Assembly: GCA_964431175.1 (NCBI GenBank)
Contig: CAYSIV010000003.1
Coordinates: forward strand, 14,464-49,132
Direction: 5' to 3'
Origin: an uncultured Anaerolineales bacterium
Lineage (GTDB): Bacteria > Chloroflexota > Anaerolineae > Anaerolineales > VGOW01
DNA length: 34,669 nucleotides
Below, piece by piece: positions 1 through 34,669 of this stretch. Made by a program: the position numbers and the translations under genes. Below the pieces are notes generated by a model. That model had not been told where the DNA came from, ran no database searches, and saw only the letters and a list, made by a program, of their open reading frames with translations. Every line of letters begins with the position of its first letter. Position 1 is the stretch's first letter.

Positions 1-2
1 AT

Positions 3-113
3 CTCTCGATTGCCGCGCTGGTGGCGGCCATCGCCGCCTCGGTCAACGTGTTGCGCTACCCGGGCGCGGCCTTCAACGGCATGCTGATGGTGGACGGGTT
101 CGCGGTCTTCTTC
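3..113 (+). other. Fragment resembling the N-terminal membrane part of NADH-quinone oxidoreductase subunit N, in frame with the next domain (probable chimeric junction)
   Basis: Frame from nt 3 reads LSIAALVAAIAASVNVLRYPGAAFNGMLMVDGFAVFFR. The hydrophobic helix and 'F.GML.VD.FA.FF' resemble NuoN and not a soluble dehydrogenase. Confidence 0.6.
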
Positions 114-455
114 CGCATTCTGGTGCTGGGTGTGGCTTACAAGAAAGACATCGACGACGTGCGCGAGTCGCCGGCGCTGGATGTGATCAAGCTTCTCGAA
201 GACCGCGGCGGGCGGGTGGACTATCACGATCCTTACATTCCAAAAATCTCACTTGAACACGCGGGCGGGCATGGCGAGAAAAAATCCGTGCCGCTGGCCG
301 AAACCACCGTTCGCGAGGCCGACTGCCTGGTTATCATCACCGACCATTCCACGTTTGACTACGCCGCCCTGGGCCGCCAGGCCCGGCTCATCGTAGACAC
401 GCGCAATGCCATGAGCCGGGCGGGCGTAAGCGGCGCGCGGGTGGTTGCATTGTGA
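114..455 (+). CDS. Nucleotide-sugar dehydrogenase (UDP-glucose/GDP-mannose DH family), C-terminal UDP-binding domain only (partial)
   Basis: RILVLGVAYKKDIDDVRESPALD...YHDPY...ADCLVIITDHSTFDY...IVDTRNA are typical C-terminal domain motifs. The N-terminal NAD-binding and catalytic domains are missing. Confidence 0.85.
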   Translation, partial: RILVLGVAYKKDIDDVRESPALDVIKLLEDRGGRVDYHDPYIPKISLEHAGGHGEKKSVPLAETTVREADCLVIITDHSTFDYAALGRQARLIVDTRNAMSRAGVSGARVVAL

Positions 456-618
456 CTTAGCTCTCAATAATCACGACATAAGCCGCGGTAGAGCACTCAT
501 GACATCGCTTGCATATTGTCGGATTTCACAGCGAATCCAGGCGTTTCTTGTGCATCGAGCAGTCAAACAGCGCACGATATCGTGAGCATTGAGGCCTAGG
601 CCCCAGGTTGGGGTTTGA

Positions 619-2601
619 ATGAATCTAGTAACAAAGAAGGCCTTGTGGGCAACAGCTCTAGGGGTCATTGTTGTCGCCGCCGGTGTGATCCGGCTCATCG
701 GCTTGTGGAATGGGCTGCCGCGTTACCTCCTTGGCCGCGACGAGACCGACTACTACCGCTGGACACAATATTTTCAGCAACACGGCACATTGGCCGGAAG
801 CGACGGTGAAGGCTATCCGCCAGCCTTGCTTGCCCTGCTCATCGGCGAGCAGAAGATCGTGAATCTGTTTCGGGGCGAGGCGGCCCAGGTCGGCGACCAC
901 TATCTTGCCGCCCGGCTCATCAACGTCATGTTTGCTTGCGGGGGCGTATTGCTGGGCGGGCTGATTGGGCAACGGCTTTCAGGTTCGTGGCTGGGCGGGT
1001 TCGTGGCGGCCGGTTATCTCGCCATTCAGCCCGAGTTCGTCGAAGAGAGTCGGCTTGCCACCGCCCAACCACCCTGGATCGTGTTTTCGTTGCTGAGCCT
1101 GTGGCTCTTACTCATCGCCCGCGAGCCACTGAACTATCGGCTCCTGATGGCGGCCTTCATCACCGGCGCGATCTCGATGCTGTTCAAATATCAAACCGCG
1201 CCGCTGCTGGTAATGCCGCTCCTCATCATGGCGCGGCATGGCTGCCGCGACATTCGCCGCACTGCCCCGCCATTTGCAGTCATCACGATTTTTCTGGCGG
1301 CGCTGCTAACGTGGTTGTATTTTGGTTATCAGGCAACGGAGATCGTCAACACACCCGGTAGCGCCACGGTTGCAATCGTTGGCCGCACTTCGCTGGAATT
1401 GATGTCATTCGGCAACAGCTGGCATCGGCTATTACAGGAAATGGGTGGCGCCCCGTATGCGGTCGTGCTGGGTGTCGGCAGCATCGCCTCGATTGCGCTG
1501 TGGCGAATGAAGTCGCCTCACATGAAATTCGACTGGGAAGGGTTGGGCTGGTTAGCGATCTTCATCTTCGGCTTTTACCTCCTCATGTCTTTTTTCTGGG
1601 ATGTGGCGATGTCGAAGTGGCTGCCGGTGCTCAACATTCTCGGCATCCTCTGGGCGGTTGCGGTGGCCGCCATTGCCTATGCGGCTCTGGCCCTCGGTGA
1701 ACGCTTGCTTAAAGCCGAGGCGCCTCGCTGGATAACTTACATTGCGCCGATAGGCATCGCCGCCGCTATCGCCGCCTATTTTGCCTGGCCCATGGCTGAT
1801 CGTGACCTGGTCTCGATTCAGGATCATATCAGACCCAACCCGATGACGATCAGCATGGATTGGTTCTACGCCAATCTACCACAGGGCGCGCGCATCATGG
1901 CCGAAGGAAACTTGAGGTATCTCTTCTACGTCGGGAGCGGCTTCAGTCGACCCCCTCAATTTCACGCCAGTGCGGCCTCGTTGTACTCCGAACCGATCAG
2001 CGCCTTTCAGGACCAAGGGTACGAATACCTCGTCGCCGATTCGTCGGTCGAGGGATACTTTGCCGATCCGAACAACGCCGAATTCTTGAACACCGCCGAG
2101 CCGGTGCTGACTCTGACTGGCAGCGATTACGCCAACCCGAATCTGATCGTCTTCCGTATTCCGCCCAAGCAACAATTCGTGCGCTATCTGTGGTTTGGCA
2201 GTACACACGAAATCTCTTTCCGTGGATTTGATTTGTCTAGCGCGACCTTGAAGCCGGGCGCGACCCTCGACCTTGCGCTGTATTGGATGTCGGTGAAGCC
2301 GACCACAGCCAACAACATTGTATTCATTCATCTCTGGAACGAGGCGACGAACATCCTGGCGGCCTCACAGGACAATCCGCCTAACCACGGCAACAGCCCG
2401 ACATGGCAATGGGTCGGCGACATGCAGTTCTTTATTGACGGATACCAGATCCGGATTTCTGACGAGGCGCCGCCCGGCGAATACTCCCTGCGCATCGGCA
2501 TGTACGACGCCGACACGCGACAGAGGCTTCCCATTGCTGAAGTCGATGGCACAGGGGTTGGCAACTACGTTGAGTTGGCTAGGGTTACAATCCAAAAATG
2601 A
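619..2601 (+). CDS. GT-C fold membrane glycosyltransferase (PMT/ArnT-like) with one C-terminal extracytoplasmic beta-sandwich domain
   Basis: TM1 is followed by an acidic loop (GRDETDYY), then many TM helices and LFKYQ. The soluble C-terminus has LYW...VFIHLW...PTWQW...PPGEYSLRIGMYD. Confidence 0.75.
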   Translation: MNLVTKKALWATALGVIVVAAGVIRLIGLWNGLPRYLLGRDETDYYRWTQYFQQHGTLAGSDGEGYPPALLALLIGEQKIVNLFRGEAAQVGDHYLAARLINVMFACGGVLLGGLIGQRLSGSWLGGFVAAGYLAIQPEFVEESRLATAQPPWIVFSLLSLWLLLIAREPLNYRLLMAAFITGAISMLFKYQTAPLLVMPLLIMARHGCRDIRRTAPPFAVITIFLAALLTWLYFGYQATEIVNTPGSATVAIVGRTSLELMSFGNSWHRLLQEMGGAPYAVVLGVGSIASIALWRMKSPHMKFDWEGLGWLAIFIFGFYLLMSFFWDVAMSKWLPVLNILGILWAVAVAAIAYAALALGERLLKAEAPRWITYIAPIGIAAAIAAYFAWPMADRDLVSIQDHIRPNPMTISMDWFYANLPQGARIMAEGNLRYLFYVGSGFSRPPQFHASAASLYSEPISAFQDQGYEYLVADSSVEGYFADPNNAEFLNTAEPVLTLTGSDYANPNLIVFRIPPKQQFVRYLWFGSTHEISFRGFDLSSATLKPGATLDLALYWMSVKPTTANNIVFIHLWNEATNILAASQDNPPNHGNSPTWQWVGDMQFFIDGYQIRISDEAPPGEYSLRIGMYDADTRQRLPIAEVDGTGVGNYVELARVTIQK

Positions 2602-5288
2602 CTCGCTCCCTGAAACGATATGAGGTCGTCGTCCTCATCCTGATTCTGGCAACGTATTTGCGGCTGGCAAATCTCGGCGCCGAGCAGTTTCATGGCGACG
2701 AAAACTTCATCAGCCTCCGAGCAATTCATGTGGCCCAGTACGGCCAAATCGAGTGGCTGGGGCCGCCGATGTCAGTCGGGCTGTGGCACTCGCCCCTCTC
2801 AAACTATCTCTACGCCATTCCATTCAAGATCGCCCCGGACACCCGCCTTGGGCGTGTGTTCACGGCGATGATGAACCTGATCGCCGTAGCCCTTACTTAT
2901 GGGCTTGGTGCGCGCTACTTTGGCCGCCGGGCCGGCCTCATCGCCGCACTGCTGTACGCCGTCCACCCGGAAGCGGTGAATGCAAGCCGGATCATCAACA
3001 ATGCCCAGATAGGCGCGCCGTTCGTCATGCTGTACCTGTTGACTGGACTGTTAGGCTATTACGATGACAAACGCCTCGCTCGTCTCGCTCACCTTCCCGC
3101 ACTCAGCCTCGCCGGGCAATGTCATCCTTATTCATTTGCCTTGGCGCCGATTTCCCTCATCCTGATCGTCAGCGCCTGGTGGCGGCGCCCTAACCAGCGG
3201 CGGTCGATTCTTATCCACACGGTCGTGAGCGGACTAATTGCCGGAGCGTTCATGCTGCCGTGGATGATCGGCACCTATCAATATCGCGGCCCGGACATTT
3301 TCCGCGTCGCCGAAGGGATTAGTTTCCGCGGAAACGGGGGGCCGCAATATACGTTTGAAGTTGTATATAACCTGGTCGGTGGGCCGGAGGGAATTTTGCG
3401 GGTTGTAAACGCAAGCCTGACGGCCATTGGAATGACCTGGCTGATGATTCAAACTGTTCGCCGCCAAGCACAGGGACTGATTGGATCGCTGTTGCTGTTG
3501 GCGCTCGTAGCAATCCCGATCGCGACGATGCGGTTGAACCTGTTCATCATCGCCGATTATCTGTGGCCGGTCCTGCCGCTCGCGTTTATCTTTCAGGGCG
3601 CAGTCATCGGAGCGTTCCTGCCGCGAAACGCCCCAGCCGATCAAAACGCGCAAACCCGGCAAGGTTTTTTGACAAACCGTTACTGGCAGTGGGGCCTCAC
3701 TGGTTTTGCCGTAGTGCTCGCCGCATTGAATACAGGCTACATACTCACCCTTGACCGCGACGTGTTCGGCCAATCGCTCGATGCGCAATATGCTGTGCTG
3801 AATCAAGCCTCCGTGCTGGCTAAACATGGCAACAGAGAAGTTCTGGCGATCACGCCAGGTTACCAGGGCATCTCGATGCGATGGGAGGTTTTGCGTGAAA
3901 TCTACGCGCTCACAGAAGGCCGGCAAATCTTCGTCGTCTCCGATGGGGGGGCAATGCCCCTGCCCGACGCGGGCGCGGTGCTTGTCGGCCCGGCGGATTA
4001 CAATGGCCGCCTCTTCTTCTCCGGGGGAACCGTCACCGATGGATTTCGCCTCGTCGATCTCCCCCCCGCTGATCAATTCAAGCCCGACCTCCTGCCGCCC
4101 GCATCCCTACACTTCTCCAACCGCGCAACCGTATTTGGCTTTCTGCGCCAGACCGCAGACTCAATGCCCACCGCAGGTCAAACGTGGATAGTCTATCTGA
4201 TCTGGCGCATTGACGAAGCCAGTGGCGATGAGCATACCCTGTTCGTTCACCTTATTGACGACGCTGGAAACAAATACGCTCAACTCGATCTGGCCGGGCT
4301 CGCCGTAGGGCAACAACGCGACAGCGAATATGTGCTGAGCCAATTCAACTTGCCGGTCGCCGATAGCTTGCCTGCCGAAGGCCCGCTCTATCTCCGCTTT
4401 GGGATGTATAACGCAACCGGCCAGGCTGAAGTGCTGGATGAATCAGGCAACAGCATCGGCGACTATGGCTTGATCCAGATACGCGGCCAGAGCCAACCGG
4501 CGGCCTCATGGCCGAACGGCCTCAGCCTCGACCGCCTCACGGTCAACAGCCCGCTTGTTCAAGGTCCGCCACTCGACGTGACAGCCACCTGGCATCTTAC
4601 ACAGTTACTCAATACCGAAATTCAGGTGCAGTGGCAGCTAGTTGATTCCGGTGGGGATGTTGTGTTTAATCAGACAACCGACCTTACCCACAACATCTCC
4701 TCAACAGCATTGCCGGCAAACACGTTTGCCACTGAATATTACAACCTCCGTATCCCCACCGATATCAAACCCGGCCCCTACAGTCTCAAAGTGCAGTTGA
4801 CCGACTCGAACAACCGGTCACTCGGCGAGCCTTACCACACTCAGATCGAGGTGACGGCTCGCGAACGACGATTCGAGCTGCCGCCCATGATGTACCCGGT
4901 CGGCGCGGCCTTCAGCGATCAAATCTCATTGCCAGGCTATGATCTGATGCAAAACGGAGGGGAATTGCAAATCACGCTTCACTGGCAGGCGCATGGGCAG
5001 ATTCGGCAGGACTACAAATATTTCGTTCACGTCTGGCAAAACGGGCAGGTGGTGGCGCAAGCCGATGCCATGCCTGGCAGTTATCAATACCCCACCTCGT
5101 GGTGGGCGCCGAACGAGGTTTATAGCGAAACGGTCAGCCTCGACCTCAGCCCATTTGGCCCAGGCACGTACACCCTCACCACCGGGTTCTACGATCCAGC
5201 CAACGGCGAACGCCTGCCAGTGAAATTATCAAATGGCAACGATGCCATTGAGGATTGGGCAATACTTCAGAACATTGAACTCAAATAG
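2598..5288 (+). CDS. GT-C fold membrane glycosyltransferase (PMT/ArnT-like) with three C-terminal beta-sandwich repeats
   Basis: LRLANLGAEQFHGDE loop motif and FGRRAGLIAALLYAVHP; three related ~120-aa C-terminal repeats; ATGA overlap with the upstream gene. Confidence 0.8.
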   Translation: MTRSLKRYEVVVLILILATYLRLANLGAEQFHGDENFISLRAIHVAQYGQIEWLGPPMSVGLWHSPLSNYLYAIPFKIAPDTRLGRVFTAMMNLIAVALTYGLGARYFGRRAGLIAALLYAVHPEAVNASRIINNAQIGAPFVMLYLLTGLLGYYDDKRLARLAHLPALSLAGQCHPYSFALAPISLILIVSAWWRRPNQRRSILIHTVVSGLIAGAFMLPWMIGTYQYRGPDIFRVAEGISFRGNGGPQYTFEVVYNLVGGPEGILRVVNASLTAIGMTWLMIQTVRRQAQGLIGSLLLLALVAIPIATMRLNLFIIADYLWPVLPLAFIFQGAVIGAFLPRNAPADQNAQTRQGFLTNRYWQWGLTGFAVVLAALNTGYILTLDRDVFGQSLDAQYAVLNQASVLAKHGNREVLAITPGYQGISMRWEVLREIYALTEGRQIFVVSDGGAMPLPDAGAVLVGPADYNGRLFFSGGTVTDGFRLVDLPPADQFKPDLLPPASLHFSNRATVFGFLRQTADSMPTAGQTWIVYLIWRIDEASGDEHTLFVHLIDDAGNKYAQLDLAGLAVGQQRDSEYVLSQFNLPVADSLPAEGPLYLRFGMYNATGQAEVLDESGNSIGDYGLIQIRGQSQPAASWPNGLSLDRLTVNSPLVQGPPLDVTATWHLTQLLNTEIQVQWQLVDSGGDVVFNQTTDLTHNISSTALPANTFATEYYNLRIPTDIKPGPYSLKVQLTDSNNRSLGEPYHTQIEVTARERRFELPPMMYPVGAAFSDQISLPGYDLMQNGGELQITLHWQAHGQIRQDYKYFVHVWQNGQVVAQADAMPGSYQYPTSWWAPNEVYSETVSLDLSPFGPGTYTLTTGFYDPANGERLPVKLSNGNDAIEDWAILQNIELK

Positions 5289-5394
5289 TATGCCTCGTGG
5301 CATAAGCAGTGATCTCTTTGAAGACCGAGTGTATCCGACAACGGCTTCTTTCCAAGTGTCCGACGAACTCTGGGCAGTGCTTCCCAACATGTGA

Positions 5395-6549
5395 ATGCCC
5401 ATGAAGGTTTGCGTTGTCTCCGGTACCTTTCACCCCGAGCCGGGCGGGCCGCCGACGTTTCTTTATCACCTTCTGCCTGAACTTGTCCGGCGCGGCCACC
5501 CGGTCGAAGTGATCACCTACGGTGAAACCGGATCACCAGCCGACTACGGTTACCCCGTCACCCGCGTCTCACGCCGCCATCCCATCCCGCTCCGCCTGCT
5601 AAACTTCGCTCTCGCCGTTTTACGCGCGGGTCGCCGGGCCGATGTTTTCTTTGTCAGCGATTATGGCTTGCCGGTCGCCTTCGTCAACCTTGTTTTGCGT
5701 AAACCGATGGTGCTGAAGAACGTGGGCGACTTCGCCTGGGAGTTTTCGACGCGGCATGGCTGGATACTCGCCGGGCAGACAATTGACGAGTTTCAAACAG
5801 GGCCACACTCCTGGCGAGTCAATTTCTTGCGAGCTGTGCAAAAGTGGTACACCCGCGCCGCCGCTCGCATTATCGCTCCCAGCTATTATTCGGCGCGGTT
5901 GGTGGAAGGGTGGGGAATTGACCCGACCCGGGTGCAAGTTATCTACAACGCGCTCGATCCAGTAGTTGAGTCGCCGGCTCGGGAGGCGATCAGGCACACC
6001 CTTGGAGTCACCGGCCAGTTTTTGGTGACGGTTGCCCGGCTTGTTCCGTGGAAAGGCGTAGCTGGAATCATCCGGGCGCTGGCCGCCGTGCGGAGCGAGT
6101 TTCCGGCAGTCCGGCTGATCGTCGTCGGCGACGGGCCGCAGAGGGCGGCGCTGGAAGCACAGGCCGCGTTTTTCGGCGAGGCAGTATTGCTCGTCGGCGC
6201 ACAGCCGCCGGAGCGGGTGCGGCAGTATTTGCATGCCGCCGATGTGTTTGTGTTGTTTTCGACGTATGAGGGATTGCCTCACGCCGTGCTTGAGGCAATG
6301 CAGGCCGGAACGCCGGTTGTCGTTTCCGACGCCGGGGGCAACGTCGAAGTGGTGGCAGACGGGGAGACGGGATGGGTGGTGCCGAAAGGCGACGAACAGG
6401 CGTTGTCGGCGGCGATCATCGAAGTGTTGAGTAATCCACAACTGGCGGCGGCGCGGGCCGCGGCGGCAACCGTCCGCCTGAATCGTTTCTCGTGGTTGCG
6501 GCTGGTGGACGAATACGAAGCAGTGTTGAAAGCAGTAGCCGAACAATGA
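5395..6549 (+). CDS. Glycosyltransferase family 4 (start may be ATG 5401)
   Basis: PEPGGP, VARLVPWKG, GDGPQR, and EGLPHAVLE (EX7E motif). Confidence 0.9.
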   Translation: MPMKVCVVSGTFHPEPGGPPTFLYHLLPELVRRGHPVEVITYGETGSPADYGYPVTRVSRRHPIPLRLLNFALAVLRAGRRADVFFVSDYGLPVAFVNLVLRKPMVLKNVGDFAWEFSTRHGWILAGQTIDEFQTGPHSWRVNFLRAVQKWYTRAAARIIAPSYYSARLVEGWGIDPTRVQVIYNALDPVVESPAREAIRHTLGVTGQFLVTVARLVPWKGVAGIIRALAAVRSEFPAVRLIVVGDGPQRAALEAQAAFFGEAVLLVGAQPPERVRQYLHAADVFVLFSTYEGLPHAVLEAMQAGTPVVVSDAGGNVEVVADGETGWVVPKGDEQALSAAIIEVLSNPQLAAARAAAATVRLNRFSWLRLVDEYEAVLKAVAEQ

Positions 6550-7739
6550 CATTTGAAGTACTGCTGATCGGCTTCGGCGATGAGGTGCTGGGCGCGGCCA
6601 CCGAAGATGCGCGGGCGCGGCACTTGCGCTACGCCGATGGCGTGGATCATTTACACATGATCGTCTGGGGACAGCAGGGCGGTTCTACCGAGCCAGTGCG
6701 GCTTTCACCCAAGTTGACCGTGTATCCAGTGGGGCGGGGCAACCGGCTGGCTTACATGCGCGAGGCTTTGCGCGCGGGCGAAGCGATCCTTCGCAGAAAC
6801 CCGATCAATGTGATCTCGACGCAAGACCCGTTCTACACGGCGGCTATCGGCCTGCGCCTGCGCCGACCAGGCCGCCAGGCACAGCGAGTGCAAGTTCAAA
6901 ACCACAGTGACTTCTTCGATAACGCCCTGTGGCTGGCCGAACGTCCATTGTGGAATAGCCTGCTCAACACTTTCGGCAAATGGGCGGTGCGCCGCGCCGA
7001 CCGCTTGCGAGTGGTGAACACGGCTGAGCGGCAAAAATACTTGGCGCTAGGCGTGCCTGCCGAGCGTGTAGATGTTCTGCCTGTGCCGATTGATCTCGCC
7101 GCGTTTGAACAACCTGTGGCCGAAGCACGGCTGGCCGCCCTGCGCGAACGCTGGCAGCTTGAGCCTGGCGCGCCTGTGCTATTCTGGGTGGGGCGGCCTG
7201 TGCCGTTCAAAGATTTGGGCACACTGCTCCGGGCGGCAGCAATCATTCATCGTGAACAGCCTGGAGCGCGGTTTATTTTCGCCGGAGATTTTTCTTGCGC
7301 GCCGCAGTGGCCGAAGCTGGCGGCGGAATTGGGTCTGGCTGAAGCGGTTCGTTTTGTCGGCCCTGTTGGGCGCGATGAACTGCCTGACTATTTCGCGCTG
7401 TGCTCGGTGTACCTTCACTCTTCGATGTACGAAGGCTTTGGGCGGGTGATGGTGGAAGCGGCGGTGGCGGGCCGGGCTATTGTGGCAACGCGCACTGCCG
7501 GAGCAATGGACATTGTTCGAGATGGCGAGACTGGCTTGCTCTGCCCGCCGCGTGACCCTGACTCGTTTGCCTCAGCCGCCGTGGAATTATTGGCCGACCC
7601 GGCCCGCGCCCGCCGGATAGGCGCGGCGGCGCGGGTGTGGGTGGAGACGCAGTTCGACCCGGAGCAGTTGAGCCAGCGGATTGTGGCCGCCTGGCGGAAG
7701 TGCGCCGGGGCAATGAATAATGAACTCTATTCAAAATAA
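6546..7739 (+). CDS. Glycosyltransferase family 4
   Basis: Start reassigned to ATG 6546 (ATGA overlap). VGRPVPFKD, EGFGRVMVE (EX7E), DGETGLL. Confidence 0.88.
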   Translation: MTFEVLLIGFGDEVLGAATEDARARHLRYADGVDHLHMIVWGQQGGSTEPVRLSPKLTVYPVGRGNRLAYMREALRAGEAILRRNPINVISTQDPFYTAAIGLRLRRPGRQAQRVQVQNHSDFFDNALWLAERPLWNSLLNTFGKWAVRRADRLRVVNTAERQKYLALGVPAERVDVLPVPIDLAAFEQPVAEARLAALRERWQLEPGAPVLFWVGRPVPFKDLGTLLRAAAIIHREQPGARFIFAGDFSCAPQWPKLAAELGLAEAVRFVGPVGRDELPDYFALCSVYLHSSMYEGFGRVMVEAAVAGRAIVATRTAGAMDIVRDGETGLLCPPRDPDSFASAAVELLADPARARRIGAAARVWVETQFDPEQLSQRIVAAWRKCAGAMNNELYSK

Positions 7740-7828
7740 GCCAGTGCGCGCTTCGACAGGCTCAGCGCGCGGCCTGAGCCTGTCGTGCGCGGCCTGAGCC
7801 TGTCGAAGGCTGCTATTTCCGATAGAGT
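7724..7828. repeat. MITE/REP-like element: imperfect terminal inverted repeats enclosing inverted CTGAGCCTGTCGAAG palindromic units
   Basis: Left end ACTCTATTCAAAATA versus right-end reverse complement ACTCTATCGGAAATA. Internal CTTCGACAGGCTCAG (7751-7765) is inverted to CTGAGCCTGTCGAAG (7794-7808). There is a 19-bp duplication at 7767-7785/7787-7805, and AATGAAY heptamers flank the element. Confidence 0.7.
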
Positions 7829-7894
7829 CTAATGAACAATGAGATAATGAACAAGGTATGCCTGAGAGACTCTTCCCCTCTTGTTTAGCCATCA

Positions 7895-8947
7895 ATGCAT
7901 TTGCTGTTTATCACTCAGAAAGTTGATCGCGCCGATTGGTTGCTGGGCTTTACGCACGGCTGGTTGCAAGCTTTGGCGGCGCGCGTTGAGCGGTTGACAG
8001 TGATTTGCCTGGCTCAGGGTGAAACTGACTTGCCGCTGAACGTGAAGGTGATTTCGCTCGGCAAGGAACGTGGCGTGAGCCGGGTTGGGCGGGCGATCGG
8101 ATTTGCCCGGATGCTGGCGGCCAGTCTCGGAGAAGCCGACGGTGTGCTCGCGCATATGAGCCCGGTTTTTGCTATTGCCGCCGCGCCGTTTGCCAGAAAA
8201 CGCCGCTTGCCGTTGGTGTTGTGGTACACACACCGCAACGTGGATTTCAAATTGCGGCTGGCGACGGCGCTGTGCGATGCAGTCGTCACGGCTTCGCCAG
8301 AGAGTTTTCAGTTGCCCACGCCCAAATTGCATGTGCTGGGACATGGGATTGACCCGGAGCAGTTCTCCCCTCACCCCCAACCCCTCTCCCAAAAAGAGAG
8401 GGGAGAGCCGCCGTTGATTCTGGCTGTTGGCCGCCTCTCACCCATCAAACGCTATGAGTTGCTCATTGAGGCAGTGAAACGACTGCGGATGCGCGGTATG
8501 AACGTGCGCTGTGTAATTGCGGGCGGTGACCCGCCGGGTGATCGAACCTACGGGGATTCGTTGCGGGCGATGGGGGCTGGCGTTGTCGAATTTTTGGGTA
8601 GTGTGCCGCATACACAGATCGCCGCGTGGTATCATCAGTGTTCTGTTGCCGTCAACTTATGCCCCACGGGCGGGCTAGACAAGGTTGTGTTGGAAGCTAT
8701 GTTCTGTGGCTGCCCGGTCGTCGTGACCAATCGCAGTTTTGCGCCATTGCTGGGCGAGGAGGGAGGCCTGTGGCTTGTAGCCGAGGATGCCGGCTCGCTT
8801 GCGGACGTGCTCGCCTCAATTTTGGCAAACAGCCAACAGGCCCAAACGGAGCGAGTCAGAGAGCGAGCCCTGGCCGAACACCGTTTGGAAGGCTTGATTG
8901 AAAGATTGTTGACTGTATTCGGCGACTCCATGGCGAAGAAGAAATAA
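7895..8947 (+). CDS. Glycosyltransferase family 4
   Basis: HLLFITQKVD, LWYTH, GHGID, VGRLSPIKRYE, GGLDKVVLEAM. Confidence 0.88.
   Translation: MHLLFITQKVDRADWLLGFTHGWLQALAARVERLTVICLAQGETDLPLNVKVISLGKERGVSRVGRAIGFARMLAASLGEADGVLAHMSPVFAIAAAPFARKRRLPLVLWYTHRNVDFKLRLATALCDAVVTASPESFQLPTPKLHVLGHGIDPEQFSPHPQPLSQKERGEPPLILAVGRLSPIKRYELLIEAVKRLRMRGMNVRCVIAGGDPPGDRTYGDSLRAMGAGVVEFLGSVPHTQIAAWYHQCSVAVNLCPTGGLDKVVLEAMFCGCPVVVTNRSFAPLLGEEGGLWLVAEDAGSLADVLASILANSQQAQTERVRERALAEHRLEGLIERLLTVFGDSMAKKK
8365..8407. repeat. CCCTCACCCC...CTCTCCC..GAGAGGG palindromic repeat in frame inside GT4
   Basis: CTCCCCTCACCCCCAACCCCTCTCCCAAAAAGAGAGGGGAGAG forms a hairpin and encodes SPHPQPLSQKERGE in the inter-domain linker. 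Confidence 0.7.
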
Positions 8948-8953
8948 ACCATT

Positions 8954-9073
8954 GTGTTGACAGTATGTCACTTCGGCGGGTATCGGCTTGACGATCCGCG
9001 CAATTTGTTCTACTGGCGGCTCTTGCGCCAATTAGGGGTGGAAGCGATCGAATGTCGCGTGTCGCCTGATTGA
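8954..9073 (+). pseudogene. Truncated N-terminal remnant of a GT4 glycosyltransferase
   Basis: GTG-started 39-codon frame VLTVCHFGGYRLDDPRNLFYWRLLRQLGVEAIECRVSPD* resembles the GT4 N-terminal pattern 'VCYFG.Y...Y.RN......LR..GVEVIEC'. It is below the ORF-track length cut-off. Confidence 0.6.
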
Positions 9074-9128
9074 AAAAGCCCGGGTGACAGCGCAACGGCG
9101 CTGACGACGTTTCTCAAAAACAACTTCT

Positions 9129-11024
9129 ATGTGTGGCATCTGCGGCATCCGCCGTTTCGATAATTCCCTTCCTGACGAGCGTCTTCTGACGGCCATGAAT
9201 GCCGCCTTGTATCATCGTGGCCCTGACGGTGCGGGCGTCCACATCGCTCCTGGCATTGGCCTTGCCATGTGTCGCCTGAGCATTGTTGACCTGATCACAG
9301 GCGATCAACCTATTTATAACGAAGACCGTTCCGCCGTCATTGTCTTCAACGGCGAGATTTATAACCATGCCGAAATTCGGGAGCAGCTCATATCCAAAGG
9401 GCACTTTTACCGAACCCGATCGGATACCGAATCGATTTTGCATGCCTACGACCAATATGGTCTGGCCGCGGTGGATCATTTGCGCGGCATGTTTGCCTTT
9501 GCCGTCTGGGACTCTGCTGCTGAGACTTTGTGCCTTGCGCGTGATCGTCTCGGTGAGAAACCCCTCTATTACGCCGAACTGCCAAACGAACTGATCTTTG
9601 CCTCAGAGATCAAGGCCCTATTGCATCATCCTGGCCTTACGCCGGAAGTGGATGAAGCGGCGCTTGACCTTTACCTCACCCTCAACTATGTGCCCGCACC
9701 TCATACCATGTTCAAAGGCATCCGCAAACTCCCGGCCGGGCACCGCCTCGTCGTGCGCGGGCGGGAGGTCTGCCTTGAACCGTATTGGGACGTAACTATT
9801 GAATCGGCAGCGACTCTGCCGGATGAGGGTGAAGCCGCCGCCGAATTGCGCCGACGCTTTACGCTTGCCGTTGAAGAACGGCTTATGGCCGATGTGCCAT
9901 TGGGCGCGTATTTGTCGGGCGGTGTGGACTCGACGCTGGTGGTGGGGCTGATGAGCCGGGCTATGGATCGGCCAGTGGATACCTATTCTGTCGGATTTGA
10001 CGAGTCGGTAAGTGGAACAGCCAAGTTCAATACCGACGCCCAGTTTGCCATATTGGCCTCGCGGGCATTTAAGACGAATCATCGTCCCGTCATCCTATCG
10101 CGAGCTGACCGGATTGCCGAACTCGTCCCTTCTATCATTACCCAGATGGATGAGCCATTGGCCAACCCGAATGGGCTGGCAACTTACCTTGTGGCGCGCC
10201 AAGCCCGCGCCGATGGCCTCAAAGTTCTCCTCACTGGCGATGGCGGCGACGAACTTTTTGCCGGTTACGAGCGGTATGCCTTTGATTGGCGGGTAAGTCA
10301 GTACCAAAAATTGCCTCAGGCTTTACGCCGGGTCGTCCTCTCGCCATTATTGCGGTTGGCTGGCGGCGGGGCCGAGAAATTGGCGGATAAAGCCAACATA
10401 GAGTCGCCGATAGATCGTTATCTGAGTTGGCACACAATATTTGCGCAAACTAAAAAAAAGCAACTGCTTACGCGCCCGCTAAACTCAAATTGGATCGAGG
10501 TGTCATCGGCCACGATTGGCCCCTGCATGCTTCGAGGTCATTCCACGGTGTTTCAAGACCGGCTGATGACGACCGATCTCAAACTGTGGCTGCCTGAAGA
10601 ATCAAATATGCGAGTGGACAAAGCCGCTATGCTGGCTTCGATTGAAACACGCGCCCCTTACTTAAGCCATCCCGTCGTTGAATTCGTGGCAAAACTGCCG
10701 TTTGATCTCAAATTGCGTAATGGCACGAGCAAGTATTTGCTAAAACGAGCGTTTGCCGACCTGCTCCCGTCGGCGATTGCCAGACGACCCAAAATGGGCT
10801 TTGCCTCCCCGGCGTCGAAATGGCTGCGCCGTGAACTGCGGCCGCTAGCCGAAAAAATGCTTTCGGCGGCGGCTCTGGCAGAGAGCGGCTATTTCCGCAC
10901 CGAAGTTGTCGCTGATCTGCTTGGATCGCATATCCATAATCGCGCTTATCACCTTAATCAATTGTGGTCGTTGCTGACCTTTCAAATCTGGTTCTTTCAT
11001 TACATAGCGCGCAAAGAGATCTGA
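9129..11024 (+). CDS. asnB: Asparagine synthase (glutamine-hydrolysing)-like amidotransferase 1
   Basis: MCGICG Ntn nucleophile, HRGPD, FNGEIYN, RDRLGEKPLYY, LSGGVDS PP-loop, TGDGGDELFAGY, RPKMGF. Confidence 0.92.
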   Translation: MCGICGIRRFDNSLPDERLLTAMNAALYHRGPDGAGVHIAPGIGLAMCRLSIVDLITGDQPIYNEDRSAVIVFNGEIYNHAEIREQLISKGHFYRTRSDTESILHAYDQYGLAAVDHLRGMFAFAVWDSAAETLCLARDRLGEKPLYYAELPNELIFASEIKALLHHPGLTPEVDEAALDLYLTLNYVPAPHTMFKGIRKLPAGHRLVVRGREVCLEPYWDVTIESAATLPDEGEAAAELRRRFTLAVEERLMADVPLGAYLSGGVDSTLVVGLMSRAMDRPVDTYSVGFDESVSGTAKFNTDAQFAILASRAFKTNHRPVILSRADRIAELVPSIITQMDEPLANPNGLATYLVARQARADGLKVLLTGDGGDELFAGYERYAFDWRVSQYQKLPQALRRVVLSPLLRLAGGGAEKLADKANIESPIDRYLSWHTIFAQTKKKQLLTRPLNSNWIEVSSATIGPCMLRGHSTVFQDRLMTTDLKLWLPEESNMRVDKAAMLASIETRAPYLSHPVVEFVAKLPFDLKLRNGTSKYLLKRAFADLLPSAIARRPKMGFASPASKWLRRELRPLAEKMLSAAALAESGYFRTEVVADLLGSHIHNRAYHLNQLWSLLTFQIWFFHYIARKEI

Positions 11025-12214
11025 TGAACCTCTCCTACATCACCAACACTCGCATCCCCTCCGAGCGCGCCAACAGTGTGCAAACCGCGCAAATGTGCGC
11101 CGCCTTCGCCGCCATCGGCGCGGAAGTCACGCTCTATCACCCCGACCGTCGCAATCTGCCGGAGTTTAGCGGGGTAAATTTGTGGGACTATTACGGCCTG
11201 CCGCGATCTTTCAAACAACAACTCGTTCCGTGCGTGGACTGGTTTTATCTCAGCGGCCGCCGCTTGTGGTTGGAACGGCCAATCTTCTGGCTCCAAACCT
11301 TTACTTTCGCTCTATCGCTCATTTTCGTCCTGGCCCGCGCCTCAACTGACGTAATCTACTCGCGCGATCCGTTGGTGCTGGCGTTGCTGGCCGTTGCGCT
11401 ACCGGGGGCGCGCCGCCGCCTGTTGTTTGAGGCGCACACCTTTCCTACCACAGAGGTAGCCCGCATCTTCCGGCGTTGGGCGTTGTCGCGGGTGCGAGGC
11501 ACGGTAACGATCAGTCATGCGCTGGAGAAGTTGTACCTCAGTCTGGGCCTGCCGCCGCACTCGGTGACAACGGCCCCCGATGGCGTAGATGTTTCACGAT
11601 TCAGCCCGTCGCGCCTCAAATCTGATGCGCGCCAGGCGATGGGTTTGCCGCTGGATAAAAAATTGATCGTGTACACTGGCGGCCTGTATCAGGGGCGTGG
11701 GCTGGAAGAGTTGATCGTCGCCATGAAAAATTTGGAGGCCGAGTTGGTCATCGTCGGCGGCAGGGACGCAGAGGCAATGTTGCGATTGAAGACGTACGCG
11801 GCAGGGCAGGGCGCCAATGTGCGCTTCGAGGGCTATCGTCCTCCAACCGACATCCCGACTTACCTCGCCGCCGCCGATATACTGGCCATGCCCTATTCGC
11901 GCCGCACCGTCGCCCCCGGCGGCGTGACGACTGATTGGATGTCGCCGCTTAAGATGTTCGAGTATATGGCCGCCGCCCGGCCCATCGTCGCCAGCGACCT
12001 GCCCGCTTTGCGCGAGGTCTTGCGCGACCGCGAGAACGCCCTGCTGGTCGAGCCGGATAATGCCGCCGCGTTGGCGGACGGCTTGCGCTGTTTTTTGAGT
12101 GACGCATCGTTGGCACAGCGTCTTGCCGCCCAGGCCCGGCGCGACGTTGAGGCCTACACCTGGGAAAACCGGGCGCGGATAATTTTGGATTTTGCGATGA
12201 GAGTGGATGACTAG
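11024..12214 (+). CDS. Glycosyltransferase family 4
   Basis: Start at ATG 11024 (TGATG overlap). ANSVQTAQMC, YTGGLYQGRG, SPLKMFEYMAA. Confidence 0.9.
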   Translation: MNLSYITNTRIPSERANSVQTAQMCAAFAAIGAEVTLYHPDRRNLPEFSGVNLWDYYGLPRSFKQQLVPCVDWFYLSGRRLWLERPIFWLQTFTFALSLIFVLARASTDVIYSRDPLVLALLAVALPGARRRLLFEAHTFPTTEVARIFRRWALSRVRGTVTISHALEKLYLSLGLPPHSVTTAPDGVDVSRFSPSRLKSDARQAMGLPLDKKLIVYTGGLYQGRGLEELIVAMKNLEAELVIVGGRDAEAMLRLKTYAAGQGANVRFEGYRPPTDIPTYLAAADILAMPYSRRTVAPGGVTTDWMSPLKMFEYMAAARPIVASDLPALREVLRDRENALLVEPDNAAALADGLRCFLSDASLAQRLAAQARRDVEAYTWENRARIILDFAMRVDD

Positions 12215-13532
12215 AAACTTGCGTGCCCGCCTGAGCAACTGGATTGGCGATAGTGTACTCAAGCGGCTCATGAAAAATGCCTCATACCTGTTTGGCGCCG
12301 AGGCGCTGGTGACGCTAATTAGCGCCGTGCAGTTCCCGCTCGTCACTCGCTGGTTGGGCGCTGAAAACTATGGCGCGCTGGGCATCGTCATCAGCTCGGT
12401 GGCCCTGATCGGGCAGTTGCTGTCGTTCAGGCTGTGGGAGACCGTCATCAAATACTTCGCCAAATACTTGATGACGAATGACGAAGGACGCGCGCTGGCG
12501 ATCCTCAAGCTGTGCCTTTTCATAGACTTCTCCATGAGCGCCATCATCTTTACCGTTGTCAACCTTGCGGCTGGCTGGATGGCCGCGTTGGTGGTCAAGC
12601 GACCTGACGGCGCTGACCTGATCCGCCTGCAAGCGTTCTACTCTCTGATTCTGGTAAGCATGAGTGTGTGGATGGCGATCCTGCGAGTGTTCGACCGTTT
12701 CAAATTTATTTCCGCCTACAACGTTGTCTCCGCCATTGCCCTGTTCGCTCTGTCGGTGATTATGCTGGCGCTGGGAGGCGGGGTGGCCGGGATGATCATC
12801 GCGGCCACGCTGACCGGTTTGGGCCAAACGCTGACCCTGGCTTTCCTGGCTGGCCGTGAACTCAAATCCAGGTTCCGCCGCCACTGGTTCACGGCAGACT
12901 TGCGCTCTCTGCGCGAAGACTGGCATGATATTTGGGTCATGCTCTTCAGTATGAACATTGACACATTGCGAAAGATTGCGATGAACAACGCCGATCTGGT
13001 GGTGTTGGGCTGGTTCACCACCCCGGCTCAGGCCGGAGTTTACCGGCTGGCGAAACAACTGGCCTCTTATTTTGGCCGCCTCACTAATCCGGTTTACGAT
13101 ACACTTTTCCCTGAGGTGGTAAAACTTTACACGACCGAAGGCCCGGCACGGGTAAGAGCGATGGTGAATCGTCTGACGCGAGGGATCGTGATCGGGCTGG
13201 CCGGTTCATTTATCGGCGCCTATCTGTTCTCAGGGTGGTTGGTTCCCATTATTTTTGGCCCTGAATATATTCCAGCCGTTCCTTTGTTCTATATCATCCT
13301 GCTGACAAATATCTGGGCCGTGTTGTTGTGGGCGCCCAGCGTTCTGCTCTCGGCTGGCAAGGCCAAACAACTCACCGCCATCAACACCATTAGCTCGCTC
13401 GTCATGTTGATACTTTTGGTGGCGCTCACCTGGCGGTGGGGCAGTGTCGGCACGGCCATTGCCCTGGTGAGCTTTCACGTCATCTGGCTCAGCCTGACTT
13501 ATCCGGCGACCCAGAAGGCTCTTGCAGGATGA
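12207..13532 (+). CDS. Wzx-like oligosaccharide flippase (MOP/PST family)
   Basis: KNASYLF, TRWLGAENYG, DLVVLGWF...AGVYRLA, IFGPEY; about 12 hydrophobic segments. Confidence 0.85.
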   Translation: MTRNLRARLSNWIGDSVLKRLMKNASYLFGAEALVTLISAVQFPLVTRWLGAENYGALGIVISSVALIGQLLSFRLWETVIKYFAKYLMTNDEGRALAILKLCLFIDFSMSAIIFTVVNLAAGWMAALVVKRPDGADLIRLQAFYSLILVSMSVWMAILRVFDRFKFISAYNVVSAIALFALSVIMLALGGGVAGMIIAATLTGLGQTLTLAFLAGRELKSRFRRHWFTADLRSLREDWHDIWVMLFSMNIDTLRKIAMNNADLVVLGWFTTPAQAGVYRLAKQLASYFGRLTNPVYDTLFPEVVKLYTTEGPARVRAMVNRLTRGIVIGLAGSFIGAYLFSGWLVPIIFGPEYIPAVPLFYIILLTNIWAVLLWAPSVLLSAGKAKQLTAINTISSLVMLILLVALTWRWGSVGTAIALVSFHVIWLSLTYPATQKALAG

Positions 13533-13633
13533 TGGTGTTAAGACCCAGTTATCAACACGCCAATCGTCGGGTTGCTGGCCCGTTCCTGACTGCCGGATAT
13601 TTGCTACAGCAGTTTGCTACTCAGTTGATGGTA

Positions 13634-13679
13634 GCATCCTGAGCGGCGCGGCGATGTTTGCCGCGAAGTCGAAGGATGC
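13634..13679. repeat. REP-like palindrome of the CCTGAGCG..AAGTCGAAGG family with an extra internal hairpin
   Basis: GCATCCTGAGCG-GCGCGGCGATGTTTGCCGCG-AAGTCGAAGGATGC; the terminal GCATCC/GGATGC are complementary. Confidence 0.65.
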
Positions 13680-13830
13680 GGGCCATCAATCCGTTAGCAA
13701 TTTGCTTTAGTGGCGCGGAAAGCGGGCAATAGTGAGCATTGAGTCATGAACAGCATTGGCAACCTATATGAACTGACACCTTTGTTCACTAACGGCTGTT
13801 GCGCCAATAGGGTACCTTGAAGGAGATGAG

Positions 13831-14562
13831 ATGTCAGTCACTGATAATTACTGCATCCGCCCGGATTATGTGTCCCGGACAGCTAATTTGACAGTGCCCT
13901 CAGCTGGAACTACTGTTGATTATTGGTCGCCGAACAAAATTCACATGGCGCATTTTTACCAATACCATGTATACCTGCGTGGCCGGGCGTTAATCCAACA
14001 ACACACTTTACAAAGCGTGCTCGATATTGGCTGTGGCCCGGCCTTCAAGCTTGAGACATTGATTGCGCCTGTATGTCAGGATATAGTTGGTTTGGACGAA
14101 CCAGGCATCATTGATTACTGCCAAAGCCGCTTTGGTTTTGCCCGTTTCATTTCTTACGATATTGAGCGCGCCCCCTTTCCCCTTGACAGGACCTTCGACC
14201 TTATTATTTGCTCAGATGTGATTGAACACCTGGTTAATCCGGATAAGCTCCTGGCTGACATTCGCTCCGCTTCAACTGACAAATCGCTTATTTTACTTTC
14301 GACGCCTGAGCGGGATGAACTGCGTGGGAAAGGGTGTATGTACTCGCCTAAAGCGATGCATGTACGAGAATGGAATTATGACGAATTTGCCGCCTACCTG
14401 GCCAGCCGGGGTTTTTTGATAGAGGAACATACACTCGTTCCACCGCTCAAGTTCAACTGGTCAAGAGAACTGTTTGAGCTATGGTTCTCGCAACTTCGGA
14501 CGCGACGGAATTTTGCTTCCTGCCAGATGGTCGTGTGTAAAAAAGTCAATTTGGCTAGCTGA
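13831..14562 (+). CDS. Class I SAM-dependent methyltransferase
   Basis: VLDIGCG motif I, FDLIICSDVIEHL, LSTP, HVREW; AAGGAG SD upstream; visibly more AT-rich than its neighbours. Confidence 0.88.
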   Translation: MSVTDNYCIRPDYVSRTANLTVPSAGTTVDYWSPNKIHMAHFYQYHVYLRGRALIQQHTLQSVLDIGCGPAFKLETLIAPVCQDIVGLDEPGIIDYCQSRFGFARFISYDIERAPFPLDRTFDLIICSDVIEHLVNPDKLLADIRSASTDKSLILLSTPERDELRGKGCMYSPKAMHVREWNYDEFAAYLASRGFLIEEHTLVPPLKFNWSRELFELWFSQLRTRRNFASCQMVVCKKVNLAS

Positions 14563-14564
14563 TA

Positions 14565-16370
14565 ATGTGCGGTATTTGTGGCTTGTGGCATTCGGATAAA
14601 TCGGTGGCTGAAACAGCGCTCAAGGCAATGAGTGATCGGCAAGCGCACCGTGGCCCGGACGATTCGGGCGTGTACTGCAACGCCGACCGTCGTCTCGGCT
14701 TCGGCTTCCGGCGGTTGGCAATTATTGACCTCTCACCCAGCGGTCACCAGCCGATGAGTAATGAGGATGGCAGTTTGTGGATCGTCTTCAACGGCGAAAT
14801 CTACAACTACCCGGCTTTGCGCAAGGAATTGGTTCGCGCCGGGCACGAGTTCCGCTCGGCATCTGACACCGAAGTGATTCTGCACGGCTACGAAGAATGG
14901 GGCGAACGCTTGCTTCAGCGCTTGCGGGGTATGTTTGCTTTTGCCATCTGGAACGAAACCAACCAGAGCCTTTTCATCGCCCGCGACCGGCTTGGCATCA
15001 AGCCTCTGCACTACTACTGGGATGGTGAACGATTCGCCTTCGCCAGTGAGCTCAAATCACTGCTTACCCTGCCATACCTGAGAACCGATCTGGATCACTC
15101 GGCATTGTGGGACTACTTCACCTACCTCTACATTCCTACGCCCAAGACGGTCTACAAGTTCATCCGCAAACTGCCGCCGGCCCACTTTCTCAAGTTCAAC
15201 GGCCATGAGCCGGAAATAATAGAATACTGGGATGTGACAGGCTGGGGCGTTTCGACTCTGACCCGGCCCGAAGCCGCCGAGGCCGTGCGCGAAAAACTGT
15301 TTGAGACGACGAAAGTCCACCTCATCGCCGATGTGCCGGTGGGCATCCTGCTCTCCGGCGGGCTGGACTCGACGGCGGTGACGGCGGCGGCGGTAAAAGG
15401 GCAACCACCCTCCGCCTTGAACGGGGCGGGCGGGTTGCCTTTCCAATCGTTTTCGATCGGCTTTGACGTGCCCGAACATTCGGAGTTGGAATATGCTCAG
15501 ATAGCCGCGGAAGCGTTTGGCACTGTGCACCGTACTCGCATCGTCTCACAAGGAAACCTGGCCGAAGCGCTGACGCAGATGGTAACTCTGTTCGACGAGC
15601 CGTTCGCCGAAACTTCGGGGTTGCCAACGCTGGTCGTCTCGCAATTGGCCGCCGAGCATGTGAAAGTAGTGTTAGCCGGTGACGGCGGCGATGAAACGCT
15701 GGCCGGATATTTCAAATACTGGCGCTGGCTGGAGTTGGCGGCCCAGGATCGCGGCAGTCCGGCGCTGAGAAAATTGATATTCGACGATGTGGCGTTGAAT
15801 CTGTTCAAGCCGCTGGCCGGCCTGCCCAAGATGCAGGCCGTTATCAACCTTGCCAACCTTGACGTGCGCGGCAAAGACGGCGTAGACCGTTACGGCGCAA
15901 TCATTAGCTCGATCAAAACTTACCAAAAGCCCAAACTCCTGCCTGACTTGGCTCGCGAGTTTCGCGGCTACGACGACTACTGGCATTTGCGCCGTTACTG
16001 GCGTGACGATCTTGATCCGCTCTCGCGACTGCAATACGTTGACCTCAAGACTTATTTGCCGGACGATATTCTTACCAAAGTGGATCGGGCCAGCATGGCG
16101 GCTTCCCTTGAGGTCCGCGTTCCTTTGCTGGATCACGAGTGGGTGGAGTTGACGGCGTCCCTGCCATCCGAATTTCGTTTCCGCAAAGCCATCTTTCGCG
16201 AAGCGTTGGCCGGCATCTTGCCCGAGCCGATCCTCAGCCGCCGCAAAAAAGGATTCTCGTCACCGATGTTGAACTGGCAAAAGGCGGAGACTCGCAACGG
16301 AGCCAGGTTGGGCGGGGCGGCGCTGTGGGCGGCCCAGGTTTACGACGCATGGAAAACGGCCCGCGTCTGA
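14565..16370 (+). CDS. asnB: Asparagine synthase (glutamine-hydrolysing)-like amidotransferase 2
   Basis: MCGICG, HRGPD, FNGEIYNY, LSGGLDS, GDGGDE, KVDRASMAASLEVRVP, RRKKGF. Confidence 0.92.
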   Translation: MCGICGLWHSDKSVAETALKAMSDRQAHRGPDDSGVYCNADRRLGFGFRRLAIIDLSPSGHQPMSNEDGSLWIVFNGEIYNYPALRKELVRAGHEFRSASDTEVILHGYEEWGERLLQRLRGMFAFAIWNETNQSLFIARDRLGIKPLHYYWDGERFAFASELKSLLTLPYLRTDLDHSALWDYFTYLYIPTPKTVYKFIRKLPPAHFLKFNGHEPEIIEYWDVTGWGVSTLTRPEAAEAVREKLFETTKVHLIADVPVGILLSGGLDSTAVTAAAVKGQPPSALNGAGGLPFQSFSIGFDVPEHSELEYAQIAAEAFGTVHRTRIVSQGNLAEALTQMVTLFDEPFAETSGLPTLVVSQLAAEHVKVVLAGDGGDETLAGYFKYWRWLELAAQDRGSPALRKLIFDDVALNLFKPLAGLPKMQAVINLANLDVRGKDGVDRYGAIISSIKTYQKPKLLPDLAREFRGYDDYWHLRRYWRDDLDPLSRLQYVDLKTYLPDDILTKVDRASMAASLEVRVPLLDHEWVELTASLPSEFRFRKAIFREALAGILPEPILSRRKKGFSSPMLNWQKAETRNGARLGGAALWAAQVYDAWKTARV

Positions 16371-17473
16371 CGTACATCACCACCGCCACCTTTCCGGCGC
16401 CGAAAGCGTCGTCGGTGCAGGTGATGCAAATGTGCGCCGCATTTGCCGAGGTTGGCGCTCTGGTAAAATTGGTTGCGCGCCGGGAGGCAACACTAGCAAA
16501 CGCAGATGTGTTTGCGCATTACGGCCTGCCGCGAAGTTTCAGTTTTGAGGCGCGACCATTGCCTCGCTGGCCGCGCCCCACCGACTTGCTTCAAGCCCAA
16601 GCCGTCTTCGCCGAACAAGGCTCAGATTGGATCTGCTATTCGCGCATTCGCGATCTAACAGCGCCAGTGCTGGCTCTGGCGCGCGGCGCAAAGGCGGCAG
16701 TGGAAGTGCATGGCCGCCCGGCGACGTTGCGCGAGCGAGTCATGTTGAAATGGGTGGGCCGTCATCCGCGTGGGCGGCTGTTTACTATTTCCGAGCCGTT
16801 GCAGGAAATTTACCGGCGTGATTACGGGCTGGTCACTCACGCCGCTCCCGATGCAGTGGACATGAGCCGGTTCAACCCGCCGTTGACAACTGCTCAGGCG
16901 CGGGCGCAGTTGGGATTGGAGTCGGGGCCGTGGGTGGTATACCTTGGCGGGTTGTACGAAGGGCGAGGGCTGGAGTCGCTCTTCACGGCAGTGTCCGGCC
17001 TGCCCGTGAATCTGTTGATCGTGGGCGGGCGTTCGCTGGAGGAAATTGCCGCCTGGCGCGAACGGTCGAAGTCTCTTGGAGCAACCCGTGTCCGTTTTGA
17101 AGGCTACCAGCCGCCGGCGCGTGTGCCGCTCTACTTGTTTGCCGCCGACGTGTTGGCGATGCCTTATGGCAAACGGGTGATGACGCCGAGCGGCGAAGAC
17201 ATCGCCGAATGGATTTCGCCGATGAAGCTGTTTGAATACCTGGCCGCTGGCCGCCCGATCGTGTCCAGCGATTTGCCGGTGTTGCGCTCCGTGCTGACTC
17301 ATGAGAGGAACGCTCTGCTGTCGGCGGCTGATGATGCAGCTGAACTGCGACCATCAATTGAGCGGATTTTGCGCGAGCCAGCGTTGGCTGAGCGTTTGGC
17401 CGCCAATGCGCGCCAGACGGCTGGACGTTACACCTGGGCCGCGCGAGCGAAACATATTTTGGAGTTGATCTGA
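16349..17473 (+). CDS. Glycosyltransferase family 4 (paralog of 11024-12214)
   Basis: Start reassigned to ATG 16349. ASSVQVMQMC, YLGGLYEGRG, SPMKLFEYLAAGRP. Confidence 0.88.
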   Translation: MENGPRLTYITTATFPAPKASSVQVMQMCAAFAEVGALVKLVARREATLANADVFAHYGLPRSFSFEARPLPRWPRPTDLLQAQAVFAEQGSDWICYSRIRDLTAPVLALARGAKAAVEVHGRPATLRERVMLKWVGRHPRGRLFTISEPLQEIYRRDYGLVTHAAPDAVDMSRFNPPLTTAQARAQLGLESGPWVVYLGGLYEGRGLESLFTAVSGLPVNLLIVGGRSLEEIAAWRERSKSLGATRVRFEGYQPPARVPLYLFAADVLAMPYGKRVMTPSGEDIAEWISPMKLFEYLAAGRPIVSSDLPVLRSVLTHERNALLSAADDAAELRPSIERILREPALAERLAANARQTAGRYTWAARAKHILELI

Positions 17474-18733
17474 GTGGCTACTCGAACTTCATCGCTTGAG
17501 TTACCTGCGAGCGATGCAAAACAATCTTCCATTTCGACTCAGGCCCGTTGGTTGTGGAGCGGCGGCGTGGCGGGGCTGATGTTGTTGCGGCTGGCGATGA
17601 GTTGGCTGTTGCTAAACGATGTTCCCCGCTTGCCGTCGCACGACGGCTGGTACTGGCGCACGGGTGGCGATCAGGCGTTATACTTCCAAATCGCCCAATC
17701 ATTTGTGGCCGGTGAACCGTTGAACAAATCCGTCAGCATCGGGCTGTCACTGCTCATGGCCGGGGTGATCAAGCTCACGCAGGCCGATGATTTTCGCGAC
17801 ATTCTGCCCTGGCTGGTCATTCTGAACGGCTTTGTGTTGGCCGCGCTGAGTGTATGGGTGATGGCTCAACTCACTTATGGATTGACGCGAAGCCGATGGC
17901 AGGCGCTGACGGCGGCGGCCCTTTGGACGCTTTCGCCTTACGGACTATGGCTGGCCCTCGGATTTCACCGCGAAGCCGAGACCCTGCGCGACGTTTATGT
18001 GTCGCTCCAGTTGTGGATGAAGGCCTTGACAGACCCTCCCTCGCTATTTACGGCGATGCTCGGCATTCTGTTGGTGGTTCTGGGTGTTCAGGCCGCCAGT
18101 CAGAAGAATCGGCATTGGCAACGAGAAATTCTTTTTGGGTTGGGCGGACTGTCGCTGGGCCTGGCGGCAAGCTTACGGTTTCAGACTCTGGCGATGTCGG
18201 GAATGATCTGGATAGCTTTGCTGTGGAATCGGCAGTGGCGCGGGCTGGCGCTGGTGTGTGCCGGCTTCCTCGTCGGTTTTTCGCCGCAATTCTGGTACAA
18301 CGCCACAGTCGTCGGCCACGTGTTGAACATGCCGTACGTGAGTGGCTGGATCGGCTTCCGCCCCGACGGCAGCTTTATTTTTGATTGGCGTAGTATGCAG
18401 TTTTCGCCGCAGTTCTTCATCGACAATCTGATATTCGTGGCGCGCCGGCAATGGGTTTTAGCCCTGGTTGGATGCCTGGCCGTTGTGATTTTCGTCTATG
18501 TCGTCGCTCAGTGCTGGCGGCAGCGCGGGAGCTTTGCGGCGCTGGTGATGTTCGGCGTACCAGTGGCGAGTCTGGGCTTGCACATCGTCACTTACGTCTT
18601 TGCAATAGACCCAATTCGCTTCTCCCTCCCGGCGCTCTCGTTGAGCATCCCGGCGGCGATATGGACAGTGTCGTTTGCGGCTTCGGAATTGCGATCAAAA
18701 ATCAACCCCTCGCCTTCTCGCTTGGGGAACTAG
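17474..18733 (+). CDS. Polytopic membrane protein, probable GT-C fold glycosyltransferase
   Basis: TM1 is followed by a GGDQALYFQIA loop; LTDPPSLF; LAASLRFQ; PQFWYN; RFSLP. Confidence 0.6.
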   Translation: MATRTSSLELPASDAKQSSISTQARWLWSGGVAGLMLLRLAMSWLLLNDVPRLPSHDGWYWRTGGDQALYFQIAQSFVAGEPLNKSVSIGLSLLMAGVIKLTQADDFRDILPWLVILNGFVLAALSVWVMAQLTYGLTRSRWQALTAAALWTLSPYGLWLALGFHREAETLRDVYVSLQLWMKALTDPPSLFTAMLGILLVVLGVQAASQKNRHWQREILFGLGGLSLGLAASLRFQTLAMSGMIWIALLWNRQWRGLALVCAGFLVGFSPQFWYNATVVGHVLNMPYVSGWIGFRPDGSFIFDWRSMQFSPQFFIDNLIFVARRQWVLALVGCLAVVIFVYVVAQCWRQRGSFAALVMFGVPVASLGLHIVTYVFAIDPIRFSLPALSLSIPAAIWTVSFAASELRSKINPSPSRLGN

Positions 18734-18765
18734 AGGAACCTTTGTAAGAAAGGCAACACTTAATC

Positions 18766-19680
18766 ATGAAGATACTTGTGACGGGCGGCCTGGGCGCAGT
18801 GGGCGCGCCGCTGGCGCGCGAACTTCGGAGGCGAGGCCACGACGTGTGGGTCTGTGACCTGCCCCACGCCGAAGGCCCCAACTACATCCGCTGTGATGTA
18901 GGCGACTACCGCCAGGTCAAGCGTGCCTTCGACCAGGTGGACTTCGAGTTTGTCTACCATCTCGCCGCCGAATTTGGCCGCTGGAACGGCGAAGACTACT
19001 ACGAGAAAGTCTGGCAGTCCAACGCCATTGGCACTAAGAACATTTTGCGCTTTCAGGAAGAGCGCAAATTCCGCATGATCTTCACCAGCAGTTCCGAAGT
19101 ATACGGCGACTGGAGCGGACTGATGAGCGAAGAAGTGATGATGGAGCGCCCCATCCAGCAGATGAACGATTACGCCATCTCCAAATGGGTAAACGAAATG
19201 CAGATTATGAACTCGGCCGACCGCTTTGGCGCCGAGACGGTGCGGGTGCGGCTGTTCAACACCTACGGCCCCGGCGAGCCATACTCCGAGTATCGCAGTG
19301 TTGTCTGCCAATTCATCTATCGCGCCCTACACGACCTGCCCTACACCGTTTATCTCGATCATCACCGCACTTCATCCTATATTGACGACACCGTGCGCAC
19401 CTTGGCCAATATCAATGAGCGTTTCCAACCGGGCGAGGTCTACAACATCGCTGGAGACGAGTATCACGATATCAAAGCCTTGTCTGATATGATTCTGAAT
19501 TACCTGGGCAAGGATGATCGGCTGGTGAAGTACACACCGTTGGAGGCTCACAATACCCGCGACAAAAAGACGACGACAGCCAAGGCTGTCCGCGAGCTGG
19601 GGCACGTGGCGACGGTTCCGCTGTCAGTCGGTATCCCGCGTACCATCGAGTGGCAGAAAGAGATTTACAAACGTGGCTGA
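18766..19680 (+). CDS. NAD-dependent NDP-sugar epimerase/dehydratase (extended SDR)
   Basis: TGGLGAVG Rossmann motif, HLAAEFG, TSSSEVYG, YAISK (YxxxK), RLFNTYGPGE. Confidence 0.9.
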   Translation: MKILVTGGLGAVGAPLARELRRRGHDVWVCDLPHAEGPNYIRCDVGDYRQVKRAFDQVDFEFVYHLAAEFGRWNGEDYYEKVWQSNAIGTKNILRFQEERKFRMIFTSSSEVYGDWSGLMSEEVMMERPIQQMNDYAISKWVNEMQIMNSADRFGAETVRVRLFNTYGPGEPYSEYRSVVCQFIYRALHDLPYTVYLDHHRTSSYIDDTVRTLANINERFQPGEVYNIAGDEYHDIKALSDMILNYLGKDDRLVKYTPLEAHNTRDKKTTTAKAVRELGHVATVPLSVGIPRTIEWQKEIYKRG

Positions 19681-20884
19681 GAAAAAGCAAACCATCGTCG
19701 TCATCGGCACAGGCTACGTGGGCCTGCCGGCCGCTCTGCTGTTGGCTCGCGCCGGCCACGCCGTCATCGGCGTGGACATCAACGAGAACATTGTGCGGGC
19801 CATCAACGAAGGCGTCCTGCACATCAAGGAAGACGAATTGCAGGCGATCATGAACGAGCCGGAGGTGCGAGCCAACCTGCGCGCCCAAACCAAACCTGCC
19901 GAGGCCGACTCGTTCCTCATTGCCGTGCCAACACCTGTTGACCATCGCAAAAAAGTGGCCGAGATGAAATATGTGCGCGAAGCCACCGAGTCGATTGTGC
20001 CTTATCTCAAACCTGGCAACCTGATCATCCTCGAATCTACAGTGCCGCCGCTCACCTGCCGCGATTTCATGACTCCGATTCTCGAAAAGAGCGGGCTGAA
20101 AGTCGGCGAAAACTTGTATCTCGCCCACTGCCCGGAACGCATCCTGCCGGGCGATGTGTTCTACGAAATTGTTCACAACGACCGTATCATTGGCGCGGCA
20201 GATCAAAAGTCGCGCGATCTGGCCAGCACCATTTACGCCTCATTCGTCAAAGGCAACTTGTATCAAACCGACGATGTCACCGCCGAGTTGTGTAAGCTCA
20301 TGGAAAACACTTACCGGGATGTGAATATTGCTCTGGCCAATGAATTTGCGGCGGTGGCCGAGAATCTGGGCATTGAGCCGCTGGAGGCGATTGAACTGGC
20401 GAACAAGCACCCCCGGGTCAAAATTCTCAAGCCCGGCATCGGCGTCGGCGGCCACTGCATCCCACTCGACCCTTGGTTCATCAAAGAAGTTGACCCGGAG
20501 AACTCGCGCCTGATCTTCACCTCACGCATCATCAACGACGAAATGCCGAGCAAGGTGGCAGGCAAGATTCGCCAAGCCGTGCGCGACATTGCCAGCCCGA
20601 AGATCGTCGCCATCGGCGCCGCCTACAAAGCTAACACTGAAGACATCCGCGAAAGCCCGGCTATAGAAATCGTGCGCCTGTTACGCCAGGATGGTTACCA
20701 CATTGACCACTACGATCCGCTTGTGGAGAAGATGCGCTGGCCTGGCACGCTGGACCAGGCTTGCGCCGGCGCCGACGCGCTCGCGATCCTCATCAAGCAC
20801 GACGTGGTGATGGACGAACTTAACGCAACTCGCCCGGCGATTGAGTCTGCGCTGCGCGCCAATTGCATTCTGGTCTTTGGATGA
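19673..20884 (+). CDS. UDP-N-acetylhexosamine 6-dehydrogenase (WecC/WbpA/WbpO-like)
   Basis: GTGYVGLP, AVPTP, ESTVPP, CPERILPG, KLMENTYRDVNIALANE, GVGGHCIPLDP with catalytic Cys, DIRESP. Confidence 0.9.
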   Translation: MAEKKQTIVVIGTGYVGLPAALLLARAGHAVIGVDINENIVRAINEGVLHIKEDELQAIMNEPEVRANLRAQTKPAEADSFLIAVPTPVDHRKKVAEMKYVREATESIVPYLKPGNLIILESTVPPLTCRDFMTPILEKSGLKVGENLYLAHCPERILPGDVFYEIVHNDRIIGAADQKSRDLASTIYASFVKGNLYQTDDVTAELCKLMENTYRDVNIALANEFAAVAENLGIEPLEAIELANKHPRVKILKPGIGVGGHCIPLDPWFIKEVDPENSRLIFTSRIINDEMPSKVAGKIRQAVRDIASPKIVAIGAAYKANTEDIRESPAIEIVRLLRQDGYHIDHYDPLVEKMRWPGTLDQACAGADALAILIKHDVVMDELNATRPAIESALRANCILVFG

Positions 20885-22719
20885 TTCTGCTCGGCATCCC
20901 AACCGTAGTTGCCGCGTGCATGTGGCTGTGGCCGCTCGCACGCCGCATGCTGCGCGGCTCGGCGTGTTACGAGCCACTGGCCTTTTTCTCCGGCCTCGGT
21001 CTCAGCCTCGGGTTGCTTTCGCTGGCGATGATGTGGTTCGGCCTTCTGCCTGGCGCCTGGCTGATGGCGTGGGTGGTGCTGCCCATTCCGTGGATCGGAC
21101 TCGGCGTGTCTGTCTGGGCCGGACGGGATGAGATCGAAGATTGGATTGAGGCGCGTCGCGGGGAATTCTGGTTCGATCCACACTGGCGGTTGAGCGCGAA
21201 GTCGGTTCCCGCCTGGCTAGCGGTGATTGCGACGGGCGCACTCTTCGCCATCGCCGTTAATCTCATCTCATACCCTTTCTACACTACCGATGTGCTCGTG
21301 CGCTATGCGCCCAGCGCGCGCGCGTTGTTCACGCAAGCGCACATTCCCGATTCGCTTATCGGTTACCCGCTCAGCGTGCAGATGTTGTATGCGTTCGGGT
21401 TTATGGCAGCGGGATCGGTTAACGATCACTTTGCCGGAGCGTTCGGCGCGGTGTTGGTGATAGGCATGATTGGAACGGTGTGGGCCGTGACGCGCCTGCT
21501 GTTCTCGAACCGCGCTGCGTGGGCCGCCGTGGTGCTCACCCTGAGCGCGTCCGTCTTTGTGAACTGGTCCACCTCCGGTTACATTGACATCCCCGACGGC
21601 TTTTATCACGGCCTGACGTTTGCGATGGCGTGGCTGTGGCTGAAGCATGGCGAAGCGCGGTACGCAGTTCTTGCAGGTGTCTTCGGCGGGCTGGCGCTGT
21701 GGGTCAAGCATTCGAGCCTCGTGATCATTCCCGCGCTGGCAGTTGTGCCGCTGTTGCGATTCTGGCCGTGGCCGTTTTCGTTCGGGCGCACGCGCCGCGA
21801 GATCGGGCTGGGCGCACTGGCGCTGGCGTTGCTCGCCCTCATCGCCGCGCCGTGGTTTCTGCGTAGTTATCTGCTGGCCGGTTCAGGCGCGGTGTTTCCG
21901 GCCCCCAGCACCTACGATGCGCTGTTCGTCGATCACTCGCTCGATGCACTGATCGCGTTCTGGTATCGGCGCGGGGAATGGGGTGTGCCGTTTGCCGTGA
22001 CCACGCTGGCGGGGATACTGTTGTGGGCGGCGGCGTTCGTGTGGCCGCGTCTCTCCGAGTCGATGGAATGCGCCGGAGATACGCGCCGCGCCGTTCTGCT
22101 TTGGGCAGCCTTCGTGATACCATATCACCTGATCTGGTGGTGGGGATTCACGTATCAGGCCCGCTACCTTTTCACCTCTCTGCCGATGTACGCCGCCGTG
22201 GCTGGGTTCGTGTTCGATCGGATCATATTGAGTGCGTTTGCGAGAGTCGGTGTGTTGCAAAGTTCGCGATTTAAATTGGCGCTGGCTGTGATTGCTGTGC
22301 TTGCCTCGGCGGCGCTGGTGGGCAACAGCATCCGCTGGCGGATGGGCGCGGTGTATTTTCTCGTTACCGACCCGACGCGGAGCGACGACACAAAACTGAC
22401 GCGGCTGGCGAAGGACTCGTGGCTGACGTCGAAATACGTGCGCGAGAATTTTGCGCCGAGCGCGCGGCTGTACGTGATGGACGGCTCACTGGCCTACTGG
22501 CTCTACGATTACGAATTGACGGTAGGCTACCCGACCCGATTGAACGATCTGCGCGGGTACGATGCCTATATCACGGCTATATGGGGCGATGATGTACTTG
22601 CCGCGCTCGGCCAATCGGCAGTGGAGATCAATCAGTCGCTCGACGACCCGGCGATGTTTACTCAACTGTTCAATACGGGTCATAAGGGGTACTCGATCTA
22701 CGCGGTGAAGTTCAAATGA
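20881..22719 (+). CDS. GT-C fold membrane glycosyltransferase (PMT/ArnT-like)
   Basis: Start at ATG 20881 (ATGA overlap). YPFYTTDVLVRYA, GYPL, GYIDIP, LALWVKH, QARYLF. Confidence 0.72.
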   Translation: MILLGIPTVVAACMWLWPLARRMLRGSACYEPLAFFSGLGLSLGLLSLAMMWFGLLPGAWLMAWVVLPIPWIGLGVSVWAGRDEIEDWIEARRGEFWFDPHWRLSAKSVPAWLAVIATGALFAIAVNLISYPFYTTDVLVRYAPSARALFTQAHIPDSLIGYPLSVQMLYAFGFMAAGSVNDHFAGAFGAVLVIGMIGTVWAVTRLLFSNRAAWAAVVLTLSASVFVNWSTSGYIDIPDGFYHGLTFAMAWLWLKHGEARYAVLAGVFGGLALWVKHSSLVIIPALAVVPLLRFWPWPFSFGRTRREIGLGALALALLALIAAPWFLRSYLLAGSGAVFPAPSTYDALFVDHSLDALIAFWYRRGEWGVPFAVTTLAGILLWAAAFVWPRLSESMECAGDTRRAVLLWAAFVIPYHLIWWWGFTYQARYLFTSLPMYAAVAGFVFDRIILSAFARVGVLQSSRFKLALAVIAVLASAALVGNSIRWRMGAVYFLVTDPTRSDDTKLTRLAKDSWLTSKYVRENFAPSARLYVMDGSLAYWLYDYELTVGYPTRLNDLRGYDAYITAIWGDDVLAALGQSAVEINQSLDDPAMFTQLFNTGHKGYSIYAVKFK

Positions 22720-23861
22720 CGAGCGATCAACTCGAGGTCTCGGTGGTGCTGCCCTGCCTCAACGAAGCGGCAACGGTAGGGCGGTGTGTGGAAAAGGCCG
22801 TGTGCGCGTTTGAGGCCAGCGGCTTGCGCGGCGAGGTAGTGGTGAGCGACAATGGTTCGACCGACGGCTCACAGGAGATCGCGGCGAAGGCCGGGGCGCG
22901 GGTAGTGAATGCCAAGCGCCGCGGCTACGGCAGCGCATATATTCACGGCATCGCTGAGGCCTGCGCGCCGATCATTGTGATGGCCGACAGCGACGACACC
23001 TACGATCTCGGTGAGACACCGGGGCTGGTTGCCAAAGTGCGCGAGGGGTATGATATGGTGCTGGCTTCGCGGCTACGCGGCCGGATTCTACCCGGCGCGA
23101 TGCCGTGGCTTCACCGGTATGTGGGCAACCCTGTCCTCACCGGCCTGCTCAACCTTCTCTTTGGGCTGAATGTGAGCGACGCCCACACCGGGATGCGCGC
23201 CTTCACCCGCGAGGCTTACGACCGGCTGAATCTGCGAACGACCGGCATGGAATACGCCAGCGAGATGATCATAAGCGCGGCTCAGGCGCAATTGAAGATC
23301 GCCGAAGTGCCCATCACTTATCATCCGCGCGAGGGCGAAAGCAAACTGAATACGTGGCGCGATGGCTGGCGGCATTTGCGCTACCTGCTTTTGCGCTCGC
23401 CCACTGCGCTCTTCATCCTGCCGGGTGTAATGATGATGATTCAGGGATGGCTGCCGCTCGTTGTTCTTGCCCCAGGCCCGCTTACGTTTGGCAAGTTCTT
23501 TTTCGACTTCCATTACATGATCATCGGCAGCGCGCTGGCGCTGTTGGGCTTGCAGGCGTTGTTGCTGGGACTGCAGGGCAAAAGTTACCTCGTGGCGCGC
23601 GGCCTCGATCGCCGCGATGCGATGATTGACTGGTTTCAGTGTCACGTCACGCTCGAGCGCGGCCTGCTCGTCGGGCTGATATTAGTGGCAATTGGGCTGG
23701 GGATCGGAATTTATATCATTCTCGTCTGGGCGCGGCACAACTTTGCCAACATCAACGAACTTCGCAGTGGCTTGTTGGCTCTCACCCTCTTCGTGAGTGG
23801 CTTCCAGATCATATTCAGTTCGTTGTTCCTCAGCCTGCTCGACATTCAAATGCACGCGTGA
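22716..23861 (+). CDS. GT2 polyprenol-phosphate glycosyltransferase-like (DPM1/GtrB-like) with C-terminal TM helices
   Basis: SVVLPCLNEA, DNGSTDGS, GYGSA, DSD (DXD), SDAHTGMRAF, EVPITYHPREGESKL; about 4 C-terminal TMs. Confidence 0.9.
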   Translation: MTSDQLEVSVVLPCLNEAATVGRCVEKAVCAFEASGLRGEVVVSDNGSTDGSQEIAAKAGARVVNAKRRGYGSAYIHGIAEACAPIIVMADSDDTYDLGETPGLVAKVREGYDMVLASRLRGRILPGAMPWLHRYVGNPVLTGLLNLLFGLNVSDAHTGMRAFTREAYDRLNLRTTGMEYASEMIISAAQAQLKIAEVPITYHPREGESKLNTWRDGWRHLRYLLLRSPTALFILPGVMMMIQGWLPLVVLAPGPLTFGKFFFDFHYMIIGSALALLGLQALLLGLQGKSYLVARGLDRRDAMIDWFQCHVTLERGLLVGLILVAIGLGIGIYIILVWARHNFANINELRSGLLALTLFVSGFQIIFSSLFLSLLDIQMHA

Positions 23862-23892
23862 GGCTCTGCTGTATTCCGATTTGAGGTTGAGC

Positions 23893-25374
23893 ATGCTCAT
23901 CCACAATCCCCAACCCGCAATTCGAAATCGCCAGTGGTTGTTGCTGGCCCTGCTCCTCACCTCGTTCGCTCTCCGCCTTCACGCGCTGTTGCAGCTGCCG
24001 GGTTTCGTGGACGAGGGCAATCATCTGCTTTGGGCGGCGGAAGTGTGGCAGGGACGAGTCATCTACCCGTTCAGCACGGCCAAACCGCTGGAGATTTTTT
24101 ATCTGGCACTGCTTATGCCGTTTCAAAACCCGTTGTGGGTTGGGCGCCTCGGCAGTGCGCTGTTAAGCGTGGTGACGATGTCCGGCCTGTGGGCATTGGC
24201 TCGCCGCTGGGGTGACGGAAACACCGGCTTGTGGGCGGCGATGTTCTACGCCGTCACACCGTGGACGTTTTTCCATGAACGCACGGCGGTGGCTGATCCG
24301 CTCGTCGCCGCGCTTGCAGTGACAGTGGGGTGGGTTGCTACTCGATACGCCGCCCGGCCTTCGCTGAAGCGAACAATTGGGTTGGCGATCTGCCTCGCGG
24401 CGCTGCCTTTGGCGAAGTTGAGCGCAGCGCCGTTGATGGCGATGCCAGTGATCGTGGTTGCGTTGACGAAATGGCGTCAACTCCGCCGACTGTGGTTGCC
24501 CTATGTTGGGGCTGTGGCGGCGTTGGCGATCATTCTCGCTCCGGCGGCTCTACGTTACGACATCTTCGGCGAAATTACGCTGCGCGCTGAAGCGGCAGGC
24601 CACACTAATTGGATCGAAGCCGTTGCCCGCAACACAACCGATTTTGCGGATTGGGCTTTTGCTTATAGGGATGTCTCAGTTGGATTGGCGTTGCTCGGAT
24701 GTGGGATCGTCGTGGCTCGGCGGTCGCCGTTAGGATGGATAGCGCTGGCCGGATGTTTGCTCGGTTTGAGTTACATTGCCCTCCCTGCCAGAGCATTCCC
24801 ACGCTATTACCTGCCTGCGCTGGCGTTCGTCAGCCTGCTGGCGGCAGAGGCAGTGAAGTTTGTGCTGGGGTTGTTTGCCGCTCGGTGGTTTCGCCGGCCT
24901 CTCGTCGTTGTTGTGTTTCTCGTGGTTGCTCTGCCGTTCGCTGCTTTTGCATCACAAGCCTACCGCGATCCCACCGCGCTTCCGTTGGCCGAGATCGATC
25001 GTTTCCAGCATGTCGCCAGCTCGTCGTCCGGTTACGGCATCCGTGAGGCCGCCACGTTCACGGCAGATCGGATCGTTCGTGACTCTCAGCCGGTGGTGTA
25101 TGCGGCTCATCTTTCCACACGAGTCATCGCCTGGCTTTACTGGCCGCACGGGGCGAATAGCGAAATCTATATATTGTGGGATGCCATCGCGCCGAGGGTG
25201 ATTGACGTTGTCGCCAGCGGGCGACCTGTCTACCTCATCGTGGACACTAGCCGTAACATCGCCGACTTCAGCGGGCTGACTATTAACCCTCACGAACTGG
25301 CGCGTTTCTATCGCCCCTTAAGCAGCGAACCGATCATTGTCTATCGCCTTACCGCCGAGCCGTTTGCGCCGTAG
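23893..25374 (+). CDS. GT-C fold membrane glycosyltransferase (PMT/ArnT-like)
   Basis: ATG 23893 follows GAGG. LRLHAL...FVDEGNH, GRLGSAL, FFHERTAVADP, PRYYLP. Confidence 0.78.
   Translation: MLIHNPQPAIRNRQWLLLALLLTSFALRLHALLQLPGFVDEGNHLLWAAEVWQGRVIYPFSTAKPLEIFYLALLMPFQNPLWVGRLGSALLSVVTMSGLWALARRWGDGNTGLWAAMFYAVTPWTFFHERTAVADPLVAALAVTVGWVATRYAARPSLKRTIGLAICLAALPLAKLSAAPLMAMPVIVVALTKWRQLRRLWLPYVGAVAALAIILAPAALRYDIFGEITLRAEAAGHTNWIEAVARNTTDFADWAFAYRDVSVGLALLGCGIVVARRSPLGWIALAGCLLGLSYIALPARAFPRYYLPALAFVSLLAAEAVKFVLGLFAARWFRRPLVVVVFLVVALPFAAFASQAYRDPTALPLAEIDRFQHVASSSSGYGIREAATFTADRIVRDSQPVVYAAHLSTRVIAWLYWPHGANSEIYILWDAIAPRVIDVVASGRPVYLIVDTSRNIADFSGLTINPHELARFYRPLSSEPIIVYRLTAEPFAP
23898..23932 (+). 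repeat. Degenerate heptamer tandem repeat in the N-terminus of a GT-C gene
   Basis: CATCCAC AATCCCC AACCCGC AATTCGA AATCGCC (period 7) encodes IHNPQPAIRNR. Confidence 0.5.
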
Positions 25375-25380
25375 AATTCA

Positions 25381-25432
25381 GAGTCAGGAGTCGGAAAGCA
25401 ACTCGCTCTGACTGCTGACGACTGATAACTGA
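25381..25432. repeat. Inverted pair of degenerate heptamer arrays (AGTCAGG / CTGACT type), hairpin-forming
   Basis: GAGTCAGGAGTCGGA...TCTGACTGCTGACGACTGATAACTGA in the intergenic gap. Confidence 0.5.
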
Positions 25433-25438
25433 GTTTGA

Positions 25439-27340
25439 ATGCTTGCCCTCCTCCTTCTCCTAGCCAGTCTCTCTCTCTTCCTCCTTAGAGTGATGTTGCA
25501 ACCACAGCTACGCGAGTGCGACCTTGCGTTGCCAGCGTGTCTCGGGGCGGGGTCGGCTGGGTTGATCGTGTTGGACCCGCGGCTGGCGAGCATCATCGGA
25601 GCCGCTGCGCTCCTCGCCGCGTCTTTCTGGTTGTGGCCGTGGTTGCGCGGGCTTGCACTCGGAACGATTCGCTGGCCGCTGGCTTACGGCTTGAGCATCG
25701 GCGGGATCACATTGCTCATGGCGATCATCGGACTTCTGCCGGGGCAGTGGCTCAACACGATCACGGCCTGGGGCTTAGTGGCCGCCGCCACTGTTGTTGG
25801 CGGCCTCCCCTTGCTCCGAAGCGGCCTGGCTCTGAAATTGCCCCTGGTCGGCGATGTCTGGCAGTCTCTCCGTTCCGGCTCGCTTCGTCACTGGACAATC
25901 TTGAGTCTGGCCGGAGTGTTTTTCGTTATTCTGGCCTTCGCCACCTACTACCCCTTCATCGGCGAAGACGAAATCATTCGCTACGCTTTTTTTGCCAAGC
26001 GCATCTGGCTCGATCAATCTCTGCAACCCGGCACACGCGGCTACCCGATGTTGATGTCGCTGGCTTACGCGTTCACGTTTTTTGCCAGCGGCGCGATTTT
26101 TGATCAGCTTGCCAAACTGACTCCTGTGCTGTGCGCGTTGATGACACTGCTGGCGACATTTGCGCTGGCAACGCGGTGGGGTGGCAATAGCCGAGCCGGG
26201 TGGCTGGCGGCGGTGACGCTTGCGGCTACGCCGCTGTTCGTCAATTGGTGGGCCGTTGGCTATGTGGATATTCCCGCCGCACTCTACCTGGTGCTCTCAG
26301 CTTACGCCGCTGACATGTGGCTAGAAAAAAAGCGCTTGCGCTGGGCGGCGCTGGCTGGAGCGTTGGCCGGGCTTGGCATGTGGGCGAAGCAATCTGATTT
26401 TGTTGCTTTGCTGGCGTTGGGCCTGGTGTTTGCGTTTGCTCTGGTTCGCGATTGGCTCAAAGCGGATCGGCGCGGCGCGTGGCGGGCTGTTCTTGCGGGC
26501 ATCGTTGCCTTAGCATTTGCATTTGCTTGTGGCGGGTGGTGGTATGTTCGCAACGCGGTTTACGACGGTTGGCAAAATGCCGTACCCGGCCCCGGCCAGT
26601 TTTACGAGGGCCTGGCTGGGCCAAGCTGGGCCAATCTCGTGCCGTTCCTCAGTTACTTGCCTGACTTCGGTTACATCACGGGGCCGTTGTATGCGCTCGC
26701 GTTCGTGGCGATTCTTGTCCGCTTGCTCCGCCGAAACGCGCCAACCGGTTACGTCTGGCTTCTCGTTTGGAGCATCCCATATTTCATTCTCTGGTTTCTA
26801 TACTTTGCCTACGATACGCGATTTCTGCTCACCGTGCTTCCCTTCTTTGCCGTGCTGGTTGGAGTAGAGTTATCGAAACTGAAGATTGAGATCAATCGCC
26901 CCGCGCTTCGCTGGGCGTTGATCGTCGGTGTGGCCGCCGTGTGCGCCCTCGGCGCGGCGGAGCGGCTGGGTGGTGTGTACCACTGGCTTGTCAACCCGTC
27001 GAAGACGAACGAGCAACGGCTGGCCTACGCCAAACCTGATCTGGCTGAGACGGTGGCGTTTCTGCGCGATCACATTGAGCCGCCTGCCGAGGTGATCGTG
27101 ATGGACGGACGCTTGCTGTACTACTTCATGGATCGCCCGTACACCGAAAGCTACCCACAGACAGCGGCGGCGGCCAGAGAGTCTGATTATATGGTAGTGA
27201 GAGCGACGGCCCAATATACCATTTACCCTCGCCTGTGGCCCTTCAGTAGTCTGTTTGCCGCTTTGGCTGACCCGGCCCAGTTCGAGCAAGTCTTCATCTC
27301 AAGTAACGGCAATCTTGTCGTCTACCGGGTGGTGAAGTAG
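25439..27340 (+). CDS. GT-C fold membrane glycosyltransferase (paralog of 20881-22719)
   Basis: GLLPGQWL, YPFIGEDEIIRYA, GYPML, GYVDIP, GMWAKQ, WWYVRN, DTRFLL. Confidence 0.78.
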   Translation: MLALLLLLASLSLFLLRVMLQPQLRECDLALPACLGAGSAGLIVLDPRLASIIGAAALLAASFWLWPWLRGLALGTIRWPLAYGLSIGGITLLMAIIGLLPGQWLNTITAWGLVAAATVVGGLPLLRSGLALKLPLVGDVWQSLRSGSLRHWTILSLAGVFFVILAFATYYPFIGEDEIIRYAFFAKRIWLDQSLQPGTRGYPMLMSLAYAFTFFASGAIFDQLAKLTPVLCALMTLLATFALATRWGGNSRAGWLAAVTLAATPLFVNWWAVGYVDIPAALYLVLSAYAADMWLEKKRLRWAALAGALAGLGMWAKQSDFVALLALGLVFAFALVRDWLKADRRGAWRAVLAGIVALAFAFACGGWWYVRNAVYDGWQNAVPGPGQFYEGLAGPSWANLVPFLSYLPDFGYITGPLYALAFVAILVRLLRRNAPTGYVWLLVWSIPYFILWFLYFAYDTRFLLTVLPFFAVLVGVELSKLKIEINRPALRWALIVGVAAVCALGAAERLGGVYHWLVNPSKTNEQRLAYAKPDLAETVAFLRDHIEPPAEVIVMDGRLLYYFMDRPYTESYPQTAAAARESDYMVVRATAQYTIYPRLWPFSSLFAALADPAQFEQVFISSNGNLVVYRVVK

Positions 27341-28524
27341 TGCGGCTACTTGTCACTCAAGAGACCGACTGGCTGAAGCGTGGGCCGCATCAGCAACATC
27401 ACCTGTTCGAGCGGCTGGCGGCGCGCGGTCATTCAGTCACGGTGCTCGACTTTGAAATTTTGTATACGCCCTGGCCGTGGGCCGCCCTCGTTGCCCCGAG
27501 ACGGGAATGGGCTAATATCCGGCGCACGCCCATCGCCTCACCCGGCGTCACCGTCATCCGTCCAGCCACCCTGCGTCTGCCTCTTCTAGCTCGGCCTCTC
27601 TCACTTTTCACTTTTTACTTTGAACTTGTCCGCCTCTGCCGCACCCATCGTTTCGACGTGATTATAGATTACGCTCTTTCTACCGGCTTGCCGGCTTTGA
27701 TCGCCGCCCGACAGTTCAAACTCCCGTTTCTCTTTCATGTCATTGACGCTTTGCACACACTCGCGCCGCTGGCGGCGGCCCGGCCCCTGGCTCTGGCTTT
27801 TGAGCGCGGCCTGCTTCGCACTGCCAATCGCACGCTCTACATCAACGAGGGCCTGCGCGAGTATGGGCTCAAGTTGGGCGCGCCGCCCGAACGCGCCAGC
27901 ATGATTCGCTCTGGAGTGGATTTGGGACGCTTCCGTCCTGATCTCGAAGCGGCAACACTTCGCGCAAAGTGGGGATTGGCCGTCGACGACGTGGCGCTGT
28001 TGTTCATCGGCTGGCTTTACGAACACGCTGGCGTAGACGCGCTAATGCGCTGTCTGCCCGACTTGCCCTCCAACGTCAAACTACTCATCGTCGGCGCGGG
28101 CGAAGCCGAAGCCCGATTGAAAACTCTGCGCGCTGAGTTGAACTTGGGCGAGCGCGTCATTTTCACCGGGCCGCAACCTTACGACCTCGCCCCGCAATTC
28201 ATGGCCCTGGCCGACGTATGCACCCTCTACTTTGACGTCAAGCCCATCACCCGCCACATTGTGCCAATCAAGTTATACGAATACATGGCCGCTGGCCGAC
28301 CGGTGCTGGCCTCGCCCCTGCCGGCGGTAATGCAGGACACGCCGCCCGGCAACGGCGTGCTCTATGTGGCCGACTCTCAGCTGTTGCCGACTCTGAAACA
28401 GTTGCTTGATCCTGTCTATCGCCAAACGCTCGGCGCACAGGCCCGCGCCTTTGTCGAAGCCCACTGCGATTGGGACAAACTCACCGGCGATTTTGAATCT
28501 CTTCTCCAACAACTGAATTGCTGA
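27340..28524 (+). CDS. Glycosyltransferase family 4
   Basis: GTG start overlaps the upstream TAG. SGVDL, FIGWLYEHAG, PIKLYEYMAAGRPV. Confidence 0.88.
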   Translation: MRLLVTQETDWLKRGPHQQHHLFERLAARGHSVTVLDFEILYTPWPWAALVAPRREWANIRRTPIASPGVTVIRPATLRLPLLARPLSLFTFYFELVRLCRTHRFDVIIDYALSTGLPALIAARQFKLPFLFHVIDALHTLAPLAAARPLALAFERGLLRTANRTLYINEGLREYGLKLGAPPERASMIRSGVDLGRFRPDLEAATLRAKWGLAVDDVALLFIGWLYEHAGVDALMRCLPDLPSNVKLLIVGAGEAEARLKTLRAELNLGERVIFTGPQPYDLAPQFMALADVCTLYFDVKPITRHIVPIKLYEYMAAGRPVLASPLPAVMQDTPPGNGVLYVADSQLLPTLKQLLDPVYRQTLGAQARAFVEAHCDWDKLTGDFESLLQQLNC

Positions 28525-28561
28525 TTTCTCTCTTTCCCCCCATTTCCTTTCTGCTTGCCTT

Positions 28562-29749
28562 ATGCGCCTCTTGTACGTCATCCCTTACTTCTATCCGGCT
28601 TGGGCCTATGGCGGCACTTGTCGCGCCGCCTGGGAACTGGCGCGGGCCGTGGCTCGCAAAGGCCACCAAGTGGTGGCCTGCACCACCGATGCCCTCGACG
28701 CCCGCCGCCGGGCCAAGCCCGCTTTTGAAGTGGTTGAGGGCGTGGAAATTCACCGTGCCCTAAACCTGAGCAACCGCCTCGCTTGGTCGCGGCTGTTTAT
28801 GCCGTTCACCTTTGGTTGGAAACTGGAAGAGGAATTGCGCCGGGCCGATGTCGTCCACCTGCACGAATATCGCTCATTGCAAAATGCAATCGCCCGACCC
28901 GCGATTAAACGGGCGGCCAAGCCATTTATCCTCACGGCTCAGGGCAGCGTGCCACTCCTCACGGGCCGATTTGCTCTCAAACGAATTTATGACTCGTGGG
29001 CGGGCAGGCCACTGCTGGCTGGCGCCTGTCGCCTGCACGCCCTCAATATCATGGAGGCCGATCAATTTATCGAAGCGGGTGGCAAACGTGAACGACTCTT
29101 CATTGCGCCGAATGGTATTCAGGCGGGCGATTTTCAAAACCTGCCGCCCGCCGACTCGATAGCCTTTCGCGCCCGGCACAACATTTCGCCAAGTTCGCCC
29201 ATCATCCTCTTTCTGGCGCGCATCAACCAAATCAAAGGCGTGGATTTTTTAGTGTCGGCCTTTGCTCAAGTTCGCCGCCAACTGCCTCAAGCCATGCTTG
29301 TCATCGCCGGGCCAGATGACGGCTACCTGCCGGAAGTGAAGCGGCAGATCGAGTCGCTAGGTTTGGCCGACTCGGTTCGATTCACTGGATACTTGGACGG
29401 GACGGCTAAAATAGAGGCCTATCAGGCCGCCGATGTTTACGTTCTGCCTTCAATATACGAAATTCAGGGCATCACCTTGCTGGAGGCGCTGGCCTGCGGG
29501 GCAAGCGTCATCACGACCGATCGGTGCGGCCTGGCCGACTCGATTCAGCAGAACGACCTCGGCGCGGTTGTAAAATTTGGGGATGTAGCTGGTTTGAAGG
29601 ATGAGCTTGGGCGCGCCCTGAACAATCCAAAAGACGCCCACCGTGCTGAACAGCGGCGCGACTACGTTCTGGAAAACTTCAGTTGGGAGGCAATCGCAGA
29701 ACAGTGGGAGAGTATCTATCGCGAGTGCGCGATCAAGCGGGTAGGGTAA
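28562..29749 (+). CDS. Glycosyltransferase family 4
   Basis: PAWAYGG, DVVHLHE, PNGI, LARINQIKG, AGPDDG, EIQGITLLEALACG. Confidence 0.9.
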   Translation: MRLLYVIPYFYPAWAYGGTCRAAWELARAVARKGHQVVACTTDALDARRRAKPAFEVVEGVEIHRALNLSNRLAWSRLFMPFTFGWKLEEELRRADVVHLHEYRSLQNAIARPAIKRAAKPFILTAQGSVPLLTGRFALKRIYDSWAGRPLLAGACRLHALNIMEADQFIEAGGKRERLFIAPNGIQAGDFQNLPPADSIAFRARHNISPSSPIILFLARINQIKGVDFLVSAFAQVRRQLPQAMLVIAGPDDGYLPEVKRQIESLGLADSVRFTGYLDGTAKIEAYQAADVYVLPSIYEIQGITLLEALACGASVITTDRCGLADSIQQNDLGAVVKFGDVAGLKDELGRALNNPKDAHRAEQRRDYVLENFSWEAIAEQWESIYRECAIKRVG

Positions 29750-30350
29750 ACAAGCTGTCCACTGCCAGTTCCAGCCCGGCCAGGGCGGCCGACTTCAAAC
29801 GCTCGCCGTTGCCAAACTGACCGAGCAGGGCGTACTCGACGCCATCAGCCGGAAGCGTGTACACTTCTACCGACCGGGTCTTGGGATCCACTAGCCAGTA
29901 TTCGCGGACTTTGGCTTGCTCGTAAGCGCCGAATTTGATGTGCTGATCGAGGCGCAAACTGCCGGGCGAGATCACTTCCACCACCAGATCGGGCGCGCCC
30001 TCAAAAATTTGGGCATCGGAAGCAGGCTGGCGCTGAGCGGCGATGAACAGAACATCGGGCTGAACAGGCTTGGCAATGCCGGGCAAGTGAACTTCAAACG
30101 GGGCGGCGATGACGCCGCCCAAAGCGGGTTCGTCCACGAAGGTTGCTAATTGCTTGACGAGACGAGATACGGCAAACTGATGTTCGTAAGAGGGTGCGTT
30201 AGCTACGTATAAAACTCCTTCGATGATCTCGCAGCGTTTGCCGTCGTCCGGCAGGCGAAGGTAGTCCTCGTAAGTCCATTGGCCTTGAGGCGGCCACGAT
30301 TGTTCGGCGGGGAGCGAAGTCAGAGGAGGCGTTGTGGTCAACATAGGCAT
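29733..30350 (-). CDS. Uma2 family (PD-(D/E)XK) putative endonuclease
   Basis: WTYEDYLRLPDDGKRCEIIEG, HQ, VQPDV, APDLVVEVISP, KFGAYEQAKVREYWLVDP. Start at ATG 30350 after GGAG, with TATAAT at 30372-30367 on the minus strand. Confidence 0.9.
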   Translation of the reverse strand: MPMLTTTPPLTSLPAEQSWPPQGQWTYEDYLRLPDDGKRCEIIEGVLYVANAPSYEHQFAVSRLVKQLATFVDEPALGGVIAAPFEVHLPGIAKPVQPDVLFIAAQRQPASDAQIFEGAPDLVVEVISPGSLRLDQHIKFGAYEQAKVREYWLVDPKTRSVEVYTLPADGVEYALLGQFGNGERLKSAALAGLELAVDSLFTLPA

Positions 30351-30389
30351 TGCTTCTCCAGAGAAGATTATAGCATTGAGGATACAATT

Positions 30390-32342
30390 ATGTGTGGCAT
30401 TTGCGGAATAGTAACCATTGGCGACGGCCCGCGCGTGGACGCGGCCTTGCTCGACAAGATGCGCGACACCATTGCCCATCGCGGGCCAGACGACGCCGGC
30501 AGTTGGGTCTCAACTGATGGTTGTGTGGGGCTGGCCAACCGGCGGCTGGCGATCATTGACCTCAGCCCGGCCGGCCACCAGCCGATGAGCAATGAGGCTT
30601 GTGCTGAGCGAAGTCGAAGCAACGGATCAGTGTGGATTGCCTACAACGGCGAAACGTACACCTACGCCGAACACTTTGAGCCGCTCAAAGCGCGCGGCCA
30701 TGTCTTTCGTTCGCAGTCCGATACTGAAGTCATCGTCCACCTTTACGAAGAATACGGCCACGATTGCCTGCACCGATTGCGCGGCATGTTTGGCCTTGCC
30801 TTGTGGGACGAGCACAAGCGCGAGTTGTTTTTGGCCCGCGACCGGCTGGGGGTGAAGCCGCTGTATTACACCTTTGTCGGCGGCCAGTTCATCTTTGGCT
30901 CGGAGATCAAGGCCATTCTGCGCCACCCGGCGGTGAGACGCGAAATGGATCTCGCGGCCTTCTATCACTTCCTCACTTTCCTCACCCCGCCCGCACCCGA
31001 CACTCTGTTCAAAGGCATCCACAAACTGCCGCCCGGCCATTGGGCCGTGCTCAAAGCTGACACGGGTGAGTTTCGCGTCGAAGAGTATTGGGACGTGTAC
31101 GACGCCGCCTGCTACGATCCGCAACTTACCGAGGGCGAGTGGGCCGAACGTTTGCGGGCCAAGCTGGCCGAGTCGGTGAAATTGCGCATGGTGTCGGATG
31201 TGCCATTCGGCGTGTTTCTGTCGGGCGGGATGGACTCGACGGTGAACACGGCGTTGATGGCGGCCCAGATGGACAGGCCGGTGCAGACGTTTTCTATCGG
31301 CTACAAAGACGCGCCCGATTACAACGAGTTCGAGTGGGCGCGGCAGGCGGCCAAACATTTTGCCACCGACCACCACGAAGTGCAGATCGGCCTTCAGGAC
31401 TTTCTTGACTTCTTGCCCAAGCTGGTCTATCACCAGGACGAGCCCATTGCCGACCCGGTGTGCGTGCCGATCTATTTTGTTTCCAAGTTGGCGAAGGAGG
31501 CCGGCACAACCGTGATTCAGGTGGGCGAGGGGAGCGACGAGCTGTTTTGCGGCTACCGCCACTGGGTGGACATTTTGCGTTTGCACAGCGGCGCCTGGCA
31601 GGCGTACTCGGCCTTGCCCCGCCCGGTGAAGCAATTAGCCCTGGCGGGCGGCGGCGCGGCGCTGAGTGAGGTGCGTTACGAATATGTGCGGCGGGCGACG
31701 GATGGCGAGGAGTTGTTCTGGGGCGGGGCGGAGGCGTTCGGTGAGGCGCGGAAGAACGGGTTGATTACAGAGTCGGTTCGACGCGCGGTTGGCGGCCTCT
31801 CCTCGCACGACGTCATCCGCAAGTTCCGCAAACGATTCGAGGAGCGCAGTCCGCATCTCGATTATCTCAGTTGGATGGGCTATTTAGATTTGCGTCTGCG
31901 TCTGCCCGAACTGCTGTTGATGCGGGTGGACAAGATGACGATGGCGACTTCGATTGAAGCCCGGGTGCCCTACCTTGATCACGAGTTTGTAGGGCTGGCG
32001 ATGAGCATCCCCCAACGGCTCAAAGTGGGTCAGGCGGTTCAACCCAAGCAGTTATTCAAGCAGGCGGTGCGCGGCCTGATCCCGGACACGATCATTGACC
32101 GGCCCAAGCAGGGCTTCCGCGTGCCGGTGACCGACTGGATGGCCGAGGCGCTTGGCGCGTTTGGCCGGGACACTCTGCAAAAGTTCTGCGCCCGAACCGA
32201 TTACTTGCGCTGGCCGGTGGTGGAGAAGTTGATTGACCGGCGGGACGAGTTGGCGTGGTATTTGCTCAACTTTGCCCTGTGGCACGAGATGTGGATTGAG
32301 GGGGAGCCTGCATTGGACAAAGGTGTACAATTATCGCAATGA
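30390..32342 (+). CDS. asnB: Asparagine synthase (glutamine-hydrolysing)-like amidotransferase 3
   Basis: True start is MCGICG at 30390 after GAGG. HRGPD, YNGE, LSGGMDS, GEGSDELFCGY, RPKQGF. Confidence 0.92.
   Translation: MCGICGIVTIGDGPRVDAALLDKMRDTIAHRGPDDAGSWVSTDGCVGLANRRLAIIDLSPAGHQPMSNEACAERSRSNGSVWIAYNGETYTYAEHFEPLKARGHVFRSQSDTEVIVHLYEEYGHDCLHRLRGMFGLALWDEHKRELFLARDRLGVKPLYYTFVGGQFIFGSEIKAILRHPAVRREMDLAAFYHFLTFLTPPAPDTLFKGIHKLPPGHWAVLKADTGEFRVEEYWDVYDAACYDPQLTEGEWAERLRAKLAESVKLRMVSDVPFGVFLSGGMDSTVNTALMAAQMDRPVQTFSIGYKDAPDYNEFEWARQAAKHFATDHHEVQIGLQDFLDFLPKLVYHQDEPIADPVCVPIYFVSKLAKEAGTTVIQVGEGSDELFCGYRHWVDILRLHSGAWQAYSALPRPVKQLALAGGGAALSEVRYEYVRRATDGEELFWGGAEAFGEARKNGLITESVRRAVGGLSSHDVIRKFRKRFEERSPHLDYLSWMGYLDLRLRLPELLLMRVDKMTMATSIEARVPYLDHEFVGLAMSIPQRLKVGQAVQPKQLFKQAVRGLIPDTIIDRPKQGFRVPVTDWMAEALGAFGRDTLQKFCARTDYLRWPVVEKLIDRRDELAWYLLNFALWHEMWIEGEPALDKGVQLSQ
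30597..30620. repeat. 24-bp REP-like unit inserted in frame in asnB3
   Basis: GCTTGTGCTGAGCGAAGTCGAAGC encodes ACAERSRS, which is absent from the two paralogs (NEDGS/NEDRS). Confidence 0.8.
32188..32308 (+). repeat. Direct repeat copy 1 (asnB3 3' end)
   Basis: 121 bp matching 33288-33408 with 7 mismatches. Confidence 0.95.
32326..32331 (+). promoter_or_regulatory. Putative -10 box for a leaderless MNT-HEPN transcript
   Basis: TACAAT ends 7 nt before ATG 32339; no SD motif is visible. Confidence 0.4.
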
Positions 32343-32827
32343 GAGCGCAATTTGAGTCTCTGCTAGCGCACCTGCTGACGGCATGCCTTGAATATTACGG
32401 CGAACGGCTGGTTTCGTTGGCCGTTTTTGGCTCGGTAGGGCGGGGCACGCCGCGCCCTGACTCGGACATAGACTTGCTTATTGTGGCTGAGGCTTTGCCA
32501 AATGGCCGGCTGAAACGCGTTGACGAGTTCCGCGTCGTCGAGGCAAAACTGGCCCCCCGCTTGGCCGAAGCGCGGGCGGATGGTCTTGCCGCCGAGTTGT
32601 CACCTGTCTTCAAAACCCCGGCTGAAGTTCGGCAAGGCAGTCTGCTATTTCTGGATATGACTGAGGATGCACGCATTTTGCACGACCGGGATAATTTTCT
32701 GCGGGAAGCGTTGGCCCGGTTCAAAGAGCAGTTAAATCGTTTAGGCGCGCGCCGGATCTGGCAGGGCAACGCCTGGTTTTGGGATTTGAAGCCGGACTAT
32801 AAGCCTGGCGAGGTTTTTGAAATATGA
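32339..32827 (+). CDS. Minimal nucleotidyltransferase (MNT) domain protein, putative antitoxin
   Basis: FGSVGRGTPRPDSDIDL matches the GSX10DXD motif. Confidence 0.9.
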   Translation: MRAQFESLLAHLLTACLEYYGERLVSLAVFGSVGRGTPRPDSDIDLLIVAEALPNGRLKRVDEFRVVEAKLAPRLAEARADGLAAELSPVFKTPAEVRQGSLLFLDMTEDARILHDRDNFLREALARFKEQLNRLGARRIWQGNAWFWDLKPDYKPGEVFEI

Positions 32828-33282
32828 CGAACATCTCGCTGGCGCAAAGTTATCTAATCAAGGCCCTTAAGCGGTTGAAAATTCTGGCCGTTCTGCTCGG
32901 CGACGAAGCCTTCTCCGATGTTGTGCGTGAAGCGCAGGAAATTGTGGAACTGGCGCTGAAAGGGATGTTGCGCCAGGTTGGCATCGAGCCGCCCAAGTTC
33001 CACGATGTCGGCGGGGCGCTGGATGAATATCGAGAGCGTTTCCCCGAATCCGCGCGCGGGCAAATTGAGCGTCTGATGGAGATTTCACGATGGCTGAGGA
33101 AAGAGCGCGAGTTTTCATTCTACGGCGATATTGATTTCATCCCCACGGAAGAGTACGATCGCGCTGACGCCCTGCGAGCCATTGAAGACGCCAAGTTCGT
33201 CGTTTCTGTAGCCGGGTCAGTGATCCGCCCGACTGATGAGGCTCCCGACGAGAAAGCCGATGCCAGTGAGAAGGCGAAGTGA
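32824..33282 (+). CDS. HEPN domain protein, partner of MNT
   Basis: All-helical pattern AQEIVELALKGML...HDV...RKEREFSFYGD...DALRAIEDA; ATGA overlap with MNT. Confidence 0.85.
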   Translation: MTNISLAQSYLIKALKRLKILAVLLGDEAFSDVVREAQEIVELALKGMLRQVGIEPPKFHDVGGALDEYRERFPESARGQIERLMEISRWLRKEREFSFYGDIDFIPTEEYDRADALRAIEDAKFVVSVAGSVIRPTDEAPDEKADASEKAK

Positions 33283-33287
33283 CTTTG

Positions 33288-33454
33288 GCGCCCGAACCGA
33301 TTACTTGCGCTGGCCGGTGGTGGAGAAGTTGATTGACCGGCGCGACGAACTGGCCTGGTACTTGCTCAACTTTGCGCTGTGGCATGAGATGTGGATTGAG
33401 GGGGAGCCGGGAGGGTGGAACGTTGAGGGAAAAACGCCGACGATAAGTGTTTGA
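33288..33454 (+). pseudogene. Orphan asnB 3' end (direct repeat copy 2, 33288-33408) with an alternative C-terminus
   Basis: Encodes ARTDYLRWPVVEKLIDRRDELAWYLLNFALWHEMWIEGEP, identical to AsnB3, then GGWNVEGKTPTISV*. Confidence 0.88.
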
Positions 33455-33461
33455 AGGTTTG

Positions 33462-33531
33462 GCCCAACGTTGCGGTTCAGCCGCGTTGCGAAGCGCAGCG
33501 GAGCAACGTCGGCTGGAACCGCTTGTTAGGC
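33462..33531 (-). mobile_element. Integron attC recombination site (70 bp, complete)
   Basis: Minus strand GCCTAAC-AAGCG-GTTCCAGC...GCTGAAC-CGCAAC-GTTGGGC. The bottom-strand hairpin pairs fully except for the canonical extrahelical G and T. Confidence 0.92.
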
Positions 33532-33580
33532 CCGATCTGGTGGAGCACCATCTGACCCGGAATGGCTTGTCCATCTGAAG

Positions 33581-34042
33581 TTATGCCTGTATGAAATAGA
33601 TGCCAACGGATAACACTCCCATAGCGATGGGCGTTAGACTGAAGAACCAGCCGATAAGGCGGTTGCTGGCCGATACTCCGGTTATCAACACTGCCACCTT
33701 GGGGTTGTCGGGGTTGTAGTGAACTGTGACGGTTGAACCGATCGGATATTTCGAGACGTCTTCTCTCGCCGCCGCGTGCCACCAGATTTCAGGCTGAATC
33801 CCAAACCCTAGCCGCTGGGAGTGGTATTGGACATCTGCGACTGTGTAGGTGTAGCCCACTTTCAGGCCGTAAGAGATGCCTTCAGCCGCGTAGCGTTGAA
33901 TACCGGCGGACTGGATTGTGCCTGGGGTGGTGGGCCAGTGTGTACTCAGTCCTCCCCATCTCAGTGCCTGGGTTTGGCGATAGAGCATACCTAGTCCAAT
34001 GCCGAGCAAGATCAATCCGCCGATCAGAAAGATTTCGTTCAT
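33581..34042 (-). CDS. DUF3592-like membrane protein; integron gene cassette
   Basis: N- and C-terminal TMs, WPTTPGTI, YTYTV...Y, YPIGSTVTVHYNPDNP. Bounded by G|TTAGGC upstream and the complementary GCCTAAC downstream. Confidence 0.85.
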   Translation of the reverse strand: MNEIFLIGGLILLGIGLGMLYRQTQALRWGGLSTHWPTTPGTIQSAGIQRYAAEGISYGLKVGYTYTVADVQYHSQRLGFGIQPEIWWHAAAREDVSKYPIGSTVTVHYNPDNPKVAVLITGVSASNRLIGWFFSLTPIAMGVLSVGIYFIQA

Positions 34043-34098
34043 CGCGCCGTTCAGACGTATCCTGTCGTTTAGAAACTGTTAGCCGCTTGACCGCGAGG

Positions 34099-34185
34099 GC
34101 CTAACGGCCAGGTTTAGGCGCGGGGCGGTAAAGTAGCGACTCGCTCAAACCAGGCGCGCCCAGCCCCGTCGCCTGCAACCCGTGT
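34099..34185 (-). mobile_element. Integron attC site interrupted at its R'' end
   Basis: On the + strand GCCTAAC-GGCCAG-GTTTAGGCGCGGGGC pairs with GCCCCGTCGCCTGCAACC with two bulged bases. The expected GTTRRRY is cut after GT and replaced by GTGCG. Confidence 0.82.
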
Positions 34186-34669
34186 GTGCGACCCGTTCGC
34201 TCGAAACTATACGCAAGTATAGGAGGATGAGCGGCAAAGAGCAAGATGGTCTTTGACAACTCGCGAAGCGTGTCCACGTTGGTGAAACCCCAACCCCTGA
34301 GGTGGTCAGGAGACCGCATCTCCCTACGGCAAGCGACTGGTTATCAACCCTTCGGCTTCGCTCAGGGCTGGAGTGCAAGGGAGAGAAGGCGATAAGCGTC
34401 GAGCCGAACGACGCGACGTGCCAAGCAAGTGACTATGGGTAACGTAAGTGAAGGTGTATTGAGGCGTCGTCATGCAGAACCAGCCCCCGATTGGAGCTGT
34501 CGGGGGCTGGCCCAAACGGGAATTGGTATCAGGTTACGTAGCCACTGCGTACGTGACACCACTCGTCAGATACCCGGCGTAAAGTATCACCCTAACACCG
34601 CATCAAATGGACACTCGGAACGGGGCAACCTTCAATGGCTCTCGCAAGAGTAGGCAACCAGCCACAAGC
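34186..34669 (+). mobile_element. Group II intron, 5' part (domain I onward); runs off the window, no RT ORF visible
   Basis: Begins with GTGCG (GUGYG consensus) exactly where the attC breaks. It is non-coding and hairpin-rich: TATAC-GCAA-GTATA, GTTGG-TGAAACC-CCAAC, CCAGCCCCCGA/TCGGGGGCTGG, GTTACGTA/TACGTGAC, CTC-GCAA-GAG, plus a GGAAC..G.AACC junction-like motif. Confidence 0.75.
34348..34367. repeat. REP-like unit inside the intron
   Basis: CCCTTCGGCTTCGCTCAGGG is the reverse complement of CCCTGAGCGAAGCCGAAGGG, the same family as 30597-30620. Confidence 0.7.

Follow-up and report, generated by a model that had tools for sequence, protein, structure and literature searches.

An MNT-HEPN gene pair between silently diverged copies of an asnB 3' end, and a candidate route of homology-guided insertion

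The window analyzed here is a stretch of 34,669 nucleotides from the genome of an uncultured Anaerolineales bacterium (G000), and all features described below lie on its plus strand. A polysaccharide gene cluster, with glycosyltransferases, an epimerase, and a UDP-glucose dehydrogenase upstream, ends in a gene for an asnB-like glutamine-dependent amidotransferase (positions 30390 to 32342; PF00733, E value of 5.4e-87; PF13537, E value of 4.1e-41). Its start was taken at the ATG at 30390 (MCGICG...); the open reading frame list has an upstream TTG at 30279. Orthologs of asnB are present in 9 relatives, and the protein is 86% identical in amino acid sequence to that of a related metagenome contig (L024). 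The asnB stop codon (32340 to 32342) overlaps the start of the gene for a minimal nucleotidyltransferase (MNT) of 162 amino acids (32339 to 32827; PF01909, E value of 2.2e-9). This gene is followed in the same orientation by a gene for a HEPN-domain protein of 152 amino acids (32824 to 33282; PF05168, E value of 3.6e-18), and the stop codon of the former and the start codon of the latter overlap in the sequence ATGA. A junction of 5 nt (33283 to 33287) separates the HEPN stop codon from a second copy of the asnB 3' end.

The matches to PF01909 and PF05168 are both above the family cutoffs. The nucleotidyltransferase motif G-S-x(n)-D-x-D is present as GSVGRGTPRPDSDID (GSVGRG...DSDID) inside the PF01909 match at residues 12 to 72, and in a sequence search the MNT protein weakly matches PDB entry 1wot, a "putative minimal nucleotidyltransferase." For the HEPN protein, a sequence search of PDB gave no relative of known structure at an E value of ≤0.01. 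Relatives of the MNT protein were confirmed in metagenome contigs (241) and genome contigs (127), and the pairing of the two genes is kept in 74 of 80 metagenome loci, with both genes found. Relatives of the HEPN protein match residues 1 to about 134 to 140, and the last 16 or so residues are unshared. By its gene layout and nucleotidyltransferase motif, the cassette belongs to the MNT-HEPN modules and is a predicted toxin-antitoxin (TA) pair. HEPN/MNT pairs that have been studied experimentally rely on an R-x4-H RNase motif. Unlike these, the HEPN protein here has no R-x4-6-H motif; its single His lies in KFHDV, the nearest upstream Arg is 9 residues off, and a conserved REF.FYGD motif is found in place of R-x4-6-H. 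Either partner may therefore be the toxin.

The gene pair is bracketed by a direct repeat of 121 nt. Copy A (32188 to 32308; ARTDYLRW...WIEGE) lies within the 650-codon asnB frame and forms the working 3' end, and copy B (33288 to 33408), the displaced end, is open in the asnB frame over its whole length and gives a translated match of 93% to residues 228 to 271 of the asnB query. Among the 12 direct repeat families found between 30000 and 34669, this is the only repeat of about that size. The original prediction had placed the copies 1,100 bp apart, with 55 identical base pairs followed by seven silent mismatches, and the repeat search (94% identity, start-to-start spacing of 1,100 nt) and the pairwise alignment both agree with it. 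The mismatches fall at repeat positions 56, 62, 63, 68, 74, 89, and 98, that is, all seven within the last 66 of the 121 nt (P = 0.014), and the first 55 nt are free of them. Such an arrangement, with every difference 3' of an identical block, is what would be expected at the boundary of a crossover or conversion.

All seven differing codons in the asnB frame are synonymous between copies A and B (CGG/CGC, GAG/GAA, TTG/CTG, GCG/GCC, TAT/TAC, GCC/GCG, and CAC/CAT), and the copies do not differ in a single amino acid at these codons. The first base past the repeat (T at 32309, G at 33409) is the third position of a Pro codon, and this change is also silent. Random single-base changes in the repeat stretch would be synonymous in 17 to 27% of cases, and seven silent changes out of seven have a probability of 4e-6 to 1e-4 on this basis and of about 2e-5 to 1e-4 under neutrality. 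Five orthologous asnB ends were used to polarize the sites, namely, the working copy and the remnant on L024 and the ends from three genomes (G006, G003, and G001). By this comparison, four derived changes fall in copy B and two in copy A, all of them silent. The seven silent differences, the silent next base, and the four derived changes in the displaced copy suggest that copy B evolved inside a working gene until recently. Both copies thus carry the signature of functional coding asnB alleles, as judged from their sequences, and this signature argues against a fresh target-site duplication, in keeping with what had been proposed from the sequence alone. A duplication could also have been identical when it arose at insertion, for example, if a DNA fragment was captured where nicks were widely staggered and then filled in, or through some other illegitimate event. 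The silent differences would then be later, introduced when homologous recombination with an asnB allele lacking the cassette overwrote one copy or when one copy converted the other. Identity over the first 55 nt agrees with such an origin. With one copy decaying freely, however, we estimate that about 38% of changes should be silent, and seven of seven, four of them derived in the displaced copy, would have a probability of only about 0.001 to 0.005.

The working gene and the displaced end have different tails, which read in translation as had been described, with tail A being ALDKGVQLSQ. Tail B (GGWNVEGKTPTISV, then a stop codon; 33409 to 33454) is in frame with copy B, and the nucleotide match to the G006 ortholog extends 6 nt beyond the repeat, to 33414. 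Tail B may be the tail that the resident asnB had before the insertion, and the last 66 nt of copy A would then have arrived with the cassette. When we attempted to name the resident copy by polarizing the seven sites, the outcome was mixed, and the 6 additional bases of tail B that match G006 are the only hint. Tail A had been taken for a foreign asnB tail, but its final six codons are the leader of the cassette itself. This leader, 20 nt in length and ending at the MNT ATG, is shared with L024, where it follows the asnB stop codon and is noncoding. The left junction and this leader (32309 to 32338) are thus translated here as the end of tail A. A −10-like hexamer, TACAAT, is found at 32326 to 32331, 7 nt before the MNT ATG, and TATAAT-like hexamers are found at the equivalent place in other family members. 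A consensus promoter scan gave no full −35/−10 site, two terminator-like sites were found (fewer than in shuffled sequences), and Rfam gave no matches at an E value of ≤0.1 between 30000 and 34669. The proposal that the insertion swaps the tail of the enzyme functionally also did not hold. In all eight asnB orthologs with a complete end, the protein stops 0 to 15 residues after a WHE.W.E motif, and the tails are unrelated; one further locus (L011, in genome G032) was left out of the comparison due to an unread base in the asnB end. As the tails are not conserved, tail swapping is probably irrelevant, and the consequence of the insertion for asnB itself is probably nil.

The order of genes on L024 is syntenic with that of the window (GT-Uma2-asnB-MNT-HEPN, where GT is a glycosyltransferase), with a 64-nt remnant of asnB after the HEPN gene. 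The junctions differ from those of the window, and part of the native tail is present a second time within the HEPN end. Between the window and L024, dS is 2.06 for GT, 1.43 for Uma2, and 0.95 for asnB, as against 0.40 for MNT and 0.62 for HEPN. The lower values of the cassette suggest that it was exchanged after the flanks had diverged, at the same site. An origin as an identical duplication would need such a transfer in any case, which speaks against it. Within asnB, we found no gradient of similarity toward the cassette (71 to 88% per 100 nt throughout). A close homolog of the cassette is present in none of 6 genomes of the same genus and in 1 of 34 genomes of the same order, and in G001 and G003, asnB is followed by a convergent GT2 gene, which represents the empty site. 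These comparisons support the view that the cassette is an accessory insertion. In the single-contig genome G018, an orthologous cassette lies upstream of GT-asnB and is bracketed by a 51-nt, 78% identical copy of the GT start, with mostly silent or conservative differences.

The structure rests on short-read assemblies, and the pairing of the junctions is that of the original assembly. The genome is a short-read assembly of 517 contigs; its contamination is 4.24%, and its size exceeds that of the 6 relatives in the genus. These properties would be compatible with an artifact, in which an empty asnB (body plus copy B) and a separate circular or tandem molecule (HEPN to copy A), or two strain haplotypes, were stitched together. 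The independent contigs that we used for comparison, Logan contigs with k = 31, break at the 55-nt shared block and leave the junctions unpaired, which is also compatible with wrong pairing. On the other hand, all four flanks of the junctions are reproduced in independent contigs, with no differences. The shared 55-nt unitig has a depth of 9.1 in run X2, the flanks have depths of 4.8, 4.7, 4.0, and 3.8, and this roughly twofold depth points to two copies at equal stoichiometry. A 382-nt contig of the same run (32936 to 33317) crosses the junction of HEPN and copy B, including its 5 nt, without differences, and stitching cannot create this joint of HEPN and asnB tail. Run X4, from another study, has thin coverage and provided three MNT/HEPN pieces without differences and nothing on asnB. 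The separate assembly of L024 has the same order of parts, and single-contig G018 has the same kind of bracket. We therefore consider an artifact very unlikely. No joint of an empty site or of a circle was listed among the k = 31 contigs, a result that says nothing of rare forms.

The original prediction called for the same layout to be sought at other duplicated gene ends, and it was found in 10 of 108 loci of the MNT-HEPN family, or 8 of 106 distinct loci; two sequences (L063/L066 and L071/L118) had each been found twice. The frequency among virtual control segments, which overlap one another and are not independent, was 29 of 3,088. A looser screen, run without a control, gave brackets at 13 of 81 loci. 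The repeats at other family loci are ends of a Wzz-like gene, a DUF559 gene, an NTPase gene, rluA, and a kinase gene. Brackets also surround 10 of 41 toxin genes in the window's own genome, versus 17 of 600 random segments (odds ratio of 11; P = 1.4e-6), and three-copy arrays occur on contigs C128 and C236. For three toxin families picked before any bracket was known, 4 of 19 are bracketed (P = 0.003). None of 7 isolate loci of the family is bracketed. Among 8 loci on contigs of >1 Mb, which include that of G018 (L023), two (L160 and L169) have short repeats of 21 to 32 nt, and the remaining 6 gave none in the same screen. The ratio of synonymous to nonsynonymous differences at other brackets is mixed (8:7 at L063, 6:2 at L060, 3:3 at L024, and 2:2 at L026). 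The sum over 34 other short-range repeat pairs in the window's genome is 127:166 when the frames are set by open reading frame length, a choice that is error-prone, whereas choosing the best frame biases the ratio in the opposite direction, and neither count is decisive. These mixed ratios favor duplications that were identical when formed. So do the brackets themselves, whose lengths span 34 to about 300 nt and in which any neighboring sequence can take part, even a bare terminator hairpin in G018 (34 nt, 97%), so that they resemble a target duplication more than a carried gene end. We know of no mechanism that gives duplications of 100 to 300 nt in bacteria, which counts against this origin, and together with the silent divergence at asnB it leads us to regard the origin as unlikely. 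The recurring layout suggests instead that such cassettes have no dedicated enzyme for their spread and rely on ordinary homologous recombination.

As had been noted, neither an integrase nor a transposase is encoded in the insert. The 1,100 nt hold MNT and HEPN only, no recombinase was found in the 9 upstream open reading frames scanned, and PF00589 has no match on the window's contig (C3). Of 10 inverted repeats listed, none is positioned with one arm at each end of the insert, and a duplication of 121 nt at 94% identity, with no transposase open reading frame between the copies, does not fit a transposon or insertion sequence. The repeats are the coding end of asnB, alignable codon for codon with orthologs, and in this they appear to differ from integron cassettes, which are bounded by attC recombination sites. 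The anatomy is closer to that of prophage e14 in icd of Escherichia coli and of Rac at the 5' end of ttcA, which provide a substitute gene end and leave the original one, 163 bp in length for icd, as a displaced duplicate (PMC6379469). As in those cases, the asnB insert lies inside a gene end and keeps the gene whole through its inner copy, and the original end is duplicated on the far side. Whereas e14 and Rac are tens of kilobases long and, as prophages, encode site-specific integrases of their own, the insert is 1.1 kb in length, holds only MNT-HEPN, and encodes no recombinase.

The repeats could be the attL and attR sites of an element whose movement depended on a site-specific recombinase, now lost or encoded at some other place, with the TA pair being the survivor of a decayed larger island, now mobilizable in cis, that targeted the asnB end and brought a substitute for it. 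The identical block, the element-borne end with silent changes, and the displaced pseudo-end match e14/icd (PMC6379469), and the genome has five matches to tyrosine recombinases above the family cutoff and one weaker match, all on other contigs, in a genome-wide search that covered tyrosine recombinases (PF00589). Against this, the pair is the sole content of the insert not only in the window but also in L024 and at no fewer than seven further independent loci with brackets (spacing of 0.8 to 1.3 kb), and recombinase fragments are absent. Moreover, targets and repeat lengths vary by locus within one TA family, and informal inspection of the upstream regions revealed no shared junction motif. 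An origin through att sites is accordingly improbable in our view.

We propose, as an explanation that we hold to be slightly better than evenly balanced, that the cassette entered by recombinase-free, homology-guided insertion-duplication and was stabilized by addiction. The incoming DNA would have been the cassette joined to the last part of asnB from another lineage. Through recombination in the initial 55 nt of the shared stretch, the resident gene would have been joined to the incoming end (the last 66 nt of copy A), which finishes by read-through into the cassette leader, and the resident end, copy B with tail B, would have been pushed 1,100 nt downstream. This may have occurred by a Campbell-type single crossover of a circular molecule of gene end and cassette, or by a two-arm exchange with the donor's own remnant as the right arm; the geometry fits both. 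Recombination between the repeats of an insertion-duplication can remove it again. If the pair is addictive, as TA pairs are, loss would be penalized, cassettes would be retained preferentially where duplicated gene ends flank them, and displaced ends could accumulate.

Several observations count against homology-guided insertion. The identical first 55 nt need an additional assumption, either alleles that were identical there or conversion, and the first insertion at a new gene needs circularization or an illegitimate joint, of which we found no trace. The less clean brackets at other loci, the unbracketed isolate loci, and the flat similarity within asnB were also counted against it, as were the restriction of the genome-wide recombinase search to tyrosine recombinases, the short-read pairing of the junctions, and the end of the window, which stops 1.2 kb past copy B.

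Campbell-type insertion-duplication is a laboratory tool (insertion-duplication mutagenesis) and is known for plasmids. It shares with the asnB locus a single segment of homology, a RecA-type crossover, two hybrid flanking copies, and reversibility. In the portion of the literature reached by a full-text search, we found no description of it as a natural route for TA cassettes. In Rhs/CDI and similar polymorphic-toxin loci, displacement of C termini yields "orphan" toxin-immunity arrays. There, as proposed here, the incoming piece consists of part of a conserved gene, a new terminus, and a partner gene that protects, and homologous recombination displaces the old end downstream; serial events give arrays, to which the three-copy arrays mentioned above may be compared. 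In those loci, however, the swapped end is a functional toxin domain and the swap is the purpose, whereas the asnB tail is not conserved and the cargo is a self-contained TA pair. TA cassettes of chromosomal integrons, which are flanked by attC, and pdif modules of Acinetobacter plasmids lie between repeats that are recombination sites of IntI or XerCD. These, too, are small recombinase-less TA modules between repeats, in arrays, but the repeats here are the coding ends of whichever gene adjoins the cassette. Among the papers listed by the full-text search, none dealt with TA cassettes placed between duplicated ends of genes. MNT-HEPN modules have been described as predicted mobile TA systems with a patchy distribution, inserted in otherwise syntenic loci of Deinococcus and of Thermus HB8 versus HB27 (Makarova, Wolf and Koonin 2009, PMC2701414). 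The cassette resembles the modules of that study in its two genes, its patchy distribution, and its insertion into a syntenic locus. The study stresses the "exceptional mobility" of TA modules, names no mechanism of insertion, and does not contain the term "direct repeat" (PMC2701414).

The movement of TA modules in chromosomes has no generally accepted mechanism. The bracket and its silent divergence provide a testable model, in which a gene end and a cassette are integrated together by RecA-type recombination and held by addiction. If true, this would explain the survival of unstable insertion-duplications around TA pairs and would provide a sequence footprint with which to find and date TA transfers. 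For annotators, short in-frame fragments of gene ends beside TA pairs would be displaced ends rather than assembly noise. We raise more tentatively, as a possibility short of probable, that TA cassettes in general move without a recombinase, welded to the end of a neighboring gene, by homology-guided insertion-duplication. Addiction may then protect the unstable duplication, and displaced 5' and 3' ends, sometimes three deep, may be a widespread and datable footprint of TA transfer across phyla.

The asnB-like amidotransferase gene (30390-32342, plus strand; start most likely ATG 30390, MCGICG...) is the last member of a co-directional polysaccharide gene cluster at 17.4-32.3 kb, which also encodes an epimerase, a UDP-glucose dehydrogenase, three PMT_2-type glycosyltransferases (GT) and three GT2/GT4 glycosyltransferases. 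Its stop overlaps the start of a gene for a minimal nucleotidyltransferase (MNT; 162 aa, PF01909, 32339-32827, plus strand), whose own stop overlaps the start of a HEPN gene (152 aa, PF05168, 32824-33282, plus strand). Five bases past the HEPN stop, the final 121 nt of conserved asnB sequence occur again (copy B, 33288-33408, plus strand), followed to 33454 by 15 further in-frame codons (14 residues and a stop; tail B). The repeat search gave 94% identity between copy B and the working asnB end (copy A, 32188-32308), at a spacing of 1,100. In the pairwise alignment the copies are identical over the first 55 nt, and the 7 mismatches, at repeat positions 56-98, are confined to the last 66 nt (clustering p = 0.014). 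All 7 differing codons are synonymous in the asnB frame, and the next base 3' of the repeat is a silent third codon position too. As random changes in the repeat are expected to be silent in only 17-27% of cases, 7/7 corresponds to p = 4e-6 to 1e-4; repeat search, alignment and codon comparison thus bear out the duplication with purely silent differences described in the original prediction.

We polarized the differing sites against five orthologous asnB ends (genomes G006, G003 and G001, and the working copy and remnant of L024, a metagenome contig with an asnB-MNT-HEPN-remnant layout). Four derived changes fall in copy B, two in copy A and one is ambiguous, all silent. In a freely decaying fragment, four silent changes and no others have a probability of about 0.001-0.005, and copy B would therefore have spent most of that time within a working gene. 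This supports the proposal that both copies evolved as coding asnB alleles. A duplication created at insertion and overwritten later by allelic recombination is an unlikely source of the differences.

The tails bear on which end is resident. All eight orthologues whose end is complete (G006, G003, G001, G008, G033, G018, G037 and G017; L011, with an unread base, was left out) stop 0-15 residues past the conserved WHE.W.E motif and have unrelated tails; the repeat ends exactly where asnB conservation ends. The last six codons and stop of tail A, which follows copy A, form a 20-nt stretch ending at the MNT ATG that is also present in L024, there non-coding and 3' of the asnB stop. Tail A is thus read-through into the cassette's own sequence and not the foreign asnB tail previously proposed, and, with orthologue tails unrelated, a functional swap of tails appears unlikely. 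The cassette leader contains TACAAT at 32326-32331, and other family members have TATAAT-like hexamers at the same place, 7-12 nt before the start; a consensus promoter scan found no full promoter at the leader. The nucleotide match to the G006 orthologue extends 6 nt beyond the repeat, into tail B, and in G001 and G003 the site is empty and a convergent GT2 gene follows asnB. From these comparisons, copy B plus tail B can be read as the resident end, and the cassette, together with the final 66 nt of copy A, as the import.

The source genome (6.2 Mb, 517 contigs) is metagenome assembled and the window lies at a contig end. We placed k=31 contigs (not raw reads) of four sequencing runs on window 31800-33800. 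X1 and X2, two runs of one study that is possibly the source, yielded difference-free contigs that run from the asnB body into the shared 55-nt block, from copy A via MNT to HEPN, over the right junction between HEPN and copy B (X2, 32936-33317), and from copy B onwards into the DNA downstream. The shared block of X2 forms its own unitig at depth 9.1, about double that of its four flanks (4.8, 4.7, 4.0 and 3.8), which indicates two copies per genome in equal stoichiometry; these contigs do not resolve the pairing of entrances with exits of the block. Mispairing or another assembly artefact is nevertheless very improbable, since stitching two haplotypes could not yield the HEPN-to-asnB-tail junction and the same kind of structure occurs in L024, from another assembly, and in the single-contig genome G018. 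An empty site accompanied by an equally abundant 1.1-kb circle would be far-fetched.

A Uma2-family endonuclease gene (29733-30479, minus strand) separates the GT gene from asnB, as it does in L024 and, judging from partial matches, G003 and G001; GT is directly followed by asnB in G018 and G006, and the Uma2 gene is a second small insertion in this gene pair. Within asnB, an in-frame 24-nt insertion (30597-30620), absent from the L024 orthologue, replaces one residue with eight (ACAERSRS). Its 16-nt core recurs at at least 12 other sites in the source genome, one near 34350-34365 (inverted), and also 5' of GT in L024, and the insertion looks like a short dispersed repeat landed within coding sequence. 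A strong hairpin of ~60 nt (33472-33531) follows the stop of the displaced tail at a distance of 18 nt; the 90 nt of 33456-33545 fold at -48 kcal/mol. The depth of the hairpin in contigs of runs X1 to X3 is ~77-103 versus 2-5 for its flanks, and many contigs continue into unlike sequence, indicating a dispersed repeat of the community; the source genome has only two assembled copies (contigs C3, which holds the window, and C221), and Rfam gave no match.

RNase-toxin type VII systems are defined by an R-x4-6-H motif; the HEPN protein, with one His and no such motif, thus fails a defining feature of these systems. The anatomy of the pair conforms to MNT-HEPN modules, which have been predicted to be mobile toxin-antitoxin (TA) systems (Makarova et al. 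2009, PMC2701414). We regard the pair as a putative TA module in which either protein could be the toxic partner.

A DNA search found the cassette in 0/6 same-genus genomes and 1/34 other genomes of the order. A protein search of 40 relatives (E <= 1e-20) returned a sole close homologue, in G018 (58% identity), and distant ones in G004 and G010 (36-37%). From GT through HEPN, L024 and the window are colinear, with amino acid identities of 65% (GT), 76% (Uma2), 86% (asnB), 90% (MNT) and 94% (HEPN) and synonymous divergences of 2.06, 1.43, 0.95, 0.40 and 0.62, respectively. The lower synonymous divergence of the pair suggests that it was exchanged between lineages after their asnB genes diverged; judged by these comparisons, the cassette is an accessory element and its flanks are older. 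The pair nevertheless occupies the same asnB end in both. In L024 the asnB remnant 3' of HEPN (64 nt, 89%) has junctions unlike those of the window, and an additional partial copy of the native asnB tail is fused to the HEPN end, so that the L024 locus looks like the product of repeated events at a single site.

Brackets recur across the family. Among 161 fetched loci with MNT, 108 contained both genes with flanks of 300 nt or more on either side, and brackets were scored as direct repeats (>=40 nt, >=80% identity) within 400 nt of both pair ends. Ten of the 108 loci were bracketed (8/106 distinct), compared with 29/3,088 virtual segments placed in these loci; the odds ratios are 10.8 and 8.6, with control segments that overlap and are non-independent. 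The repeats are neighbour-gene ends and vary between loci: 3' ends of a Wzz-like gene (L026), an unnamed gene (L081) and rluA (L060, 3639-7326, ~300-nt copies 3.4 kb apart), 5' ends of an NTPase gene (L071) and a kinase gene (L103), and part of a DUF559 gene (L063). The L060 bracket encloses MNT-HEPN and further small ORF pairs, hence several cassettes in one bracket. Several results count against the pattern: synonymous-to-nonsynonymous ratios in the other brackets were mixed, none of the seven isolate loci of the family was bracketed, and L160 and L169 (contigs >1 Mb) had only short repeats of 21-32 nt.

Within the source genome, 10/41 toxin genes of five Pfam families were bracketed versus 17/600 random segments (p = 1.4e-6), including 4/19 (p = 0.003) for PIN, HepT and ParE, which were chosen before any of their brackets were seen; in at least 7 of the 10, a neighbour ORF of 200 aa or longer contains one of the repeat copies. 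In a biased sample of 12 bracketed inserts chosen by eye (20 ORFs scanned), six carry TA-type domains (DUF433-DUF5615 twice, HigB-HTH, UPF0175-DUF3368, AbiEii and an NYN protein) and the remainder CcbP, DUF2568, DUF3800, an F420-dependent reductase with a PD-(D/E)XK nuclease, and a glyoxalase with MarR. Two loci, C128:13705-15722 (L187) and C236:5868-8117 (L185), each have the 5' end of one gene in triplicate, with a single small cassette separating successive copies (in order, a HEPN-bearing cassette and UPF0175-DUF3368 in C128, HigB-HTH and a CcbP-like gene in C236); these arrays are stacked displaced gene starts. In G018 (6,366,660 nt), 2/8 toxin loci are bracketed. The MNT-HEPN pair orthologous to that of the window precedes GT-asnB, with the GT start on one side and a 51-nt duplicate of this start (78%) on the other; the two differ mostly by silent or conservative changes. 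A second pair, between a GT2 gene and uvrA (L205), is flanked by 34-nt, 97% copies of a terminator-like hairpin (3218-3251 and 4075-4108) without coding sequence, a bracket that resembles target duplication more than a gene end brought in with a cassette.

That prophages with their own integrase bring a substitute gene end is textbook knowledge, and displacement arrays are known from Rhs/CDI loci. As originally noted, the insert encodes no integrase or transposase: MNT and HEPN are its only genes. No recombinase was found among nine upstream ORFs, and none of the source genome's six matches to PF00589 (tyrosine recombinases) is on the window's contig. We consider it unlikely that the copies are att sites, whether used by a recombinase in trans or left from a decayed island, like e14 at icd (PMC6379469). 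Our full-text literature search found no description of recombinase-free TA cassettes between duplicated neighbour-gene ends, and the 2009 survey of TA mobility (PMC2701414) does not mention direct repeats.

We infer that homology-guided insertion-duplication is the simplest account of all features. A unit of gene end plus cassette would recombine with the resident gene, the incoming end completing asnB and the resident end being displaced, and the 55-nt identical block would be a crossover or conversion tract. The unit could be a circle entering by single crossover, as originally proposed, and any donor already bracketed would release just such a circle when its two copies recombine; alternatively, a two-arm exchange could use the donor's remnant as right arm. 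The first bracket at a new gene would require circularization or another illegitimate step. Insertion-duplication would be reversible and loss of an addictive pair would be penalized, which would explain why TA pairs, and not just any gene, are enriched between duplicated ends.

What the first reader, a model, noticed from the sequence alone, without database searches (positions are those of the whole stretch)
34099..34669. Group II intron inserted in the R'' box of an attC bottom strand, with a IIB-like rather than IIC-like 5' region
Seen: the attC hairpin stops at ...CAACCCGTGT and is followed at once by GTGCG, antisense to the cassette genes. Established: the attC-targeting introns I know of are group IIC-attC, which insert at GT|T of the bottom-strand R'' and have a compact domain I without EBS2. 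Inference: this intron starts GTGCGACCCGTTCG and has a long (>400 nt) domain I with two candidate EBS hairpins, which fits a IIB/CL-type ribozyme. That would be an independent, possibly undescribed intron lineage that parasitises integron arrays. Caveat: the L''-R'' spacer is 4 nt rather than the usual 5, so the junction is uncertain by about 1 nt.
Basis: partly seen in the sequence, partly recalled or inferred. Interest (0 to 1): 0.85.

Follow-up and report, generated by a model that had tools for sequence, protein, structure and literature searches.

The report
IIB-type intron homing into integron attC
The end of this contig holds the first 484 bases of a protein-less group II intron of the chloroplast-like (IIB1) kind that sits inside an integron recombination site, and its many relatives in other bacteria target the same kind of site by ordinary base pairing, a habit so far tied almost only to a different intron class.

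Summary
Window 34099-34185 (+) is the bottom strand of an integron attC. It is cut after GT of its GTTRRRY box by an element that starts GTGCG at 34186 and runs to the contig end. Intron-free paralogues of the same attC in this genome read ...CAACCCGTGTTGGGC.

Full copies on other contigs are about 795 nt, have no ORF, and carry DV (AGC triad) and DVI. DI is about 440 nt, with 59 of 95 predicted pairs showing compensatory changes. I located EBS1, EBS2 and EBS3, and all three covary with the exons.

ORF-carrying relatives encode RVT_N-RT-X-HNH proteins. Their best solved match is the T. elongatus IIB1 intron protein (E 7e-104), against about 1e-38 for IIC enzymes.

Of 110 distinct public insertion sites sharing the 21-nt 5' end, 67 are bottom-strand attC arms. 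An attC model built only from intron-free sites abuts the intron in 24 of 100 loci.

This is a CL1/IIB1 lineage that homes to attC by base pairing, not a IIC-attC intron. This genome's assembly holds no intron protein, so the window copy may be inactive. One 2021 paper reports isolated IIB-integron associations. Novelty: new variant of a known kind.

The parts
33462..33531 (+). Intact attC (bottom strand on +): GCCCAAC ... GTCGGCTGGAACCGCTT GTTAGGC. It is the last attC of the array on this contig.
   Evidence: Found by the hairpin scan and read. It was used as one of six intron-free sites for covariance model R1.
33581..34042 (-). Cassette ORF of 153 aa (DUF3592), lying between the two attC sites and antisense to the intron.
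   Evidence: ORF list. Pfam PF12158, E 3.7e-14.
34099..34185 (+). 5' part of the interrupted attC, bottom strand. It carries the R' complement box GCCTAAC (34099-34105), both hairpin arms, and the first two bases (GT) of the GTTRRRY box. It serves as the intron's 5' exon.
   Evidence: (nhmmer E 2.3e-19).
34173..34177 (+). IBS2 (CTGCA) in the L'' part of the attC, complementary to EBS2 (UGCAG).
   Evidence: a run of 5 pairs for the window copy. Compensatory variants occur in relatives (GTGCA with UGCAC, CTTCA with UGAAG).
34180..34185 (+). IBS1 position (CCGTGT). It pairs only partly with this copy's EBS1 loop.
   Evidence: the run of pairs counted from -1 is 3 for the window copy. In 21 of 37 relatives the run is 5 or more.
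34186..34669 (+). Group II intron, nt 1-484: 5' GTGCG, the whole of domain I (to about 34625) and the start of domain II. It is cut off by the contig end.
   Evidence: Consensus structure: the DI closing helix pairs intron 8-12 with AACGG at 34619-34623.
34347..34368 (-). REP-like hairpin (CCCTGAGC..CCGAAGGG read on the minus strand) inserted in domain I. It is absent from several sister copies.
   Evidence: Alignment. Genome-wide motif count (C3:48807 on the minus strand).
34472..34477 (+). EBS2 (AUGCAG), an unpaired stretch 5' of the hairpin 34481-34513.
   Evidence: It is unpaired in the consensus structure (columns 401-407).
34533..34557 (+). EBS1 hairpin: stem GTTACGTA/TACGTGAC, loop GCCACTGCG (34541-34549).
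   Evidence: The helix has compensatory changes (columns 484-511).
34582..34582 (+). EBS3 (A in GGCGTA[A]AG). It predicts a T as the first base of the unassembled 3' exon, so GT|T.
   Evidence: this position pairs with the first 3'-exon base in 23 of 26 distinct introns (A-T 13, G-C 5, C-G 2, T-A 1, T-G 2).

Best explanation
What it is. The window ends in the 5' 484 nt of an ORF-less group II intron of about 800 nt with the IIB1 / chloroplast-like-1 (CL1) architecture. It has reverse-spliced into the bottom strand of an integron attC, between GT and T of the GTTRRRY box (the complement of R''). It is antisense to the cassette genes.

The lineage. The intron belongs to a lineage found mostly in Chloroflexota/Anaerolineae MAGs and in environmental metagenomes. 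Its members recognise the L''-spacer-R'' arm of attC sites by the ordinary IIB pairings:
- EBS2 with the CTGCA of the L'' region;
- EBS1 with the spacer plus G or GT;
- EBS3 with the next T.
This is not the hairpin-plus-short-IBS1 mode recalled for IIC-attC introns. Sub-lineages with other EBS sequences hit a second attC family one base before GTT, the top strand just after RYYYAAC, or non-attC sites.

Mobility. Autonomous members encode an RT-X-D-En protein. ORF-less members such as this one would have to be spliced and mobilised in trans, as shown for the T. elongatus TeI3 introns.

Shown versus inferred. Shown here: the anatomy, the class features, the covariation and the target statistics. 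Inferred: retrohoming as the mechanism, trans-mobilisation, and that the insertion disables this attC for IntI recombination. Whether the window copy is still mobile is doubtful. No IEP is in the assembly, its EBS1 matches its exon poorly, and the copies in this genome are only 80-91% identical to one another.
For: 1. Junction and empty sites.

2. It is a group II intron. Rfam RF00029 (DV-DVI) hits at 43.6-48.8 bits (cut-off 40) in sister copies on C38 (two), C179 and C487. A full copy at C38:26603-27397 is 795 nt with no ORF.

3. IIB features.
- The DV sequence begins GAGCC (AGC triad).
- RNAalifold on 24 sequences gives 95 pairs, 59 of them with compensatory double changes, including the long-range DI helices.
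- EBS1 forms a run of at least 5 pairs from exon position -1 in 21 of 37 distinct intron/exon combinations, against 11% of non-cognate pairings.
- EBS2 forms a run of at least 5 in 23 of 37, against 18%.
- EBS3-IBS3 pair in 23 of 26, with all four Watson-Crick combinations seen.

4. Protein class of relatives.
- L060, L075, L082 and L088 are intact 547-556-aa ORFs in introns whose 5' exon ends in the ...TGCA-N5-7-G/GT arm and whose 3' exon completes GTT.
- Pfam on L060 gives RVT_N, RVT_1 and GIIM, with HNH (20.1 bits) just under its cut-off.
- 6me0_C matches at E 7e-104 and 5e-96 over the full length. PMC8643678 (passages read) names 6ME0/6MEC as T. elongatus Th.e.I3. PMC2882425 (passages read) classes the T. 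elongatus introns as CL/IIB1.
- The pO157 EDL933 intron protein (EcI5, IIB1/CL1 per PMC8643678) is 37.8% identical over 96% of the length, and a Fischerella plasmid protein is 53.9% identical.
- A DI sequence profile hits the DI of EcI5 at E 5.7e-11.

5. Target specificity.
- 125 evaluable junctions give 110 distinct flanks: 57 type-1 attC arms, 10 type-2 attC arms, 9 just downstream of RYYYAAC, 5 cyanobacterial GGACT and 29 other.
- All 12 type-1 introns with both ends known rebuild GTT across the junction.
- Covariance model R1 was built from six intron-free attCs of this genome. It gives 65 hits in 100 loci. Of these, 24 abut the intron's 5' end on the intron's strand in one register (d = 3-6), where about 0.14 is my rough expectation from hit density. 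Another 41 lie elsewhere in the same loci, 32 on the intron's strand, spaced like cassettes.

6. Integron integrase above the curated cut-off in 4 of 5 host genomes tested, against 0 of 14 control genomes.
Against: - The window copy itself lacks DII-DVI and the 3' exon, because the contig ends there. Its class rests on sister copies and relatives.
- No GIIM domain and no intron-type RT (tblastn) is present in this 95%-complete assembly.
- The window copy's EBS1 loop (GCCACUGCG) pairs with only 3 contiguous bases of its exon, so this copy may not have homed there by itself or may have drifted.
- C487's 5' flank and several public flanks (29 'other') are not attC-like.
- No Rfam group-II D1-D4 model matches, even at E <= 10.
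- I did not build an IEP tree with curated class references. 'CL1' therefore rests on best matches and domain content.
- The attC calls use my own rules and a model from this genome, not IntegronFinder.
- The public set was collected with an exact 21-mer, so it samples one shallow clade.
Confidence: 0.85

Rival explanations
1. It is an ordinary group IIC-attC (class C) intron whose domain I merely looks long.
For: The target (attC bottom strand, GT|T in the R'' complement) and the antisense orientation match what is described for IIC-attC introns (PMC3001079, passages read).
Against: - The DV triad is AGC, not the CGC recalled for IIC.
- EBS2 is present and covaries with the exon.
- DI is about 440 nt, with well-supported extra helices.
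- Relatives' IEPs carry an HNH/En domain and match the IIB1 T. elongatus protein at E 7e-104, against about 1e-38 for the IIC RTs.
- The DI profile matches the DI of EcI5.
Confidence: 0.02
2. A generic IIB1 intron landed in an attC by chance (ectopic retrotransposition), and the family has no attC specificity.
For: 29 of 110 distinct flanks are not attC-like and 5 are a cyanobacterial GGACT target. C487's flank in this genome is not an attC, and neither of its EBS segments matches its exon.
Against: - 67 of 110 distinct flanks are attC arms in fixed registers.
- 24 of 100 loci have an independent attC-model hit abutting the intron, against about 0.14 expected.
- EBS2 is complementary to the conserved CTGCA of the attC, with compensatory variants.
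- Two further copies in this genome sit in attCs: C37 in type 1 and C27 in type 2.
Confidence: 0.04
3. The 5' flank is not an integron attC but another palindromic genome repeat (REP-like), so the integron reading is wrong.
For: - This genome is rich in small palindromic repeats (118 copies of another hairpin).
- The intI on C472 is broken and is not linked to the window.
- Most public loci show no second near-identical copy of the flank within 8 kb.
Against: - The flank has RYYYAAC/GTTRRRY boxes with unpaired spacers, and single extra bases on one arm only.
- Sites are spaced at cassette distances with small ORFs between them: window 33462-33531 and 34099 onward; C221 at 71, 936 (weak) and 1623; public loci L116, L105, L082, L044.
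- Strands are uniform within loci: 32 of 41 extra hits lie on the intron's strand.
- Integron integrases score 470-500 bits in host genomes.
Confidence: 0.04
4. The identity is the same, but the window copy is a dead fossil. It would be an immobile, non-splicing remnant kept only because it lies in non-coding DNA.
For: - There is no IEP in the assembly.
- EBS1 matches its exon poorly.
- A REP-like hairpin is inserted in DI.
- Sister copies carry a 23-nt insertion in DV.
- Copies in this genome are only 80-91% identical.
Against: - Differences between copies in this genome are often compensatory in helices, for example GTCGG/CCGAC against GTTGG/CCAAC and CCTGCC/GGCAGG against CCAGCC/GGCTGG. This fits divergence under RNA constraint.
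- The DV insertion is shared by copies about 80% diverged and by L058 from another genome. Insertion-bearing introns therefore seem to have spread.
- The MAG is incomplete (95%) and repeats are under-assembled.
Confidence: 0.45

Closest known systems
Group IIC-attC introns (e.g. S.ma.I2; class C)
   Same: They insert in the bottom strand of attC at the R'' side and lie antisense to the cassette genes (PMC3001079, passages read; PMC4424553, passages read). The insertion splits the recombination site.
   Different: The ribozyme class differs: here an AGC triad, a large DI and an EBS2. The protein class differs: here CL1-like with an En domain. The apparent recognition mode differs: here 5-7-bp EBS1 and EBS2 pairings that covary with the attC family, giving different registers (G|TT, GT|T, T|CGTT, and the top strand). 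The host range differs: Chloroflexota MAGs rather than proteobacterial mobile integrons.
T. elongatus TeI4 / TeI3 (Th.e.I3) and E. coli EcI5: CL/IIB1 introns
   Same: The IEP architecture and sequence match: 6me0_C at E 7e-104, and the EcI5 protein at 37.8% identity over 96%. Target recognition is by EBS1/EBS2/EBS3. ORF-less derivatives have proliferated, and introns have inserted into or beside introns (PMC2882425, passages read).
   Different: Those introns home to unique gene or IS sites, not to attC. No IEP is present in this genome's assembly to mobilise the ORF-less copies. Many copies here carry a hairpin insertion in DV.
UHB.I2 (CL1/IIB1) and H.ha.F1/F2 (class E) of Sonbol & Siam 2021
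   Same: They are IIB-type introns found next to attC sites in integrons or CALINs. UHB.I2 lies directly after an attC.
   Different: UHB.I2 is a single case with an En-minus IEP nearest to Shewanella and Legionella introns. It is in the same orientation as the cassettes, has atypical reported boundaries (UUGCG..GU), and no conserved flanking exons were found (sections 5, 7 and 11 read). The lineage here is En-plus, has dozens of independent attC insertions at fixed positions, and shows EBS-IBS complementarity to the attC. That paper's supplementary figures, which show the attC junctions, could not be read.

Membership tests
Group II intron (ribozyme) | 5' GUGYG, and domain V plus domain VI with a bulged A near the 3' end | tested here: met
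   GTGCG at 34186. RF00029 hits at 43.6-48.8 bits (cut-off 40) in sister copies on C38 (two), C179 and C487. DVI with a bulged A 7 nt from the end. For the window copy itself the 3' half is not assembled.
Group II intron (ribozyme) | Conserved multi-helix domain I supported by covariation | tested here: met
   RNAalifold on 24 sequences including the window gives 95 pairs, 59 of them with compensatory double changes.
Group IIC / class C-attC | [quoted passage not shown] | tested here: not met
   All DV sequences in the family begin GAGCC, i.e. AGC.
Group IIC / class C-attC | No EBS2, and a short IBS1 with reliance on an upstream hairpin (recalled) | tested here: not met
   The EBS2 segment pairs with exon positions about -13 to -8 in runs of at least 5 in 23 of 37 combinations and shows compensatory variants. 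EBS1 runs of 6-7 are common.
Group IIC / class C-attC | Class C IEP without an En domain | tested here: not met
   Relatives' IEPs carry a C-terminal HNH region and match the IIB1 protein 6me0_C over the full length. Among the IIC RTs, GsI-IIC matches over the RT only and 7uim over the RT and thumb, at about 1e-38 to 1e-40. No curated tree was built.
Group IIB1 / CL1 | EBS1-IBS1, EBS2-IBS2 and EBS3-IBS3 exon recognition | tested here: met
Group IIB1 / CL1 | IEP groups with the CL1 lineage | tested here: inconclusive
   The best matches are CL/IIB1 proteins: Th.e.I3 at E 7e-104, EcI5 at 37.8% identity over 96%, and a Fischerella plasmid protein at 53.9%. Classes A, B, D, E and F were not compared and no phylogeny was made.
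Group IIB1 / CL1 | Ribozyme sequence similarity to a proven IIB1 intron | tested here: met
   The DI profile from alignment A1 hits the DI of EcI5 (L200 1064-1350) at E 5.7e-11 and a Fischerella intron at E 1.3e-66. A Klebsiella plasmid intron gives no hit at E <= 10. Rfam D1-D4 models give no hit.
Integron attC site | RYYYAAC ... GTTRRRY boxes flanking an imperfect hairpin with extrahelical bases on one arm | tested here: met
   IntegronFinder's own model was not available.
Integron attC site | Occurs in arrays separated by promoter-less cassettes, in a genome with intI | tested here: met
   There are two sites in the window with a DUF3592 ORF between them. C221 holds an array. Public loci hold arrays. 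intI scores 278 bits on C472 but is disrupted and unlinked. intI is above the cut-off in 4 of 5 host genomes.
ORF-less intron mobilised in trans (TeI3-like) | A cognate IEP encoded elsewhere in the same genome | tested here: not met
   PF08388 gives 0 matches. tblastn with the L060 and L075 IEPs finds only three 372-383-aa RTs at 26-28% identity. These carry an IGNLTSQ motif, recalled as DGR-type. The assembly is 95% complete and in 517 contigs.

The most novel reading that the evidence does not exclude
A widespread and so far undescribed clade of En-plus CL1/IIB1 group II introns has specialised on integron attC sites. It has tuned EBS1, EBS2 and EBS3 to the conserved L''-spacer-R'' arm, with separate sub-lineages for two attC families, for three insertion registers and for either DNA strand. 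attC parasitism would then have arisen independently of IIC-attC and by a different recognition mechanism. Members also appear to keep spreading with a 23-nt REP-like hairpin inserted into catalytic domain V.
Probability: 0.6. Interest if true: 0.72.

Novelty: new variant of a known kind. Interest (0 to 1): 0.66.

Why it matters
In the 2015 review (PMC4424553, passages read), attC targeting is one of three target specificities of bacterial group II introns and is attributed to class C only.

A second, unrelated lineage reaching the same site by programmable base pairing would show three things:
- attC sites are a convergent safe haven for retroelements.
- Sedentary chromosomal integrons of Chloroflexota carry their own intron parasites, which split recombination sites and may freeze cassettes.
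- There is a natural set of IIB1 introns, the class used as targetrons, aimed at a structured DNA that is often single-stranded.

The set of natural EBS/IBS variants gives a ready-made test of how IIB introns cope with hairpin targets. The DV-insertion variants test how much the catalytic domain tolerates.

Tried and rejected
- Rfam on the window, at gathering thresholds and at E <= 10 on 33900-34669, found no group II family. On a full copy, only the DV-DVI models matched and no D1-D4 model did.
- A DNA search with the full copy in 60 related genomes gave only DV-sized fragments in 3 genomes. These had no RF00029 hit and no RT ORF, so close relatives were not informative.
- My first regexes for DV and for attC ends were too strict. 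One search crashed on a failed match and was fixed. One search found DV in only 3 loci and was loosened.
- A generic 'AAC...GTT hairpin' scanner was far too permissive in this GC-rich DNA, with many hits inside genes. I used it only to spot the attC at 33462-33531.
- A rule-based MFE detector flagged 31 of 125 flanks, against 5 of 400 control positions. Its sensitivity is low, so I replaced it with motif classes and with covariance model R1.
- R1 was run on L031-L130 only. The 24 loci L131-L154 were not searched with it.
- A self-similarity search of each flank within its locus found extra near-identical copies in only L044, L050 and L061.
- I considered that contig C179 might continue the window's intron. 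Their 96-nt overlap is only 89.6% identical, so I rejected this.
- The C37 start and the C38 end overlap by exactly 22 nt. This is compatible with adjacency but is not proof, since the overlap lies inside a repeat.
- No IEP tree with curated class references was built, because labelled reference sequences were not at hand.
- I made no expression or read-level check.
- Three literature searches for attC together with group II, IIB, Chloroflexi or EBS1 found only PMC7923331 and the 2015 review as relevant. Subscription papers are not covered. The supplements of PMC7923331 could not be read.
Full report
**Where the window lies.** The window is G000:C3:14464-49132, and its last base (34669) is the end of the contig. 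The finding therefore covers a truncated element.

**The junction.** The sequence reads ...CGCCTGCAACCCGTGT|GTGCGACCCGTTCGCTCGAAAC..., with GTGCG starting at 34186. I ran a blastn of 34001-34669 against the same genome.
- The part from 34186 onward is a repeated element. Copies lie on C487, C38 (two), C37, C179 and C27, at 80-91% identity.
- The 87 nt before it recur without the element on C221 (twice), C468 and C32.
- The empty sites read GCCCAAC-...-CTGCAACCCGT-GTTGGGC and similar. The window site is therefore cut between GT and T of its 3' GTTRRRY box.

**The flank is an attC.**
- It has RYYYAAC and GTTRRRY boxes, unpaired spacers, and an imperfect stem whose extra single bases lie only on the 3' arm. 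C221b folds as DNA at -35 kcal/mol, z -5.7.
- nhmmer finds nine strong copies in the genome.
- The window holds a second, intact site at 33462-33531. A 153-aa DUF3592 ORF on the minus strand lies between the two sites.
- The extra bases on the 3' arm and the minus-strand ORF both make the + strand the bottom strand. The intron is antisense to the cassette.
- The genome has an integron-integrase match above the TIGR02249 cut-off (278 bits) on a small contig, but it is split by two stops.

**The element is a group II intron without an ORF.**
- Rfam's DV-DVI model hits sister copies at 43.6-48.8 bits, against a cut-off of 40.
- C38 carries a complete copy of 795 nt (C38:26603-27397, minus strand) with no ORF.
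- A second copy lies directly upstream of it. That first intron ends ...GACCGTACC and is followed by TGCGACCC. The upstream intron therefore seems to have inserted after the first G of the downstream one.
- The 3' exons of the assembled copies begin TTGGGC, TTAGAC, TTCGGC or TAGAC, which are the rest of GTTRRRY.
- The genome has no GIIM domain. Its three RVT_1 hits are 372-383-aa proteins only 26-28% identical to intron proteins. They carry an IGNLTSQ motif that I recall as typical of DGR reverse transcriptases.

**Relatives.** An exact search with the first 21 intron bases found 44 stretches in species-representative genomes. Most are Chloroflexota/Anaerolineae MAGs. Others are Stenomitos and Leptolyngbya (cyanobacteria), Binatia, Acidobacteriota, Kiritimatiellia, and gammaproteobacterial and Desulfuromonadales MAGs.
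- Many relatives are ORF-less, at 760-910 nt.
- L060, L075, L082 and L088 are 2.3-kb introns with intact 547-556-aa ORFs. L067 (Leptolyngbya) has a 582-aa ORF.
- The window's 484 nt align end to end with the 5' end of the L060 intron at 77% identity, E 9e-102.

**Class: protein evidence.**
- Pfam finds RVT_N, RVT_1 and GIIM in L060 and L067. HNH is clear in L067 and just under its cut-off in L060.
- Against solved structures the best match is 6me0_C over the whole length, at E 7e-104 for L060 and 5e-96 for L075. LtrA and the IIC enzymes (GsI-IIC, 7uim) score 1e-33 to 1e-40, mostly over the RT part.
- PMC8643678 (passages read) identifies 6ME0/6MEC as the T. elongatus Th.e.I3 intron and EcI5 of plasmid pO157 as a IIB1 intron with a CL1 RT. 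PMC2882425 (passages read) classes the T. elongatus introns as CL/IIB1.
- The pO157 EDL933 intron protein is 37.8% identical to L060's over 96% of its length. A Fischerella plasmid protein is 53.9% identical.
- The attC-associated IEPs are 61-85% identical to one another and 51-54% identical to the cyanobacterial one.

**Class: RNA evidence.**
- DV has the AGC triad.
- RNAalifold on the window plus 23 relatives predicts 95 pairs, 59 of them with compensatory double changes. One is a closing helix between intron 8-12 and AACGG at 34619-34623, so DI is about 440 nt in the window copy.
- A sequence profile of that alignment hits the DI of EcI5 at E 5.7e-11. It does not hit a Klebsiella plasmid intron.
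- Rfam's D1-D4 models do not match.

**Exon-binding sites.**
- EBS1. The loop of the hairpin at 34533-34557 is EBS1. In the type-2 introns it reads AUUAAGG opposite CCUUAAU. In 21 of 37 distinct intron/exon combinations it forms at least 5 contiguous pairs from exon position -1, against 11% of non-cognate pairings.
- EBS2. The unpaired stretch at 34472-34477 (AUGCAG) is EBS2 and pairs with CUGCA(U) of the attC.
  - Relatives show compensatory variants: UGCAC with GUGCA, UGAAG with CUUCA, AUUGAU with AUCAAU, and GAGUUAG with CUAAC.
  - 23 of 37 combinations have runs of at least 5, against 18% of non-cognate pairings.
- EBS3. The N in GGCGUA[N]AG (34582) pairs with the first 3'-exon base in 23 of 26 distinct introns, using all four Watson-Crick pairs.
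- This is the IIB recognition scheme.
- For the window copy, EBS2 fits with 5 pairs and EBS3 (A) predicts the expected T. EBS1 (GCCACUGCG) fits its exon CCGUGU only weakly.

**Targets across the family.** There are 125 evaluable junctions, which collapse to 110 distinct 40-nt flanks.
- 57 end in a ...GTCGGCTGCA-N4-10-G/GT arm ('type 1', as in the window).
- 10 end in ...CGCCGCATCAATCCTTAAT ('type 2'). Intron-free type-2 sites in L050, C147 and C179 continue CGTTRRRY, so the insertion is one base before GTT.
- 9 lie 5-12 nt after an RYYYAAC box.
- 5 are the cyanobacterial ...GGACT-N6-7-GGACT.
- 29 are other.
- All 12 type-1 introns with both ends known rebuild GTT across the junction.
- For L119 of the RYYYAAC class, the ligated exons fold into a complete attC with the extra base on the 5' arm. 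That intron is in the top strand.

**Independent test of the attC reading.** I built a covariance model from six intron-free attCs of the window's genome only and searched loci L031-L130.
- It gave 65 hits at E <= 0.01.
- 24 hits abut the intron's first base on the intron's strand, always with the model's last 3-6 positions displaced. I estimate about 0.14 such coincidences from the hit density.
- 41 hits lie elsewhere in the same loci, often 0.3-2 kb apart like cassette arrays. 32 of the 41 are on the intron's strand.
- The opposite-strand cases are mainly the loci of the RYYYAAC class.
- Integron integrases above the curated cut-off occur in 4 of 5 host genomes tested and in none of 14 control genomes.

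**How it most likely works.**
- An RNP of lariat RNA and an En-plus IEP reverse-splices into the attC arm chosen by EBS1/2/3. Because the pairing partners are the conserved L''-spacer-R'' bases, any attC of that family is a homing site.
- The different registers (G|TT, GT|T, T|CGTT, AATCC|TTA, and the top strand) follow the EBS sequences rather than a fixed structural landmark.
- ORF-less derivatives would depend on an IEP in trans, as shown experimentally for the TeI3 introns (PMC2882425).
- In this genome no IEP is assembled. The copies may be relics, or the IEP-bearing copy may be unassembled.
- The insertion separates the R'' box from the rest of the attC. By inference this should prevent IntI from excising the upstream cassette.

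**Comparison with the literature.**
- The IIC-attC introns share the site, the strand and the antisense orientation, but they are a monophyletic subset of class C (PMC3001079).
- The 2015 review lists attC insertion as a class C specificity (PMC4424553).
- Sonbol & Siam 2021 describe one En-minus CL1 intron directly after an attC, in the sense orientation, and two class E fragments in a CALIN. They speculate about a role for the hairpin (PMC7923331).
- Three full-text searches found no description of an En-plus CL1 clade with systematic, base-pairing-directed attC homing.
- I therefore rate the finding as a new variant of a known kind.

Noticed in passing
window 7745-7815, window 34347-34368, and genome-wide: A hairpin with a conserved loop (CTGAGC-N3-6-YCGAAG) and variable, complementary stems occurs 118 times in the genome, against 2 in a reversed-sequence control. 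Copies are often in inverted pairs, like REP/REPIN elements. Rfam has no match. Copies sit inside the introns in either orientation.
   Followed up: partly
L001 6646-6702 (-) and 7440-7496 (-); also C487, C104, C27 and L058: Domain V carries a 23-nt insertion of that hairpin in the 3' strand of its upper helix. The predicted fold is a three-way junction that keeps the GC-GAAA-GC tip. The C179 copy, L060 and most relatives lack it. C179 and L073 have the same hairpin in another domain instead. Sharing among copies about 80% diverged suggests that insertion-bearing introns spread.
   Followed up: partly
L001 6603-8055 (-) = C38 end; C37 1-243: Two intron copies lie head to tail. The upstream one ends ...GACCGTACC and is followed by TGCGACC, the downstream intron without its first G. 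The EBS1 of the upstream copy (CCAC) fits an exon ending GTGG, i.e. the attC plus that G. The C37 start and the C38 end overlap by 22 nt.
   Followed up: partly
L011 1477-2391 (C472): The only integron-integrase gene of the assembly (TIGR02249, 278 bits) is split into a 175-aa and a 99-aa frame with two stops. It is a pseudogene or an assembly error, and it sits on a 3.4-kb contig without attC hits.
   Followed up: partly
L008, L009, L010 (C153, C511, C7): Three 372-383-aa reverse transcriptases have RVT_1 only and an IGNLTSQ motif. They look like DGR-type RTs (recalled motif), not intron proteins.
   Followed up: partly
window 32339-33282: A nucleotidyltransferase (PF01909) and HEPN (PF05168) gene pair lies on the + strand between an asparagine synthase gene (30279-32342) and the last attC. 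It is a toxin-antitoxin-like pair at the edge of the cassette array, opposite in direction to the cassette ORF.
   Followed up: no
L119, L150, L098, L100, L078, L081/L099: A sub-lineage (3' end ...TTGCCTACTGTAAC) sits 7-11 nt after an RYYYAAC box. In L119 the ligated exons form a whole attC with the extra base on the 5' arm, so this is a top-strand insertion in the sense orientation. Its EBS2 (GAGUUAG) pairs with the CTAAC of the R'' box itself.
   Followed up: partly
L038, L040, L049, L056, L067 (Stenomitos, Leptolyngbya): Cyanobacterial members with the same 21-nt 5' end insert after ...TGGACT-N6-7-GGACT, which is not an attC. One of them (L049) is on a Stenomitos plasmid.
   Followed up: no
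L050, L061, L090 (intron nt about 735-1640): The same type-2 attC intron carries a 278-aa ORF unrelated to RTs in its domain IV region. It looks like a nested insertion sequence and was not analysed.
   Followed up: no
C27 3249-3360 (L003) and C147, C179 10518-10604: The window's genome holds a second attC family (GGCTTAGTTCAAC...AATCCTTAAT-CGTTRRRY). One copy is occupied by a diverged intron whose EBS1 and EBS2 match it perfectly (6 of 6 each).
   Followed up: yes
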